Shown here: piece after piece, positions 1 to 64,000 of the stretch
How positions within the stretch are numbered: position 1 is the stretch's first letter
How the letters are laid out: each line of letters opens with the position of its first letter
Origin: an uncultured bacterium
GTDB lineage: Bacteria; Oederibacteriota; Oederibacteriia; Oederibacteriales; Oederibacteriaceae
Direction of reading: 5' to 3'
NCBI GenBank assembly: GCA_965112635.1
Contig: OZ218778.1
Location: 864,001-928,000, forward strand
DNA: 64,000 nt
Notes under the pieces: generated by a model
The model's database searches: none
What the model was told of the DNA's origin: nothing
What the model saw: the letters and a program-made list of their open reading frames with translations, nothing else
Program-made: the position numbers and the translations under genes

Positions 1-210
1 ATTTTATAAGGGGAAAATCATTTTAGGGTAGGGTGCTGAGGGTTGTTTATAACTTCGACACGAAGCCAGCGGACTCGAGGCTTCGTTATTAGGGTATAAG
101 TTAGTTCCCCATGTTTTGGGTTAGGGTATAAATATCTTTATTTCACCAGCACAAAACAAGGCATAAAAAGTTCGTGTAAAATATTAGGGCATATTCCTAT
201 GCCATAATTT

Positions 211-447
211 CTACTGGGCTAGGGCGTTCATCCTTATATTTTTCAGGTTTTCTTCGATCCTGAAAATTTTATCCGCATAAACGGTTTTATTGATGTCGAA
301 CACGACCGGGATGCGTCCTTCGTCGTCCAAGTCCAGCAAAAGATCCTGCAGTTGGGTCATCTGGGATTTGATGCTTTCCAGGACTATCTGCTGAAAATTA
401 GGACTTTTGGAAATACTCTTAATAATCACCAAATTATCCATATCCAT
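211..447 (-). CDS. small hypothetical protein (~78 aa)
   Basis: ORF 211..465 in track; strong SD (AAGGAGGTG) sits just upstream of the ATG at 447, so start moved to MDMDNL. Confidence 0.6.
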   Translation of the reverse strand: MDMDNLVIIKSISKSPNFQQIVLESIKSQMTQLQDLLLDLDDEGRIPVVFDINKTVYADKIFRIEENLKNIRMNALAQ

Positions 448-489
448 TGTTTTCACCTCCTTCATTTATAGCAACTATAGGCCGGGGAG

Positions 490-527
490 GTTAGGGTTGG
501 TTGAGGGAAAGGTTAGATTGTTGTAAA
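490..527 (-). promoter_or_regulatory. putative Pho-box array (11-bp periodic repeats)
   Basis: GTTAG(490), TTGAG(501), GTTAG(512), GTAAA(523) on + strand at exact 11-bp spacing, upstream of the 211..447 gene. Confidence 0.55.
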
Positions 528-561
528 AAATCCAGGTTTTATAAGGTGTTTTTTAAGCAGA

Positions 562-2334
562 TCAAAGGGTTTTGGGCAGGTGGATGAAAAAAGTGCTTCC
601 CTGTCCAGGGGTGCTTTCCACCGAGACCGTGCCTTTGTGCGCCTGGACAATGTGTTTGACAATGGCCAGCCCCAGGCCGGTGCCGCCCAGTTTCCTGCTC
701 CGGGCCTTATCCACCCTGTAAAACCGTTCAAATAGATGAGGAAGGTGGGCTGACTCGATGCCTATCCCGCGGTCGCGAACACTGATCAATATCTCCGAGA
801 CAGTATCCCTGGCCTCCAGTTCGATCCGGGATTCAGGGCCGCTGTATTTGATGGCGTTATCCAAAAGATTGACCACGGCCTGCTCCAGGAGCGGGGCGTT
901 GATGCCGGCTTCCAGGTCGTCCGGGCATTCCAGTTTTACGGCCACTTTTTGCTCTTTGGCCTTGGTTTCACAAACAGCTTTGGCGGATTCCAGCACCCTT
1001 TTGACCGGAGCATTGACCAGGGGGAGCTGGTCTTTTTGGGATTCCTGTTCGATGCGGGAAAGGTTCAAAAGGTCTTCCACGATGGAGTTCAAGCGGTCTG
1101 ACTGCTTGGCCAAAATATCCAGGAAACGGCCGGCTTCCTGGGGATCGGCCAGGGCGCCTTCCCGCAGGGTCTCCACAAAACCTTTGATGGAAGTGATGGG
1201 GGTTTTGAGCTCGTGGGAGACATTGGCCACGAACTCCTGGCGCATGGTCTCCAGTTTTTTCAGGCGGGTGATGTCGTTCAAAACCACCAGGGCTCCCATA
1301 TCCCGGCCCTGGGCATCCGAGAGCCGCGTGCCATGGCCCTGCAGGACCATATTTTTTTCAAAAAGGGATATTTCATCCTCCGCGGGCAGATTGCTCTTGA
1401 GGGTTTTTTCCACAAAACGGCCAAAATCGGGATTGCGTATTATTTCAGGAAGAGTGGCTGATTGAAAATCGACCGGGCCTATGTCAAAAAGTTCCCGGGC
1501 CGCTTTGTTCACCATCAGGATATGGTTGTGATGGTCCACGGCCACCACGGCCTCGGCCATGCTGGATAACAGCGCTTCCTGTTCCCCTTTTTTTTGGGCG
1601 AGAGCCTGGATGCGGTCCTGCAGCTCCTGCGCCATTTTGTTCATATCCTGGGCCAGGCTGTGGACCTCGGCGATCTTGAAAGAAGGAAGACGGTAGGAAA
1701 GGTCGCCCTGGGCAAAATGCCGGGCCCCCTGCTGGATCTCCTGCAGGGGCTGGGCGATCTTTTGGGAAACTCTGAGGCCCACCAGGGCCGCCAGGGCAGC
1801 CACGACAAGGAAGGTCAAAATGATCTTGAGCTGGATGGAATGGATGGCCTTGTCCAAGTCTCGGACATGCCGGGAGGTGCGGATGATGCCGACGACTTTA
1901 TCGTCTTTCATCAAAGGCAAAGCGGCGTACATCATGGTCTGGTGCACTGTTTTGCTGAAGCGCAGAGAATGACCTGTGTGGCCGGCCAGGGCTTCCATGA
2001 TTTCCGGCCTGGTCGCGTGGTTGTCCATGATCCTGGGATCCTCTTCAGAATCCCCCAGTACCTTGCCTGTGGGCAGGATCACGGTGACGCGGGTGCCGGT
2101 AGACTGGCCGATCTGTTTGCAGAGGATGTCCAAAAATTTCGCGTGGGCGGTGTCGAGCTTGGCGGAGACCTGATAGGAGATGATGCGGCTGCTGTTCTCC
2201 AGCTCCAAGGTCACCCGTTCCAAGAATAACCGGCTCAAAGCGGCAGAGGTGAACCAGGCCAGGACCAACAGGCTGATGAGGATAAGGACCAGGTAGGTCG
2301 GGTAAAGCTGCCAGATAAAATGTTTTTTACGCAC
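562..2334 (-). CDS. phoR: phosphate regulon sensor histidine kinase (2 TM, sensor, HAMP, PAS, HisKA, HATPase)
   Basis: FVANVSHELKTP H-box, NLLDNAIKY N-box, FERFYRVDKARSR, GGTGLGLAIVKH; adjacent OmpR-type regulator. Confidence 0.9.
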   Translation of the reverse strand: MRKKHFIWQLYPTYLVLILISLLVLAWFTSAALSRLFLERVTLELENSSRIISYQVSAKLDTAHAKFLDILCKQIGQSTGTRVTVILPTGKVLGDSEEDPRIMDNHATRPEIMEALAGHTGHSLRFSKTVHQTMMYAALPLMKDDKVVGIIRTSRHVRDLDKAIHSIQLKIILTFLVVAALAALVGLRVSQKIAQPLQEIQQGARHFAQGDLSYRLPSFKIAEVHSLAQDMNKMAQELQDRIQALAQKKGEQEALLSSMAEAVVAVDHHNHILMVNKAARELFDIGPVDFQSATLPEIIRNPDFGRFVEKTLKSNLPAEDEISLFEKNMVLQGHGTRLSDAQGRDMGALVVLNDITRLKKLETMRQEFVANVSHELKTPITSIKGFVETLREGALADPQEAGRFLDILAKQSDRLNSIVEDLLNLSRIEQESQKDQLPLVNAPVKRVLESAKAVCETKAKEQKVAVKLECPDDLEAGINAPLLEQAVVNLLDNAIKYSGPESRIELEARDTVSEILISVRDRGIGIESAHLPHLFERFYRVDKARSRKLGGTGLGLAIVKHIVQAHKGTVSVESTPGQGSTFFIHLPKTL

Positions 2335-2337
2335 GGG

Positions 2338-3033
2338 TCAGTCCTTTAATTTATAGCCGATGCCCCTGACCGTCTCGATCAATTTGCCTGAGGAGCCCAG
2401 TTTTTTCCTAAGGCCGACGATCTGGACATCCACGGACCTTTCCGTGACCGCGTAATCCGCGCCTTTGACCCCGTCCACGATCTGGTAGCGCGTAAAAACA
2501 CGGCCGGGCCGGCGGGCAAAATACTCCAGGAGCTTGAACTCGGTGAAGGTCAGGTCGATGAGTTTGTTTTTGACCATGATCTCATGGCGGGAGGGGTCGA
2601 TGACCAGGTCGTGGACTTTGACCGTGGTGGATTCCTCCGGGGAGGCAGTTGTTTTTTTCCTCCGTAATACCGCCTTGATCCTGGCCAGGAGCACGCGGGG
2701 GCTGAAAGGCTTGGTGATATAGTCGTCCGCTCCCATTTCCAGCCCGGTCACGATGTCCGCTTCCTCGCCTTTGGCGGTCACCATCATGATGCTGATACCT
2801 TTGGTTTTTGGCTCGTTTTTGAGGGTCCGGCAGATCTCCAGGCCGTCCAGGCCGGGGAGCATCAGGTCCAGGAGGATCAGATCGGGCATCTTGGTTCTGG
2901 CTGTCTGGAGAGCCGCGTCACCCGCTGTTTCGGTGAAGACCTGATACCCTTCCTTGACGACATTGTATTTCATCAATTCCAGGATATCCTCGTCGTCTTC
3001 CACGATGAATATTTTTTCTTTGGGGTCGGACAT
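2338..3033 (-). CDS. phoB: OmpR/PhoB-family response regulator
   Basis: REC domain (VEDDEDI, LLDLMLP, GADDYITKPFSPR) plus winged helix (IETVRGIGY); paired with phoR in a phosphate gene context. Confidence 0.85.
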   Translation of the reverse strand: MSDPKEKIFIVEDDEDILELMKYNVVKEGYQVFTETAGDAALQTARTKMPDLILLDLMLPGLDGLEICRTLKNEPKTKGISIMMVTAKGEEADIVTGLEMGADDYITKPFSPRVLLARIKAVLRRKKTTASPEESTTVKVHDLVIDPSRHEIMVKNKLIDLTFTEFKLLEYFARRPGRVFTRYQIVDGVKGADYAVTERSVDVQIVGLRKKLGSSGKLIETVRGIGYKLKD

Positions 3034-3098
3034 GGTCCCTCCTGCTCATACTATTTTCACAAATCTGAGTCAATAATCCCACTGATTTGTTAGCCAGA

Positions 3099-3127
3099 AA
3101 TGAGCGGTATGTAAAATGGATGTGACA
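3099..3127 (-). promoter_or_regulatory. putative Pho box upstream of phoB-phoR
   Basis: minus strand GTCACA-n5-TTTACA-n5-CTCATT, 11-bp periodic, resembling PhoB/PhoP half sites. Confidence 0.55.
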
Positions 3128-3395
3128 ACCCCTCCTGCAAAATTTCTAATAAAGCGTTACCTTTCAGGAGGGGTTGCACCCAAACAGCAGGGTTTGGGTG
3201 CTAACCCCGTGTTCCTTATATAATATATAGGCCAACCCCTTCCTCCGGGCCATCCAGTTCAGCCAGGCTTTTCTTACCATTTTCTTATGCTTTCTTAATA
3301 ACCGGGAAACAGAAATTGTGATAATACCTATTGAGTGACAGAGCAGAACCTGGGTTGCCATTTTCGAACAGGGGGAATAGAACATTCCACCAGTC

Positions 3396-4625
3396 ATGCG
3401 CAAAAAAATTTTCATTCTGATCACGGACAGCGGAGGCGGCCACCGGGGCACGGCCAACAGCCTTAAAGCCGCCATTGAACAGAGAGGATTGACCTGGGAC
3501 GTTCATATCATCAACGTGTTCAGGGATATCCGCATCAAGAACCATTTGGCCTATCTGATCGTCTCCCTCCTGGGAACGGTCGGAGAAAATATCTATAATT
3601 TCATCCTCAAACACGACCTGCTTTTTTGCAGCCACCTTTGCCGCAAGACCGTGCTTTTATTGGTCAAGTTATGCGAACCCCGTGTTGCCCGGATCTTTGA
3701 AAAGGTCTTTTCCAGGGAAAAGCCGGACATGGTCCTTTCGCTGATGCCTTTTATGAACGGCGTATACAGCAGGGCCCTGGCCCATGACCGGACCTATTTC
3801 GGGCTGCTCATCACCGACCTCATAGACACGCGGCCGTTCATGTGGCTCAACCCGAGAATCTGCAACCGCGCGGACGTGATCGGGGTCAGCGGCGAGGAAG
3901 CCGCGGACCAGGCCAGAAGGCAGGGCGCCGGCGACCGGGTGCTGGAATGCGGGTTGGTGATCCATCCCAACTATTTTTCCCGGGAGACCAGGGGCCTCAC
4001 TCCGGCCCAGGCGCGGCACAGGTTCGGCCTGAGCCAGGAACTGTTCACGGTCATGATCCTGATGGGAGGGTTTGGGAGCAGTATCATCGCCAGTTTCGTC
4101 AAGCAGTTCGAAAAGTCCTCCCGGCGCTGGCAGATCGTGGCCTGCTGCGGCAGGAATGAAAAGCTTTTTAAACAGATCGGCCGGATGGCTCCCAAGCTGA
4201 AAAATAAAGTGAAGGCGCTGGGTTTTTGCCGTGAACTGCCCGGTCTCATGCGCAGCGCTGATCTGATGATCACCAAGCCCGGGCCTGCCTCGATCATGGA
4301 GGCCCTGGCGGTCCAGACGCCGCTGGTCCTGGACAACTATGAGACCATGCCGCAGGAGATACCCAACGTGGATTTTGTAGTCAGGAACAAACTGGGCCTT
4401 GCCGTATTAAAAAGGAAAGAGATGTTCCAGGCCGTGAACACGCTTTTTAAAGACCCGTCCAGGCTTGAGGCATTGAGGACCAGGATGAAAGAGTACGGGC
4501 TCAGGGACGCTTCGGAACCGCTGATCAATACCATCTATGAAAAACTGTACGACAAGCCTTCCACGGAAACCCCGATTTCTTCTCCAGAAACAGACCGCCT
4601 CTGGCTGCTGCCGGACACTGTTTAA
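3396..4625 (+). CDS. diacylglycerol glycosyltransferase (MGDG synthase/UgtP family, GT28)
   Basis: N-terminal DSGGGH motif, MGGFGS, ACCGRN, ADLMITKPGP, QEIPN motifs typical of MGDG synthase/UgtP. Confidence 0.8.
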   Translation: MRKKIFILITDSGGGHRGTANSLKAAIEQRGLTWDVHIINVFRDIRIKNHLAYLIVSLLGTVGENIYNFILKHDLLFCSHLCRKTVLLLVKLCEPRVARIFEKVFSREKPDMVLSLMPFMNGVYSRALAHDRTYFGLLITDLIDTRPFMWLNPRICNRADVIGVSGEEAADQARRQGAGDRVLECGLVIHPNYFSRETRGLTPAQARHRFGLSQELFTVMILMGGFGSSIIASFVKQFEKSSRRWQIVACCGRNEKLFKQIGRMAPKLKNKVKALGFCRELPGLMRSADLMITKPGPASIMEALAVQTPLVLDNYETMPQEIPNVDFVVRNKLGLAVLKRKEMFQAVNTLFKDPSRLEALRTRMKEYGLRDASEPLINTIYEKLYDKPSTETPISSPETDRLWLLPDTV

Positions 4626-4638
4626 TTTAAAAACCCTT

Positions 4639-6048
4639 TTAGCCTTCCAGAGCAATCCCTGCCTGTGTTCTTCTGTTGCGTTCTAAAACTATTTTCCAGG
4701 CATTGTGTTTCAAGGAATTAAGGCTTTGGAAGGCTTTTAAGGAGAATTGTGCCAGGGCGGTTTTCATAGTGCCGGCGAAAAGCCTGGCCCGGCCCGGGTC
4801 AAATACGTATTCCGGATAGTGGACGGGCACCTGGGGAACAGGCAGGGAATCGGGAGTGTTTTGCCGCGGAGCATCAAGAGAGACGACACGCGTAAAGGAG
4901 CTGGCCTGGGCATCGCGCTCCGTGAGGGGCTCCAAACCGAAAATGTTCTCTATGGTGGCGGGAATGGAGGAGTGGTCGTAAATGGTCTTGTCCACAGTGC
5001 CCCGGGGGATAAGGGGAGAGATGAGGACAGCGGGGACGCGGAAACCCAGCCGGGTAAAGTCAAAATAAGGTTTTCTAGCCTGGGTTTTTTTGCCTGGGGC
5101 GGGCATATGGTCAGGAGGAAGCACATGGTCGTATAGCCCCCCGTGTTCATCGTAAACCACGGCCAACAGGCTTTGTTCCCAGGCCGGGGAACGGCGGAGG
5201 GCCTGGTAGACCTGGCTGATCAAAACCTCGCCGTAGCGGATGTCCGTGGAAAATCCTGGAAAATACGGCGGGTGCTGGTCATTGGACGGCTGGAGGATGC
5301 GGCCGGCCCTGTCCATCTGATGATGGTAACGCGGTTCAATAAAGCTGTAACTGGGAAGAGAGCCCGCTGCCGCGTCCTGAAAGAAGTTGGTGACCCCGCG
5401 GAAGCAGCTGCGGAAAAAAGCTTTTTCCCAAAGATTGACAATGGCCATGGCCTGGCAGGAGTCGTGATAGTAGATCTTCCAGGGGAGGTGCTTTTGGCTG
5501 AGGCTGTCAAAAATAGTCCTGGCCACGATGGGGTTGTCGCCCACAACACCCTGCGAGGTGGCCGCGTGGGCGAAAAAACGGTTGGGCCAGGTGGGCCCCG
5601 GTAAAGAGGAGAACCAATGGTCACAAACGGCGTATTCCCTGGCTAAGGTGTCCAGGACAGGCAGCTTTTCGGGGGAATAACATTTCATGACGTTTTCCGG
5701 ATGGGATACCTGAAACGGCCCCCCCGGCGTGCTGTAAGTCTGCCTGGCGTAATTCAGGGCAAACCCATTGTTCGGCCGGCTCTGGGGGGAGGGCTGTTTT
5801 GATTCTCCAAAAAGCTGTTCCAAAACGTCCGGAACCTCATGACCGGGGTCCATTTCCAGGTCGCCGGAATAGGAGGCGTCCCGGGAAACCTGGACGGACC
5901 GGCCGTCGGGCAAGGGATTGGATTCAGAACCGGTCAGACCCTCAATACCGGGGATGCCGGAAAAGCCGAGCATATGGTCAAAGGAGCGGTTCTCCATCAT
6001 CAAGACGACCACATGCTTGATCCTGTTCGTGTTGCCGACGCTTTTCAT
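4639..6048 (-). CDS. phospholipase C / phosphoesterase family protein (AcpA/NPC type)
   Basis: IKHVVVLMMENRSFDH, GPTWPNR, DQHP, YDEHGGLYDHV, LGFRVP, YDHSSI; start at ATG 6048 after GGAGG SD; no obvious signal peptide. Confidence 0.85.
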   Translation of the reverse strand: MKSVGNTNRIKHVVVLMMENRSFDHMLGFSGIPGIEGLTGSESNPLPDGRSVQVSRDASYSGDLEMDPGHEVPDVLEQLFGESKQPSPQSRPNNGFALNYARQTYSTPGGPFQVSHPENVMKCYSPEKLPVLDTLAREYAVCDHWFSSLPGPTWPNRFFAHAATSQGVVGDNPIVARTIFDSLSQKHLPWKIYYHDSCQAMAIVNLWEKAFFRSCFRGVTNFFQDAAAGSLPSYSFIEPRYHHQMDRAGRILQPSNDQHPPYFPGFSTDIRYGEVLISQVYQALRRSPAWEQSLLAVVYDEHGGLYDHVLPPDHMPAPGKKTQARKPYFDFTRLGFRVPAVLISPLIPRGTVDKTIYDHSSIPATIENIFGLEPLTERDAQASSFTRVVSLDAPRQNTPDSLPVPQVPVHYPEYVFDPGRARLFAGTMKTALAQFSLKAFQSLNSLKHNAWKIVLERNRRTQAGIALEG

Positions 6049-6161
6049 AATCCCTCCCTTCTCTACTTGCCAGGTTTGTTTTTTTACCACTTTATATTTC
6101 GCAAGCCGTGGGAAGAGTTACCCTACACCCTTACTAAACAACTTTAAGTTACAAAAATTGG

Positions 6162-6189
6162 GTTACAGGCGTATTAAAAGAAGATGAGA
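6162..6189 (-). promoter_or_regulatory. putative Pho-box array upstream of phospholipase C gene
   Basis: GTTACA(6162), ATTAAA(6173), ATGAGA(6184) at 11-bp spacing; extra GTTACA at 6148. Confidence 0.4.
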
Positions 6190-6302
6190 ATTTAACGAGG
6201 GATTATTAGATGAAGAATGATATTCCACGCAAAAGGGAAGCCTGTGCGGAAAAACCTGGCGTATATCATTCCATGCCAGCTCAATTAACCGAGCAAATCC
6301 TA

Positions 6303-6698
6303 TTAAGCAGCAGCGGGCTGAACAGGAGGAACGGGTTTAGCGACCTTTGCCGGGGCAGCTTTTTTTGGTTTGCTCTTTACGGGTTTTTTAATTTTTATTT
6401 TGCGGATGGTTTTTTCAATGACCTTGTGGACCCTGACCAGGTCTTTTAAACGTCCTTTGTTGGGTTTTAATTTGAGGGAATCGGATTTTTTGATCAGGTA
6501 AGCCACGGCTTTTTTGCTCAATCCCGCGTTATCATCCAAGGCATTTTTTTGGGAGAGGAGCAAGGCGAGCTTGACCATATCCGCGTTCAATTTGACCGAA
6601 AAATGTTCCATAGCCTCGTTCACCTGGGTCCGCAGCAGCTTGACGGATTTCAGGGCCTCCAGGTATCTATTAACTTTTTTCTGTTCTTTGTTTTTCAT
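6303..6698 (-). CDS. hypothetical lysine-rich basic protein
   Basis: 131-aa ORF with AAGGAGG SD, last gene of the ppx-tmk-tmk run; K/P/A-rich tail. Confidence 0.7.
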   Translation of the reverse strand: MKNKEQKKVNRYLEALKSVKLLRTQVNEAMEHFSVKLNADMVKLALLLSQKNALDDNAGLSKKAVAYLIKKSDSLKLKPNKGRLKDLVRVHKVIEKTIRKIKIKKPVKSKPKKAAPAKVAKPVPPVQPAAA

Positions 6699-6728
6699 TT
6701 TAATGCCTCCTTTTAGAATTTTTGTTCC

Positions 6729-7427
6729 CTATATATAAAATTCCTCGAGTACGGCTTCAATTTTGGACCTTAGTTCAGTGTTGATGGTCTTGACCGAATG
6801 GTTGGCGTTGATCACGGTAAGGCCGTATTCTTCCTGCAGTTCAGCGAACTTTTTCCTGACCATTTTCTGGTATTTGATCATGCTCTCGAACCAGTCCCGG
6901 GAAAGCCCCAGGTCCATGCCCGACTCCCAATAATCGAGGGTGGAGTTGGACCTTAAGGTCCGGTCAATGAGCATATTTTGGGAGGCCGAGAGCAAAAAGA
7001 CCGCGTCAGGTACCAGGGCCATGGAATAGAGCGACTGGTTCCAATCCTTGTCCGCGCCCCTGACCATGTCCCTGACCATGAGCGTAAAAATATACCGGTC
7101 AGCCAGGACCACGCAGCCCGCGTCCATGGCCGGGATGATCTTGTTCTCCAGCTGATCGTAAAAATCCGTGGCGTAAAAAAGAGACATGGTCCTGGGCGAA
7201 AGCACGTTGCCTCTCTTGGCTTCGTTGAGCTCTTCGCTCACCAGGAACGACCGTTTGAGCCCCGTCTCCACCACGGCATACCCTTTTTCCTCTAGCCATT
7301 GGCAGAGAAGACGGATATGGGTGGACCGGCCTGTGGAGTCCATGCCTTCGATCACGATCAACGCCCCTTTGAGTTTGGATGGGTTCACTCCGGCCGGGGG
7401 TTTTACAAAGAACTTTTTACTTTTCAT
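6729..7427 (-). CDS. thymidylate kinase-like protein, copy B (variant P-loop)
   Basis: LIVIEGMDSTGRST (Arg in place of the Walker A Lys), ADRY motif, VPDAVFLL; overlaps copy A by 4 nt. Confidence 0.8.
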   Translation of the reverse strand: MKSKKFFVKPPAGVNPSKLKGALIVIEGMDSTGRSTHIRLLCQWLEEKGYAVVETGLKRSFLVSEELNEAKRGNVLSPRTMSLFYATDFYDQLENKIIPAMDAGCVVLADRYIFTLMVRDMVRGADKDWNQSLYSMALVPDAVFLLSASQNMLIDRTLRSNSTLDYWESGMDLGLSRDWFESMIKYQKMVRKKFAELQEEYGLTVINANHSVKTINTELRSKIEAVLEEFYI

Positions 7428-8110
7428 CGCGCACCTCTTTTGTGATGTTCGGATATGTCAATCTTTTCCGTGATGATCTTCCTGACCTTGGTTTGTTGCG
7501 TGTTGATATTCTCCGTGGCATCGATCTCAACAAAACCGTATTCTTTGGACATTTTGTTGTACTGCTCCATAATTTTCCCCTGGAAAATCTTGAAGCTCTC
7601 GTTGACGTCAGGGGAAAAGTTCAGGTCCATTCCTGCCTCAAAATATTTCAATTCCGGCCGGCCTTCCAGGATGCGGCCCAGGGCTGTGTCCAGGGGAAGC
7701 TTGAAATACAGGATGATATCCGGCACCTTGGCGAATCCGTAGAGTTTCCTAAGCCAGGCCGGGTCGCAGCCCCTGACGGTATCCCGGGCAAAAGAGGTGA
7801 AGATGTACCTGTCGCAGAGGACAATATAGCCACCCTGGAGCATGGGATGGATCTGCCTTTCATACCTGTCGGCAAAATCCGTCGCGTGGATCAGGCTGAA
7901 AGTGGTCGGGGTGAGCAGGTGTCTTTTTTTGGCTTTTTTGGTGGCTTCCTTGACCAGTTCGCTGGAATTCCACTCCGTAAAGAACACCCGGTACCCCAAG
8001 CCCGAAAGCCATTTGTGCAAAAGGTACATCTGGGTCGATTTTCCAGACCCATCCAACCCTTCCACGGCGATCAATTTACCGGGGATCTTATTTTGTTCTT
8101 TTTCAGCCAT
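7424..8110 (-). CDS. thymidylate kinase-like protein, copy A
   Basis: LIAVEGLDGSGKSTQ P-loop, CDRY motif, VPDIILYF. Confidence 0.85.
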   Translation of the reverse strand: MAEKEQNKIPGKLIAVEGLDGSGKSTQMYLLHKWLSGLGYRVFFTEWNSSELVKEATKKAKKRHLLTPTTFSLIHATDFADRYERQIHPMLQGGYIVLCDRYIFTSFARDTVRGCDPAWLRKLYGFAKVPDIILYFKLPLDTALGRILEGRPELKYFEAGMDLNFSPDVNESFKIFQGKIMEQYNKMSKEYGFVEIDATENINTQQTKVRKIITEKIDISEHHKRGAR

Positions 8111-8126
8111 AGTTTTTCACCGCCCT

Positions 8127-9698
8127 TTATTTTTTTAGCTTAACTTTCATTTTGTAAACCCTGTTGAACATCTTTGATTTTTTTTCAAAAGACCAGTCGT
8201 CCAATAGAGTTTTACCGATGGTCAGGGGCTTGATCTGGACCTGGGAGCCTTTGACCCGGACCTTGACGTCCCGCACTCTCTGTAAATGGTCCTTGTCCAG
8301 GGAATCCGCGATGCGCAGTATCGGGGAAAGATGGAGCACGGTATCCCTGTCGTTGGAACTGAGCTTCATAAACAGAGGGTGGGAAGCTTGCGGTTCGCTT
8401 TTGCGGTGATAGCGCGCGATGTTGGCCGCCACGCACATCTGCCTGGAGGATAAACTCGGCAGCTCAGACTGGGAAAGAATATACAGTGAATGTTTATGAT
8501 GGCTCTTATAGTTTATGAAAGTCCCTACATCATGGAGCATGGAAGCGGCGAGGAGTATCTTGCGGTCCTCATCGGACAATCCATGGACGAACTTCAACTG
8601 GTCAAATATAGAAAGGGACAGGCGGGCCACATGGCGGTTATGAGGTTCCTCAAAGTTGTACCTGCGTCCCAGATTGACGGCTGCGGAAAAAAGCAGCGCT
8701 TCCTGCTGTTTGCTCCGCTCTTTGTGGGTGAACAGGTCGTCGATGATGTCGTAGATGATCCCTTCTTTGAGTCCCACGAAAGGAACGAGGATGGAGGGCG
8801 AATGGTAGAGTGAGGCAATATGTTCATAGACCATGGCGGCGGGCAGGATCACATCCGCCCGGTCTTCCTTGAGCGCAAGTTTTTTCATGCGCTGAGCTAT
8901 GGTCATTTTGGAAAGCTTTTGGACCAGGTGCCTGAGCTGGGAGGTCTGGATCACGCCTGTACCGTTCCGACCTGTTTTGACTTTGACCAGATTGGCGATC
9001 TTTTCAATATTGCCTCCGGTCGCGATCAGGGAAGTGGAACGAACAGCGTGCGGGATCTTTATGATAGAGATGAAATCAGAGAGGATCTTTTTCATTTTTT
9101 CCGGATTGTTCTTGACCCGGTGGAACTCCTCCAGCAACCTTACGGCACCCACCCCTCTTGTTTCCGTCCACTGGATGCCTGAGGCATGGATCTGGGAGAT
9201 TTCAGCGCTGCCGCCGCCCAGGTCGGTCAGGATCCAGTCTTTTTTGGCCAGGGGGACTTTTTTTTGGACCGCCAGATAAACCAGCCTGGCCTCTTCGGAC
9301 CCGGAGATGATTTCTATCTTCATCCCCAGGTTCAGCTGGACCTCCTCCACAAATAACATCCCATTGCTGGCTTCGCGCACCGCGCTGGTGGCCACGGCCC
9401 GGTAATGGTGGATGTCCATGTTTTTCATTTTGAGCTGGAACGTGGAAAGCACGGCGATGGCATTTTCTATAGTGGCTTTATTGAGGGCTCCCGCCGAAAA
9501 CACGCTTTGGCCCAATCTGAGGGGCGCTCTTTCCGAATAGATAATGTTGTGGTTGTTGTGATCATAGAATTCGGTGGCCAGGAACCTGATGGCGTTGGAC
9601 CCGATGTCAATGCTGGCCACCCGGATGGGAAAGAAAAGACCGGTGCTTTGAAATTTGAACATCCTGGGCAATATCGCTTTGTGATGTTTCATGAGCAC
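8127..9698 (-). CDS. ppx: exopolyphosphatase Ppx/GppA with C-terminal HD domain
   Basis: SIDIGSNAIR, ATSAVREASN, ISGSEEARL, DLGGGSAE, LHDVG, RYHRK, LRIADSLD. Confidence 0.9.
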   Translation of the reverse strand: MLMKHHKAILPRMFKFQSTGLFFPIRVASIDIGSNAIRFLATEFYDHNNHNIIYSERAPLRLGQSVFSAGALNKATIENAIAVLSTFQLKMKNMDIHHYRAVATSAVREASNGMLFVEEVQLNLGMKIEIISGSEEARLVYLAVQKKVPLAKKDWILTDLGGGSAEISQIHASGIQWTETRGVGAVRLLEEFHRVKNNPEKMKKILSDFISIIKIPHAVRSTSLIATGGNIEKIANLVKVKTGRNGTGVIQTSQLRHLVQKLSKMTIAQRMKKLALKEDRADVILPAAMVYEHIASLYHSPSILVPFVGLKEGIIYDIIDDLFTHKERSKQQEALLFSAAVNLGRRYNFEEPHNRHVARLSLSIFDQLKFVHGLSDEDRKILLAASMLHDVGTFINYKSHHKHSLYILSQSELPSLSSRQMCVAANIARYHRKSEPQASHPLFMKLSSNDRDTVLHLSPILRIADSLDKDHLQRVRDVKVRVKGSQVQIKPLTIGKTLLDDWSFEKKSKMFNRVYKMKVKLKK

Positions 9699-9726
9699 AG
9701 TATAAGCGCTATGTGTTTATGGGCAA

Positions 9727-9753
9727 GTTAGAATTATGTTAGGAGTAGGTTAG
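9727..9753 (-). promoter_or_regulatory. putative Pho-box array upstream of ppx operon
   Basis: GTTAG at 9727, 9738 and 9749: three identical pentamers at exact 11-bp spacing (CTAAC on the coding strand). Confidence 0.65.
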
Positions 9754-9923
9754 TTCCAGAATGGCCGGGGGTTGCGTATGTGTTCGCAGCGGGGACTTGT
9801 TCCCTTACAGGAACCTAGCTTGACAGTCCTGGCGGACCCGGTTAACCTGCATCCATAGTTTCCAAAAGTCTGTTGGATAGGGTGGATCCAACCACCATTC
9901 AACTTTTAACCGGGAAGGTATAT

Positions 9924-10625
9924 ATGAAAAAAACCGCGATACTATTGATGCTTTTTTTACTTTTTCCAGCGTCCTGGGCAAACTCTTTTTCCGCCCTGCC
10001 TTATATAGATCCGGGGGAATTGGAGCTGGCCAAATTTTTGGCACCGCCTCCTGCGCAGGATTCCACTCAGACCAGGAAGGAAATCGAGGAGATCCTGGCG
10101 TTCCAAAGGGCAAGGTCCAGCGAAACCGTGGCGTACGCGGTCGCGGACCAGGACATTTCCGTTTTCAGGTTTGCCGTGGTGCTGGGCACCGCTTTTAAAA
10201 AAGACAAACTTCCCCTGACCGACGCTTTTTTTGACAAGGTCCTCAAAGATATCAGGCCCATTGTCGACCAGGCCAAAGGTCATTGGAACAGGCCCAGGCC
10301 GTATATTTTCGACCACAGGGTCAAACCGTGCGTTAGGAAACCCGGAAACGCCGCTTATCCCAGCGGGCATGCTACCGCGGGAAACCTGATGGCCGTCCTT
10401 TTGGCCAACATGGTTCCGGAAAAAAACGCCCTGATCTTTGCGCGCGGCTGGGAGTTCAGCCTAAATAGGGTCATCGGCGGGGTCCATTACCGCAGCGATA
10501 TCGAAGCCGGGAGAATTGCCGCCAGCCTGATCGCGTATGAGCTGTTTAAAAAAGAGGAGTTCAAGAAAGATTTTGCGGATGCTAAAAAGGAACTGCGCCA
10601 GGTCCTGGGATGCCAAGGCCCATGA
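9924..10625 (+). CDS. secreted class A non-specific acid phosphatase (PAP2 superfamily)
   Basis: signal peptide MKKTAILL...; catalytic motifs KGHWNRPRP, YPSGH, RVIGGVHYRSDI. Confidence 0.9.
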   Translation: MKKTAILLMLFLLFPASWANSFSALPYIDPGELELAKFLAPPPAQDSTQTRKEIEEILAFQRARSSETVAYAVADQDISVFRFAVVLGTAFKKDKLPLTDAFFDKVLKDIRPIVDQAKGHWNRPRPYIFDHRVKPCVRKPGNAAYPSGHATAGNLMAVLLANMVPEKNALIFARGWEFSLNRVIGGVHYRSDIEAGRIAASLIAYELFKKEEFKKDFADAKKELRQVLGCQGP

Positions 10626-10647
10626 AACCAAGGTCTATGAAGAAGAT

Positions 10648-12177
10648 TTAAGCTTTATGCACTTCACCCATGATGTTGTCCAGATGGCGGCGGAGACTAG
10701 GTTCCAGATAATCAAAGTTGATGACCCGGTCGGTCACTTCCCAAAATTCCTGTTCCTGGACCTGCTTGATCTCCTCCACCGAGGTTTGCAGGAGAGCTGA
10801 AGGGACCTTTTTCAAGGTGGCCAAAATGGCAGGATATGAAACAACGATTTTGTTTTCCTTATAGAAGGCCGCAAGGGCGAGATAGTTCTTCACTATCCCC
10901 TTAAGGGAATTTTGATTTTTGGCCAGAGGTATTTCATAAAGAGATAAAAAGACCGACAAAATTTTATCTTGTAACGGAGAGTGCTTGGTGGTCGCCTGCT
11001 CGCACAGATTTTTCAAGTCATGCGCCACGGTATCCTGGATATAAATGATCCCGAGATTTTCGGCGATCTGTCCGTAGTATTTGAAATACGACGCGATGGA
11101 CAAAGCCTTTTCCGGTTCCTGGTCCAAAACGGTTTCGGCGAAAAGGCGGTACTGGTACAACACGTTGTAAAGAGAGGAGTTGTCCCGATGATTGATGGCG
11201 TGACGCAGGTAAGTGTTGAAGAACTTGATGATGACGGTGAGAAGGTCCATGTCTTTTTCAGCAAGGGCTGCCTGGCCCAAAGACCGGGTACTAGCGGCCA
11301 CCGCCGAGGTCACGTCCTTGATGCGGTTGGTCGCGGCGCCGAAAATAAAGGTCATCTGGCGCAGGCCCTTGACCTCCAGCCAGAGGCGTTCCCGGGAAAG
11401 GACCCCTTCGACTTTTCCGCTGACCGGTATTTTCTCCTGGACGGACTCGAACCAGGCAGCAGGCAGGTCTTTCCGTTTTTTTAAATAGGTCAGCAAAACC
11501 TGCTCCAGAGCTTCCACGGCTTGAAGGCTCACCTCAGTGTCCATTTTTTCCGTGGAGGTCATGGCGATGTCTGAGAGCTCTTCCAGTTTTTTTATGGTTT
11601 CTTCCTTGGAATAGTTCAGGTTGTGGCCGGAGGTTTTTTGGCGGTCAAAAAAAGAGATGGCGGTGGTTTTGATGTTCAATATGAGCGAAGAGGGCTTTAA
11701 CAATTCAAAGACATAATAGAAGTAGGGGAGCAGAGCCCCGAAACACATGCTCATGAGGACCAGCGAGAACAGAATCCCTATGGTCGGTATAAAAAAGGTC
11801 TGCAGGCAATGGGTCAGCCATAAGCTATAAACGATAGAGATCACGAACAGGCTCAGAACAGCCCGGGTCAGGCGGTCCTTGACGAACAAGTCTATGACTT
11901 TGGCGCTATACCTGTCGGCGGTCAGTTGGACGATCAAAGCCACGACCATAAAAGAAATCCCCAAGGTCGAGGCCAAACATTGAGCCACAGAGGTCACCAG
12001 GTAGCGGGCGGTTTCCAGGTTGGCGGAAAATATCACCTCAAAAAATGACCTGCCCGGAGAGGATAAAACCAGGTCCCACAAGGTCGATATAAAGAGTAGT
12101 AAGGCGGTGACGCCCAAACTAGTGCCTGCCAAGGAAAGCCAGAAGAACCTGTCGCGAGCTGTAAAAGGTTTTTTCAT
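10648..12177 (-). CDS. membrane protein, DUF2254-like
   Basis: four N-terminal TM helices with VQLTADRYS motif and a long soluble helical C-terminus. Confidence 0.6.
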   Translation of the reverse strand: MKKPFTARDRFFWLSLAGTSLGVTALLLFISTLWDLVLSSPGRSFFEVIFSANLETARYLVTSVAQCLASTLGISFMVVALIVQLTADRYSAKVIDLFVKDRLTRAVLSLFVISIVYSLWLTHCLQTFFIPTIGILFSLVLMSMCFGALLPYFYYVFELLKPSSLILNIKTTAISFFDRQKTSGHNLNYSKEETIKKLEELSDIAMTSTEKMDTEVSLQAVEALEQVLLTYLKKRKDLPAAWFESVQEKIPVSGKVEGVLSRERLWLEVKGLRQMTFIFGAATNRIKDVTSAVAASTRSLGQAALAEKDMDLLTVIIKFFNTYLRHAINHRDNSSLYNVLYQYRLFAETVLDQEPEKALSIASYFKYYGQIAENLGIIYIQDTVAHDLKNLCEQATTKHSPLQDKILSVFLSLYEIPLAKNQNSLKGIVKNYLALAAFYKENKIVVSYPAILATLKKVPSALLQTSVEEIKQVQEQEFWEVTDRVINFDYLEPSLRRHLDNIMGEVHKA

Positions 12178-12370
12178 TTGTTTTTCCTAAAATTCCTTGT
12201 AGAACATGTAGTTAATTTGATGTGTCTCAGATAACTCATTAAATCTCTTAGAAAAAAATGTGGAGCCAGAATACAATTTTTCCGGAGAGGTTTCAAGCAA
12301 AAGCCTCCACCTCAAGATGTTTTGCATGAAAATGATGGATTTTTAATACGAATTTCACGGGTGATTTGCA

Positions 12371-12399
12371 TTGACAGGCCTATCTTCTTTTGGTATAGA
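12371..12399 (+). promoter_or_regulatory. sigma70-type promoter
   Basis: TTGACA-17 bp-TATAGA upstream of small secreted gene. Confidence 0.55.
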
Positions 12400-12436
12400 T
12401 ACACTAATTTTTTAACCGAGGGGAGGTGAATATTAA

Positions 12437-12640
12437 ATGAAGAGGATTTTGGCCGCAATTTTAGGTTTATCCTTGTTTTTAGGCGTTGCAGCCGTTAGCT
12501 CGGCTGATATGCCAGCTGGTGTTACTTCAACTGCAAAAACCATGAAGAAAATGCCGAAAAAGTCTAAACCACATAAAATGCATAAGATGAAAACACCGGT
12601 TGCAGCAGTGACGCCTGCAGCAGCGCCTGCAACTAAGTAA
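12437..12640 (+). CDS. small secreted K/H/M/P/A-rich low-complexity protein
   Basis: GGAGGTG SD, signal peptide ending in VSSA, basic low-complexity mature region. Confidence 0.7.
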   Translation: MKRILAAILGLSLFLGVAAVSSADMPAGVTSTAKTMKKMPKKSKPHKMHKMKTPVAAVTPAAAPATK

Positions 12641-12673
12641 AGGAAGTTGTTTTTACACTGTGTAAAAGACAAA

Positions 12674-12706
12674 GCGGGGGAGATTTATTCTCCCCCGTAT
12701 TGTTTT
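12674..12706 (+). terminator. intrinsic terminator
   Basis: GCGGGGGAGA/TCTCCCCCGT stem followed by T-rich tail. Confidence 0.7.
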
Positions 12707-12727
12707 AGGGCTTAATTTGCAAATATC

Positions 12728-12756
12728 TTGACAAGGCAATTGGTTTTTGCTAGTTT
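12728..12756 (+). promoter_or_regulatory. sigma70-type promoter of tRNA-Thr/tuf operon
   Basis: TTGACA-17 bp-TAGTTT with extended TG. Confidence 0.6.
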
Positions 12757-12795
12757 AAAATCCCTTTAAAAACTATGTTTTTTTAAAGGTTTTTA

Positions 12796-12871
<76 letters not shown>

Positions 12872-12966
12872 GTGGAATATTAATTCCTCGGTCTCATACT
12901 TAATTTCAAAATGTTAGTGAATTAAAAATCCTTATCTTCGACAGAAGAAGGAACGGAGGGAGAAAG

Positions 12967-14166
12967 ATGTCCAAGGCAAAATTTGAGAGGACGAAGCCGC
13001 ATGTAAATATAGGGACGATAGGGCACATCGACCACGGGAAGACGACATTGACGTCAGCGATCACGAAGGTATTGGCGACGGTAGGGAAAGCGACGGCGAA
13101 GAGGTTCGATGAGATAGACAACGCGCCGGAGGAGAAAGAGCGCGGGATCACGATAGCGATAGCGCACGTAGAGTACGAGTCGGACAAGAGGCACTATGCG
13201 CACGTAGACTGTCCCGGGCATGCGGATTACGTGAAGAACATGATCACGGGGGCGGCGCAGATGGACGGAGCGATCCTGGTGGTATCGGCAGCGGACGGAC
13301 CGATGCCGCAGACGCGGGAGCATATCTTGCTGGCGAGGCAGGTTGGGGTTCCGTATATCGTGGTTTATTTGAACAAAGTGGACATGGTGGATGACGCGGA
13401 ACTGATCGACCTGGTAGAGACGGAAGTGCGGGAATTGCTGACGAAATACGGATTTCCTGGGGACAAGACGCCGATCGTGAGAGGGTCGGCTTTGAAAGCG
13501 ATGGAGCACGCGTGCGGGAAAGCGGATTGTCCGCAGTGCGGGTCGATCTTCAAGCTGTTGGAAGCGGTAGACGCGTATATCCCGACGCCCAAGAGAGAGA
13601 TAGACAAGCCGTTCTTGATGTCGATCGAAGACGTATTTTCGATCACGGGTCGAGGGACGGTAGTGACGGGAAGGGTAGAGAAAGGGATCATCAAGATTGG
13701 GGAAGAGGTAGAGATCGTGGGGATCAAGGACACGGTGAAGACGGTGGTGACGGGGCTGGAGATGTTCCGGAAGCTTTTGGATGATGCGCAGGCAGGGGAC
13801 AATGTAGGGGCGTTATTGAGAGGGATAGAGAAGGACGGGGTAGAGAGGGGCCAGGTGTTAGCGAAGCCAGGGACGATCACTCCGCACAAGAAATTCAAAG
13901 GGGAAGTATACGTATTGACGAAAGAGGAAGGCGGAAGGCACACGCCGTTTTTCAATGGATACCGTCCGCAGTTTTATTTTAGGACGACGGACGTGACGGG
14001 AGTGGTGACATTGCCGAAGGGGGTCGAGATGGTGATGCCCGGGGACAATATCACGATGGATATAGAGCTGATCACGCCGATCGCGATGCAGAAGGAGCTA
14101 AGGTTCGCTATCCGAGAGGGTGGCCACACGGTCGGTTCCGGCGTTATCACTGAAGTCGTACAGTAA
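12967..14166 (+). CDS. tuf: elongation factor Tu
   Basis: [44 protein letters not shown]. Confidence 0.99.
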
Positions 14167-14205
14167 AAGGCTGCCTGGGCAGTCGATTAGTCAGGGAGGA
14201 AAGGT

Positions 14206-14355
14206 TTGAGAGAGATTATCGCGCTTTCGTGCACGGAATGCAAAAGGCGTAATTACACATGCACCAAAAACAAAAAAAAGCATACCGATCGCTTAGAAGT
14301 TAAAAAATATTGCCGTTTTTGCAAAAAGCACGTTATGCATAGGGAAGTCAAATAG
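14206..14355 (+). CDS. rpmG: 50S ribosomal protein L33 (zinc-binding C+ form); not in ORF track
   Basis: GGAGG SD, TTG start, translates [49 protein letters not shown]. Confidence 0.95.
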
Positions 14356-14384
14356 CTGTGTATTTATCCCGCACTAGAAAATAT

Positions 14385-14461
14385 AGGCCAGTAGCTCTAA
14401 CGGCTAGAGCGGCGGACTCCAAATCCGCGGGTTGGGGGTTCAAATCCCTCCTGGCCTGCCA
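14385..14461 (+). tRNA. tRNA-Trp(CCA)
   Basis: AGGCCAG acceptor, anticodon loop CTCCAAA, GGTTCAAATCC T arm, CCA end; canonical position before secE. Confidence 0.97.
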
Positions 14462-14511
14462 GAGACTTTTCCGGGAAAATCTTAAGGCATAAACTGGTTG
14501 GAGAGGGTTTT

Positions 14512-14697
14512 ATGTGGGCAAAGATCACTAATTTCATACAGGAAGTGATCGTAGAATTAAGGAAGGTCTCCTGGCCTGACCGTAAAGAAATGATCGGGTC
14601 CACTTCGGTGGTGATCTTGTCCGTGATTATCTTGACCGTGTTTATCATGGTTTGCGATTATGTTTTAACCAGAGGTTTAGGCTTCTTCATAAGGTAG
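14512..14697 (+). CDS. secE: preprotein translocase subunit SecE
   Basis: ELRKVSWP motif plus single TM helix. Confidence 0.95.
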   Translation: MWAKITNFIQEVIVELRKVSWPDRKEMIGSTSVVILSVIILTVFIMVCDYVLTRGLGFFIR

Positions 14698-14706
14698 GAG
14701 GGAACA

Positions 14707-15237
14707 TTGGGAAGGCAATGGTATGTGGTCAATACTTATTCCGGTTATGAGAACAAGGTCAAAACAAATTTAGAGAACCGGATCAAGTCCATGAAAATGG
14801 AAAACAAGATCTTTAAGGTCATGGTCCCCTCGGAAGAGGTCAGTGAGACGCGGGGCGGCAAAAAGACAGTGAGCAGCAAGAACTACTTTCCCGGTTATAT
14901 CCTGGTGGAAATGGACCTGGACGAAGATTCCTGGTATGTGGTCCGCTACACCCCCAAGGTGACAGGTTTTGTGGGTTCCGGTAAAAAACCAGTTTCCTTG
15001 ACCGAGCAAGAAGTCACCGAGATCCTGGAGCAGGAAAAAGGCGAGAAGCCGCGCTTTAAAGCGAAGAGCCTCTTTGAAAAAGGGGAGCAGGTCAAAATCA
15101 TTGACGGGCCGTTCGCCAGTTTTATCGGCGCGGTGGATGAGGTCAATCCGGAAAAGGGCAAGCTCAAAGCAATGGTCACCATCTTCGGAAGGTCCACTTC
15201 GGTAGAATTGGAATTTACCCAAGTAGAAAAAATGTAG
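14707..15237 (+). CDS. nusG: transcription termination/antitermination factor NusG
   Basis: WYVVNTYSGYENKV, FPGYILV, KOW GPFASF, IFGRST. Confidence 0.97.
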   Translation: MGRQWYVVNTYSGYENKVKTNLENRIKSMKMENKIFKVMVPSEEVSETRGGKKTVSSKNYFPGYILVEMDLDEDSWYVVRYTPKVTGFVGSGKKPVSLTEQEVTEILEQEKGEKPRFKAKSLFEKGEQVKIIDGPFASFIGAVDEVNPEKGKLKAMVTIFGRSTSVELEFTQVEKM

Positions 15238-15253
15238 TTGAGGGAGAACAAAC

Positions 15254-15682
15254 ATGGCACCTAAAAAAGTCGTCGCGCAAGTGAAATTGCAAGTGGCTGC
15301 CGCCAAGGCCAATCCGGCTCCTCCCGTGGGCCCGGCTTTGGGACAGCACGGGATCAACATCATGGAGTTTTGCAAGGCCTTTAACGCCAAGACCCAGAAC
15401 CAGGAAGGCCTGATCATTCCCGTTATCGTCACCATTTACCAGGACCGTTCTTTTACTTTTATTCTTAAAACTCCTCCTGCCTCTGTCCTGCTCAAAAGGG
15501 CGGCCGGGATCGCCAAAGCTTCGGCGGTACCAAACAGGACCAAAATAGGCAAAGTGACCATGGCCCAGGTCAAGGAGATCGCGACCCTCAAGATGCCCGA
15601 TCTGAACGCCAATACCGTAGACAAGGCAATGTCCATGGTTTGCGGTACGGCTCGGAGCATGGGCATCGAAGTGGTCGGTTAA
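15254..15682 (+). CDS. rplK: 50S ribosomal protein L11
   Basis: [22 protein letters not shown]. Confidence 0.98.
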
Positions 15683-15693
15683 GGGAGAATCCG

Positions 15694-16389
15694 ATGAGCA
15701 AACGTTTTGAAGCATTGAAAAAGAACCTGGAAAGCAAAATGTATTCCCTCCAGGAGGCGGTGGCGGTCGTCAAGAAAAACGCCACGGCCAAATTTGACGA
15801 AACCATGGAGGTCGCCATCCGCCTGGGACTTGATTCCAAAAAGAGCGACCAGGGGGTACGGGGCACCGTGGCGCTGCCTGCGGGGACCGGCAGAAAGGTC
15901 CGCGTGATCGTGTTCACCAAAGGCGAGAAAGAAAAAGAGGCCCAAGACGCCGGCGCTGACATGATAGGCTCCACGGACCTGATCGAAAAAATACAAAAAG
16001 GGTGGCTGGACTTCGACGTGGCCATTGCTTCGCCCGACCTGATGAAAGACCTGGGCAAGGTTGCCAAGATCCTGGGCCCGCGGGGGTTGATGCCCAATCC
16101 CAAATCCGGAACCGTGACCTTCGAGATCGCCAAGGCGGTCAAAGAGGTTAAAGCCGGCAAGATAGAGTATAAATCAGACGCTGCGGGGATCGTCCATGCG
16201 GGGATCGGCAAATGTTCTTTTACTGAAAACGCTTTGATGGAGAACGCCAAGACCCTCATCGACAGCGTGGTCAAAGCAAAACCTTCCACCAGCAAAGGTC
16301 AGTACTTGCGCAGTGTGAGCGTTTCTAGTACTATGGGTGGCGGTGTCGGGGTCGACATCAAAGAATTTATTAAGTCAAAAGAAGAATAA
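15694..16389 (+). CDS. rplA: 50S ribosomal protein L1
   Basis: AKFDETME, LGPRGLMPNPKSGTVT, SSTMG; ATG at 15694 after GGGAG. Confidence 0.97.
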   Translation: MSKRFEALKKNLESKMYSLQEAVAVVKKNATAKFDETMEVAIRLGLDSKKSDQGVRGTVALPAGTGRKVRVIVFTKGEKEKEAQDAGADMIGSTDLIEKIQKGWLDFDVAIASPDLMKDLGKVAKILGPRGLMPNPKSGTVTFEIAKAVKEVKAGKIEYKSDAAGIVHAGIGKCSFTENALMENAKTLIDSVVKAKPSTSKGQYLRSVSVSSTMGGGVGVDIKEFIKSKEE

Positions 16390-16427
16390 TCAAACGCGGG
16401 TTAATGCCCGCGGGGATGTTTGTATCA

Positions 16428-16572
16428 AGCTTTACGGTCAAAGACAGCAGGCGGATCCCAGAGGATCCTTAAAACCAAACGGTAAGCCAGACGTGAAAGC
16501 CCGCCGAGATCGGAGTGACTGAACGCAATTTTTAACCTCCGGTTATTTTTGACCGGGGGTTTTTTGTTTTTT
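16428..16572 (+). ncRNA. ribosomal protein L10 leader with attenuator hairpin
   Basis: AAGACAGCAGGCGG...GCCCGCCGAG motif upstream of rplJ, followed by AACCTCCGGTT/GACCGGGGGTT hairpin and T run. Confidence 0.75.
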
Positions 16573-16627
16573 AAGTGATGATGAGGACAAGGGTGTTTTC
16601 CATTATATATATGGAGAAGGAGAGGCA

Positions 16628-17149
16628 ATGAGCAAAAATCTGGAAGAAAAGCAGAAAAAGGTCAAGGAGTTTGCCGAATCCTTGAAAGGAGTGCAGACCC
16701 TGGTCGTGACCGAATACAAAGGCCTTAATGTGGCTGAAGTTACGGAGTTACGCAGGAAATTAAGGCAGAATAAGGTCAATTATTGCGTCGTGAAAAATAC
16801 TTTGGCCAAATTGAGCTTTGACGCCCTTGGCTATAAAGACCTTAATCCGTTCCTCCAAAATCCCGTGGCCTTGGCCTATACTTCGACCGACCCGGTTTCC
16901 TGCGCCAAGGTCCTGGTAGATTTTCGAAAGGAACACGAATCCTTAAAATTAAAAGCCGGCTGGCTGAACCAAAAGATGATGAACCTTAAAGAAATTGAAG
17001 CTTTAGCCAAGCTCCCCAGCCGAGAAGTGCTGTTGGCGAAATTAGCCTGCAGTTTGCAGGGGCCTCTGGCCGGATTAGCTAGGGTGCTCAATGGTCCCCC
17101 GACCAAGCTGGTCCAGGTTTTAGACGCGATCGCAAAGAAAAAAAAGTAA
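16628..17149 (+). CDS. rplJ: 50S ribosomal protein L10
   Basis: YKGLNV, VVKNTLA, LAKLPSREVLLAKL. Confidence 0.97.
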   Translation: MSKNLEEKQKKVKEFAESLKGVQTLVVTEYKGLNVAEVTELRRKLRQNKVNYCVVKNTLAKLSFDALGYKDLNPFLQNPVALAYTSTDPVSCAKVLVDFRKEHESLKLKAGWLNQKMMNLKEIEALAKLPSREVLLAKLACSLQGPLAGLARVLNGPPTKLVQVLDAIAKKKK

Positions 17150-17192
17150 ACGGAATAATTTTTTTAAAAAAAACTAAAGGGAGGTGAACAGA

Positions 17193-17570
17193 ATGGCAAA
17201 TATAGAGGAGTTGCTCCAGACGATAGAGAAAATGAACGTGTTGGAGCTTTCAGAGCTTGTAAAAGCTTTGGAGACAAAATTTGGTGTTTCCGCTGCTCCG
17301 ATGGCTATGGCCATGGCGGGAGGAGCTGCTGCTGGAGACGCTCCCAAAGCCGCTGAGCAGACATCTTTTGGGGTGCATCTCAACGCGGCTGGAGACAAAA
17401 AAATTCAGGTTGTTAAAATCGTCCGTGAAATCACCGGCCTGGGTTTAGCCGAGTCCAAAGCCCTAGTCGATGGAGCGCCTAAAGCTGTCAAGGATGGCGT
17501 TTCCAAAGAGGAAGCAGAAGCTATCAAGGCGAAATTTGACGGTAGTGGTGCTACAATAGAAATCAAGTAA
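17193..17570 (+). CDS. rplL: 50S ribosomal protein L7/L12
   Basis: [35 protein letters not shown]. Confidence 0.98.
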
Positions 17571-17632
17571 GCAGAAACTGCCAAGTGTTCCAAAACAATC
17601 GAATATAGCCTGCTGATAAGGGAGATAAGGGT

Positions 17633-17911
17633 ATGACGCCTGTTGAAAGAGTTGCTGATAGCCTGAAAAACGAAGCTAAAAGGCTCTGTCCCACGGCTTT
17701 TGTGAATACGGTTTCTGAGAGCGATAAATTGGCCAATGTCTATATTTATGCGCCACGCAAGTACGCTGATATGCTGCAAGACAGACTGAAGAGTTTAAGA
17801 ACCCAGATTTTTAAAACCACCACGGGTACTATGGACGTAAGGATCCTGATGGATGATCTGGAAAACGTACCTGCTGCATTAAAGGAAAAAATGGCCAAAG
17901 AGCAGAGATAG
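17633..17911 (+). CDS. hypothetical protein (92 aa) at end of rplJL operon
   Basis: ORF with purine-rich SD, lies before the operon terminator. Confidence 0.7.
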   Translation: MTPVERVADSLKNEAKRLCPTAFVNTVSESDKLANVYIYAPRKYADMLQDRLKSLRTQIFKTTTGTMDVRILMDDLENVPAALKEKMAKEQR

Positions 17912-17943
17912 ATAACGAAGTTTGCTTTTAAAACTTAACAAGT

Positions 17944-17979
17944 AAAAAAATCCCAATCAGATGATTGGGATTTTTTTTT
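17944..17979 (+). terminator. intrinsic (bidirectional-type) terminator
   Basis: A7-TCCCAATC/GATTGGGA stem-T9. Confidence 0.85.
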
Positions 17980-18114
17980 GGACTAGGACCAAGGAAATGG
18001 AGCCGGCCAGCCTTTCCTGCCAGACGGATCCTGATCCTAGGACGCGAGGCCCCTCATTGCATTCTGGAGTGGTCAAGGTAAAATTAAAACATTCTTCGGA
18101 TAGCAGGAGAGACA

Positions 18115-18849
18115 TTGTTTCAAAAAGCCCTTAAAATTTGGTTTTGGAGATGTTTTGATCCCTTAGGGCGGCTGATAATCCTCAATTCTTGCTGGGTTTT
18201 AGCGGTTATCGGTTTGATCTTGGTCTTAAGAATTGTAATGGCCTATTCCCGGACAATTTTTGTTCTTTCTTGTATAACATTCGTGGCTTTTTTATTACCT
18301 TTACTGCTCATAGTTCTGTTCAAGCTCGTGCAGATCATTAATGAAGAAGGGGTCCAGAGCAACCAACCTTTTAAGCCGTTCCTCCAGAGCAGGGTGTGGG
18401 GGTGTTTGCCCCTATACTGGCTTGATCTTGGGGCATTTTTGCTTTTGGCCAGTAATATTTATTTTTATGCCGGGATCTATACCAAGCACCCTTGGGCAGG
18501 AGGCATCTTGGTGGGCTTATTTTTTTGGCTGACCATGATGTGGATGGTTTTGCAGGCTTATATCATTCCGCTCTTTTTAGAAGGGAAAAGAAATTTGCCT
18601 ACCATCTTGAAGCACGCGGCCATACTAACTTTGGATAATCCAACCTATACCTTATTGAATATGTTTATGTCCCTTTTCATTATCGTTGTTTCTGTCTGTA
18701 CCGTGCTGGGTTTATTCCTCCTGATGATGAGTGTTTTGGCGGTTTGGCAAAACACAGCTTGTCTGGTTTTATTAGAAAAATACAGGCAACAAGCACCCTT
18801 AACTGAGCAAAGGGGCTGGCGCCAGCTGTTCAAACCATGGGAGATCTGA
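18115..18849 (+). CDS. multi-pass membrane protein (DUF624/YesL-like)
   Basis: about six hydrophobic segments; AGGAG SD with TTG start. Confidence 0.6.
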   Translation: MFQKALKIWFWRCFDPLGRLIILNSCWVLAVIGLILVLRIVMAYSRTIFVLSCITFVAFLLPLLLIVLFKLVQIINEEGVQSNQPFKPFLQSRVWGCLPLYWLDLGAFLLLASNIYFYAGIYTKHPWAGGILVGLFFWLTMMWMVLQAYIIPLFLEGKRNLPTILKHAAILTLDNPTYTLLNMFMSLFIIVVSVCTVLGLFLLMMSVLAVWQNTACLVLLEKYRQQAPLTEQRGWRQLFKPWEI

Positions 18850-18850
18850 C

Positions 18851-19222
18851 ATGTTTAGACCGTTCCAAAGGAGTTTAGTGAGACTGCGTTATTCCAGAAC
18901 CTTGCGGACCAAATGGGGAGGATTGCGGAACAAGTTCTTTTCTTGGGAATACGTTGTTTTATCCGTATTGCTCGTAGGTTTGTTCTTTTTTTTCACAGGG
19001 AAGAACGGGATCCTGGCGTTGATCCGGTTATCCAGTGAAAAGCAAAGAATAACAAGAGAGTTGGTAGAATTAAAAGCGAGCCAGCAGGAAATACAACGCA
19101 GGATCAATTCCCTAAAAAACAACCCCTATGAGGAAGAGAAAATCGCCAGAGAACAATTGGGTATGGCCAAACCAGATGAATATATCTACCGGTTCATCCA
19201 AGACCCAAAGGCAAAACATTAA
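18851..19222 (+). CDS. ftsB: septum formation initiator FtsB/DivIC family
   Basis: TM helix, GKNG, coiled coil, EKIAREQLGMAKPDEYIY. Confidence 0.85.
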   Translation: MFRPFQRSLVRLRYSRTLRTKWGGLRNKFFSWEYVVLSVLLVGLFFFFTGKNGILALIRLSSEKQRITRELVELKASQQEIQRRINSLKNNPYEEEKIAREQLGMAKPDEYIYRFIQDPKAKH

Positions 19223-19265
19223 TAAATGGTGGTAGAAGGGGGAGGAAGGCTTCAGGTATCAGGTC

Positions 19266-19295
19266 TTGACAATGGTTGCAATAGTTTTTTATACT
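19266..19295 (+). promoter_or_regulatory. sigma70-type promoter
   Basis: TTGACA-18 bp-TATACT. Confidence 0.55.
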
Positions 19296-19434
19296 CAATT
19301 ATTCGTATTTTCGTTCCATAAGCATTCCACCAGATGACCCGCCCTTCTCATGGTGCATCGTTTGGCCTGAGCAGGATAGATTAGACCCGTCAGGTCATGG
19401 GGCAAATCTATAGACAACCAAGGGGAACAGCATC

Positions 19435-19839
19435 ATGAACTATTCCGTAGGGGATATTGTCGAGGGTACCGTAACAAAAATAAGCAAGTTTAACGCCACC
19501 ATCGGCCTGCCAGACGGCAAACATGGTCAGGTGCGCATCTCAGAGATTGCCGTTACTTATGTCAAAGATATCAGGCACCACCTCAAAGAAAACCAAAAAA
19601 TCAAAGCCAAGGTGTTAGGCATAGGGCAGGACGGCCATCTGGATCTTTCCATCAAAAAGACCCTTTCCGACCAGGAACCCGTCCAGAAAAATAAGCAGGA
19701 AAAAAACGCCGTTCCCGAAAGCAAAAACCAGCCCCAATCTTCTTTGGGTCTGCCCGTTCCTTTTGAGGAAAGATTGAACCGCATTGCGAGGAACAGCGAA
19801 ACAAAATTGGATGAATTGAAAAAAAATATCCAGGGGTGA
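19435..19839 (+). CDS. S1 RNA-binding domain protein (YabR-like)
   Basis: VGDIVEGTVTKI, GQVRISEIA, LDLSIKK, FEERL tail. Confidence 0.85.
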   Translation: MNYSVGDIVEGTVTKISKFNATIGLPDGKHGQVRISEIAVTYVKDIRHHLKENQKIKAKVLGIGQDGHLDLSIKKTLSDQEPVQKNKQEKNAVPESKNQPQSSLGLPVPFEERLNRIARNSETKLDELKKNIQG

Positions 19840-19885
19840 GCGGGACCTGGAAAGCAGATCAAATTGTTTTGATTAAGGAAACCCC

Positions 19886-20374
19886 ATGGTTGAAATGAAA
19901 GTTAAGGGTATCGCGATCGACGCCACCAAGTATAACACCCCCGTCGTAATCCTCACCGATATGGAAGAGAAGCATATGCTTCCCATCTGGATAGGGCTTT
20001 TTGAGGCCAACGCCATCATCACGGCCATGGAAAACATCAGTGTGCCCCGCCCGCTCACGCATGATCTTATGAAGACCATGCTGGATACCCTGGGGGCCAC
20101 GATGACCAGCATTGTCGTGACCAAGTTCAGCGAAGGAACTTTTTACGCCGAGATCACTTTGGAAGCCAAAGAGGCCAAATACGTCATTGATGCAAGGCCT
20201 TCGGATGCAGTGGCTTTGGCTCTGAGGACCAAATCCCCGATCTATGTTTCGGAGAACGTGGTCCTAGAGGCCACCATCCTGGACGAGATGAAGATCAGTA
20301 AAGAAACCGAAGAGCTGAAAAAATGGCTGGAGAATCTGAAGCCCAGCGATTTCGGCAACAGCCCCATGCAATGA
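19886..20374 (+). CDS. bifunctional nuclease family protein (DUF151)
   Basis: LPIWIG, RPLTHDL, DARPSDAVALALR. Confidence 0.92.
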   Translation: MVEMKVKGIAIDATKYNTPVVILTDMEEKHMLPIWIGLFEANAIITAMENISVPRPLTHDLMKTMLDTLGATMTSIVVTKFSEGTFYAEITLEAKEAKYVIDARPSDAVALALRTKSPIYVSENVVLEATILDEMKISKETEELKKWLENLKPSDFGNSPMQ

Positions 20375-20377
20375 TCC

Positions 20378-20605
20378 ATGGAAAAAAAAGACTGGCGTCT
20401 GGTCCGGCAGCTCGGTGAGTTAAGTACAATAGGTCTCACTTTAGTTCTATCAACTTTTGTGGGTTTGGCTATTGGAATGGGATTAGATTATTGGCTAAAA
20501 TTCACCTATCCTTGGGGCTCAATATTTTTTTTATTGTTGGGAATAGTATCTGGATTCTGGAATATTATTAATACCGCTTTACCCAAGCAGGATAAAAAAA
20601 ATTAA
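20378..20605 (+). CDS. AtpZ/AtpI family small membrane protein
   Basis: two TM helices, IGMGLDYW motif, first gene of atp cluster. Confidence 0.8.
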   Translation: MEKKDWRLVRQLGELSTIGLTLVLSTFVGLAIGMGLDYWLKFTYPWGSIFFLLLGIVSGFWNIINTALPKQDKKN

Positions 20606-20624
20606 TAATTTTCTACACAATAAG

Positions 20625-21024
20625 GTGGAATATTCAAATAATGAGCAAGGAATACTTATGTATATTTTTTTATTTCAGCTATTAAAAAGAACCATATGGG
20701 TAGGGTTAGTTCTTTCCGCTCTATGCCTATTCCTGGGTAAAGGTTGGTGGGCTTTTGGAGTTCTTATCGGAGCAAGTTTGACATTAATTAGTTTAGTTAT
20801 AATGTCACGCGGGGTTGAAAAGGCATTACAACTAACAGTCCTAAAAGCGAAGGTTTATATGTGGGTTACCAGTTTTGTAAGACTAATTTTTGTTTCTCTA
20901 ATTGTCGTTTTACTATTTGAACTGAAAATTGCGCTAGGATTAGGTGCTATAATTGGCCTTTTATCAGTTGTTATAGCATTGACAACTTCATTACTTATCC
21001 CTTTTAAAAGAATTCAAAAGGAGA

Positions 21025-21044
<20 letters not shown>
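20625..21044 (+). CDS. atpI: ATP synthase subunit I (4 TM)
   Basis: four hydrophobic helices with FVRL motif, directly before atpB. Confidence 0.65.
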
Positions 21045-22213
<1,169 letters not shown>

Positions 22214-22231
22214 ATTAAAAAGGAAGACTCA

Positions 22232-22726
22232 ATGGTTGAGATTGACTTAAAAACACTTTTAGTACAAGTTTTTACTTTTCTAATTGGTGCTTTTTTGCTG
22301 TGGAAGACCGGTATCAGGTATTTTGCCGCGATCCTGGAAAAACGCAAAGAGCAAATTAAAAAAGACCTGGATCAGGCCCAAAATACCCGTCTCGAGGTCG
22401 AGAAGATCAAAGCGGATTTCGAAAAGCAATTGGCCGAGATGAAACAGAGGAGCCAGCAGCGCCTGGCAGAAGCCGTGCAGGAAGGCAACCAACAAAAGGC
22501 CAGAATGCTGGAAGAGACCAAAGCTGAGGCCAAAGCCCTGCTGGACAAAGCCAGCCAGGATATCGAGCGGCAGATGCAGTCTGTAAAAAAAGAGATCAAG
22601 AACGAAGTGGTTTCCTTGGCTATGCAGGCGGCGGAAAAGGTAGTGGGACGAACCGTGGACCAAGCTGCCCAGAAAAAACTGGTCGAGGATTTCTTGAAAG
22701 ATTTGGCCGGCAGCACCATAAATTAA
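22232..22726 (+). CDS. atpF: ATP synthase F0 subunit b
   Basis: N-terminal TM plus long coiled coil. Confidence 0.92.
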   Translation: MVEIDLKTLLVQVFTFLIGAFLLWKTGIRYFAAILEKRKEQIKKDLDQAQNTRLEVEKIKADFEKQLAEMKQRSQQRLAEAVQEGNQQKARMLEETKAEAKALLDKASQDIERQMQSVKKEIKNEVVSLAMQAAEKVVGRTVDQAAQKKLVEDFLKDLAGSTIN

Positions 22727-22780
22727 CACCTTTTTGCCGAGCTAAGAAAATTTATTTCAGAAGAAGATCAGGAGAGAAGA

Positions 22781-23320
22781 TTGAAGCACCCCTTATTGGC
22801 CAAGCGGTATGCCCGGTCGCTCTGGGCGGTCGCGGCTGAACAAAAGAATACGGACCAGGTGGAACAAGCTCTTGGCCGGTTCTGCGGTTTATTGGAGCAG
22901 AACCCGGACCTGGCCAAATTCGTCAGCCATCCTTTAGCCAGCAAGCAGGACAAGCTCAAGGTGGCCCAAGAGGTGTTGGGTGGTGAAGCTCCAGAGGTGT
23001 TTATAAAATTTCTCTCTCTGATTTTCGAAAAAAGGGCAGACCTTTCCTTCCGCCAAATCTTTGAGCAGTACCAACTGTTTTCTCGGGAATCCAAGGGACA
23101 GGTCCAGGCCGAGGTTGTTTCCAGCGCTTTGCTTTCCGAACAGGAAAAAAAGCAGCTACAGGAGATACTCAAGGGAAAACTGCAAAAAGATGTTCTTTTA
23201 AAAGAGAGCGTGGACCCCGGGCTCATGGGTGGTCTCATCGTCAAGGTAGGCGACAAAGTGTGGGACGGATCGTTGGGCGCCAGACTCAGAGCTTTAAGAG
23301 AGCAGCTGCTGCAGAATTGA
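22781..23320 (+). CDS. atpH: ATP synthase F1 subunit delta
   Basis: AKRYARSL, VDPGLMGGLIVKVGDKVWDGS. Confidence 0.93.
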   Translation: MKHPLLAKRYARSLWAVAAEQKNTDQVEQALGRFCGLLEQNPDLAKFVSHPLASKQDKLKVAQEVLGGEAPEVFIKFLSLIFEKRADLSFRQIFEQYQLFSRESKGQVQAEVVSSALLSEQEKKQLQEILKGKLQKDVLLKESVDPGLMGGLIVKVGDKVWDGSLGARLRALREQLLQN

Positions 23321-23369
23321 AAGTCTTAGATCTTGAATTAGAAAATAAAAAAGAAAAGAGGGGATTGCA

Positions 23370-24884
23370 GTGCAGATCAAGGCGGAAGAAATAACTTCCA
23401 TCATCAAGAAACAGATCCAGGGTTTTGACCAAAAATTGCAGATGGCCGAGGTTGGGACGGTCATCCAGGTCGGGGACGGCATCGCCCGTGTCTGGGGCCT
23501 ATCCCGAGCCATGTCCTCGGAGCTGGTGGAATTCCCCAACAACGTCTTTGGACTGGTCCTCAACCTGGAGCAAGAGAACGTGGGCTGCGTCATTTTAGGC
23601 GATGACAAGTTGATTAAGGAAGGCGATACGGTCAAATGTACCGGCCGCATCATGCAGGTCCCTTCCGGGGAAGCCCTTTTAGGAAGGGTGGTCAACGCTT
23701 TGGGCCAGCCCCTAGACGGCAAAGGCCCCATCAACACCAAGACTTTCCGACCCATTGAGTACAAGGCCGCCGGGGTCGTGGACCGCCAGCCGGTCAAAGA
23801 ACCCCTGCAGACCGGCCTCAAGTGCATTGATGCCATGACCGCCATTGGGCGGGGGCAACGCGAACTCATCATCGGGGACCGCCAGACCGGCAAGACTGCG
23901 GTTGCGATTGACACCATTATCAACCAAAAAGGCGGGGACGTCATCTGCATCTATGTGGCCATTGGACAAAAGCAATCTACCGTAGCTCAGGTCATCAAGA
24001 CCCTGACGGATTTTGGCTGCATGTCCTATACCATCGTAGTCTCGGCCACGGCGTCTGACCCGGCCCCTTTGCAGTATATTGCTCCTTACGCGGGATGTGC
24101 CATGGGAGAAGAGTTTATGCTCCGGGGCAAACATGTACTTATTATTTATGACGATCTGTCCAAGCAGGCCACGGCTTACCGCCAGCTGTCCCTATTACTG
24201 CGCCGTCCTCCGGGTCGTGAAGCCTATCCGGGGGATGTCTTTTATCTCCACTCCCGGTTGTTGGAGAGGGCGGTCAAGCTCTCCGATGAAAAAGGCGGAG
24301 GCTCCATCACCGCGCTGCCCATTATTGAAACGCAGGAAGGCGACTTTTCTGCTTATATCCCGACCAATGTCATTTCTATCACGGACGGCCAGATCTATTT
24401 GGAAAGCAATTTGTTCTACTCCGGCATCCGTCCGGCCATGAACACCGGGCTTTCGGTCTCCCGTGTGGGAGGCAATGCCCAGGTCAAGGCCATGAAACAG
24501 GTGGCAGGTCTTCTTAAGCTCGAACTGGCCCAGTACCGCGACCTAGCGGCTTTTGCCCAGTCGGGGAGTGACCTGGACAAGGCCACACTGGCCCAGTTGC
24601 GGCGCGGGGAACGCATGGTGGAGCTTTTAAAGCAGGACCAATTCAGGCCCATGCCCGTGGAACAGCAGATTATTTCCATATATGCGGGAACCAGCGGCGC
24701 CATTGATGACCTGGCCGTGGACTCGATCGCCAAGTTTGAAAAGGGACTGCTGGAGTTCTGCCGGAAAAAATACAGCGATGTGCTCTCGACCATCAAAGAG
24801 AAGAAAAATTTGACAGACGATTTGAAAAAGAAAATGGACCAGATCATTCAGGAATACAAAACCCAGTTCAAGGCGAACCAATAA
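23370..24884 (+). CDS. atpA: ATP synthase F1 subunit alpha
   Basis: [29 protein letters not shown]. Confidence 0.99.
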
Positions 24885-24887
24885 AAA

Positions 24888-25757
24888 ATGGCCCAGTCAC
24901 GTGAACTCAGACAGCGAATCAAGAGCGTCGGCAACATTCAGAAGATCACCAAGGCCATGAAAATGGTGGCCGCGGTCAAGATTCGCAAAGCGCAGGAGAC
25001 CATAGTCAAGGCCAGGCCCTATGCCCTCAAGATGAAAGAAGTGCTGCAGGATGTGGCCTCCACGGTGCCTGCGGACGATCATCCTTTGCTGCGGGCCAAG
25101 GTTACCAAAGGCCTTGTCCCCAAGACCCTGCTGGTGGTCGTCACCGCGGACAAAGGGATGTGCGGCTCGTTCAACGCCAACATAGTGCGGCGGGCCAACG
25201 CGTTCCTTAAAAATTTTGACAAGGATAAAGTAGAGCTCCTGATCGTGGGCCGTAAAGGCCGTTCTTCGATGGGAAAGACGAACTTCCCGATCTATAAGGA
25301 TTATGTCAATATTTTCAGGAACCTGGGATATGATGCCGCTTCGGCCATCGGCCAGGATGTCATTGACCGGTTCGTCCGGAGGGACATCCAGGAGGTCACG
25401 ATCATCTACAACGAGTTCAAGTCGGCCCTGCAGCAGAGGGTAGTCGAGGAAAGGCTGCTGCCCCTGGCCCGGCCCGAAGGGGGAGATAAAAAAAGAGGTT
25501 CGGAATATATGTTCGAGCCCGCGGGCAAGGCGCTGCTGGAGGTCCTGCTTCCCCGGTCCTTGAAGATCCAGGTTTACCGGGTGCTTTTGGAGTCCCAGGC
25601 GGCCGAGCTATCCGCACGGTTGATGGCCATGGACGCGGCCACCAAGAACGCGGGGGAGATGATCATTACCCTGACCCGGACGTACAACCGCATCCGACAG
25701 GCCGGCATCACCAAGGAAATTCTGGAAGTGGTCTCGGGCGCGGAGGCTTTGAACTAG
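24888..25757 (+). CDS. atpG: ATP synthase F1 subunit gamma
   Basis: KITKAMKMVAA, ADKGMCGSFN, RQAGITKEILE. Confidence 0.98.
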   Translation: MAQSRELRQRIKSVGNIQKITKAMKMVAAVKIRKAQETIVKARPYALKMKEVLQDVASTVPADDHPLLRAKVTKGLVPKTLLVVVTADKGMCGSFNANIVRRANAFLKNFDKDKVELLIVGRKGRSSMGKTNFPIYKDYVNIFRNLGYDAASAIGQDVIDRFVRRDIQEVTIIYNEFKSALQQRVVEERLLPLARPEGGDKKRGSEYMFEPAGKALLEVLLPRSLKIQVYRVLLESQAAELSARLMAMDAATKNAGEMIITLTRTYNRIRQAGITKEILEVVSGAEALN

Positions 25758-25785
25758 TTTAAAAAATGGTCTAAATTTTAAATAG

Positions 25786-27207
<1,422 letters not shown>

Positions 27208-27228
27208 TTAATCTAAAGAAGAGGAAGC

Positions 27229-27654
27229 ATGGCCCAAGAGGTAGCGCTAAAGACATTTGAGGTGGAACTTTTGACCCCGGAGCGGATGGTTTTGAAACAA
27301 ACGGCCAGGTCCGTGGTCTTGCCGGGCAGCCAGGGTGAGCTGGGAGTTTTAGCGGGCCACGCCTCGCTTCTTACCGCTTTGACCCGGGGCAGGCTCAAGA
27401 TTAGCGACAGCCAGGGCAAAGCGCAGATCTTCAGCGTGACTGGCGGGTTCGCCGAGGTGCAGGGTAAAAGGGTCATTATCCTGGCTGACGCGGCTGAAAG
27501 AGCCGACCTTATTGACGTGGAGCGAGCTCAGCGGGCCAAACAGCGCGCCCTGGAACGCCTGGCTCAGAAAAAAGAAGACATTGACCTGGCCAGGGCCAGA
27601 GCTGCCTTGGCCAGAGCCGAAAACCGTCTCAAAGTTTCTGGTAAAGAAGAATAA
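27229..27654 (+). CDS. atpC: ATP synthase F1 subunit epsilon
   Basis: LLTPE, GELGVLAGHA, GGFAEV, C-terminal helices. Confidence 0.95.
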   Translation: MAQEVALKTFEVELLTPERMVLKQTARSVVLPGSQGELGVLAGHASLLTALTRGRLKISDSQGKAQIFSVTGGFAEVQGKRVIILADAAERADLIDVERAQRAKQRALERLAQKKEDIDLARARAALARAENRLKVSGKEE

Positions 27655-27689
27655 TCGATTTCAATATCTTCCTTAAAGGTGGGTAAAAG

Positions 27690-28208
27690 TTGAGAAAGGG
27701 ATTTATTGCAGGTTTGACCATCGGATTGGTCTGGCTGACAACGGCCTGCGCTCCGGGCGGGGTCAGCATCATCAAAAATCTACCGGGGCCATTGACCCAA
27801 TACCAGAGCGTAGCGGTCAGCGTCGTGGGCCCGCAGGCAAGCGCAGAGCAGAAGACCATGGTCAAGAACCTCCTGATGGCCAGCCTGGGGAGCACGAGGA
27901 AATTTCAGAACATCTACGACTACGACAACGGCAATGATTCCGAGAAAACCCAGCTTTTGCTCAGGGTCTTCATCACCAAGATAGCCGAGATAGACCGTTC
28001 AACTTTGAACATGTCCCATGCCCTGGAGGCCCCTCCGTCATCCATCACCATGGATGTCAGTTTTGTGGATGCCAAAACAAGCGCGACTACAGGGGAGATA
28101 TCAGCCTACGGAGAGAGCATCCGGAAGAGCCAGGGCCAGTCAGAGATCGAAGTGGCGGCTTCCGCGGCCATCCAGCATGTGGTTGATTTCATCAATCAAA
28201 ATCAGTAG
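27690..28208 (+). CDS. putative lipoprotein
   Basis: signal peptide with lipobox-like LTTAC. Confidence 0.65.
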   Translation: MRKGFIAGLTIGLVWLTTACAPGGVSIIKNLPGPLTQYQSVAVSVVGPQASAEQKTMVKNLLMASLGSTRKFQNIYDYDNGNDSEKTQLLLRVFITKIAEIDRSTLNMSHALEAPPSSITMDVSFVDAKTSATTGEISAYGESIRKSQGQSEIEVAASAAIQHVVDFINQNQ

Positions 28209-28313
28209 ACACTCCAGCGTTTTTCAGCAAAAAATCAATTCTGTGTAACTTTTTGGTCTTGTTATTTGTATATATATACAGAAGGTCAGAGAAAGCCTAA
28301 AAAGGAGGAAAAC

Positions 28314-29024
28314 ATGGAAAAGCTCAGAAAATGCAAGGTTTTGGTCATGCTGGTATTTTTATGCTTGTTCGTCATTTCTTATTCCAATAGTTTTGCCTGG
28401 TGGCATGGCGGGCCGGGAGCAAGGTATTTCTGGCATGACGGCCGATGGTGGTGGAGGCACGGCTGGTACGGCTTGGATGTCGTGGTTCCCGCACTTTATA
28501 TCGGGGCAATGGTAGAGAGCCTTCCCTATGGTTATACGGTCGTCAGAGCTGGCGGTGTACCCTACTATTATTATGACGGTTGGTATTATCGGCCCTGCCC
28601 CGAAGGATATATGGTCGTGAACAGACCCGTGATCGTCGATAACACCACGGCTGCCCCAGCGCCTTTACTAGCTACGCCCATTCCCGTTGCGAGCGACGAG
28701 GGTAAAGCAGTGACCATCAGGGTCCCCAACAATAAAGGCGGTTTTACTCCGGTCACTTTGACCAAACATAACAACGGTTATATTGGGCCAGAGGGTGAGT
28801 TTTATGAAGGCAATCCCAGCGTGGAAAAACTAAAAGCTTTATACGGTAACAAAGAGGCAACCATTGCCGATGTCAACACTGTGACCATAAAAATTCCTAA
28901 TGCGGACGGTAGTTTTTCTTCCGTGACCCTGACCAAGTATAAAAAAGGGTACCTGGGACCACAGGGAGAATACTACGAAGGCCATCCCAGCGTTGATGAG
29001 TTAAAGGCGCTTTACGGGAAATAA
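28314..29024 (+). CDS. secreted protein with W/Y-rich N-terminal region (DUF6515-like) and two copies of a 47-aa repeat domain
   Basis: GGAGG SD before ATG 28314; signal peptide; LPYGY..V..GG.PYYYYDG.YY motif; duplicated C-terminal unit. Confidence 0.75.
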   Translation: MEKLRKCKVLVMLVFLCLFVISYSNSFAWWHGGPGARYFWHDGRWWWRHGWYGLDVVVPALYIGAMVESLPYGYTVVRAGGVPYYYYDGWYYRPCPEGYMVVNRPVIVDNTTAAPAPLLATPIPVASDEGKAVTIRVPNNKGGFTPVTLTKHNNGYIGPEGEFYEGNPSVEKLKALYGNKEATIADVNTVTIKIPNADGSFSSVTLTKYKKGYLGPQGEYYEGHPSVDELKALYGK

Positions 29025-29981
29025 ATGAGGTAAAAAGTGAAGATGCAGAAGTTACTACCCATCATGGCAACATTACTGTACATCTTTGTACCTAATCTCT
29101 GGGCTGGAAGCCGGGAGGGTGAATTAGGTTTAAATCTTGACATGCAGTTCGACAATGCCGCCATGCAAGATTTTAATAATAGCTTGACCAGCCAGGGGTT
29201 TTCCAGCCTAGCCAGCGGATTGGGTGGAGGTTTTGGCCTGACCTACGGCTTGACGAAACATCTGGAGGCTGGGATAGGTATTGATTTTCTGGATGTTTAC
29301 AGCACTACGGACGCCGTATTTGGCCATGGGCCATGGAGCAACTACACCCTTGACCTTCCTTTGGACGAGTTTCAGTTCAAGATAGGGTATGTTTTCCCCG
29401 ATGTGGTCAAGCGAGTCGATCTCAAGGCCAACATAGGTATTGCTTATGAGTCCATGACAGGAGGAGACAGCAGTAATGTGCCTGGCTTTTCAGGCACTAA
29501 TTTTAACGCTAGTGGATTAGGAATGCTGTATTCAGTGGGAGCGGAATTTTTTGGATTTTCCAATGTTTCCTTTGGGTTGGATTTGGGTTACCGGCAGGCT
29601 GATCTAAGTCCCGTCAGCTTATCTGGGGCCAATACAGGTAATATGATTTCTGCTAGTGGGTCCAATGCCATGGCTAATTTCGGCGGGCTTTTCACTAAAC
29701 TGAGTTTTAATTGTTATTTTGGACCTCCCATGGAAAAACCAGAGTATGTTATTCACCGGCGTTTAGCGCCTGGTGTTTACGAGGTCGTTCCCAACCAGGA
29801 GAACATCACTCCGCAATCTCCTCTCCAGCAGAGTGAGGTTGTCAACATCAATGTCCCTAATTCCAATGGGGGCTACACCCCGGTCAAGCTGACCAGGCAC
29901 GGCCAGGGCTATGTCGGGCCGCAAGGCGAGTATTACGAGGGTTATCCAAGCATCGACCAACTCAAGGTTTTGTATGGTAAT
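28710..29981 (+). repeat. three copies of a 47-codon protein module (28710-28850, 28881-29021, 29841-29981)
   Basis: consensus VxIxVPNxxGxFTPVxLTKxxxGYxGPQGEYYEGxPSVxxLKALYG seen in all three copies. Confidence 0.9.
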
Positions 29982-29984
29982 TAG
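29037..29984 (+). CDS. outer-membrane beta-barrel-like protein with C-terminal 47-aa module
   Basis: signal peptide; alternating aromatic/Gly beta-strand pattern (GLTYG, GAEFF, GLDLGYR); C-terminal repeat module. Confidence 0.65.
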   Translation: MKMQKLLPIMATLLYIFVPNLWAGSREGELGLNLDMQFDNAAMQDFNNSLTSQGFSSLASGLGGGFGLTYGLTKHLEAGIGIDFLDVYSTTDAVFGHGPWSNYTLDLPLDEFQFKIGYVFPDVVKRVDLKANIGIAYESMTGGDSSNVPGFSGTNFNASGLGMLYSVGAEFFGFSNVSFGLDLGYRQADLSPVSLSGANTGNMISASGSNAMANFGGLFTKLSFNCYFGPPMEKPEYVIHRRLAPGVYEVVPNQENITPQSPLQQSEVVNINVPNSNGGYTPVKLTRHGQGYVGPQGEYYEGYPSIDQLKVLYGN

Positions 29985-30127
29985 GGGTTAGCTTATCAAG
30001 TTAAAAAATTTTGAATTTTATTCTTTTAAACAACCAAATGGCTTACTTAAAACCATAAGTTGTTATTTTCTTTTTACCTTCCCTTGGCATGGTAGAATGA
30101 AAGAAATTTTAATGGGGAGTCATTGCG

Positions 30128-30874
30128 GTGTTTAGAAAATATTGGACAGGAAAACTGGTCGCTTTTGTCATCTTCATTATTTTCCTGAGCTGTTCCCAAC
30201 CCAGCCATGAATCCATCAAAATTAACCACCTGGAAAAAGGCATTGAGCTTTATAAAACCGAGCATTTCGCAGCAGCACGGCTGGAGCTGGAACAGGCGGT
30301 CCGAGAAGACCCGGAAGAAGTTTTGGCCCATAATTTTCTTGGCCTGCTCTACAAGCGCCGCGGGATGATCAGCATGGCCATCAAGGAATTTGAGGCGGTC
30401 ATTACACTGGACGAGGATAATGCCCAGGCTTATGTGACCCTTGCCAGGCTTTACCAGCGGGTAGGCAACTATGACCAAGCCGTGGCTGCGGCCATGCAGG
30501 CCAGTCAATTGGACCCCAAGGTCGGCGGCATGCATGATGTGCTGGGGCTGGCCTATCTCAACCAGGGTAAATATGACCAGGCACTCAAAGAGTTCGCGGG
30601 AGCCGTGGAGGATAAAAAGAATCTCGCTTGGGTTTATAACAACATGGGCCTTACCTATATCGTGATGGCCAATTATCATAAAGCTGTTGGAGCCCTTTTG
30701 AAATCCATCCAAGCCGACCCTAAGAATCCTTTAGTCTATAATAATTTGGGGATTGCTTATGAACATCTGGGGCTATATCCCATGGCCGCGGATCAATATA
30801 GAAAAGCGCTCAAAATTGACCAAAATTACGTTAAGGCCAAACAAAACCTCCTCCGCATCGCCTCCAAGGGTTGA
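30128..30874 (+). CDS. TPR-repeat lipoprotein
   Basis: lipobox-like IFLSC; multiple AHNFLG/YNNLG TPR units. Confidence 0.85.
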   Translation: MFRKYWTGKLVAFVIFIIFLSCSQPSHESIKINHLEKGIELYKTEHFAAARLELEQAVREDPEEVLAHNFLGLLYKRRGMISMAIKEFEAVITLDEDNAQAYVTLARLYQRVGNYDQAVAAAMQASQLDPKVGGMHDVLGLAYLNQGKYDQALKEFAGAVEDKKNLAWVYNNMGLTYIVMANYHKAVGALLKSIQADPKNPLVYNNLGIAYEHLGLYPMAADQYRKALKIDQNYVKAKQNLLRIASKG

Positions 30875-30886
30875 TCCGTTTCTCTT

Positions 30887-31537
30887 ATGAATCATGCCAA
30901 ACAAATAAAAGTTGGGATAAAGTTTCTGGCCAAAAGGGACAGGGTTTTAAGAGGACTCATCAAACAGGCCGGGCCCCTGGAACTAAAACCCGGCCTCAGT
31001 CAAGATCTTTTTTTACCGCTGGCCAGAACCATTATTTTCCAGCAACTGCACGCTAAGGCCGCGTCCAAGATTTTGGGCAGGCTGCAAAACCTTTTTCCAG
31101 GCAAAAAAATGACTCCCCAAAGACTTTTGCAAAAGTCCAACAGGCTGCTGCGCCAAGCCGGTCTATCCCAAAATAAGATGCTGGCGCTCCAAGATCTGGC
31201 CACCAAACACAGCCAGGGGCTTGTTCCTACCAAAAAGCAGCTGTCTGGCCTGACTGACCTGGAGATAATTGACAGGCTCACGCAGATCAGGGGCATCGGC
31301 CCCTGGACCGTGCACATGCTGTTGATCTTCAGGCTGGGGAGGTTGGATGTGCTGCCCACCGGAGATTTTGGGGTGAGGAACGGGTTCCGCCTGGCCTATA
31401 AAAAGAGAAAAATGCCCACGCCCAAGGAGTTGGAAACTTTTGGGGAGGGGTGGAAACCTTACCGTTCCTTAGCTGCCCTTTATTTATGGCGTGTGGTGGA
31501 TTTGCAAAACGGTACTGACTCTACAGGATGGAATTAA
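30887..31537 (+). CDS. DNA-3-methyladenine glycosylase II (AlkA/HhH-GPD family)
   Basis: IIFQQL, LTQIRGIGPWT HhH, LPTGD, WKPYRS. Confidence 0.9.
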   Translation: MNHAKQIKVGIKFLAKRDRVLRGLIKQAGPLELKPGLSQDLFLPLARTIIFQQLHAKAASKILGRLQNLFPGKKMTPQRLLQKSNRLLRQAGLSQNKMLALQDLATKHSQGLVPTKKQLSGLTDLEIIDRLTQIRGIGPWTVHMLLIFRLGRLDVLPTGDFGVRNGFRLAYKKRKMPTPKELETFGEGWKPYRSLAALYLWRVVDLQNGTDSTGWN

Positions 31538-31556
31538 TAATTAATAGGGAGGAAAA

Positions 31557-32399
31557 ATGGTTGAGCAAAAAATAAATCCCACCCAGTTTATGGCGCAGCC
31601 CATGAAAACCGTGAAGGTAAGGGACAATATTTACATGACCACGGGCGGAGCCGGAGCCAATACCGGTTTTTTCGCAGGCAAAAACAGCGTGCTGGTCATA
31701 GACGCGAAAATGACGTTTGAGGCCGGCAGCGAATTCATAGGACAGATCAAAGAAGTGGCAGCTGCGCCGCTCACGCAGATGGTGATCACGCACAGCGACC
31801 TGGATCACGTGAACGGTCTGGCCGCTTTCCCGAAAACCATGAAAATAACAGCCCATAAAAACACCAGGAATGATATGGAGCAGGCATTTGATGAGCCGGA
31901 ATTAAAGGTTCTGAGCAGTTACCTGCCCAATGATACTTTTGAAAACGGCAGGGAGTTTATTTTTGATGGGATTAAGGTCAAGATATTTCATTTTGGGCCG
32001 GCCCATACCAGCGGAGACGCAGTTGTATTTTTTCCAAAAGAAAGAGTTGTATTCGCCGGAGACTTAATTACATTTGGTCGCGATCCGTTGATCCATATCA
32101 CGAAGCATGGCTCATCATTTGGTCTGGTTAAAAATTTAAAATCAATGCTGGAGATTGACGCGGATATTTTTATCCCCGGGCACAATGACCCCTGCGGTAA
32201 AAAAGAAATACAGGGGCTGATCGAAACCGTGGCAGAGAGGCAAGCCAAAGTCAGAGAGCTGGTCCAGCAGGGGAAAAGCCTGGAACAGGTCAAAGAGATT
32301 CTAAAAGCCGCGGACAGGATACTGCCCAGCGGAAGACGGTTCCCGTGTTTGGAGGAAGCCATGTACCTGGATATTACCGAGAAAGCTGAAAAGGTTTGA
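31557..32399 (+). CDS. MBL-fold metallo-hydrolase (cyclase-like)
   Basis: THSDLDHVNG, AHTSGD, FAGDL, IPGH. Confidence 0.88.
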   Translation: MVEQKINPTQFMAQPMKTVKVRDNIYMTTGGAGANTGFFAGKNSVLVIDAKMTFEAGSEFIGQIKEVAAAPLTQMVITHSDLDHVNGLAAFPKTMKITAHKNTRNDMEQAFDEPELKVLSSYLPNDTFENGREFIFDGIKVKIFHFGPAHTSGDAVVFFPKERVVFAGDLITFGRDPLIHITKHGSSFGLVKNLKSMLEIDADIFIPGHNDPCGKKEIQGLIETVAERQAKVRELVQQGKSLEQVKEILKAADRILPSGRRFPCLEEAMYLDITEKAEKV

Positions 32400-32489
32400 C
32401 AGAGAAAGGGAGAAAGAGCAGAATTATTATATTGTTATCTTGATCCTGATTTCGTTATAAAGTTTTGGAAAAAAATATAGGGAGGGTTT

Positions 32490-33515
32490 ATGATAAAAAA
32501 TCGTTATGGTTTGGGGGGGCTGGCTTTTTTGCTCCTAACCTTTGTTCTGCCCCTGTGGGTCTGCAGCCAGGGCATGTCAGGGGAAAACAGTTCCAAAACC
32601 ACCAAATCCTTTGCCAATAACATGCCCCAGGAGATCACATATTTTTCCGGTGACAAACATCTGGGTGTAGAAACCCTGGACGAAGAGGGGAATGTGGTCC
32701 ACGTGGAGGGGAATATCCCCGACGGGACTTATAAAGAAAATTACGCGGACGGGAAGGTAAGGACCGAACGGACCTATAAGGACAACAAGAGGAACGGAAC
32801 GGTAAAGCACTACGATCAGGCAGGCACCAAAGTATATGAAGCGGACTTCCAGGACGGCGTCCTGGTCAAAGCGAGAGAATATTACCAGAACGGCAAATTA
32901 AAAGAAGAGAGCTCGTTTAAGAACGGCAAATTGGAAGGCCCTCGGAAACGGTATTACCTGAGCGGAGAGCTCAAGGCCGAGTGGGCCTACAAGGACGACC
33001 AGCCCGTGGGAACGAGCAACCGCTATTATAAGAACGGTAAAGTCAGAGAAGAGTATGCCTACGCGGATGGCAAGGTACAGGGGCAGCCCAAGAAATATTT
33101 TGAGAGCGGGAAGCTGAAGCATTCGGTTACTTACAAGAATGGAGAGGCTGACGGGCCGGCCATCGGGTACTATGAGAGCGGAAAAATTCGCGAAGAGTTC
33201 ACCTGGAAGGAAGGTCTTTTGGAGGGACCCGCGAAGCGTTATTTTGATAACGGTCAGGTTCAGGAACAGGTCACTTACAAGGACGGCGCACCCAATGGTC
33301 TGGCCGAGTTCTTTTATAAGGACGGCAAGAAAAAATCCACCCTTACCTACAAGGATGGGGTCAAAGACGGCCCCGCTGATCTTTACGCGGAAGACGGGAG
33401 TCTGGTGGGTGAGTTCGACTTTAAGGACGGCAAGCTGGCCGAGGTCCTCAAAAAAGGACCTTCGTTCAGCCAGTTTTCAGAAGAGGACCTGTCTGGAGAG
33501 CGAGGTGGGTTATGA
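32490..33515 (+). CDS. secreted MORN-variant repeat protein (YwqK-like)
   Basis: signal peptide; more than ten YKDGxxxGxxxxYYxxG repeats. Confidence 0.85.
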   Translation: MIKNRYGLGGLAFLLLTFVLPLWVCSQGMSGENSSKTTKSFANNMPQEITYFSGDKHLGVETLDEEGNVVHVEGNIPDGTYKENYADGKVRTERTYKDNKRNGTVKHYDQAGTKVYEADFQDGVLVKAREYYQNGKLKEESSFKNGKLEGPRKRYYLSGELKAEWAYKDDQPVGTSNRYYKNGKVREEYAYADGKVQGQPKKYFESGKLKHSVTYKNGEADGPAIGYYESGKIREEFTWKEGLLEGPAKRYFDNGQVQEQVTYKDGAPNGLAEFFYKDGKKKSTLTYKDGVKDGPADLYAEDGSLVGEFDFKDGKLAEVLKKGPSFSQFSEEDLSGERGGL

Positions 33516-34930
33516 TTAAAAAAACCTTACTTTTGATCATTCTCATGGGACTGGGCAATCCCGGTTTGAGCCTGGCACAGGACAATAGCACGCTAGATCA
33601 GGAAAAATCCCTACCTGAGCTCATTCAGGAGTTCCGCGATATTCAGGATAACCAAGGCTCGGAAGAGGAAGATTTCTCCAACCAGCTTATGAACATCACT
33701 CCCCAGACCGATGAAGACAAAGAGGCGGTCAGAGACCTGCTGAACGACAACGATTACATCCACATCAAGACCGCCTTGCGCATGCTAGGCAATGCCAAAG
33801 ACACGGAATCCGAGACTGAGATCATCGACTTGCTGGGAGATTCCCAGGCGGCCGGCGACGCCCTGGCGGCCCTGGTGGCCATCGAGGACGGCCATGCCGT
33901 GGACATCGTGCTCCAGGATTTTCCTGGTGATAAAGGCGGAGCCCAATTGGCCGCCCAGATAGGGGCAGCGGGACTGGACCGGCTGGCCGAACTGGCCGGA
34001 CAAAGCAATGGCGACGCACTGGCCGCCATCGCCATGATGAAAGATCAGGCAGCTGTACCCCAACTCCAAGGACTGCTGGGGGACACCAACCCGGATGTCC
34101 GCTTAGCCGCCAGTAAGGCCCTGGCAGCTATGAATATCCCCGAAAACAAGGTCGTTTTCCAAGATCAGTTGCGCGATGCAGACCCGGAAGTACGCTGCAC
34201 TGCATTGGAATATCTGTTGCAAGTAGACGAGCCCACCTATTACCCGGTAGCCATACGCTGGTTTGACCATTGCGACGATTACAGTTACTGGGGCTGGCCG
34301 GAGGACGTTTGGAGAGTACGCTACCTGGAACTCGAGCCGTTTTTTACCAGGTGGATATGGTATGTCCGGCATGACCACCGGTTCGACCGTCATTGGTTTG
34401 ACGCCAGATGGGACAGGTTCCACCGTGCAGGATTTTTCGTGAAATATTCCTTTGACCAGGTCTTTACCAGGCAGGTCATCCATGCTTCCTGGGAGTCCAG
34501 GCCCGCCCGATGGCAGCCAGGGCTGGCCCAGCCAAACCATGTGACCATCAGGAATACCAGGGTTACGATCAAGTCGCCGGGCGCTCAGCGGGCCATCCTG
34601 CCGTCCCTGCGCAAGAACAACAACTGGAGCATCCGTGTTACTGTAAACAATAGAACAGTACCGCAACGCCAGAAACCAAACCCGGCTCCCAGTGTCCATA
34701 ACTGGACGGTCAAGAGCACCAACCCGGTCAGGGTCGCGGTGCCCCGGATTACAACCCAGAACAGGAAATTAAGTCTGCCAGCCGTGCATCCAAGTGTAGA
34801 AAGGGCTCCGGCTCCTTATGCCCGGCCCGCGAGAAATCAGGGATTTACTGCCAACACTAATAATAACGGACTCAATAAGGACGACGGCAATAACACGGAC
34901 AGACCCAGATTTAAAAATGGAGGAAGATAG
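33512..34930 (+). CDS. secreted HEAT-repeat protein with W/R-rich and low-complexity C-terminus
   Basis: signal peptide; LGDTNPDVRLAASKAL and LRDADPEVRCTAL HEAT-like units. Confidence 0.7.
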   Translation: MIKKTLLLIILMGLGNPGLSLAQDNSTLDQEKSLPELIQEFRDIQDNQGSEEEDFSNQLMNITPQTDEDKEAVRDLLNDNDYIHIKTALRMLGNAKDTESETEIIDLLGDSQAAGDALAALVAIEDGHAVDIVLQDFPGDKGGAQLAAQIGAAGLDRLAELAGQSNGDALAAIAMMKDQAAVPQLQGLLGDTNPDVRLAASKALAAMNIPENKVVFQDQLRDADPEVRCTALEYLLQVDEPTYYPVAIRWFDHCDDYSYWGWPEDVWRVRYLELEPFFTRWIWYVRHDHRFDRHWFDARWDRFHRAGFFVKYSFDQVFTRQVIHASWESRPARWQPGLAQPNHVTIRNTRVTIKSPGAQRAILPSLRKNNNWSIRVTVNNRTVPQRQKPNPAPSVHNWTVKSTNPVRVAVPRITTQNRKLSLPAVHPSVERAPAPYARPARNQGFTANTNNNGLNKDDGNNTDRPRFKNGGR

Positions 34931-34957
34931 GGCCCTAAAAATCCCAATCTTTTGAAC

Positions 34958-34997
34958 AAAAAGCGGCACTATTTATACACTAGTGCCGATTTTTTTA
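34958..34997. terminator. bidirectional intrinsic terminator between convergent genes
   Basis: A6-G-CGGCACTA/TAGTGCCG stem followed by T run. Confidence 0.7.
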
Positions 34998-35040
34998 TAG
35001 GTGAGGATTGCGCGTGGCATTAAAATTATTTTCTGTCACC

Positions 35041-37185
35041 CTAATGTTTTAGCCTGAGGAAGGCACGGTCAGGCAGTCCCGCCAGGTCGTAAAGCTGCAT
35101 GCCTCTGCCCCTGCGGCCGTTTCGAAATCCGTTCGGCTGGTCCGGAGGAATTGCTGGGGCCTCTTTGAGCAGAGCCGCGATCCTGGCATTTTCTTCGGCT
35201 GACCGCCATAATTTCGGATCAACCGGTTTGCCGTATTTCCGAACCCAGTTGGCGATATCCGCGCTGGAACCATTTGGTATTCCCGTCCAACCCCAGTTGT
35301 TTTGGATATTTTGGGAAGGCTGGGGAGCATTTTGATTTTCCGGCCTGTTGTTGCGGTCAACACCGGCAAGCAAGATATAGCGGAACTGCTTGGTTTTGAC
35401 CATTTGAAGGAATTGTTCCAGGGTGACCACAGGGTCCCTCCCCATAAAACCACCTAGGGAGACGGCAGGTTCGCCAGTTTTTATGATTATGGGGGCGACT
35501 GTTTGGGCGTTTTGGGCCACCAGAAGCAGTTTTTCTCCATGGCGGTGGGACTGCAAGAATTTTAGAAGTTTTTCGTTATTCATATCCATGTTGCCAAAAA
35601 ACCCCAAACCCGGTGCATTATTTTGCGCTTGGTCTTGGTAGAGTTGGTCGGGGTTAGCATCCGCCGAAGCATGCTGGGCCATCAGTGGGACCAAGGACCA
35701 ACTCACCGGGCAAAGAAATAAAATGGCTAGTCCCACAGAAAAGGCTGCGGATAGAGAGCCTTCAGAACCTCGGTGTTTGACCAGCCATATTATACTGGCC
35801 ACAGAAATAGCAGTTCCCATGATCAGGGTGGGGAGCATCCACTTTGCCCATGATGGATATTGGATCAGAGTGTAAGCTTGCCACGTGGCAGCCAGCAAAA
35901 GGCTTAGCGGCATTAAACGCCATTTCCCCTGCTTAAAAGCGAGCCAGATGGCCCGAGTCCCAATACCTGCGAGAGCGGACAGCGGGGGTGCGAGCATGAC
36001 CAGATAATAGGTATGCACGCCGCCATTCATGAAAGTGAACACAAGTGCATAAGAGAGGAACCACCCAAGCCATAACCAGAGGGATTGATTCATGAGGGAT
36101 AGTGGCCAGCTCCAGCCGGATTGCTGCAGAGCCACTAGGAATCCCACCAGGGCAAGGGGTAAGAACCATAATATTTGGCCAGACATTTGTTTGTCAGCCA
36201 GCCTGAAAAGGCCTGGTCTAGCACCCATAAATCCATTTCGCCTATTGAAATTGCGGTTGGCAGGGTTTCTGGGGGGTGTTGCAGTGGTGACCGGTGTTGG
36301 GGCAACGGAGGCTGTGCCTTCTAGCTCCCTTCCCATTGGATTACGGCGCCGGGACAAAATCCTTTGAAGGCCGTTCCAACCCAAGGATAGGCTGATCACA
36401 GAATTATCCTGAGTGCTTCCCACGAACGGGCGTCCATCGGGAGGGGTCAGGTCCACGAATAAAGGCCAGGATAGGGCAACTGTGGCTAAGATCACGGAGG
36501 CAAGGATCAAGTGCAACAACCTTTTTCTCCAAGAACCCGAGGCGCCTGAAAAATATAATAAATAGAAAGCTGGAAGCACGATGAACGCAACCACCATCTT
36601 GGTATTGAATCCTATGCCTACGAGCACCATCGACAGTAACAACAAACTTAGCTTGGATTTTTCCGTAGCCAGAAGGATTGCCCAGGTTGCCAGTAATAAT
36701 ATGGTCACAAGACAGGTGTCCACATTATTGAAACGGTCGAGAGCCACGCAAATCGGCCCCACAGCCATTGTCAGGGCGGCTAGAAGGGCCGCCCAAGCGT
36801 CGAAGCGACGCCGGACCAGATAATAAACCAGGACCACGGAAAGCAATCCTTCCAAAACCTGGGGAAACAGCACGCTGAAGATGCTAAACCCAAGTATTTT
36901 CACGCTGGCTACCTGCGCCCATAATGCCACAGGAGGTTTATCTACAGTCACGTATCCCGCAGGGTCAAAAGAAGCAAAAATGAAATTATGCCAGCTTTGA
37001 GACATGCTACGCGCCGCTGCGGTGTAATAGGTGTTGCCAAAGCTATTTTGACCGAGTTTCCACAACCGCAGGACTGTTGCGCCAAGAACGATCATGGCCA
37101 AAACAAATCCCTCCCCAAGAGTGTAGGGGGAAGAGGGTACTATAGGGGCTTTTGGGGATATGGCAGAGTTATTTTGGGTCATCAA
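35041..37185 (-). CDS. GT-C glycosyltransferase (family 39 / ArnT-YkcB-like)
   Basis: YYTAAARSM, TVDKPP, FNTKM, many TM helices, GGFMGRDP C-terminal domain. Confidence 0.85.
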   Translation of the reverse strand: MMTQNNSAISPKAPIVPSSPYTLGEGFVLAMIVLGATVLRLWKLGQNSFGNTYYTAAARSMSQSWHNFIFASFDPAGYVTVDKPPVALWAQVASVKILGFSIFSVLFPQVLEGLLSVVLVYYLVRRRFDAWAALLAALTMAVGPICVALDRFNNVDTCLVTILLLATWAILLATEKSKLSLLLLSMVLVGIGFNTKMVVAFIVLPAFYLLYFSGASGSWRKRLLHLILASVILATVALSWPLFVDLTPPDGRPFVGSTQDNSVISLSLGWNGLQRILSRRRNPMGRELEGTASVAPTPVTTATPPRNPANRNFNRRNGFMGARPGLFRLADKQMSGQILWFLPLALVGFLVALQQSGWSWPLSLMNQSLWLWLGWFLSYALVFTFMNGGVHTYYLVMLAPPLSALAGIGTRAIWLAFKQGKWRLMPLSLLLAATWQAYTLIQYPSWAKWMLPTLIMGTAISVASIIWLVKHRGSEGSLSAAFSVGLAILFLCPVSWSLVPLMAQHASADANPDQLYQDQAQNNAPGLGFFGNMDMNNEKLLKFLQSHRHGEKLLLVAQNAQTVAPIIIKTGEPAVSLGGFMGRDPVVTLEQFLQMVKTKQFRYILLAGVDRNNRPENQNAPQPSQNIQNNWGWTGIPNGSSADIANWVRKYGKPVDPKLWRSAEENARIAALLKEAPAIPPDQPNGFRNGRRGRGMQLYDLAGLPDRAFLRLKH

Positions 37186-37241
37186 ATCGCATCTCCTTAA
37201 AAATCGTTGCCTTGATTCTCTCCCTGTCCAGTGACCAGCCC

Positions 37242-38087
37242 TTATTCCAAATTACTGTTATTGGGCTGGACCCCTTGATTGATGAGGGGAGGTACATGGG
37301 GGGTAACATTGCGGGGATGGTAGCGATGATAATTATTTGGTAATACTCTCATGGCTGGTTTTGTTGGAGTATCAGGGGTATTGACGAGATTAAAATAAAT
37401 GGACAAACCGCATTTTGTGATCATCCCGCTAAAATCCGCTGAGGCGACAGAGCCTTGGCTCGTCTGCAAATTGCCAGTATTCCAACCAGACAGGGTCACG
37501 GGGTTTAATCTGACCGAGCGATAGCCGACATCCATTCCTATAGAAAAGTTGGGTGCGTAGAAATATTCTACGCCCACTGTATAAATCAAACCAAGGCCTG
37601 AGGCGTTATAACTTGTCCCAGAATAAAAAGGGGAAGGAACATTACTGGTGTCATGGCCGTTCAGTATTTCATAGGCTACGGCTACATCCGACCGCAAACT
37701 CAAGCTGGGCAAAACATTTGGCCAAATATAACCTCCTTTTACAGCCAGTTCATATAAAGGAAGGACCAGGTTGTAACTGTAACCATAAGAGTCTGTGTTG
37801 ACGCTGGATGCATAAATATAATCAAAAGATATTCCACCTTCGATATTGGGGCTAAATCCATACATCAGAGAACCCCCGGATCCCATTCCACTGTTAATCG
37901 GAGCTAGGCTATTGCTACTCAAAGGTGAGATGGTGTTGTTGTTCAAACAATCATTGATGTCACCCATTGTTTCACTTGCAAAATCAATATTACCGCTGAC
38001 ACCCAATTTGCCTTCCCGTCCTTCAGCAAAGGCATCTATGGTTATCAAAATAAAAAGGAGAAAAAAGGTTAACTTTTTCACATTCAA
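37242..38087 (-). CDS. outer-membrane beta-barrel-like protein, paralog of 29037..29984
   Basis: shared GREG.LG, D.SNVP, NASGLG..Y.VG.E.F, G.D.GYR, PV.LSG.NTGN motifs. Confidence 0.65.
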   Translation of the reverse strand: MNVKKLTFFLLFILITIDAFAEGREGKLGVSGNIDFASETMGDINDCLNNNTISPLSSNSLAPINSGMGSGGSLMYGFSPNIEGGISFDYIYASSVNTDSYGYSYNLVLPLYELAVKGGYIWPNVLPSLSLRSDVAVAYEILNGHDTSNVPSPFYSGTSYNASGLGLIYTVGVEYFYAPNFSIGMDVGYRSVRLNPVTLSGWNTGNLQTSQGSVASADFSGMITKCGLSIYFNLVNTPDTPTKPAMRVLPNNYHRYHPRNVTPHVPPLINQGVQPNNSNLE

Positions 38088-38252
38088 ATTCCTTCTTCAG
38101 AGATGTAAAAACATTTTATGCTAATATAATACTTTAGAATTATCAATTTTGTACCAATTTGTAACTATTTGTATAATGATTTTTTTCTGGAGCCCTGTCT
38201 GTGATGATTTATGGTGTTATGATAGTATTAAATATGTTGTTAGAAGTGATTT

Positions 38253-38424
38253 AGAGGAATCAGAGGTTAAGGGCCATCGGGCCGCTTAACCAGCCGGGAG
38301 CGAGGTTTAAAAGCTCAAGCGTCCCTTGGAGGGCGTCCGGTGCCGGTTCAATTCCGGTGCAGGCAGTTCCTTGATAAGTGAGAACTTAAAAAGAAAAACT
38401 GTCAGTTCCTGCCTGTTTTCCTCT
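38253..38424 (+). ncRNA. candidate structured RNA with tRNA-like T arm (unassigned)
   Basis: GC-rich island in AT-rich intergenic DNA with several nested stems and a GCCGG-TTCAATT-CCGGT arm. Confidence 0.55.
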
Positions 38425-38443
38425 CCTAGAAAGGTGTCTGAGT

Positions 38444-38953
38444 ATGGCCATATCCAAGAAAGTTTCCCCGGTAAAAAAACTTATCCGTAAATTGACAAAT
38501 TTCAGTTTTGGCGGCACCTCGGCCATTATCACCAACATCAGCCTTATCATTGGTTTGGGCACCTCGGATGTGTCCAAATCGGGCATTATTGGCGGCTTGC
38601 TGGTCATTGCCCTGGCTGACAATATTTCCGACTCCCTGGGCATCCATATTTATAAAGAATCGGAAAGCAACAAAATCAGAGAAACCTTGATATCAACCCT
38701 GAGCAATTTTTTTACGCGACTCCTTGTTTCCTTCACCTTTATTGGTGTCGTTCTCATGTTTTCGACAGGACAAGCGCAGATCATTGCGGCAGTTTGGGGT
38801 CTGTTCTTGATCGGAGTCATCAGCTATTTCATCTGCCGCAAAAACCAGAGCGATCCTACCGTTGAAATCGCCACGCATATCGCCATCGCCATCCTGGTCA
38901 TCATAGCCAGCAAGTATATGGGTTATTTGATCCATGAACATCTGACGAAGTAA
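38444..38953 (+). CDS. VIT1/CCC1-like membrane protein (putative metal transporter)
   Basis: FSFGGTSAIIT, IALADNISDSLGIH..E motif, about five TM helices. Confidence 0.6.
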   Translation: MAISKKVSPVKKLIRKLTNFSFGGTSAIITNISLIIGLGTSDVSKSGIIGGLLVIALADNISDSLGIHIYKESESNKIRETLISTLSNFFTRLLVSFTFIGVVLMFSTGQAQIIAAVWGLFLIGVISYFICRKNQSDPTVEIATHIAIAILVIIASKYMGYLIHEHLTK

Positions 38954-38979
38954 TAGCTGCAAGGCCGGAGAATAGGGAT

Positions 38980-39852
38980 ATGTACCTGGGAGCGCATGTT
39001 TCTGCGGCGGGGAAATTATGTCATGCCTCAGAAAAGGCCAGAGCTTTGGGCTGCAATTGCATGCAGATATTCGTGGGCAGTCCGATGATGTGGCAAAAAC
39101 CCCATTATTCCATCCAGGAGACAGAGCTCTTTAAATCCAAGAACAAAGAATACGGGATAGGCCCTGTATTCATCCACGCCCTTTACCTGGTCAATCTAGC
39201 TTCTTCCAATAATACTTTATGGAAGAGGTCCATAGCTTTTATCGTCCATAGTATGGAGATGGGTGGAAGGATGGGCGCTCGAGGAGTGATCGTTCATCCG
39301 GGAAGCTTTGGGGAAACCAGCCGGGAGCAGGGAATCCGGCGCATCATTTTGGCCGTCCGATCCATATTCATGATGACCAAAGTAGAAATACCTCTCCTGC
39401 TGGAAACAACAGCCGGGATGGGCAACAGTTTAGCGTCGAGCTTGGAGGACTTGCAGGAGATCTATCAAAGACTGAATAAACCCAAGCGATTAAAAATTTG
39501 CCTTGATACCGCCCATCTTTTTGAAGCCGGTTATGATCTCAGTTCCAAAGAAGGGGCCAACAGAACACTCCACGACCTTAGAAAGACCGGGTTGGGCAGG
39601 TTGGCGCTTGCTATCCACGTCAATGATTCCAAAACACCTTGCGGGTCCAAAGTGGATCGTCATGAAAATATCGGCCAGGGACAGATAGGATTGGGCGGTA
39701 TAAAATATTTCCTCCAAAACAAGATGTTCAAGGATGCCTCCCTTATTCTGGAAACGCCAGGCTTTGACCAGAAAGGTCCTGACCTAAAAAACATGGCCAT
39801 CTTGAGAAAACTTTTGAAGAAGAACTTTCCCGCCCATACAGGGAAACTGTAG
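38980..39852 (+). CDS. nfo: endonuclease IV
   Basis: GAHVS, HALYLVNLAS, HPG, LETTAG, CLDTAH, HVNDSK, DRHENIG, ILETP. Confidence 0.93.
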   Translation: MYLGAHVSAAGKLCHASEKARALGCNCMQIFVGSPMMWQKPHYSIQETELFKSKNKEYGIGPVFIHALYLVNLASSNNTLWKRSIAFIVHSMEMGGRMGARGVIVHPGSFGETSREQGIRRIILAVRSIFMMTKVEIPLLLETTAGMGNSLASSLEDLQEIYQRLNKPKRLKICLDTAHLFEAGYDLSSKEGANRTLHDLRKTGLGRLALAIHVNDSKTPCGSKVDRHENIGQGQIGLGGIKYFLQNKMFKDASLILETPGFDQKGPDLKNMAILRKLLKKNFPAHTGKL

Positions 39853-39987
39853 GGGATAGCTTTTTCCCTTGATACTGCTCGCCATTTCTTTGATGCTGGT
39901 GTTAATTTTCGTTATCGATATCTTCGCTTTAAAAAGCCATTTTTGTCCTAGTTTTTCCTATATAATTATCTAAAAGGACCCAAAAAT

Positions 39988-42872
39988 ATGAAAAGCCCAC
40001 TCGCCTATATTGTTAAAACACCTGTTTTCCTCTTTTCATTGTTTCTTCTTATCCTTCCTCAAAGTTTAACCGGTCAAGCATGGACCCAGATGGGAGTAGG
40101 AGGCGGGGGCTCGCTATACGCGCCCTCCATCTCGCCGGTAAATCCTAATTTAGTACTGGAAGGTTCTGACATGAGCGGCGTTTACCGGTCGCAGGACGGC
40201 GGTACCACCTGGCAGATGGTAGACTTTATGCAGATGACCTCATATATCAAGTTCAGTTCCCGTGAATGGATGTGCCCGTTTGCCTGGCATCCCGTTAACG
40301 CCAATACCGTCTTTGGTTTTGGGACCAAGGCAGGGGCGGGAGCGAGACTTTTGAAGAGCACGGATGCCGGGGTGACCTGGAATCCGGCCCTGGCCGGTCC
40401 TTCAGACCCCTGGTTTGCGGTAACCCAAATTTGTATTGACCGGATCAACCCTAATTTTATGCTCGCCGGGCATATCACCGGAGTTTATGTCAGCACGGAC
40501 GGCGGCAGCACCTGGACTTCCGGCCAGGGACCCAATGCCTATTGCGTCGGGATCGTGGTGGATGAGACCAGCCCTGTGGGCAACAGGACCTGTTATCTCG
40601 GGACCATGACTGCGGGAGCCTATAAATCCGTGAATAATGGTCTTAATTGGAGCGCCATGAATACAGGGCTGGGATCCATGAATCTCTCCAGCCTGGCCGG
40701 AGGCAGCCTGACCAGCACTGGCAAGGTCGTGGTTTACGCGGCCGCCAACGGCGTTGTTGATAAATCCATCAACGGGGGCAATTGGTCGGCCACGACCTCG
40801 GACGGCATCACGACCAATAATTTCCTTGCCGTGACGGACAACAATCCGGATACCGTGTATGTGACGCCCTCGGACAGTTATGACCATATCTATAAATCCA
40901 CCAATGACGGCGGCGCCTGGAACAAAGTTTTTAACCCGGCCTTATCCGGAGGCAATGTGACCCTGGGTTGGACGAACTATGACGGCGGATTCGAGCTCGC
41001 GGGCATGGGACAGGCTTATTTCCAGCCCTTGGCCATAGGGGTCAATCCCGTCAACCCGGACCAGGTGATCTTTACCAACGGCATGGAGTCCTACGGCTCC
41101 ACGGACGGTGGCAACACCTGGCAGCAGGATTTTACTAATGAAATGGACACACCGCCTCCCCAGGCCGGACAGCGCTGGACGAGCCGGGGGCTGGAGATGA
41201 CCGGGGCCTGGTATTATCAGATCAATCCCTCCAACACCAATCTCCATTACATCTGCTTCACGGACATCGCCTATGCCCGGAGCACGGACGCAGGCGCTAC
41301 CTGGTATTGCGAGACCAAACCAAACCTGGTCAATACTATTTACCAGCTGGCATTTGACCCTGCCCAGCCTAATGTGGTGTATGCGGCGATCTCCGGCCAG
41401 CACGACATACCCCATAAACCCTTTGATGCCTCTTTGTCCGGTTCCTGGGGTTATGGAGGGGTATGGAAAAGCACGGACCAGGGCGCTACCTGGGCTAATT
41501 CGTCCAACGGACTGCCTAGCGGGCCCAATCCGGGGGAGCCTTATCCCGCGCCCTCGATCATTGCCGATACGAGCACCAACCCGGCCACGCTTTATGTTTC
41601 CATGTGGGGAGGCGGAGTTTATAAATCCACTAACTCAGGAGGTTCCTGGGCTGCCACCACGGCTTTTTCCATCGGGGCTAATACCCATACCTATTTTCTA
41701 AAGCTTCACCAGGATGGCACCTTGTTTTGCATGCTGGGTCCCCGCAACAATAACACGGCATCTCCTTATCCAGACCCGGGAGGACTATTTAAATCAACCA
41801 ATGGCGGGGGCACCTGGAACAATATCACGACCAAAATTGACACCGCCAACGGAGGCATCCCTTTGTACTCCCCGATGCAATTTGACGTGGACCCCAATAA
41901 CAGCCAGATCATTTATATAGCGGCCACGGACGGTCTTTGGGACCCGGCCCCGGGCCATTATTTCCCCCCCAGGGAGGCATCTACAAAACCATCAATGGGG
42001 GCACCAACTGGACAAAATTGACCCTGACCAATGACTTTCCCTACTATGACGGGATCGCGCCTACGATCGATCCCGCCAATACGAACAGGGTTTTTTTGAC
42101 CACCGAGGCCCAGGGAATATATGAGAGCCTGGATGCAGGGAACAGCTGGGCCAGGGTGACAGGGGTTCCTTTTAGCAGTCCGCAGAGGGTCACCTTTGAT
42201 TCCGCCCATAGCACCCTTTATCTGGGGACCAATGGCGGTGGGGTCTTTAAACTTATTGAACCAACCACGACGGTCACGCCGACCTATACCCAAACGCTGA
42301 CTTCCAGCATGACCTACACCTGCACCCAGACCCCCACGCTCACCCAAACCCAGACTTGTTCGGTGACAAGTACCGTCACTTTGACCTCCAGTCAGACGCT
42401 GACGCCAAGCCAAACCCTGACCAGTTCCATGACCCCCACGGTCACCAGTACTTCGACCACCACCGCCACCACGACCCAGACGGGCACGGTAACGCTGACG
42501 CTGACTTTGACGCCAACCCCAAGCGGGATATTGCAGATCTTGCGGCACTGTCCCTATCCTGATCCTGTAAAATTGTCCAAGAATATCTTTCTCTATGTTG
42601 AAATGACGGATGTTCCGGATACCCTGTCCGTCAAGATCTATACGATTTCTGTCAGGCAGGTTCAGCATTGTATCTTAACGGATCTTAGCGGTTCACCTAA
42701 CTTGCAGATCGTCTATGAGGGTAATGTCGCCCGGTTTGCTTATACGATCCCGTTGACCCTCAAAGACGGGCAGGGAAACGATCTGGCCAATGGGGTGTAT
42801 TATTACTGGCTGGAAGCGAAAAAAGCAGGCGTTGATTATAAAGTTATTGGAAAATTTGTTGTTTTACATTAA
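39988..42872 (+). pseudogene. secreted BNR/Asp-box beta-propeller protein (GH74/VPS10-like) with Thr-rich linker and C-terminal sorting-like domain, split by a frameshift at a C7 run
   Basis: ORFs 39988..42021 and 41937..42872 join as GHYFPPQGGIYKT if one C is added at 41964-41970; repeated S.DGG.TW motifs on both sides. Confidence 0.75.
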
Positions 42873-43046
42873 TGAAGACTATTGGGCCTGTTTAAAGAGT
42901 GGAAAGGGAAACCATTAGAAAGATTAAAAAGGATATTAGTTTTTGGTTGGTTGACACTCTATTTGCCCCAAATTTTTTTTAACATTATAACATAAACAAA
43001 AAAATATGATTGTCTACACGCCTCTAGGGGATTAACATACATCCAA

Positions 43047-44753
43047 ATGGATAATATCAAATATGATCTCAGGATTGTGCCCTTCAGCCGGTACGGCTCT
43101 TATTTCGGCGTCTCCAGGCTGGCTTTGGAAAAAGGCCGCAGCTTTCTCTACCTGCGCTCTGTGCGCGGCGGAGCTGATGACGCCGAACTTTTCAGCCTGG
43201 AGCTGATCCATCACGATAAACCTATCCCCTACAAGGAAACGGCGACCCCCAGCCTGCTGAGCCTGCGTTCGGCCAAAGGGCGGGTGGATATTTGCTTGGC
43301 CAGCCCGGAATGTGTCAGGCTGAGAGGCGAAGGGGTAGGTTTGCGGATGGTTTTTTATAAACCCGGGGGCATGGACTATATCTTCTGCAGGGACGGACTG
43401 CATTGGGAGTTGAACGCGCGGTCCCGCTGCCTCAAGCTTTTATTGACCCCCCTGGCCGGAGAGGTCAGAGTCAACGCGCCTTGGGACAGGACCTATTGCA
43501 AAAGCATGGCGGTCGATCTCCTGCCAGAGACCGGGACCGGGATCTGGGAAGCGGCCCTTGAGGACTATGAAAGCGAAAAAACCCCGCGGGAATATCCGGA
43601 AACCTTTGCCTCCTGCGTAAAAGCCGTGGAAAAAGATTTTAGGCGTTGGCTCGCGGAAACCTTGACCGTGCCCACGAAATATTCCAGGACCCGTTCCCTG
43701 GCCGCTTACATCAACTGGTCGTGCGTCGTCCATCCCTCAGGTCAGCTCAAGCGGTCCGCCATGTTCATGTCCAAGAACTGGATGACCCGCATCTGGAGCT
43801 GGGACCACTGTTTTAACGCCATGGCCCTGGTGCCGAAAAATCCGGTCCAGGCCTGGGACCAGTTCATGGCCTTTAGCGGGGCCCAGAATGAGAACGGCAG
43901 CCTGCCGGATTTTCTGACGGATACTTCCACGCTCTGGAGCTTCGTCAAGCCGCCGGTCCACGGCTGGTCGCTGCGCTGGATGATGCGGCGCGGCCTGCGT
44001 TTGGACCGGCAGCAGCTTTCCGCCGCTTATCGGTTCCTGGCCAGGTGGACGGACTGGTGGTTCCAATACCGCGACGACGACCAGGACGGCATCCCCCAGT
44101 ATAACCACGGCAATGATTCCGGATGGGACAACTCCACGGTCTTTAACAACGGCGTCCCCATCGAGGCGCCGGACCTGAGCGCTTTTCTCATTATCCAGAT
44201 GGATGTGCTCGCGGAGCTGGCCGGGCGATTAGGAAAGACAGCTGAAAAGAAGAGTTGGAAAGAGCGGGCCGACCGTTTATTGGGTCTTTTGCAGGCCCAT
44301 TCTTGGAGAGGGGACCGCTTTGTGGCCCCCCATTCCGGCGACCATCGCGTGGACGCATCCCAAAGCATGCTCCTGTATATGCCTTTGGTCCTCGGGAACA
44401 GGCTGCCCCAGGATGTTTTAAAACCTCTTTTGGCGGGATTCATCAGGAAAGGGGTCTTCCTAACAAGGCACGGGGTTGCCACAGAAGCCCTCCAAAGCCC
44501 TCTATATGAGGAAGACGGTTACTGGCGCGGACCCGTCTGGGCTCCGACCACCTTGCTCCTGGTGGACGCGCTGAAAAACATCGGTGAGAAAAAGCTGGCC
44601 CGCAGGTTGGCCGGCCAATTTTGCGGCCTGGCCTCCAGGCAGGGAATGGCCGAAAACTACGGCGCCCTGAGCGGCCGGGGTTTGCGCGACCGGGCCTATA
44701 CCTGGACTTCCAGCGTTTTCCTCATCCTGGCGCATGAATATTTAGGCCGATGA
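43047..44753 (+). CDS. glycoside hydrolase, GH63/MGH1-like (alpha/alpha)6 barrel
   Basis: WSWDHCF, KPPVHGW, DSGWDNS, YWRGPVW, AENY. Confidence 0.85.
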   Translation: MDNIKYDLRIVPFSRYGSYFGVSRLALEKGRSFLYLRSVRGGADDAELFSLELIHHDKPIPYKETATPSLLSLRSAKGRVDICLASPECVRLRGEGVGLRMVFYKPGGMDYIFCRDGLHWELNARSRCLKLLLTPLAGEVRVNAPWDRTYCKSMAVDLLPETGTGIWEAALEDYESEKTPREYPETFASCVKAVEKDFRRWLAETLTVPTKYSRTRSLAAYINWSCVVHPSGQLKRSAMFMSKNWMTRIWSWDHCFNAMALVPKNPVQAWDQFMAFSGAQNENGSLPDFLTDTSTLWSFVKPPVHGWSLRWMMRRGLRLDRQQLSAAYRFLARWTDWWFQYRDDDQDGIPQYNHGNDSGWDNSTVFNNGVPIEAPDLSAFLIIQMDVLAELAGRLGKTAEKKSWKERADRLLGLLQAHSWRGDRFVAPHSGDHRVDASQSMLLYMPLVLGNRLPQDVLKPLLAGFIRKGVFLTRHGVATEALQSPLYEEDGYWRGPVWAPTTLLLVDALKNIGEKKLARRLAGQFCGLASRQGMAENYGALSGRGLRDRAYTWTSSVFLILAHEYLGR

Positions 44754-44778
44754 TCCCGTCTCATCAGGATAACTCAGC

Positions 44779-47664
44779 TCAACTCCTTTTGTTCAACCCG
44801 TAGGCGAGGAAGTTCAGCAAAAGACGGTCGGCCGCAGGGTGGCGGTCGAGATTCGCGAGCAAAGGCAGGCCGTTCAGGATGAAACACCCCTTACCCAGAC
44901 GATATTCCCCGACCAGCACTCCGGCGTTGTAGGACCTGGTGTCTTTCCATCCCCTGAGCTGGCTCAAGCCCGTGGCAAACCCGGCCACGATGACCGTGTC
45001 GGGCGTGTCGCCGTCCAGGAGCATCTGCCGTCCGGCGACCTCGTCGTAAAAGTCCCAGTCCAAGATGCCCGGAGCCGGCAGGCCGTTAAAAACAGGATGG
45101 TTCTTGGCCACGGCTTCTTTGTGATAGAGCCAGTCAAAGATGCGGACCCAGCGGCCTTTGTTCCTGAGCGGCAGGCGGGTTGTTCCTCCGCTGGCCAAAG
45201 GATCGAGGAATATGGCGCAAGCCCCCTCCTTGACGCAGCGCAGCAGCAATTTCCATTGGCTTTTTTTGCTGACATCCTTTGGAATTCCCACCAGGATGAC
45301 CCGGCCCTGCGTTGTTCCATTTAGGGGCTGTGTAAACAGGCCCTGGCGCTCCAGCCACTTTTGCGCTTTTTCCTCCACCCCCCAAACCGTTACTGCGCCA
45401 TTTAAACGGGGAAGCTGTGCCCCTTGGCTGAGCCGGAAAGGGCGCCTGTCCCCGGCCGGTACTCCGCCTTTTTCCAGGCAGGCCGCGAAAACATACTCGC
45501 CAGCCGCTACATCCAGCCGGATGCTGGCCTTTAAAACCGATACGGCGAGAGGCGGGAAACCGCTTTTTCCTTTTGCCGGTAAGCGCATTTGCACTTTTCT
45601 TTCCCAGACCACGCCCTGTTTGCCCCAGATCCGGAAAGTCACCGGGTAGGTGCCGGGCTGGAGAACATCCTCGTTGGCCAGCACCGCTTCTATATTTATA
45701 GGGCGGTTGGCGTAGCCGTGCAGGGAATCCACGAATAAGCACCAGCGTAAAGGCTGCCAACCGTCCCGCATCACATCCACAATCCCGGGCTTGGGTTCCC
45801 GCCAAAAGCTCCAAATGCCCTCGCCGGACGTGCCGTCCAGCATACTGGTCATACTGTGGCCGCAGAGATTGGGATTGGAACGGACCAGGTCGAACCAGCG
45901 GCGGCGCTGGCTCCCATGGATACGCTGACTTTCCCGGAGCATATCTTCCGCGGAGGGATAGACGTCAGTCATCTTGAAACGTTTCCAGTCCGCCTCGAAT
46001 CCCTCCACGATTTTTCGGAAGAACACGCGGTCCTCCAGGTTGGGGGAGAGCTCCGGCTTCTCCTCAAACTTCTTGAGTTCCGCGATGGCGTTCAAGGCGC
46101 TGCCGATGCCGCCTTCCGAGAGAAATACCGGCCGTGCTTTGCTGCCCAGGTTGCGGAGCCTGGCGCAGGCTTCAGGTGATATGGGGTATTCGGGATAATA
46201 ATGGACGTCGCCGGGGTCACCCACAGGCCCCAGAGGCCGGGAGCGGGTCTTTTGTTTGAACTTTTTGCCTTCTCCGCCCCACTGGCATTCCCACACCTTA
46301 GACCCGGGGTTGCTCAAGGAGCCGATGTCCAGCTGTTGATCCCAGCGGCCGCTTTGGAGCAAGACCAGGCGGGTCGGGTCGAGCGAACGGATAAGGGGGA
46401 GCGAAGCGGCCGCGCATTGGGTGATCAGCCCAAAGGGCACTTCGTTGAGCAGGCCCCAGATGGTGAGGGAGGGATGGTTGCGGTCGCGCAGGATCATTTC
46501 TCCGATGGCAGAGGCAAAGCGCTGTTTCACCTTGGCCTTATCTTTAACCCCGGTTTCCTTTTGGTTGAACCCGCTGAGGTGCCACCAGGCGGCATAGCTT
46601 TCCGCGTAGACCATGATGCCTATCTCGTCGGCAATGTCCAGCTGTCCGGGCAAAGGCATTTTGGAGAGGAAACGCACGCAGTTGAACCCGCAGGCCTTGG
46701 CATACACCATATCACGGCGCATCAAGGCAGAGTCAGGTGCGCCCATCTGGACCACGGGAAAGGAAGGAACCGTGTGCATGGAACGCAGGAATACCCGCCG
46801 GCCGTTCAAATGGAAATAGCCTTTGACTACGCGGAACTCCCTAAAGCCGAAACGCACGGAATGTTCGTGGCTGGAGGGTCCGGTCAGCCTCGCCGATACC
46901 CGATAGAGGAAAGGGTCATCCAAATCCCAGAGGTGGGGCCGGGAAATGGTCAGCACCGTAGTCAGGGTGTTCTCCCCAGAAACGAGGCCCGCGGAAACCC
47001 TGGTTTCCACAGCGGTTTCAGCGGTTTTGTCCGGGTTGATGGCCAGGGTAAGCGTTCCCTGGACAGCAGCGTGGGTGTCGTTGCGGAGGGTGATGCTCAG
47101 ACGGACTTCACCGGTATGGATATCCGGGGCGGTAAACATATCCGTGATACGCACTGCCGGGACCACGGTTAGTTCCACAGGAAGGACGATCCCTCCGTTA
47201 TTAAAGTCAGCACCGCAGGCTGAATTTCCTTTTTGGGAATGGGGCGTTTCCGCGAGCTTGATGCCGTCGATCGGTTTGTTGGTAGGGTTGAGCACGCGCA
47301 CGGCTATGAGGTTTTTTTGGCCAGGCTTAAAAGCGGCGGTGATATCCAGGCTGAACGGCGTCTCGCCGCCTTCATGGCCGCCCACAGGCTGGCTGTTGAC
47401 CCACACCTGGGCAATGTAATCGCAGGCGCCGAAACACAGCATCACCCGTTCATTAGCGTAAGGCGCGATATCCGGCTGGAAGGCCAGCCAATACCAGGCC
47501 AGGCCGTGATAATTAGGAAAGACCTGCTGGATAATCCCAGGAACTGGCGCTTCTTTGGTCTGGGAGGGCACTTGTGCGTACCACTTTTTTAGCCGTCCAA
47601 TATTTTTCGGGTCCGTGGCCAGGCGCCAGCCAGCGGTCAATGTTTGCGATTTTATGGAGTTCAT
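44779..47664 (-). CDS. glycoside hydrolase family 2
   Basis: GHEGGETPF, RFGFRE, RDRNHPSLTIWGLLNE, FLSEGG. Confidence 0.85.
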   Translation of the reverse strand: MNSIKSQTLTAGWRLATDPKNIGRLKKWYAQVPSQTKEAPVPGIIQQVFPNYHGLAWYWLAFQPDIAPYANERVMLCFGACDYIAQVWVNSQPVGGHEGGETPFSLDITAAFKPGQKNLIAVRVLNPTNKPIDGIKLAETPHSQKGNSACGADFNNGGIVLPVELTVVPAVRITDMFTAPDIHTGEVRLSITLRNDTHAAVQGTLTLAINPDKTAETAVETRVSAGLVSGENTLTTVLTISRPHLWDLDDPFLYRVSARLTGPSSHEHSVRFGFREFRVVKGYFHLNGRRVFLRSMHTVPSFPVVQMGAPDSALMRRDMVYAKACGFNCVRFLSKMPLPGQLDIADEIGIMVYAESYAAWWHLSGFNQKETGVKDKAKVKQRFASAIGEMILRDRNHPSLTIWGLLNEVPFGLITQCAAASLPLIRSLDPTRLVLLQSGRWDQQLDIGSLSNPGSKVWECQWGGEGKKFKQKTRSRPLGPVGDPGDVHYYPEYPISPEACARLRNLGSKARPVFLSEGGIGSALNAIAELKKFEEKPELSPNLEDRVFFRKIVEGFEADWKRFKMTDVYPSAEDMLRESQRIHGSQRRRWFDLVRSNPNLCGHSMTSMLDGTSGEGIWSFWREPKPGIVDVMRDGWQPLRWCLFVDSLHGYANRPINIEAVLANEDVLQPGTYPVTFRIWGKQGVVWERKVQMRLPAKGKSGFPPLAVSVLKASIRLDVAAGEYVFAACLEKGGVPAGDRRPFRLSQGAQLPRLNGAVTVWGVEEKAQKWLERQGLFTQPLNGTTQGRVILVGIPKDVSKKSQWKLLLRCVKEGACAIFLDPLASGGTTRLPLRNKGRWVRIFDWLYHKEAVAKNHPVFNGLPAPGILDWDFYDEVAGRQMLLDGDTPDTVIVAGFATGLSQLRGWKDTRSYNAGVLVGEYRLGKGCFILNGLPLLANLDRHPAADRLLLNFLAYGLNKRS

Positions 47665-47705
47665 TCCATACCACCTTTCTATATATTAGATATCCGAGAG
47701 CACGC

Positions 47706-48044
47706 TCAGCCGAGCAGGGCAACTGCGGTCCCGGCCAGGGCCAGGCCAATGCCTCCCCATTGCAGGAGAGACAGCCTGGAGCGGAACACCAGGGCCAGGG
47801 CCAGCTGGCAGCCGATGCCGGCGCCGACCCCGGAAAGGACCACGGCCAGGTTCGGGTTAGCGGGCATTTTCTCGTAAACTTTCATAAGGAAAATGATGCT
47901 GGTCGCGCCGATGGCATTGCCGATGATAAAACCCGTCAGCCAGCGATGGGATTTCTGGGAAGCGGACAGGCTGCCGTACTTGAAAGACAGGTAGGCCGCT
48001 ATCTGCATGATCCAGAATATCACCAGCAGGAGTCCGAGGTTCAC
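47706..48044 (-). CDS. small 4-TM membrane protein (SMR/EamA-like)
   Basis: GTG start overlapping upstream TGA; four hydrophobic helices ending LQWGGIGLALAG. Confidence 0.65.
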   Translation of the reverse strand: MNLGLLLVIFWIMQIAAYLSFKYGSLSASQKSHRWLTGFIIGNAIGATSIIFLMKVYEKMPANPNLAVVLSGVGAGIGCQLALALVFRSRLSLLQWGGIGLALAGTAVALLG

Positions 48045-48415
48045 GCGTTGACCCCCTGTTTTCCCAGGGTTTGGCTGGGGCTCCAGGCCGCCATCAAGGT
48101 GCCGGCCAGCACCAGGGCGATGCCTGACCACTGGAGCCAGTCCAGGGGCGAATGATACAAGAGCCAATAGGCCAGCTGCACGCTCACGAAGCCCAGGCTG
48201 GAGGTCAGGGCCATGGCCACGTTCGCGTTCACCCTCTGGTAGAGCCGCATGACGAACCAGGTGCTGGTAATGCCCAGGATATTGCCGACCACGAAGAACA
48301 CCCAGCGCAGGGCCGGATCAGTCCCGCCCTCCTTGAAACAGATACTGGCGGCCAAGTTGAGCGCCAGAAATGCGGCCAGAACCCCTCCCACGGCCATGGT
48401 CAATTGTTTACGCAT
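48041..48415 (-). CDS. small 4-TM membrane protein (SMR/EamA-like), paralog of downstream gene
   Basis: ICFKEGG, FVVGNILG, LQWSGIALVLAG motifs mirror the neighbour. Confidence 0.65.
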   Translation of the reverse strand: MRKQLTMAVGGVLAAFLALNLAASICFKEGGTDPALRWVFFVVGNILGITSTWFVMRLYQRVNANVAMALTSSLGFVSVQLAYWLLYHSPLDWLQWSGIALVLAGTLMAAWSPSQTLGKQGVNA

Positions 48416-48597
48416 ACTCATTATCCTTTGCCAGGCTTCGTATCTAAGAAGAACATTATACTCTGAAACAAAAAAAGCTACAGGAGCCCAGCGACAGCCC
48501 TTTTCCCGGCATTGACCAGCATTGGTGCAGGCGGTATCCTTTTGTTTAACAAAAATTACCTTGTGGATATTCAAATTCATTGAGAAAGGACTATTCC

Positions 48598-51264
48598 ATG
48601 AAACCTGTTTGTCTAAGATGTGAGTATAAAGAAAATCCCCTGGGCCTGGACACGGCGACACCGCGGATGACCTGGAAACTGGAAGCCAAAGGACGCCACC
48701 AGGTCCAAAAAGCCTACCAAGTGCTGGCCGCCAGCAGCGAAGGAGCGCTGGCTAAGGACCAGGCAGATCTGTGGGACAGCGGAAAAGTGATTTCTGACCA
48801 GTCCGTACTCGTAGCTTACGCGGGAAAACCATTAACTTCGGCTCAGCGGGTTTTTTGGAAGGTCCGTGTGTGGGATGGAGCTGACCGGGCCACAGCCTGG
48901 AGCCCGGCAGCATGGTGGGAAATGGGCCTTTTACACCAAAAAGATTGGACTGCCAAGTGGATAGGTTCTTTGGTGGTAGGCGGGCCTACCGCTCCGGTAG
49001 CCTGCCCGTTCCTGCGCAAGTCTTTTAAGCTGGACCGAAAAGTTACCAGCGCCCGGCTGTATGTCACGGCCCTGGGGCTGTACGAGTTTTACCTCAACGG
49101 TAAACGGGTGGGGGACGGTGAGTTCACGCCCGGATGGACGGATTACGCCAAAAGGGTGCAGTATCAGGTTTATGACGTGACCAAACTACTGGTGCAGGGC
49201 GCTAACGCTGGCGGAGCCATTCTCGGTGACGGCTGGTATTGCGGCCACACAGGATGGAAACAGCGGCAGAATTACGGCGACCGGCCCAAACTCCTGGCAC
49301 AGTTGGTAATCCGCTATAAGGACGGAACCAGCCAGACCATTGCGACCGATGGTACCTGGAAAACCAGCACCGGCCCCATCTTATCCTCTGACCTGCTGAT
49401 GGGTGAGAGCTATGACGCTAGATTGGAGCTGGGGGAGTGGAGCAAAGCAGGATACGATGATAAGGAATGGAGCAGCGTCAAGGTATTTCCCGAAATAGGG
49501 GCGAAACTGGCAGCCTCTCCCTCCCGGCCTGTGCGGCGGTTCGAGGAGATAAAGCCCATCAGTACCCCCAAAAACATGGGAGGCTGGCCCTCAGGTAAAT
49601 GGGTCTTTGATCTAGGGCAGAACATGGTGGGACATTTGCGCATCAAAATAAGCGCTCCGGCCGGTACCACCATCACCCTGCGCCACGCCGAAATGCTCAA
49701 GCCGGACGGCAATATCTATACCGATAACCTCCGGGGAGCCCTGCAGACCGATGTTTACACCTTTAAAGGCAAGGGCACAGAGGTCTGGGAACCGCGTTTT
49801 ACTTTCCACGGTTTCCGCTACGCGGAGCTGACCGGTTTAACGGGTGAGGCTCAGGCCGATATGCTGACCGGAGTGGTCCTGCACACGGATATACCGCCAG
49901 CTGGGACTTTCGAGTGTTCCGACCCTCTTATCAACCAGCTCCAGCACAACATCCTCTGGGGACAAAAAGGGAATTTCCTGGAAGTACCCACGGACTGCCC
50001 CCAGCGCAACGAGCGCCTGGGCTGGACCGGCGACGCCCAGGTTTTCTCGTCCACAGCCGCGTTCAACCGGGAAGTGGCTCCCTTTTTTGCCAAGTGGCTC
50101 AGGGATATGGACGATGCCCAGACCAGCAAGGGTGCCTATCCCATGTACAGCCCCAACATTGGAGGGGTTGATAGCCAAGACGGCGGCCCGGTGTGGGCTG
50201 ACGCGTCTGTCATCTGCGCGTGGAATATGTATTTGTATTACGGCGACAAGGGCATCCTAGCAGAGCATTATCCGGCTTTAGAGCGGTTCATGGGTTATCT
50301 GGCCAAAACCAGCGCCGACAAGATCCGATGCAAGCCCGGCTGGGGAGGTTTTGAAGGTTTTGGGGACTGGCTTTCCATCAACGCGGAGACTTCCAAGGAC
50401 CTCATTGGTACGGCTTTTTACGCCTACAGCGCTGGGCTCATGGCGGGGATAGCGGCCGCATTGGGTAAAAAAGAAGATGCCAAAAAGTATAAGACCCTGG
50501 CCGACGAAGTGCGCAAGGTTTTTATCCACAGGTTCGTGACCCCGGCTGGTCTGGTGGCCGGGCAGACGCAGACCGCCTATGTGCTGGCCCTGAAATTTGA
50601 CCTGCTGCCAGAGGCTCTGCGGCCAGTGGCTGTGGCCGAGTTGGTGCGAGATATTGAGGGAAGGGGCAACCATCTTTCCACCGGGTTTGTGGGAGCGTCC
50701 CATCTGCCGCATGTGCTTTCGCGTTTTGGCCGGATGGATACTGCCTACACCCTGCTTTTCCAAAAAACCTGGCCGTCGTGGCTCTATCCCGTGACCCAGG
50801 GCGCCACCACCATCTGGGAACGGTGGGACGGCTGGACCCATGACAAGGGGTTCCAGGATGCCGGGATGAACTCTTTTAACCACTACGCCTACGGCGCTAT
50901 CGGGTCGTGGCTGTACCAGGTGGTGGCCGGCCTGCAGGCTGACCCAGAAAAACCCGGCTACAAGCACTTTATCCTGCATCCGCACCCGGGGCCTGGTATT
51001 ACCTCGGCCAAGGCTGTGCATGAGTCGGTCTACGGCAGGATAGTGACCGATTGGAAGATTAAAGGCAAGGAGCTGGCCTGGAACGTGGAAGTGCCGGTCA
51101 ACACCACGGCTACGGTCATTATCCCGGCCAAGAACGGGAAGGTCCGGGAAGGCGGCCAGCCGATCCGCCAATCCAGGGATATCAAGGTGGTCAAGGCCGA
51201 TAAGAAGTCGGTCGCCCTGTCCCTCGGCTCCGGCAAGTATGCTTTTATGTCTAATTATTTTTAG
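48598..51264 (+). CDS. alpha-L-rhamnosidase (GH78)
   Basis: PTDCPQRNERLGWTGD, GATTIWERW, SFNHYAYG. Confidence 0.93.
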   Translation: MKPVCLRCEYKENPLGLDTATPRMTWKLEAKGRHQVQKAYQVLAASSEGALAKDQADLWDSGKVISDQSVLVAYAGKPLTSAQRVFWKVRVWDGADRATAWSPAAWWEMGLLHQKDWTAKWIGSLVVGGPTAPVACPFLRKSFKLDRKVTSARLYVTALGLYEFYLNGKRVGDGEFTPGWTDYAKRVQYQVYDVTKLLVQGANAGGAILGDGWYCGHTGWKQRQNYGDRPKLLAQLVIRYKDGTSQTIATDGTWKTSTGPILSSDLLMGESYDARLELGEWSKAGYDDKEWSSVKVFPEIGAKLAASPSRPVRRFEEIKPISTPKNMGGWPSGKWVFDLGQNMVGHLRIKISAPAGTTITLRHAEMLKPDGNIYTDNLRGALQTDVYTFKGKGTEVWEPRFTFHGFRYAELTGLTGEAQADMLTGVVLHTDIPPAGTFECSDPLINQLQHNILWGQKGNFLEVPTDCPQRNERLGWTGDAQVFSSTAAFNREVAPFFAKWLRDMDDAQTSKGAYPMYSPNIGGVDSQDGGPVWADASVICAWNMYLYYGDKGILAEHYPALERFMGYLAKTSADKIRCKPGWGGFEGFGDWLSINAETSKDLIGTAFYAYSAGLMAGIAAALGKKEDAKKYKTLADEVRKVFIHRFVTPAGLVAGQTQTAYVLALKFDLLPEALRPVAVAELVRDIEGRGNHLSTGFVGASHLPHVLSRFGRMDTAYTLLFQKTWPSWLYPVTQGATTIWERWDGWTHDKGFQDAGMNSFNHYAYGAIGSWLYQVVAGLQADPEKPGYKHFILHPHPGPGITSAKAVHESVYGRIVTDWKIKGKELAWNVEVPVNTTATVIIPAKNGKVREGGQPIRQSRDIKVVKADKKSVALSLGSGKYAFMSNYF

Positions 51265-51279
51265 AGGGGCAGCAAGACC

Positions 51280-51987
51280 ATGAAGGATCAGTTTACCGAA
51301 CATACTGGTTTATGTTATGAAGCCATGGCTGGCAAATATTCAAAATCAGTCGATACAAAACCATGGAATGCCTTCTACGAACGACCAGGGATGCTTTCTT
51401 TGTTGCCGCCTCTGGCAGGTACTCATGTGCTTGATGCTGGATGCGGATCTGGATGGTATGCTCAATACCTTCTCGATCAAGGCGCCACGGTAACGGCATT
51501 TGATCTGATCCAGAAATTTGTGGATATGACAAAGTCCCGGGTCAATAATCGCGCCAAGGTGCTACAGGCAGATCTGAGCAGACCTCTGGGGTTTGCAGCA
51601 AATGCTGAATTTGATTTAATTGTCTGTCCCTTAGTCATGCACTATTTGAAAGACTGGAATCCTCCCCTAAAAGAATTCTATCGTGTTCTCAAGCCATCCG
51701 GATCGCTTGTTTTTTCAACTCACCATCCTTTCAATGACTGGAAACTATTCAACAGAGAAGATTATTTTGCTGTGGAACTTTTGGAGGATGAATGGGATGA
51801 GGGGAAAGTTACTTTTTATCGACGGCCACTTACAGGGATCAGCCAGTCCCTGCGTGATGCTGGATTTTGGATTGACCGTATCTTAGAGCCCCAACCCACT
51901 GAAGATTTCCGCCGTGCAGATCCGAAAGGATATGAACGCTTGACCAAGAATCCATGGTTCCTTTTTATTCGTGCCTGCAAGAAATAA
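51280..51987 (+). CDS. class I SAM-dependent methyltransferase
   Basis: VLDAGCGSG motif I, LKPSGSLVFS. Confidence 0.9.
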   Translation: MKDQFTEHTGLCYEAMAGKYSKSVDTKPWNAFYERPGMLSLLPPLAGTHVLDAGCGSGWYAQYLLDQGATVTAFDLIQKFVDMTKSRVNNRAKVLQADLSRPLGFAANAEFDLIVCPLVMHYLKDWNPPLKEFYRVLKPSGSLVFSTHHPFNDWKLFNREDYFAVELLEDEWDEGKVTFYRRPLTGISQSLRDAGFWIDRILEPQPTEDFRRADPKGYERLTKNPWFLFIRACKK

Positions 51988-52034
51988 ATAAGAAGAATAG
52001 GCTAGAAACAACACAAAATCAGAAGGAGCCGTTG

Positions 52035-53963
52035 ATGAGCCAGCGATCCAAGCCTGAGGTTAAACCCCGATGCTTCGACTTGTCGGCCTTAGCGTGGACC
52101 CTGCGGGGGTGGCGGGCGAATTCCTGGAATTTCGGTCCGCCGGTGCCTGAAGTAGGTCCTCTGCCGGTTCGCGTGCCCGGATCCGTACAGCAGGCACTGC
52201 GAGAGGCAGGCCTGCTCCCGGACTGGAACGTGGGGCTAAACTCCCGCCTCTGCGAGTGGGTGGAAAACCGCCATTGGAGTTTCGAAACAACGATCCCAAA
52301 GGCATGGGCGGATCTACCGGGGCGCAAGCAGCTTTGTTGCGCCGGACTGGACTACAAGGGTGTTGTACGGATCAACGGAGCTGAAGTTGGACATTTTGAT
52401 AACGCTTTTGTCCCATGGCAATTCGACCTCTCCCCGCAGTTGAAGGCCGGGGATAACCGCCTCGAAATCATCTTTACTGACAATCCGCGTGACCTGGGAC
52501 AGATTGGGTATGCGTCTGCGATCCGCGACTGGAAGCCGCGTTTCAACTACGGATGGGACTGGGTTCCGCGTCTGGTACAGGTCGGCATCTGGGATTCCAT
52601 CTTCCTGAATGTGACGGACGGGCCCCAGATCGTAGGTGCGCGATGCTGGACGGAGGGACACGCTCTGAATGTGACGGCATCCGGCGGACGCATGCGTCTT
52701 GTGTTATCCGATGGGGTAAATGTGCTGCGTGAAGGCGAATTTGAAGGCGCAGTGACCTGGGACAACCTGCCTGTCCGGTCATGGTGGCCCAACGGTCAGG
52801 GTGATCAGCCTCTGTACACGGTTACATTGAGGACGGCGGGGTCTGGATCCAGCGAACGGCCTGAAGTGCATACCTGGCGGGTTGGTTTCAAGTCCGTGGC
52901 GTGGCAACCCTGCACCGGCGCGCCTGCCGGGGCCGAACCATGGCTCTGTGTCATCAATGGCAAGCCTGTCTTCCTGCAGGGAGTGAACTGGACGCCGATC
53001 CGGCCGTTCTTTGCGGACGTGACCGAAACGGAAATCCGTGAACGGCTCGAGCAGTACCGGCAGATGGGCGTCAACCTTGTGCGTGTCTGGGGCGGCGCGG
53101 TGCTGGAGACAGAACGCTTCTACTCGCTCTGCGACGAATTCGGCATCATGGTCTGGCAGGAGTTCCCGTTGAGTTCGTCGGGGATTGACAACTGGCCGCC
53201 GGAAGAACCTTTAGTGATCGACGGCATGCGTGCGATCGTGGCCAGTTATATCGCGCGCCGCCAGCATCATGCCTCTCTTCTGCTCTGGTGCGGGGGCAAC
53301 GAGTTACAGGGCGCGCTCGATGGCGGCAAGACCGGCCTCGGCAAGCCCGTGGACGTTTCTCATCCGATGATGGCCGCAATGGCAGAGATCGTCCGACGGA
53401 TGGATCCCGGGCGGCGTTTCCTGCCAACCTCGTCTTCTGGACCCAGGTTCGGGGCCGATCCCGCCGATTACGGCAAAGGGGTCCACCACGACGTGCATGG
53501 CCCCTGGAATCATGAAGGGACTTTGGACAAGTGGCGTGTTTACTGGGACGGCGACGATGCGCTGTTCCGTTCCGAAACAGGCATGCCCGGCGCGAGTTCC
53601 GCGGCTATGATCCGCACCCTGTGCGGCGACATTTCCCCGGTCCCGTGCGATTTGAGCAATCCGGTGTGGAATCACGCGTCTCCCTGGTGGATCCAGTGGG
53701 CCGATTACCTTAAACAGGGGGGCGATGCGGCCAGTCTGGACCGGTTCGTGGCCTGGAGCCAGGCACGTCAGGCCGAGGGGCTGGCTTATGCGGCAGCCGT
53801 GACCAAGCGGCGTTTCCCGGCTTGCGGCGGCTTTTTGGTCTGGATGGGGCACGACTGTTTTCCTTGTCCGGTCAACACGGCAGTTGTTGATTTTAACGGC
53901 AAACTAAAGCCGGCCGGCGAGGCGCTGGCAAAGGTGTTTCAAACAAGGCCTGATCCCATTTAA
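52035..53963 (+). CDS. glycoside hydrolase family 2 (beta-mannosidase-like)
   Basis: YGWDW, RVWGG, VWQEF, WCGGNE, FRSETG. Confidence 0.85.
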   Translation: MSQRSKPEVKPRCFDLSALAWTLRGWRANSWNFGPPVPEVGPLPVRVPGSVQQALREAGLLPDWNVGLNSRLCEWVENRHWSFETTIPKAWADLPGRKQLCCAGLDYKGVVRINGAEVGHFDNAFVPWQFDLSPQLKAGDNRLEIIFTDNPRDLGQIGYASAIRDWKPRFNYGWDWVPRLVQVGIWDSIFLNVTDGPQIVGARCWTEGHALNVTASGGRMRLVLSDGVNVLREGEFEGAVTWDNLPVRSWWPNGQGDQPLYTVTLRTAGSGSSERPEVHTWRVGFKSVAWQPCTGAPAGAEPWLCVINGKPVFLQGVNWTPIRPFFADVTETEIRERLEQYRQMGVNLVRVWGGAVLETERFYSLCDEFGIMVWQEFPLSSSGIDNWPPEEPLVIDGMRAIVASYIARRQHHASLLLWCGGNELQGALDGGKTGLGKPVDVSHPMMAAMAEIVRRMDPGRRFLPTSSSGPRFGADPADYGKGVHHDVHGPWNHEGTLDKWRVYWDGDDALFRSETGMPGASSAAMIRTLCGDISPVPCDLSNPVWNHASPWWIQWADYLKQGGDAASLDRFVAWSQARQAEGLAYAAAVTKRRFPACGGFLVWMGHDCFPCPVNTAVVDFNGKLKPAGEALAKVFQTRPDPI

Positions 53964-53965
53964 AT
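53933..53965 (+). repeat. 33-bp direct repeat, copy 1
   Basis: GGTGTTTCAAACAAGGCCTGATCCCATTTAAAT. Confidence 0.9.
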
Positions 53966-54003
53966 GATAAAATTCTAACCGCTACAAAAAAGGAGGCCCA
54001 CTC

Positions 54004-55410
54004 ATGAAGATCGCAATCATCGGCGCAGGTTCGATGGTGTTTTCGAAGAACGTCATCTCGGATATTCTGTTCTTCGACGAGCTTAAGAACGTCCGCTTCA
54101 GTCTGATGGACACGGACCCTGAGCGCCTAGCCGTGGCCGAGGCCCTGGCGCGCTCGATCAATGCCACGCGCGGGGCCCGGGCCGGGATCAAGGCCACCAC
54201 GAACCGCAAGGCCGCCCTCGAGGGCGCGGACGTGGTTGTCAACACGATCGGGGTCGGCGGCTTCGAAGCCACGAAAAAGGATCTGGAGATCCCCATGCGT
54301 CACGGCCTACGGCAAACTATCGGGGACACCCTCGGGATCGGCGGCATCTTCCGCACGCTTCGTTCCCTTCCGGTGGTCCTCGGCCTTTGCCGTGACATGG
54401 AGGAGGTCTGCCCGCAGGCCCTGCTCCTGAACTACGTGAACCCGATGGCCACGCACTGCATGGGCATCGCCCGCGCCACTAAGATCCGCGCCGTCGGCCT
54501 CTGCCATGGCGTCCGCTACACCCGCGGCCGGGTCATCATGCTCGCGCGCATGGCCGGCATGAGCGCGAAGGAGCGCTCCGCGATCATGCAGGGCTGGGAT
54601 CCGACCGAGACCGGCGTGCCCCAGCTCGGCGACTTTTACCACGAGTGCGTCATGGACGAGAAGGTCGAGACGCTTTGCGCCGGCATCAATCACATGGCGG
54701 CCTTCCTGACGCTGCGCGAAAACGGGAAGGACCTGTACCCGCTCGTCCGGAAGGCGGCGGGCATCAAGCCCCTGTGGGACCTCGAGCCGGTGCGGCTCGA
54801 CCTCTTCCTGCGGCTCGGCTACTTCTTCACCGAGACGAGCGGCCACATCGCCGAGTATCTCCCCTGGTACATGAAGAGCGACTCGGAGATCAAGCGGTGC
54901 TCGCCGATGCTGAGGCCGCTCATTTACCTCAAGACCTGCAACGACCTCGCCGCGGTCTTCAAGGAATACAAGCGCAAGGCGAAGAACCAGGAGCCCTTCA
55001 TCGGCCCGCGGGAGCCGGTCAGCGCCGAGTACGCCTCGCGGATCATCCTGGCCAAGGCCACGAACCGGCCGTACCTTTTCAACGGCAATGTGCCGAACCA
55101 CGGCGGGGCGCTCATCGCGAACCTGCCCGGCGATGCCTGCGTCGAGGTGCCGTGCGCGGTGGACGGGACCGGCGTGCATCCCACCCGGATCGGCGACCTG
55201 CCGCCGCAGCTCGCGGCCCTGATGCGCACCAACGTGAACGTCCAGGACCTCACGGTCCGCGCCATCCTCGAGGAGAAGCGGGAGCACCTCTACCACGCGG
55301 CCATGCTCGACCCGAACACGTCCGCCTCGCTCACGCTGCCGCAGATTTGGAAGCTGATGGATGAGATGATCCGCGCCCATGGCAGTATCCTGCCGCGCTT
55401 CGCGAGGTGA
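54004..55410 (+). CDS. NAD-dependent alpha-galactosidase/glucosidase (GH4)
   Basis: KIAIIGAGS, QTIGDTLGIGG, LNYVNP, GLCHG, GINH. Confidence 0.92.
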   Translation: MKIAIIGAGSMVFSKNVISDILFFDELKNVRFSLMDTDPERLAVAEALARSINATRGARAGIKATTNRKAALEGADVVVNTIGVGGFEATKKDLEIPMRHGLRQTIGDTLGIGGIFRTLRSLPVVLGLCRDMEEVCPQALLLNYVNPMATHCMGIARATKIRAVGLCHGVRYTRGRVIMLARMAGMSAKERSAIMQGWDPTETGVPQLGDFYHECVMDEKVETLCAGINHMAAFLTLRENGKDLYPLVRKAAGIKPLWDLEPVRLDLFLRLGYFFTETSGHIAEYLPWYMKSDSEIKRCSPMLRPLIYLKTCNDLAAVFKEYKRKAKNQEPFIGPREPVSAEYASRIILAKATNRPYLFNGNVPNHGGALIANLPGDACVEVPCAVDGTGVHPTRIGDLPPQLAALMRTNVNVQDLTVRAILEEKREHLYHAAMLDPNTSASLTLPQIWKLMDEMIRAHGSILPRFAR

Positions 55411-55411
55411 G

Positions 55412-55444
55412 GGTGTTTCAAACAAAGCCTGATCCCATTTAAAT
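55412..55444 (+). repeat. 33-bp direct repeat, copy 2
   Basis: GGTGTTTCAAACAAAGCCTGATCCCATTTAAAT (1 mismatch to copy 1). Confidence 0.9.
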
Positions 55445-55559
55445 ATGGATGCCATAAAAAACTATATTTTAGAGCATAAATAGTGTTTATTAAACAAAAC
55501 AAAACTGTATAAAAATATATATACTATTTCATGCACAAAATATGGGGAATATTAACTTG

Positions 55560-56092
55560 CTTAATTCCGCCCAGCTTGCTGGGCGGTTACCACATGAGGT
55601 ATTGTAAGTGAATGAGAGCGGTTAAAAAGACTGAAAACAGTGCCTATCAAATACATTATCATTTTGTATGTCCAGTAAAGTACAGGAGAGCGATTTTTGG
55701 TCATCAGGACCGCTCTCATTCACTTATTGAGATATGTAGAGAAATCGAAGAGCGGTACGAGATTGAGTTTGAGCAGGTAGGAATAGACCGCAACCATGTG
55801 CACTATTTATTGAGCGCTGCTCCAAAATATTCTCCATCACAAATCATACAAATGGTGAAGAGTATAACGGCAAGGGAGTTACTAAAGCGGTACAAGGAGC
55901 TAGAGGTGGAGCTATGGGGAGGTGCGGTCTGGACAGAGGGATTCTTTGTTGCGACCGTTGGAGAGGGTGGAAACAAAGATATAATTAAACAGTATGTAGC
56001 AAAACAAGGGCAGCACGAAGGTTTAAAACAGTTAAAGCTCTTCGATTTCTAAACCAATAGATACCGCCCAGCTTGCTGGGCGGAGAATCATT
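55560..56092 (+). mobile_element. IS200/IS605-family element (tnpA only), ends approximate
   Basis: identical 20-nt palindromes CCGCCCAGCTTGCTGGGCGG at 55567-55586 and 56064-56083 flanking a Y1 transposase. Confidence 0.9.
55612..56052 (+). CDS. tnpA: IS200-family Y1 (HUH) transposase
   Basis: YHFVCPVKYRR, NHVH (HUH), KSITA, W..GFFV.TVG, YVAKQ. Confidence 0.95.
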   Translation: MRAVKKTENSAYQIHYHFVCPVKYRRAIFGHQDRSHSLIEICREIEERYEIEFEQVGIDRNHVHYLLSAAPKYSPSQIIQMVKSITARELLKRYKELEVELWGGAVWTEGFFVATVGEGGNKDIIKQYVAKQGQHEGLKQLKLFDF

Positions 56093-56145
56093 ATTTTGGA
56101 TGAGGTGTTTGGACGGGTTGGCGAATAGTTGGCGATTAGGTGGAG

Positions 56146-56237
56146 ATTAACGCATAAATGTAAATAAAAAGTTAATTAGGCCATGTTTAAGGCAAAATTA
56201 ACGATATATTGACAAAAAACCGTTAATGGAGTATGTT
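56146..56237 (+). promoter_or_regulatory. fic promoter with twin ATTAAC-N19-GTTAAT operators
   Basis: palindromes at 56146-56176 and 56197-56227; TTGACA(56209)-17 bp-TATGTT(56232). Confidence 0.6.
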
Positions 56238-56243
56238 TCTTAT

Positions 56244-57125
56244 ATGGCAACACCAAATCCTGTAAAAACCAGCATTAAAGCTCTTAAAATCGAATACGAC
56301 CGGCTTCGTAAGGGTAAGGAATCCCTTCTCAAAATTATAGACGAATCCGAGATTTCAGAGAGCGTTTTTAACTCCAACGCCATTGAGAATTCAACGCTTA
56401 CCCTCAAGGAAACAGAGCGCATTCTGATGGAGCTGGAAGTTTCCCGCAATGTTTCGGTGCGGGAGGTTTTTGAGGCAAAGAATCTCGCGCGGGTGATGGA
56501 ATATACCAGGGGCAAAGCCATGGAATCCGAGCTTTCCCTGGATATGATCCTGCTTCTGCATAAAATGCTGATCAGCAATATCAATGATGCTTACGCGGGG
56601 CGTTTTCGCGTCGCGGGCGAATATGTCCGGGTGGGGACGCATATAGCCCCGGCCCCTGAGCATGTCGAAAGCATGATGGAGGCGGTCCTGCTGGAATTTG
56701 CCGCGGACAACGAGAATTATTTCTCCGACAAGATCGCGAAATTCCACCTTGATTTTGAGACCATCCATCCTTTTTGCGACGGTAACGGCAGAATGGGGCG
56801 CGTGATCATCAATTTCCAGCTTATGCGGGCTGGTTTTCCCTGCATTATCATCCGGGATAAGGAGAAGGGGGTCTATTACACCTCGTTCACGGAATACGGC
56901 GGCTCGAAAAAAACGAAGACAATGGAAAAAGTCGTGACGCTGGCCCTGATGGAATCGCTCCATAAAAGAGTCGCCTATCTCTGTGGCGAGAACATCACCC
57001 TGCTGGCGGATTTCGCCAAGTCCCATCAGAAATCTATCAACGTCCTGCTTAATGCCGCCCGCAGGCAGACGATCCCGGCTTTCCGTGAAAAGGGCGTTTG
57101 GAAGATCGGTGATCACAAACCATGA
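56244..57125 (+). CDS. Fic family protein with C-terminal putative DNA-binding domain
   Basis: SNAIENS inhibitory-like motif, HPFCDGNGRMGR active site; start 56244 inferred from promoter (ORF track start 56226). Confidence 0.88.
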   Translation: MATPNPVKTSIKALKIEYDRLRKGKESLLKIIDESEISESVFNSNAIENSTLTLKETERILMELEVSRNVSVREVFEAKNLARVMEYTRGKAMESELSLDMILLLHKMLISNINDAYAGRFRVAGEYVRVGTHIAPAPEHVESMMEAVLLEFAADNENYFSDKIAKFHLDFETIHPFCDGNGRMGRVIINFQLMRAGFPCIIIRDKEKGVYYTSFTEYGGSKKTKTMEKVVTLALMESLHKRVAYLCGENITLLADFAKSHQKSINVLLNAARRQTIPAFREKGVWKIGDHKP

Positions 57126-57161
57126 ACGAATTTAAAAATGTTTGGGGTTTTAGGAGTTAAA

Positions 57162-57452
57162 ATGTAAGAAATACGACACTTTTTTATAGTTATTATTTTT
57201 GGAATAGTGATGTTAGATAATATTGGATTCTTTGGAAGACCCGATAACATTGTGCACCTACTAGGGTTGCCTTTTGGCTGGTTTTTGATTTACGTTTTTG
57301 TAACTCAACATATAAGACGGTTTCATGATCTTGATAAACCAGGACATTACATCTGGTCGATTCTTGTGCCCATTGTATATTTATATTTTTTAATTTTTCT
57401 ACTCTTTAAAAAAGGTACTTTAGGAGCAAATAGATATGGAGATAAAGAGTGA
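57162..57452 (+). pseudogene. DUF805-like membrane protein with stop at codon 2 (or translated from GTG 57207)
   Basis: AGGAG-ATG-TAA in frame with ORF carrying IRRFHDLDKPG and KKGT.G.NRYG motifs. Confidence 0.55.
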
Positions 57453-57528
57453 GCGGAAGTACTAGACATTCAACTAAATGTGAATTGGGTTCAAACATTA
57501 GATAAAGGAAAGTTTTATTTTTTGTTTA

Positions 57529-58422
57529 CTAAACCTCTTTTTGAAAAGGCATTCCGGGTTGGGCGCCGGGGCGGGTCACAGAAATAGACGCGGCTTTGAC
57601 CGCCTTCTGGACTGAACGGTCCAGGGTCAGGCCCTGGGCCAGGCCAACGCTGAGCCAGGCAGTAAAACAGTCTCCGGCACCCACCGTATCCACTGGACGG
57701 ACATGGGGAGCTGGGATTATTCTCTCGCCCGCGGAGTCGCAAATAAGAGCGCCTTTTGACCCCAAAGTGATGACCACCTGATGACAACCCAGTTTACGCA
57801 ATTGGCGGGCGGACTTTTTCAAATCCCCGATGCCGGTCAACAGAGCGGCTTCGTGTTCGTTGGGCGTCAAAGTGTGGACCATTTTTAAAAGAGAGACGGG
57901 GAGCTTTTGGGCCGGAGCAGGATTTAAAATAAAAGGCACCTCAGCCAGATAGGCCAAACCAGCCACAGTCATCACGGTCAGCAAGGGTATTTCCAGCTGG
58001 CACACGACCGCCTTACTATTATTGATGGCCGGAGCCGCCTGCCTGATGTCAGCCGGGGAAAGAGAGTCATTGGCGGACTTGGCCACGGCGATCATATTTT
58101 GTTTGGAGCTGCCGCCTACCAGGATAAGGGCAATGCCACTGGGCTGTTTGGGGTGGACTTTAAAGTAGCGGACATTGATGCCTTCTTTTTTCAGGCCCAG
58201 CATAGCTTTTTTACCGAAGTCATCGTTGCCCCTGGCTCCGACAAAGACCACCCGGGCTCCTGCTCTGGCCGCGGCCACAGCCTGGTTGGCGCCTTTTCCT
58301 CCGGCAAATTGTTTGAATTCACCGCCCAAAAGGGTTTCTCCAGGCTGGGGCAGACGGTCACAAACCAGGACCAGGTCTGTATTGGAACTTCCTACTATGG
58401 TTATTTGAGGTTTATGACTCAT
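57529..58422 (-). CDS. rbsK: ribokinase (PfkB family)
   Basis: VGSSNTD, GGKGANQAVAAAR, PNEHEA, DTVGAGDCF. Confidence 0.92.
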   Translation of the reverse strand: MSHKPQITIVGSSNTDLVLVCDRLPQPGETLLGGEFKQFAGGKGANQAVAAARAGARVVFVGARGNDDFGKKAMLGLKKEGINVRYFKVHPKQPSGIALILVGGSSKQNMIAVAKSANDSLSPADIRQAAPAINNSKAVVCQLEIPLLTVMTVAGLAYLAEVPFILNPAPAQKLPVSLLKMVHTLTPNEHEAALLTGIGDLKKSARQLRKLGCHQVVITLGSKGALICDSAGERIIPAPHVRPVDTVGAGDCFTAWLSVGLAQGLTLDRSVQKAVKAASISVTRPGAQPGMPFQKEV

Positions 58423-58440
58423 TGTTACCCTTCTAATAAA

Positions 58441-58575
58441 TTCCTCCCCTTTGTACGCCAAAGGCGCGCAGAGCGACGGGAGGAAAAAGGTGGGGTAGAA
58501 CGGCAGACCAATCTACCTCCCCTTTGTCCCCTCCTCCCCATACGGGGACTGTAAAGAGTTACAAAGGAGGGGAGA
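58441..58575. repeat. REP-like palindromic intergenic element
   Basis: CCTCCCCTTTGT at 58443 and 58516, near-complementary ACAAAGGAGGGGAG at 58561. Confidence 0.45.
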
Positions 58576-58739
58576 TTCGTTACTTACCAAGGATTTTAGA
58601 ATATAAAGCTTCAAGATAAAACAATAAAGATGCGCCAGATAAATGGAGTTTTGAGCATGTCCTTACGTGTTGTCCGTTGTGGTAAAATACCCATCTATCC
58701 AAAAAGCTCAAAAAATCTTATTGTCGGCAGGGAGCAACC

Positions 58740-60092
58740 ATGAACTTGATCTGGCTGATGCTTAAACCCAACGATGTCGAAGTGGAGAGAGAGCAGCTCC
58801 TCGACGAAGGAAGAGATATTTCCTCGGTGGAAAGGGAACTGAAAAAATTAGCCAGCCTGCCTAAAGGAACAAATTTAGAGAAGTTACAGCCCAAAATAGC
58901 TGCCCTGCTGGATAAAACCCAAAAACTTCCCATGAAAAAAGGGTACACCTTTGTGGAGCCGTCTGATCTGGCCGGCATCAAAAAAGCCCGGCCCAAAGGG
59001 CCCCGCAGGATAAAAGACAAGTTAAGCGACAAGGTCCTTTTCAATAAAGTTTTGGGAGCCTGGCTGGGACGCTGCAGCGGCTGCTTGCTGGGCAAGCCCG
59101 TGGAAGGCGTGCGTTCCTATAATATCTGGGGCTACTTAAAAGAGCTCAGGCGCTATCCTTTGTCCGATTATTTCCATTCGGACGTACCCAAACGCATCCT
59201 GAAAAAATATGGAATGGCGGGGAGAAGGACTTTTATCAATGAGGTCCCATATATGGTGGAGGATGACGATACCAATTACACGGTGACCGGCCTGGCGCTT
59301 GTCAAGGAAAAGGGCATTAACTTTGTGCCGGAGGATATGGCGGATTTTTGGATCAACAATATTCCCCTGACCCATACCTGCACGGCGGAGCGGGTCGCCT
59401 ACAAGAATTTTGCTCTGAGCATGACCCCTCCCCACACAGCCAATTTTCGCAACCCCTACCGGGAGTGGATAGGCGCGCAGATACGGGGGGACTTTTTCGG
59501 GTATGTGGCCTTGGGCAATCCTGAGCTGGCCGCGGAACTGGCCTGGCGGGACGCCTCTATCAGCCATATCAAGAACGGTATTTACGGCGAGATGTGGGTG
59601 GCGGCCATGCTAGCGGCCGCGCCTTTTTGCCAAGATACCAGGGAAGTGATAGAGATAGGACTGACCGAGATACCGGCCAGATCCAGATTGACCCGGGATA
59701 TCCACGAAGTGATGTCCTGGTATGACCAGGGAGTGAATTACGAGGAAGCGGTCAAAAGTATCCATCAAAAATGGGATGAGAAAAGCTCACACCACTGGTG
59801 CCATACCAACAGCAACGCGCAAATCGTGGCTGTCGGCCTGCTGTGGGGCGAGGGGAATTTTGAAAGGTCCATCTGCCGGGCTGTCCAGCCCGGGTTTGAC
59901 ACGGACTGCAACGGCGCGACCGTAGGTTCGATCGTGGGCATGATGCTGGGTGCGGCCAAACTGCCCCGCAAATGGGTCGGGCCTTTGCACGACAAAATTG
60001 CCACAGGCATCGCGGGATACAACCTGGTCAAGATATCTGACCTGGCCAAAGAAGGATTTGAGCTATACAAGAAATACAGAAAACATTCGTAA
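58740..60092 (+). CDS. ADP-ribosylglycohydrolase family protein
   Basis: GAWLGRCSGCLLG, EDDDTNY, WIGAQIR, GFDTDCNGATVGS. Confidence 0.9.
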   Translation: MNLIWLMLKPNDVEVEREQLLDEGRDISSVERELKKLASLPKGTNLEKLQPKIAALLDKTQKLPMKKGYTFVEPSDLAGIKKARPKGPRRIKDKLSDKVLFNKVLGAWLGRCSGCLLGKPVEGVRSYNIWGYLKELRRYPLSDYFHSDVPKRILKKYGMAGRRTFINEVPYMVEDDDTNYTVTGLALVKEKGINFVPEDMADFWINNIPLTHTCTAERVAYKNFALSMTPPHTANFRNPYREWIGAQIRGDFFGYVALGNPELAAELAWRDASISHIKNGIYGEMWVAAMLAAAPFCQDTREVIEIGLTEIPARSRLTRDIHEVMSWYDQGVNYEEAVKSIHQKWDEKSSHHWCHTNSNAQIVAVGLLWGEGNFERSICRAVQPGFDTDCNGATVGSIVGMMLGAAKLPRKWVGPLHDKIATGIAGYNLVKISDLAKEGFELYKKYRKHS

Positions 60093-60107
60093 TTTAGGAG
60101 GAAAGCG

Positions 60108-62582
60108 ATGATAAAAACCCTGAGTTTGGACGGTGCCTGGAAATTACGCTGGAGCGACGGCACGCGGGGCAGGCCTGAATACGCGGAAGGCATAGAAACG
60201 GACGAGCGCAAATACATCAAAGCGCAGGTGCCGGGCGAAGTGCACTGGGACCTGTTCCAGGCCGAATTGATACCCGACCCCTATATCGGGGCCAATTGTC
60301 TGGCGTCACGCTGGGTGGAACAGATGGTATGGAGCTACCGCAAAGAGTTTATTGTTCCCGCAGAAGCCCTAAAATCCAAGGCCTGGCTTCATTTTAACTG
60401 CCTGGATCTGGGAGCCATCATTGTGCTGAACGGGAAAGAAATCGGACGGCATAATAACTTTTTTTATCCCTGCCGCTTGGAGGTCACGGGCAAACTAAAA
60501 GAGGGCAAGAATATTCTGGCTGTGCATGTGGAGAGCGGGGTTTTTGAGGCTACGGACAAACCCAGCAAGGGTTTTTCAGGCCGACCTTTCGAGGACATTT
60601 ACCTGAACAAACGGCAGTGGCTGCGCAAGCCCCAGTTCCAGTTCGCTTGGGACTGGTCGCAGAGGTTCATCAATGTAGGTGTGCAGGGTTCGGTGTGCCT
60701 GGAATGGACAGGGGAGCCGGCCAGGATAGACCAGCTGGTGGCTCTGCCGGAAGTTTCCGAAGATTTACGCACCGGCCGGGTCAAGGTGAGGTTGTTCGTG
60801 GAAGGGCTGACCCCGGAAGCCCAGAAGGCAGAGCTGGAGATCAGCCTGGGTTCTCAATTTAAAAAAATTCCGGTGGTAATAAAACCCGGCCTGCATCCCT
60901 GCGAGGCTGAACTCACAGTCAACCGGCCTGATTTATGGTGGCCGACCGGCCACGGCTCCCAGCCGCTCTATGACCTGAAGGTTTTATTAAGGGTCAACGG
61001 TAAAGAAGTGGGGACAAGGACCAAGCGCATTGGTTTCCGCAGGGTGGTCATCAACCAGGAGCCGCATCCCAAGATGGGCAGGTATTTTATTATAGAAGTG
61101 AACAACAAAAAAATATTTGCCAAGGGAGGCAATTTTGTCCCCGCTGACATGATCCTGTTCAGGACCGATAAAGCCCGCTACCAAAAACTGGTGGACTTGG
61201 CCCTGGAGGCCAACTTCAACATGCTGCGCGTCTGGGGCGGAGGGCTTTATGAGCACGATGATTTTTACGACTACTGTGATAAAAAGGGCGTGCTGGTCTG
61301 GCAGGAGTTTATTTTTGCCTGCGGCCGGTTCCCGGGCACGGACGAAGAGTTCCACCGCAGCGTCAAGGCTGAGGCGGTCTACCAGATCCGGCGCTTGGCT
61401 TCGCACCCCAGCCTGGTGGTCTGGTGCGGGAACAACGAGAACGAAGGCATCCACTGGAACGTGGAGCAGGGCGTGATCCTGCCCGACTACGGGATATATC
61501 ACCAGACTTTGCCGCGGCTGCTGAGCGAGGAAGACCCGGGACGCTTTTACCAGCCGAGCTCTCCTTATTCACCGGACCATCAGGATCCGGGGCGGGATGA
61601 CATCGGCGACCAGCATCCCTGGTCCGTGGGATTTAATAACACGGATTTCAGGGACTACCGCAAGATGATCTGCCGGTTCCCCAACGAGGGCGGCATCCTG
61701 GGTCCCACGGCTTTGCCCACGATGAAAGCCTGTCTGGAGGGCGGGCCCAATGAGATCGGCTCGTTCAACTGGCAGGTGCACGAAAACTCCGTGGACAGCT
61801 GGGGAGCGCCGAGCTGGGTGGATGCCATCACCACCCAGTGGCTGGGCAAGGATATCCGCAAGATGAGCGTGGAGGAATACACCTACTGGGGCGGGCTGGT
61901 CCAGGGTGAGGGTTTAAGGGAGTATTGCGACAATTTCCGGCGACGCATGTTCGATACCAGTTCAGCCATATTCTGGATGTACAACGACTGCTGGCCGGCC
62001 ACCCGCAGTTGGACCATCGTGGACTATTATCTGAGGCGCACGCCCTGCTTTATGCCGGTCAAGAGGGCCATGGCTCCGATCAGCGTGGTCGTGGCCCAGG
62101 AGGATGACGGGAATATCGGCGTTTACGGTATCAATGAAACTGGCCAGGCGATCAAGGCCACCCTGCGTTACGGGATATTCAATTTATCCGGAGGTTATCC
62201 GCTGGACCGGCAGCAGGCAGTAAGCTTGGCTCCCAATGCCTCCACCCGGCTGGCCGGGTTTAAAATGTCAGAATGGAAGGATGTGCGCTCGTCCGCGGGA
62301 TTTGCCCTGCTCCAGGGGCCACAGGGGCTGATCAGCCGCAACCGTTTGTTCCTTCCGTTCTACAAAGATTTAAAATGGCCAGCGGCCAAGGTCAGGGTAA
62401 AAATGGAAAAAGGGACCGCTGTGTTTGAGAGCAAAACATTTGCTTGGGGCATCTGCCTGGACCTGGAGGGCGAAGAAAAAATTCCGGATAATTTCTTTGA
62501 TGTCTATCCCGGGATACCTTATCGGTTACCTTGGACAGGCAAAAAACCGCCTCGGATACTGCATATCGGGAATCTGAGATAG
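60108..62582 (+). CDS. glycoside hydrolase family 2 (beta-mannosidase)
   Basis: RKPQFQFAWDW, KGGNFVP, RVWGGG, WQEFIFAC, WCGNNE, WMYNDCWP. Confidence 0.9.
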   Translation: MIKTLSLDGAWKLRWSDGTRGRPEYAEGIETDERKYIKAQVPGEVHWDLFQAELIPDPYIGANCLASRWVEQMVWSYRKEFIVPAEALKSKAWLHFNCLDLGAIIVLNGKEIGRHNNFFYPCRLEVTGKLKEGKNILAVHVESGVFEATDKPSKGFSGRPFEDIYLNKRQWLRKPQFQFAWDWSQRFINVGVQGSVCLEWTGEPARIDQLVALPEVSEDLRTGRVKVRLFVEGLTPEAQKAELEISLGSQFKKIPVVIKPGLHPCEAELTVNRPDLWWPTGHGSQPLYDLKVLLRVNGKEVGTRTKRIGFRRVVINQEPHPKMGRYFIIEVNNKKIFAKGGNFVPADMILFRTDKARYQKLVDLALEANFNMLRVWGGGLYEHDDFYDYCDKKGVLVWQEFIFACGRFPGTDEEFHRSVKAEAVYQIRRLASHPSLVVWCGNNENEGIHWNVEQGVILPDYGIYHQTLPRLLSEEDPGRFYQPSSPYSPDHQDPGRDDIGDQHPWSVGFNNTDFRDYRKMICRFPNEGGILGPTALPTMKACLEGGPNEIGSFNWQVHENSVDSWGAPSWVDAITTQWLGKDIRKMSVEEYTYWGGLVQGEGLREYCDNFRRRMFDTSSAIFWMYNDCWPATRSWTIVDYYLRRTPCFMPVKRAMAPISVVVAQEDDGNIGVYGINETGQAIKATLRYGIFNLSGGYPLDRQQAVSLAPNASTRLAGFKMSEWKDVRSSAGFALLQGPQGLISRNRLFLPFYKDLKWPAAKVRVKMEKGTAVFESKTFAWGICLDLEGEEKIPDNFFDVYPGIPYRLPWTGKKPPRILHIGNLR

Positions 62583-62599
62583 TTCAGAGAACACGGGAT

Positions 62600-63286
62600 A
62601 TGCCTGTGAAAATAAAAACCCTCCAGCAAGCCGCGGAATTTTTGGATGAGGCGGGCATTGCTTTTTTGTTCCCGCAAAAGCGGGCGCCTCTACCCTCACT
62701 TTTTGAGGCCGTGACGGGCTGGAAGGACAAACCCAGCTGGGACAACTGGGACGCGTCCTGGGATAGGGTGTGGGAATGGAAAGACGAGCTTCCGGAAAAA
62801 CATTATGCCTGGTACGGCCATTTTTTCCTGGGCAAACCCACCCTGATTTCCAGGTGTTTATTGCCCTGGGTCATGGCCCTGAGAAAAAATAAGGATGTGG
62901 AAGAGGCTTACCAGAACGGAGAACTCAGCCAGGACAGCCTTAGCGCGGCCAAGAAATTGGAAGAGCTGGGCGAGGTCCCGACCCGGTTCCTGAGGGAGTC
63001 CTTGGGCTGGGTGGGACGCCAGGGGAACAACCGTTTCCACAGGGCATTGCTCATGCTGGAAAAGGGGCTCTGGGTCACCAAAACCGGGGTCCAGCCGCAG
63101 CCCAACGGCTGGGACGTGGAGGTCGTTGAGCTGACGGCCAGGCATTTTCCCGTGGAAACGGCCAAAATCAAGCGCTTTTCACCAGAAAAGGCTTGGAAAA
63201 ATTTACAACAATACCTTAGAATCGATGCAAAAGCCCTGCGGCGCCTTATAAGGCCTTTGCCGGGATTTGGAGGAGAGCAACCTTGA
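62600..63286 (+). CDS. hypothetical protein, AlkZ-related winged-helix-like
   Basis: WEWKDELP, YGHFF.GKPTLIS pattern; family assignment from memory only. Confidence 0.5.
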   Translation: MPVKIKTLQQAAEFLDEAGIAFLFPQKRAPLPSLFEAVTGWKDKPSWDNWDASWDRVWEWKDELPEKHYAWYGHFFLGKPTLISRCLLPWVMALRKNKDVEEAYQNGELSQDSLSAAKKLEELGEVPTRFLRESLGWVGRQGNNRFHRALLMLEKGLWVTKTGVQPQPNGWDVEVVELTARHFPVETAKIKRFSPEKAWKNLQQYLRIDAKALRRLIRPLPGFGGEQP

Positions 63287-64000
63287 CCGGTTTCAGCTAC
63301 GAGGAATATTACCAGTTAAAAGAGCAGCCTTTTTCCAACGCGGCGGACAGCCGTTTCTTTTACGACAGCGACCAGCATTCCGAGGCCATCGTCAGGATCC
63401 TTCACGGCATCAAGACCATGAAGGGGCTGGTGGTGATGGTGGGGCAAATGGGCGCCGGCAAGTCCCTGCTGGCGTCAAAACTTTTGGACCACCTGGACCC
63501 GGCTGAATACGAGGTCGCCCTGATGGTGGTCGTCCACCACGAGATCACCGCCGAATGGCTCCTGGGCAAGATCGCGACGGAACTGGGGGTCGAGGACCCG
63601 GCGCCGACCAAGAGCGCTATCCTGACCCAGCTGTATAACCGGCTCATGGAGATCTACGAGCAGGGCAAAAAGGCCGTGGTCATCATGGACGAGGCCAACA
63701 TGCTCAAGACCAGGGAGATCTTCGAGGAGTTCCGGGGGCTGCTCAACCTGGAGGTCCCCGGCAAAAAGCTCATCTGCGTGGTCATGGTCGGCCTGCCCGA
63801 CCTGGAGGAAGGCCTGGCCCTGGACCCGCCGCTCAAGCAGAGGATCGCCATCAAGTTCACCCTGAAATACCTGGACCTCAAATCCACGGAGAACTACATC
63901 AAGCACCGCCTGGCCGTGGCCGGGTGCAGCCGCGACCTTTTTGTCCCGGAGGCCTACCCGCTGATCTTCCAGTTCACCAAGGGGGTCCCCCGGCTGATCA
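63283..64000 (+). CDS. ExeA/GspA-family AAA ATPase (partial, runs off window; not in ORF track)
   Basis: GGAGG SD, TTG start; YYQLKEQPFS, Walker A GQMGAGKS, Walker B VIMDEA, MVGLPDL, LKQRI, TKGVPRLI. Confidence 0.9.
   Translation, partial: MTGFSYEEYYQLKEQPFSNAADSRFFYDSDQHSEAIVRILHGIKTMKGLVVMVGQMGAGKSLLASKLLDHLDPAEYEVALMVVVHHEITAEWLLGKIATELGVEDPAPTKSAILTQLYNRLMEIYEQGKKAVVIMDEANMLKTREIFEEFRGLLNLEVPGKKLICVVMVGLPDLEEGLALDPPLKQRIAIKFTLKYLDLKSTENYIKHRLAVAGCSRDLFVPEAYPLIFQFTKGVPRLI

Follow-up and report, generated by a model that had tools for sequence, protein, structure and literature searches.

We find that the GC-rich island upstream of a small membrane-protein gene in the window, the 64,000-nucleotide stretch of DNA analysed here, is kin to tRNA-Leu, that it has no functional cloverleaf, and that it has no homologue in the collections that we searched. 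The best explanation, to which we assign a probability of about 0.5, is that the island is a relic of tRNA-Leu(UAA) descent, carried in the 5' leader that this weakly VIT1-like gene would share with the nfo gene that follows it. Its core (approximately 38280-38365, and securely 38305-38358) would have come from a long-arm tRNA-Leu(UAA) gene, and would retain from it the seven-base anticodon loop with TAA, the fully paired long arm, and the intact T arm.

The core of the island resembles a tRNA-Leu(UAA) gene

When the threshold of ARAGORN was relaxed to 88%, the program called a tRNA-Leu(taa) at 38280-38365 (Table 1), a pseudo-tRNA call that is sub-threshold only, being lost at 90% and at the default setting. 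A threshold of 80% was discarded as meaningless, as it gave about 2,200 calls genome-wide. The relaxed cloverleaf combines an acceptor stem with 4/7 Watson-Crick pairs, a vestigial D arm of 2-3 bp, an anticodon stem of 3 pairs and a mismatch, a long variable arm, and a T arm; counted on this structure, about three quarters of the expected tRNA base pairs survive in the island. Within the call, the anticodon loop, long variable arm, and T arm are colinear at the order and spacing of a tRNA. In the T arm, a stem of 5 bp carries a T loop of 7 nt that fits TTCRANN (GCCGG-TTCAATT-CCGGT, 38342-58), and 17 nt of this arm match the resident tRNA-Leu(taa) gene exactly. The anticodon loop is identical to that of the same gene at 6/7 positions, and the long arm is fully paired with a sequence unlike the resident variable arm. 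Over the whole alignment 44/84 positions are identical (52%), 17 of them in the T arm, and outside the T arm and anticodon loop identity is near random. In 99 genomes of the phylum there are four occurrences of the 17-mer; apart from the one in the island, all fall inside tRNA-Leu genes (G000 taa, G028 taa, and G078 caa).

Genome-wide, 137 ARAGORN calls at 88% do not overlap real tRNAs. The longest exact stretch in common with any real tRNA is 17 nt for the island and 7-12 nt for the other 136 calls, and the island is the sole call with at least 12 nt for which the matched tRNA has the anticodon assigned by ARAGORN. The island has the features of a tRNA-Leu(UAA)-derived sequence, with the covariance-model test of this assignment extending only to the T arm: a model of five tRNA-Leu genes of the genome (R2) aligned the T arm alone, at 10.1 bits, and the island was absent from the 23 matches of this model genome-wide at E <= 10. 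An Rfam search of 38286-38375 at E <= 10 returned a 12.4-bit match on the minus strand and an 11.5-bit local match to tRNA-Sec (E 5.9), the latter covering the variable and T arms of the island.

The original prediction had noted an echo of tRNA-Leu(TAA), and this is upheld as to origin by the 17-nt T arm, the relaxed ARAGORN call, and the unique standing of the island among the 137. From these comparisons we consider it quite probable that a tRNA-Leu(UAA) gene was the ancestor of the core of the island. A recent duplication of the resident tRNA-Leu(taa) gene was considered as the origin and rejected, since the flanks are unrelated, identity is 52%, and the long arm differs; the source is more readily seen as a paralogue since lost, or as a foreign tRNA-Leu whose T arm was the same.

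The description of the element as lacking a proper D arm, acceptor stem, and CCA was correct on the relaxed cloverleaf. ARAGORN at default settings found no tRNA at the island (a tRNA-Thr and a tRNA-Trp were its only calls in the window), and Rfam RF00005 had no match there at the gathering threshold or at E <= 10. Compared with tRNA-Leu(UAA), a type II tRNA, the island shares the 17-nt T arm letter for letter, and has a loop of seven bases that includes U33 and TAA as well as a paired long arm at tRNA spacing and with the same strand logic. It differs in having no 7-bp acceptor stem (4/7 pairs), no discriminator and CCA (GTTCC in place of NCCA), no D arm bearing the conserved GG (2-3 bp are left of this arm in the relaxed call), and an anticodon stem of 3 pairs. 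With pairable acceptor stem, D arm, and CCA end all lost, the island is unable to act as a tRNA.

The island is GC-rich and is predicted to fold stably

The element had been described as a GC-rich island in AT-rich DNA, and GC is indeed 0.59 at 38250-38349 compared with 0.22-0.29 at 38050-38249. GC of 0.64 is maintained inside an intergenic region of 0.30, and the contrast between the island and the rest of its own intergenic region ranks 2/437 genome-wide (richest 100 nt compared with the remainder; regions shorter than 200 nt excluded). Such islands were uninformative as pointers to RNA genes: Rfam matched 0 of the 20 highest-ranking other non-tRNA islands, which leaves no useful base rate.

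The + strand of 38253-38424 folded at -71.3 kcal/mol (z -4.40), with 0/200 dinucleotide shuffles as good, and the - strand at -62.4 kcal/mol (z -3.86). Of the 61 pairs in the + strand fold 7 are G-U, which fits an RNA read toward the downstream genes. Corrected for GC, the folding energy of the island ranks 67/4,282 among intergenic window-strands, with the island optimally framed and the others not. The island is a real and unusual GC island with a stable fold, and its stability by itself is not exceptional.

Re-reading of the sequence and a repeat finder located all of the inverted repeats and helices that had been proposed. The pairs AGAGGAA/TTCCTCT (38253-59/38418-24), GGTTAAG/CTTAACC (38265-71/38285-91), and CAGGCAG/CTGCCTG (38360-66/38409-15) are 100% complementary. 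In the predicted ensemble the closing stem (pair probabilities 0.73-1.0), the 38265-91 hairpin, the 38319-36 hairpin, and the T-arm hairpin are near-certain, and a long-range stem, 38295-301/38405-411, is also dominant (0.53-0.78). The 11-bp hairpin at 38265-91 shares its 3' strand with the beginning of the sub-threshold tRNA call. Two of the proposed stems have their sequences in place and form in a minority of conformers: the pair probability is about 0.2 for GCCGGG/TCCGGT (38293-98/38336-41) and 0.075 for CAGGCAG/CTGCCTG; imposing both gave -66.9 rather than -71.3 kcal/mol, a penalty of 4.4 kcal/mol. The second of these stems competes with the GGCAGTT/AACTGTC hairpin, and the two had been proposed to switch. 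The size of the energy gap permits this, but GGCAGTT/AACTGTC dominates the ensemble, and alternative pairing of the island is possible on thermodynamic grounds only.

Table 1. Features of the island and of the surrounding genes.
Feature	Position	Strand	Evidence or remark
Outer-membrane beta-barrel (OMP) gene	37242..38087	-	Pfam OMP_b-brl, E 7e-07
Candidate promoter, TTGTAC, 17-nt spacer, TATAAT	38149..38177	+	Putative; read by eye
GC-rich folded island, 172 nt	38253..38424	+	Closed by AGAGGAA 38253-59 / TTCCTCT 38418-24
11-bp hairpin GGTTAAGGGCC / GGCC-g-CTTAACC, loop ATCG	38265..38291	+	Pair probabilities 0.99-1.0
Degenerate tRNA-Leu(UAA)-like sequence, 86 nt	38280..38365	+	ARAGORN at threshold 88%
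Seven-base anticodon-like loop, TAA at 38308-38310	38305..38311	+	Resident tRNA-Leu(taa) has CTTAAAA there
Hairpin GCGTCC(C)...GGGCGT at the long-variable-arm position	38319..38336	+	Pair probabilities 0.65-0.99
T arm, 17 nt, equal to positions 61-77 of the resident tRNA-Leu(taa) gene C1:1435390-1435478	38341..38357	+	Exact identity
AU-rich extended hairpin closed by GGCAGTT/AACTGTC	38362..38403	+	Pair probabilities 0.78-0.92
Likely ribosome-binding site of the membrane-protein gene, AAAGGTG	38431..38437	+	Putative
Membrane-protein gene, 169 aa, at best distantly VIT1-like	38444..38953	+	Family and profile comparisons
nfo (endonuclease IV)	38980..39852	+	TIGR00587, E 6.1e-68, 229.1 bits (cut-off 129.65); Pfam AP_endonuc_2

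The island lies in the putative leader of two genes

The island occupies part of a divergent intergenic region of 356 nt (38088-38443). The OMP gene on its left is oriented away, so that no terminator of a neighbouring gene is required in this region. On the right, the membrane-protein gene and nfo are separated by 26 nt and probably form one operon. The tRNA-like sequence is on the sense strand with respect to these genes and ends about 80 nt ahead of the start codon of the membrane-protein gene. If transcribed, the island would be part of the 5' leader of both genes. No contig from three metatranscriptome runs of the same study covered 37900-39100, a result that speaks neither for nor against transcription. 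The candidate promoter would start a transcript near 38185; a consensus scan did not list it because its first hexamer matches at 3/6 positions, and the same scan listed no terminator-like site in the leader. We also considered whether the island could be a small protein gene and rejected this, as the longest stop-free stretch is 39 codons and has no start.

In predicted folds of 38185-38480 and 38200-38460 the ribosome-binding site pairs with an AU-rich part of the 5' leader at about 38210-38243, and the resulting basal helix takes in both the ribosome-binding site and the start codon. In a transcribed leader, the tRNA hairpins, the flanking inverted repeats, and this AU-rich basal helix would be parts of one stable multi-branched domain, the basal helix of which could reach the ribosome-binding site. 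Any effect of such a domain on the downstream genes would, in our view, be of a generic kind, such as that of a processing site or of stable structure in the leader, and not one of ligand sensing.

Searches for homologues and for known RNA families

The island had been left unmatched to known RNA families by eye, and it likewise matched no family at gathering thresholds in Rfam 15. At E <= 10, a search of 38050-38500 with 4,227 families found only two matches to snoRNA models upstream of the island, which we regard as noise. We then used a covariance model of the island (R1, built from the single sequence) in genomes of the same phylum, to which all 98 comparison genomes belong and in which the source genome is alone in its family. 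The island is single-copy in its own genome, and R1 found no second copy in the 98 others. The sole R1 hit beyond the island (G050, E 0.29) falls within a reading frame of 324 aa on the opposite strand and was rejected.

If the island were a leader characteristic of the membrane-protein gene, it might be expected upstream of related genes. It was not found there: R1 detected no copy at 49 loci encoding relatives of the downstream gene, which comprised 47 metagenome loci (relatives at 40-66% identity) and 2 phylum loci (53% and 37%). Three matches at E 0.78-3.4 were obtained over these loci, none of them convincing. The two closest relatives are preceded by an AT-rich spacer of 177 nt and by a spacer of roughly 40 nt, and the two phylum relatives have no island-like leader. 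Rfam found no riboswitch at 20 of the 47 metagenome loci; its matches there were tRNA genes only (7 in 6 loci), and in one of the metagenome loci (L009) a tRNA-Tyr ends 68 nt ahead of the relative of the downstream gene. With no copy in the 98 genomes or at the 49 loci, the island is not a conserved leader of the downstream gene family.

Searches at the DNA level gave a similar picture. Across 60 relatives a single 22-nt match was found (E 0.007, in G031), and blastn returned five 29-nt matches in phages (E 0.6, nothing useful) and none in plasmids. A gapped pattern running from loop to loop, scanned through the genomes of 185,579 species, recovered 4 stretches, none of them a tRNA or an R1 match. 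Three of these are within open frames; the remaining one is AT-rich, without a comparable fold. These candidates were set aside.

Cis-regulation and metal sensing

The element had been proposed as a new cis-regulatory RNA, possibly one that senses metal, and we found no support for this proposal: there is no Rfam match to the island and no copy at the 49 related loci. Metal riboswitches such as yybP-ykoY (Mn2+) and czcD (NiCo) are leaders of metal exporters. The island is likewise a multi-stem leader ahead of a putative metal-transporter gene, but it has no Rfam match, it is not conserved before related genes, and the transporter assignment is weak. The VIT1-like label given to the downstream protein has weak support. 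Among 16 aligned relatives, 9 match Pfam VIT1 weakly (best E 4.4e-6) and 10 match DUF1516; on the other side, the 169-aa protein itself has no Pfam match at E <= 0.001 and none to VIT1 (PF01988) at E <= 10, and a profile search of the PDB with the family returned no VIT1 chain. These profile comparisons point to a weak identity for the transporter behind the metal idea.

The island might still be a lineage-specific cis-regulatory leader, riboswitch-like or otherwise controlling translation, in which tRNA-like hairpins serve as building blocks and the domain holds or frees the ribosome-binding site on a ligand, protein, or temperature cue. Such a leader would account for the place of the island on the sense strand of a divergent intergenic region, just ahead of the ribosome-binding site, for its GC contrast (rank 2/437), and for a fold with z -4.40 and 7 G-U pairs that is 8.9 kcal/mol more stable on the + strand than on the - strand. 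It would also suit the two alternative pairings within 4.4 kcal/mol and the folds of the longer leader, with ribosome-binding site and start codon in the basal helix. We nevertheless consider it unlikely. No collection that was searched holds a homologue, and hence there is no conservation or covariation to support such a leader; relatives of the downstream gene do without it, and no Rfam riboswitch is present at the 20 loci of relatives. Moreover, no terminator-like site was listed in the leader, the GC-corrected stability is only 67/4,282, and the weak identity of the transporter undercuts the metal idea. The original prediction had itself named a pseudo-tRNA call, or a lack of conserved structure at homologous loci, as findings that would speak against a new RNA. 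Both were largely obtained, the pseudo-tRNA call at sub-threshold level only.

Chance resemblance to a tRNA

A very unlikely alternative is that the resemblance to tRNA-Leu is fortuitous, and that the island is GC-rich palindromic DNA, for example a foreign scrap, with neither tRNA ancestry nor RNA function. Single elements of the resemblance are cheap. T-arm-shaped hairpins outside tRNA genes number 15 in the genome and on average 13.1 (range 9-18) in 10 shuffled genomes, so that such a hairpin by itself is at chance level. About one 17-mer match to a tRNA is expected per genome (2,937 17-mers x 5.75 million positions / 4^17), sub-threshold ARAGORN calls are common (137 at 88%), and the tests based on covariance models fail past the T arm. 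The local-alignment score of the island against tRNA-Thr(ggt) equals that against tRNA-Leu(taa), and 3/300 shuffles reach the same score.

Chance would, however, have to supply four coincidences together: the exact T-arm 17-mer, its orientation, a correctly spaced loop with the cognate anticodon, and a paired long arm. We estimate this joint coincidence at about 1 in several thousand per genome. Empirically it is seen in 1/137 calls, the next best of which shares 12 nt with a real tRNA.

tRNA-like modules and a possible role in recognition

tRNA-like modules occur in non-coding RNAs, among them the Y RNA YrlA and the tRNA-like domain of tmRNA. The island likewise has a canonical T arm within a larger RNA fold, the ends of which are paired, and it differs from them in having no acceptor-like stem stacked on the T arm. 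Rfam gave no Y RNA, YrlA, or tmRNA match at the island. As a Y RNA the island was rejected, since a search of the genome (96.9% complete) yielded no TROVE/Rsr protein (PF05731); the same search was positive in 2/14 control genomes. A tmRNA or permuted tmRNA was rejected too, as the genome has a normal tmRNA elsewhere (C1:1360681-1361027).

A related possibility is that the T arm and anticodon-like loop have been kept by selection for a factor that recognises tRNA. RNase P, RNase Z, a synthetase, or an enzyme that modifies T arms could be the binder, giving rise either to an mRNA with a processed 5' end or to a stable small RNA. The likeness to tRNA-Leu is uneven in the way expected from selection, with 17/17 positions kept in the T arm, 6/7 in the anticodon loop, and the remainder near random, and the T loop has the canonical G-TTCAA-..-C form. 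Yet the same unevenness is explained by descent from a different tRNA-Leu(UAA), as the same T arm is present in other genomes. The acceptor stem that RNase P, RNase Z, or a synthetase would need is unpairable here (4/7), and CCA is missing; for a role like that of Y RNA, no Ro/TROVE protein was found. We rate this kind of mimicry as slightly less probable still than chance resemblance.

Source and possible consequences of a tRNA relic

If the island is a tRNA-Leu(UAA)-derived relic, as we favour, its source may have been a lost or foreign tRNA-Leu gene, or an old integration site. No integrase or transposase is encoded within about 10 kb of the island (15 neighbouring proteins scanned), so an integration-site origin is possible and has no local support. 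A plain relic leaves two features unexplained, namely the perfect 11-bp hairpin formed with upstream sequence and the GC of 0.64 compared with 0.30. Both the hairpin and the retained GC would fit selection on structure, and it is because of them that the functional readings stay alive.

The boldest of these readings, and to us the least probable of all those considered here, is that a lineage-specific leader has taken over a worn tRNA-Leu(UAA) copy as its module for sensing or recognition. Binding of the T arm and anticodon loop by a tRNA-recognising factor would be linked, through the flanking helices, to exposure of the ribosome-binding site of a gene pair for metal handling and DNA repair. 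Were this so, the leader would act as a tRNA look-alike instead of binding a tRNA. To our knowledge, tRNA-derived regulatory leaders are rare in bacteria. If instead the island is a plain relic, it is an ordinary fossil copy of a tRNA in a leader and of local interest only, and it illustrates that a GC-rich island may be striking, with several stems and a perfect T arm, and yet not be a new riboswitch. Its significance would grow if close relatives had kept its non-tRNA helices.

tRNA fragments elsewhere in the genome

The genome has 48 tRNA calls beside its ordinary tmRNA. Exact copies of tRNA segments of at least 17 nt were found outside tRNA genes at 8 loci, against the chance expectation of about 1 given above. 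tRNA fragments are unusually common in this genome, and this retention of tRNA pieces counts in favour of the relic reading. One of the 8, an 18-nt match to tRNA-Met within a coding region, is of the kind expected by chance. Two others hold the 5' half of tRNA-Pro and that of tRNA-Cys, both breaking off at the anticodon loop. The corresponding intact genes are 57 kb and 22 kb away and each adjoins an integrase; the pattern looks like that of two integrated islands.

Like these att-site relics of tRNA-Pro and tRNA-Cys, the island is partial, intergenic, and far from an intact gene. The clear relics of the genome differ from it in being 100% identical to their parent over 19-50 nt and in ending at the anticodon loop or the 3' end, whereas the island is identical in the T arm only. 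They also adjoin an integrase or the parent tRNA; the island is 533 kb from its parent gene, with no integrase within about 10 kb.

A separate observation concerns a structured element that is present elsewhere in the genome in six copies, is linked to tRNA genes, and has no Rfam match. Every copy ends in, and pairs with, a copy of the 3' end of the neighbouring tRNA. Four of the 8 fragment loci are members of the element, as are two loci with shorter tRNA copies (15-16 nt and 14 nt), and with a model built from it (R3) its members score 55.7-110.3 bits. Membership of the island in this group was rejected, as R3 scores nothing in 38000-38600 above 4.7 bits (E 0.56). A limited full-text search of the literature found nothing relevant to the island or to tRNA-linked repeats. 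The six-copy tRNA-linked element may merit a study of its own, and it may be more interesting than the island.

A tRNA-linked element repeated within the genome

Outside the window, the same genome carries six copies of a GC-rich structured element of approximately 100–118 nt. In five of the six copies a tRNA gene (Leu-cag, Arg-tcg, Leu-gag, Gln-ctg or Leu-tag) lies ~45–70 nt upstream, and the 3' end of that tRNA, from the T loop onward, is copied exactly (15–50 nt) at the end of the element. The sixth is instead situated upstream of tRNA-Ser(tga) and carries a 14-nt tRNA copy. In all five tRNA-downstream copies the copied T-loop/T-stem segment is complementary to the element's 5' end, with which it can pair, so that the resulting helix differs according to the tRNA; no such 5'-end complement to the copied segment was seen in the Ser-linked copy. 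RNAalifold predicted 23 pairs, 10 of which show compensatory changes.

The element had no match in Rfam. Searching the genome with R3, a covariance model of the element, returned these six copies only, and none was found in 98 other genomes related at the phylum level. None of 17 viral contigs selected by the element's core motif was convincing, and no TnpB-like gene was present in the window's own genome. Candidate identities for the repeated element are a miniature integrative element and a tRNA-linked RNA.

Locations of the features on the contig of the window's own genome (G000 C1) or in the window
Feature	Location	Strand	Details
Six-copy element (L088–L093)	C1:114739-114841	+
Six-copy element (L088–L093)	C1:2421802-2421912	+
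Six-copy element (L088–L093)	C1:2690966-2691083	-
Six-copy element (L088–L093)	C1:102970-103079	-
Six-copy element (L088–L093)	C1:669126-669237	-
Six-copy element (L088–L093)	C1:1439453-1439565	+
tRNA-Pro(tgg) 5'-half copy	C1:961335-961373		exact, blocks of 16 + 23 nt; intergenic
tRNA-Cys 5'-half copy	C1:1405262-1405298		exact, 37 nt; intergenic
Integrase match	C1:1018189-1018653
Integrase match	C1:1426387-1426896
ARAGORN default "tRNA" (Ala-ggc or Lys-ttt)	C1:1279584-1279679	-	96–97 nt
ARAGORN default "tRNA" (Ala-ggc or Lys-ttt)	C1:1910050-1910146	+	96–97 nt
16-codon open frame	window 38204-38254	+	MIYGVMIVLNMLLEVI; read directly from sequence
L10 leader, RF00557	window 16420-16574	+	47.2 bits (gathering score 44)
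tRNA-Thr	window 12796-12871
tRNA-Trp	window 14385-14461

Other tRNA-associated features

Partial tRNA copies of a second kind, both ending at the anticodon loop, lie 57 kb upstream of the intact tRNA-Pro(tgg) gene and 22 kb upstream of that for tRNA-Cys, and a tyrosine integrase directly precedes each intact gene. These half-repeats probably bound two integrated islands.

The gene downstream of the folded island in the window encodes a 169-aa membrane protein, and among 20 scanned metagenome loci encoding its relatives, six (L009, L015, L025, L032, L035 and L050) have one or two tRNA genes on the same strand within 3 kb upstream (Tyr; Asn, twice; Arg and His, twice; Gln). At L009, 68 nt separate the end of tRNA-Tyr from the relative's start codon. 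This gene family may often be positioned just after tRNA genes.

Features in and beyond the window

Ahead of the island is a 16-codon open frame with GGAG 11 nt 5' of its ATG. The stop codon of this frame runs two bases into the 5' end of the stem that closes the island. The frame may encode a leader peptide, or it may have arisen by chance in AT-rich sequence.

Only one intergenic region of the genome, C1:754303-754602, contains a GC island stronger than the one described in the window, with a GC fraction of 0.58 against 0.21 in its surroundings. Rfam returned nothing for this region, and no reading frame across its island stays free of stops for more than 47 codons. Two ARAGORN calls, in whose printed sequences no T loop was recognizable, are probably false. 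Within the window, a ribosomal protein L10 leader lies downstream of tRNA-Thr and tRNA-Trp, the usual order for that gene cluster.
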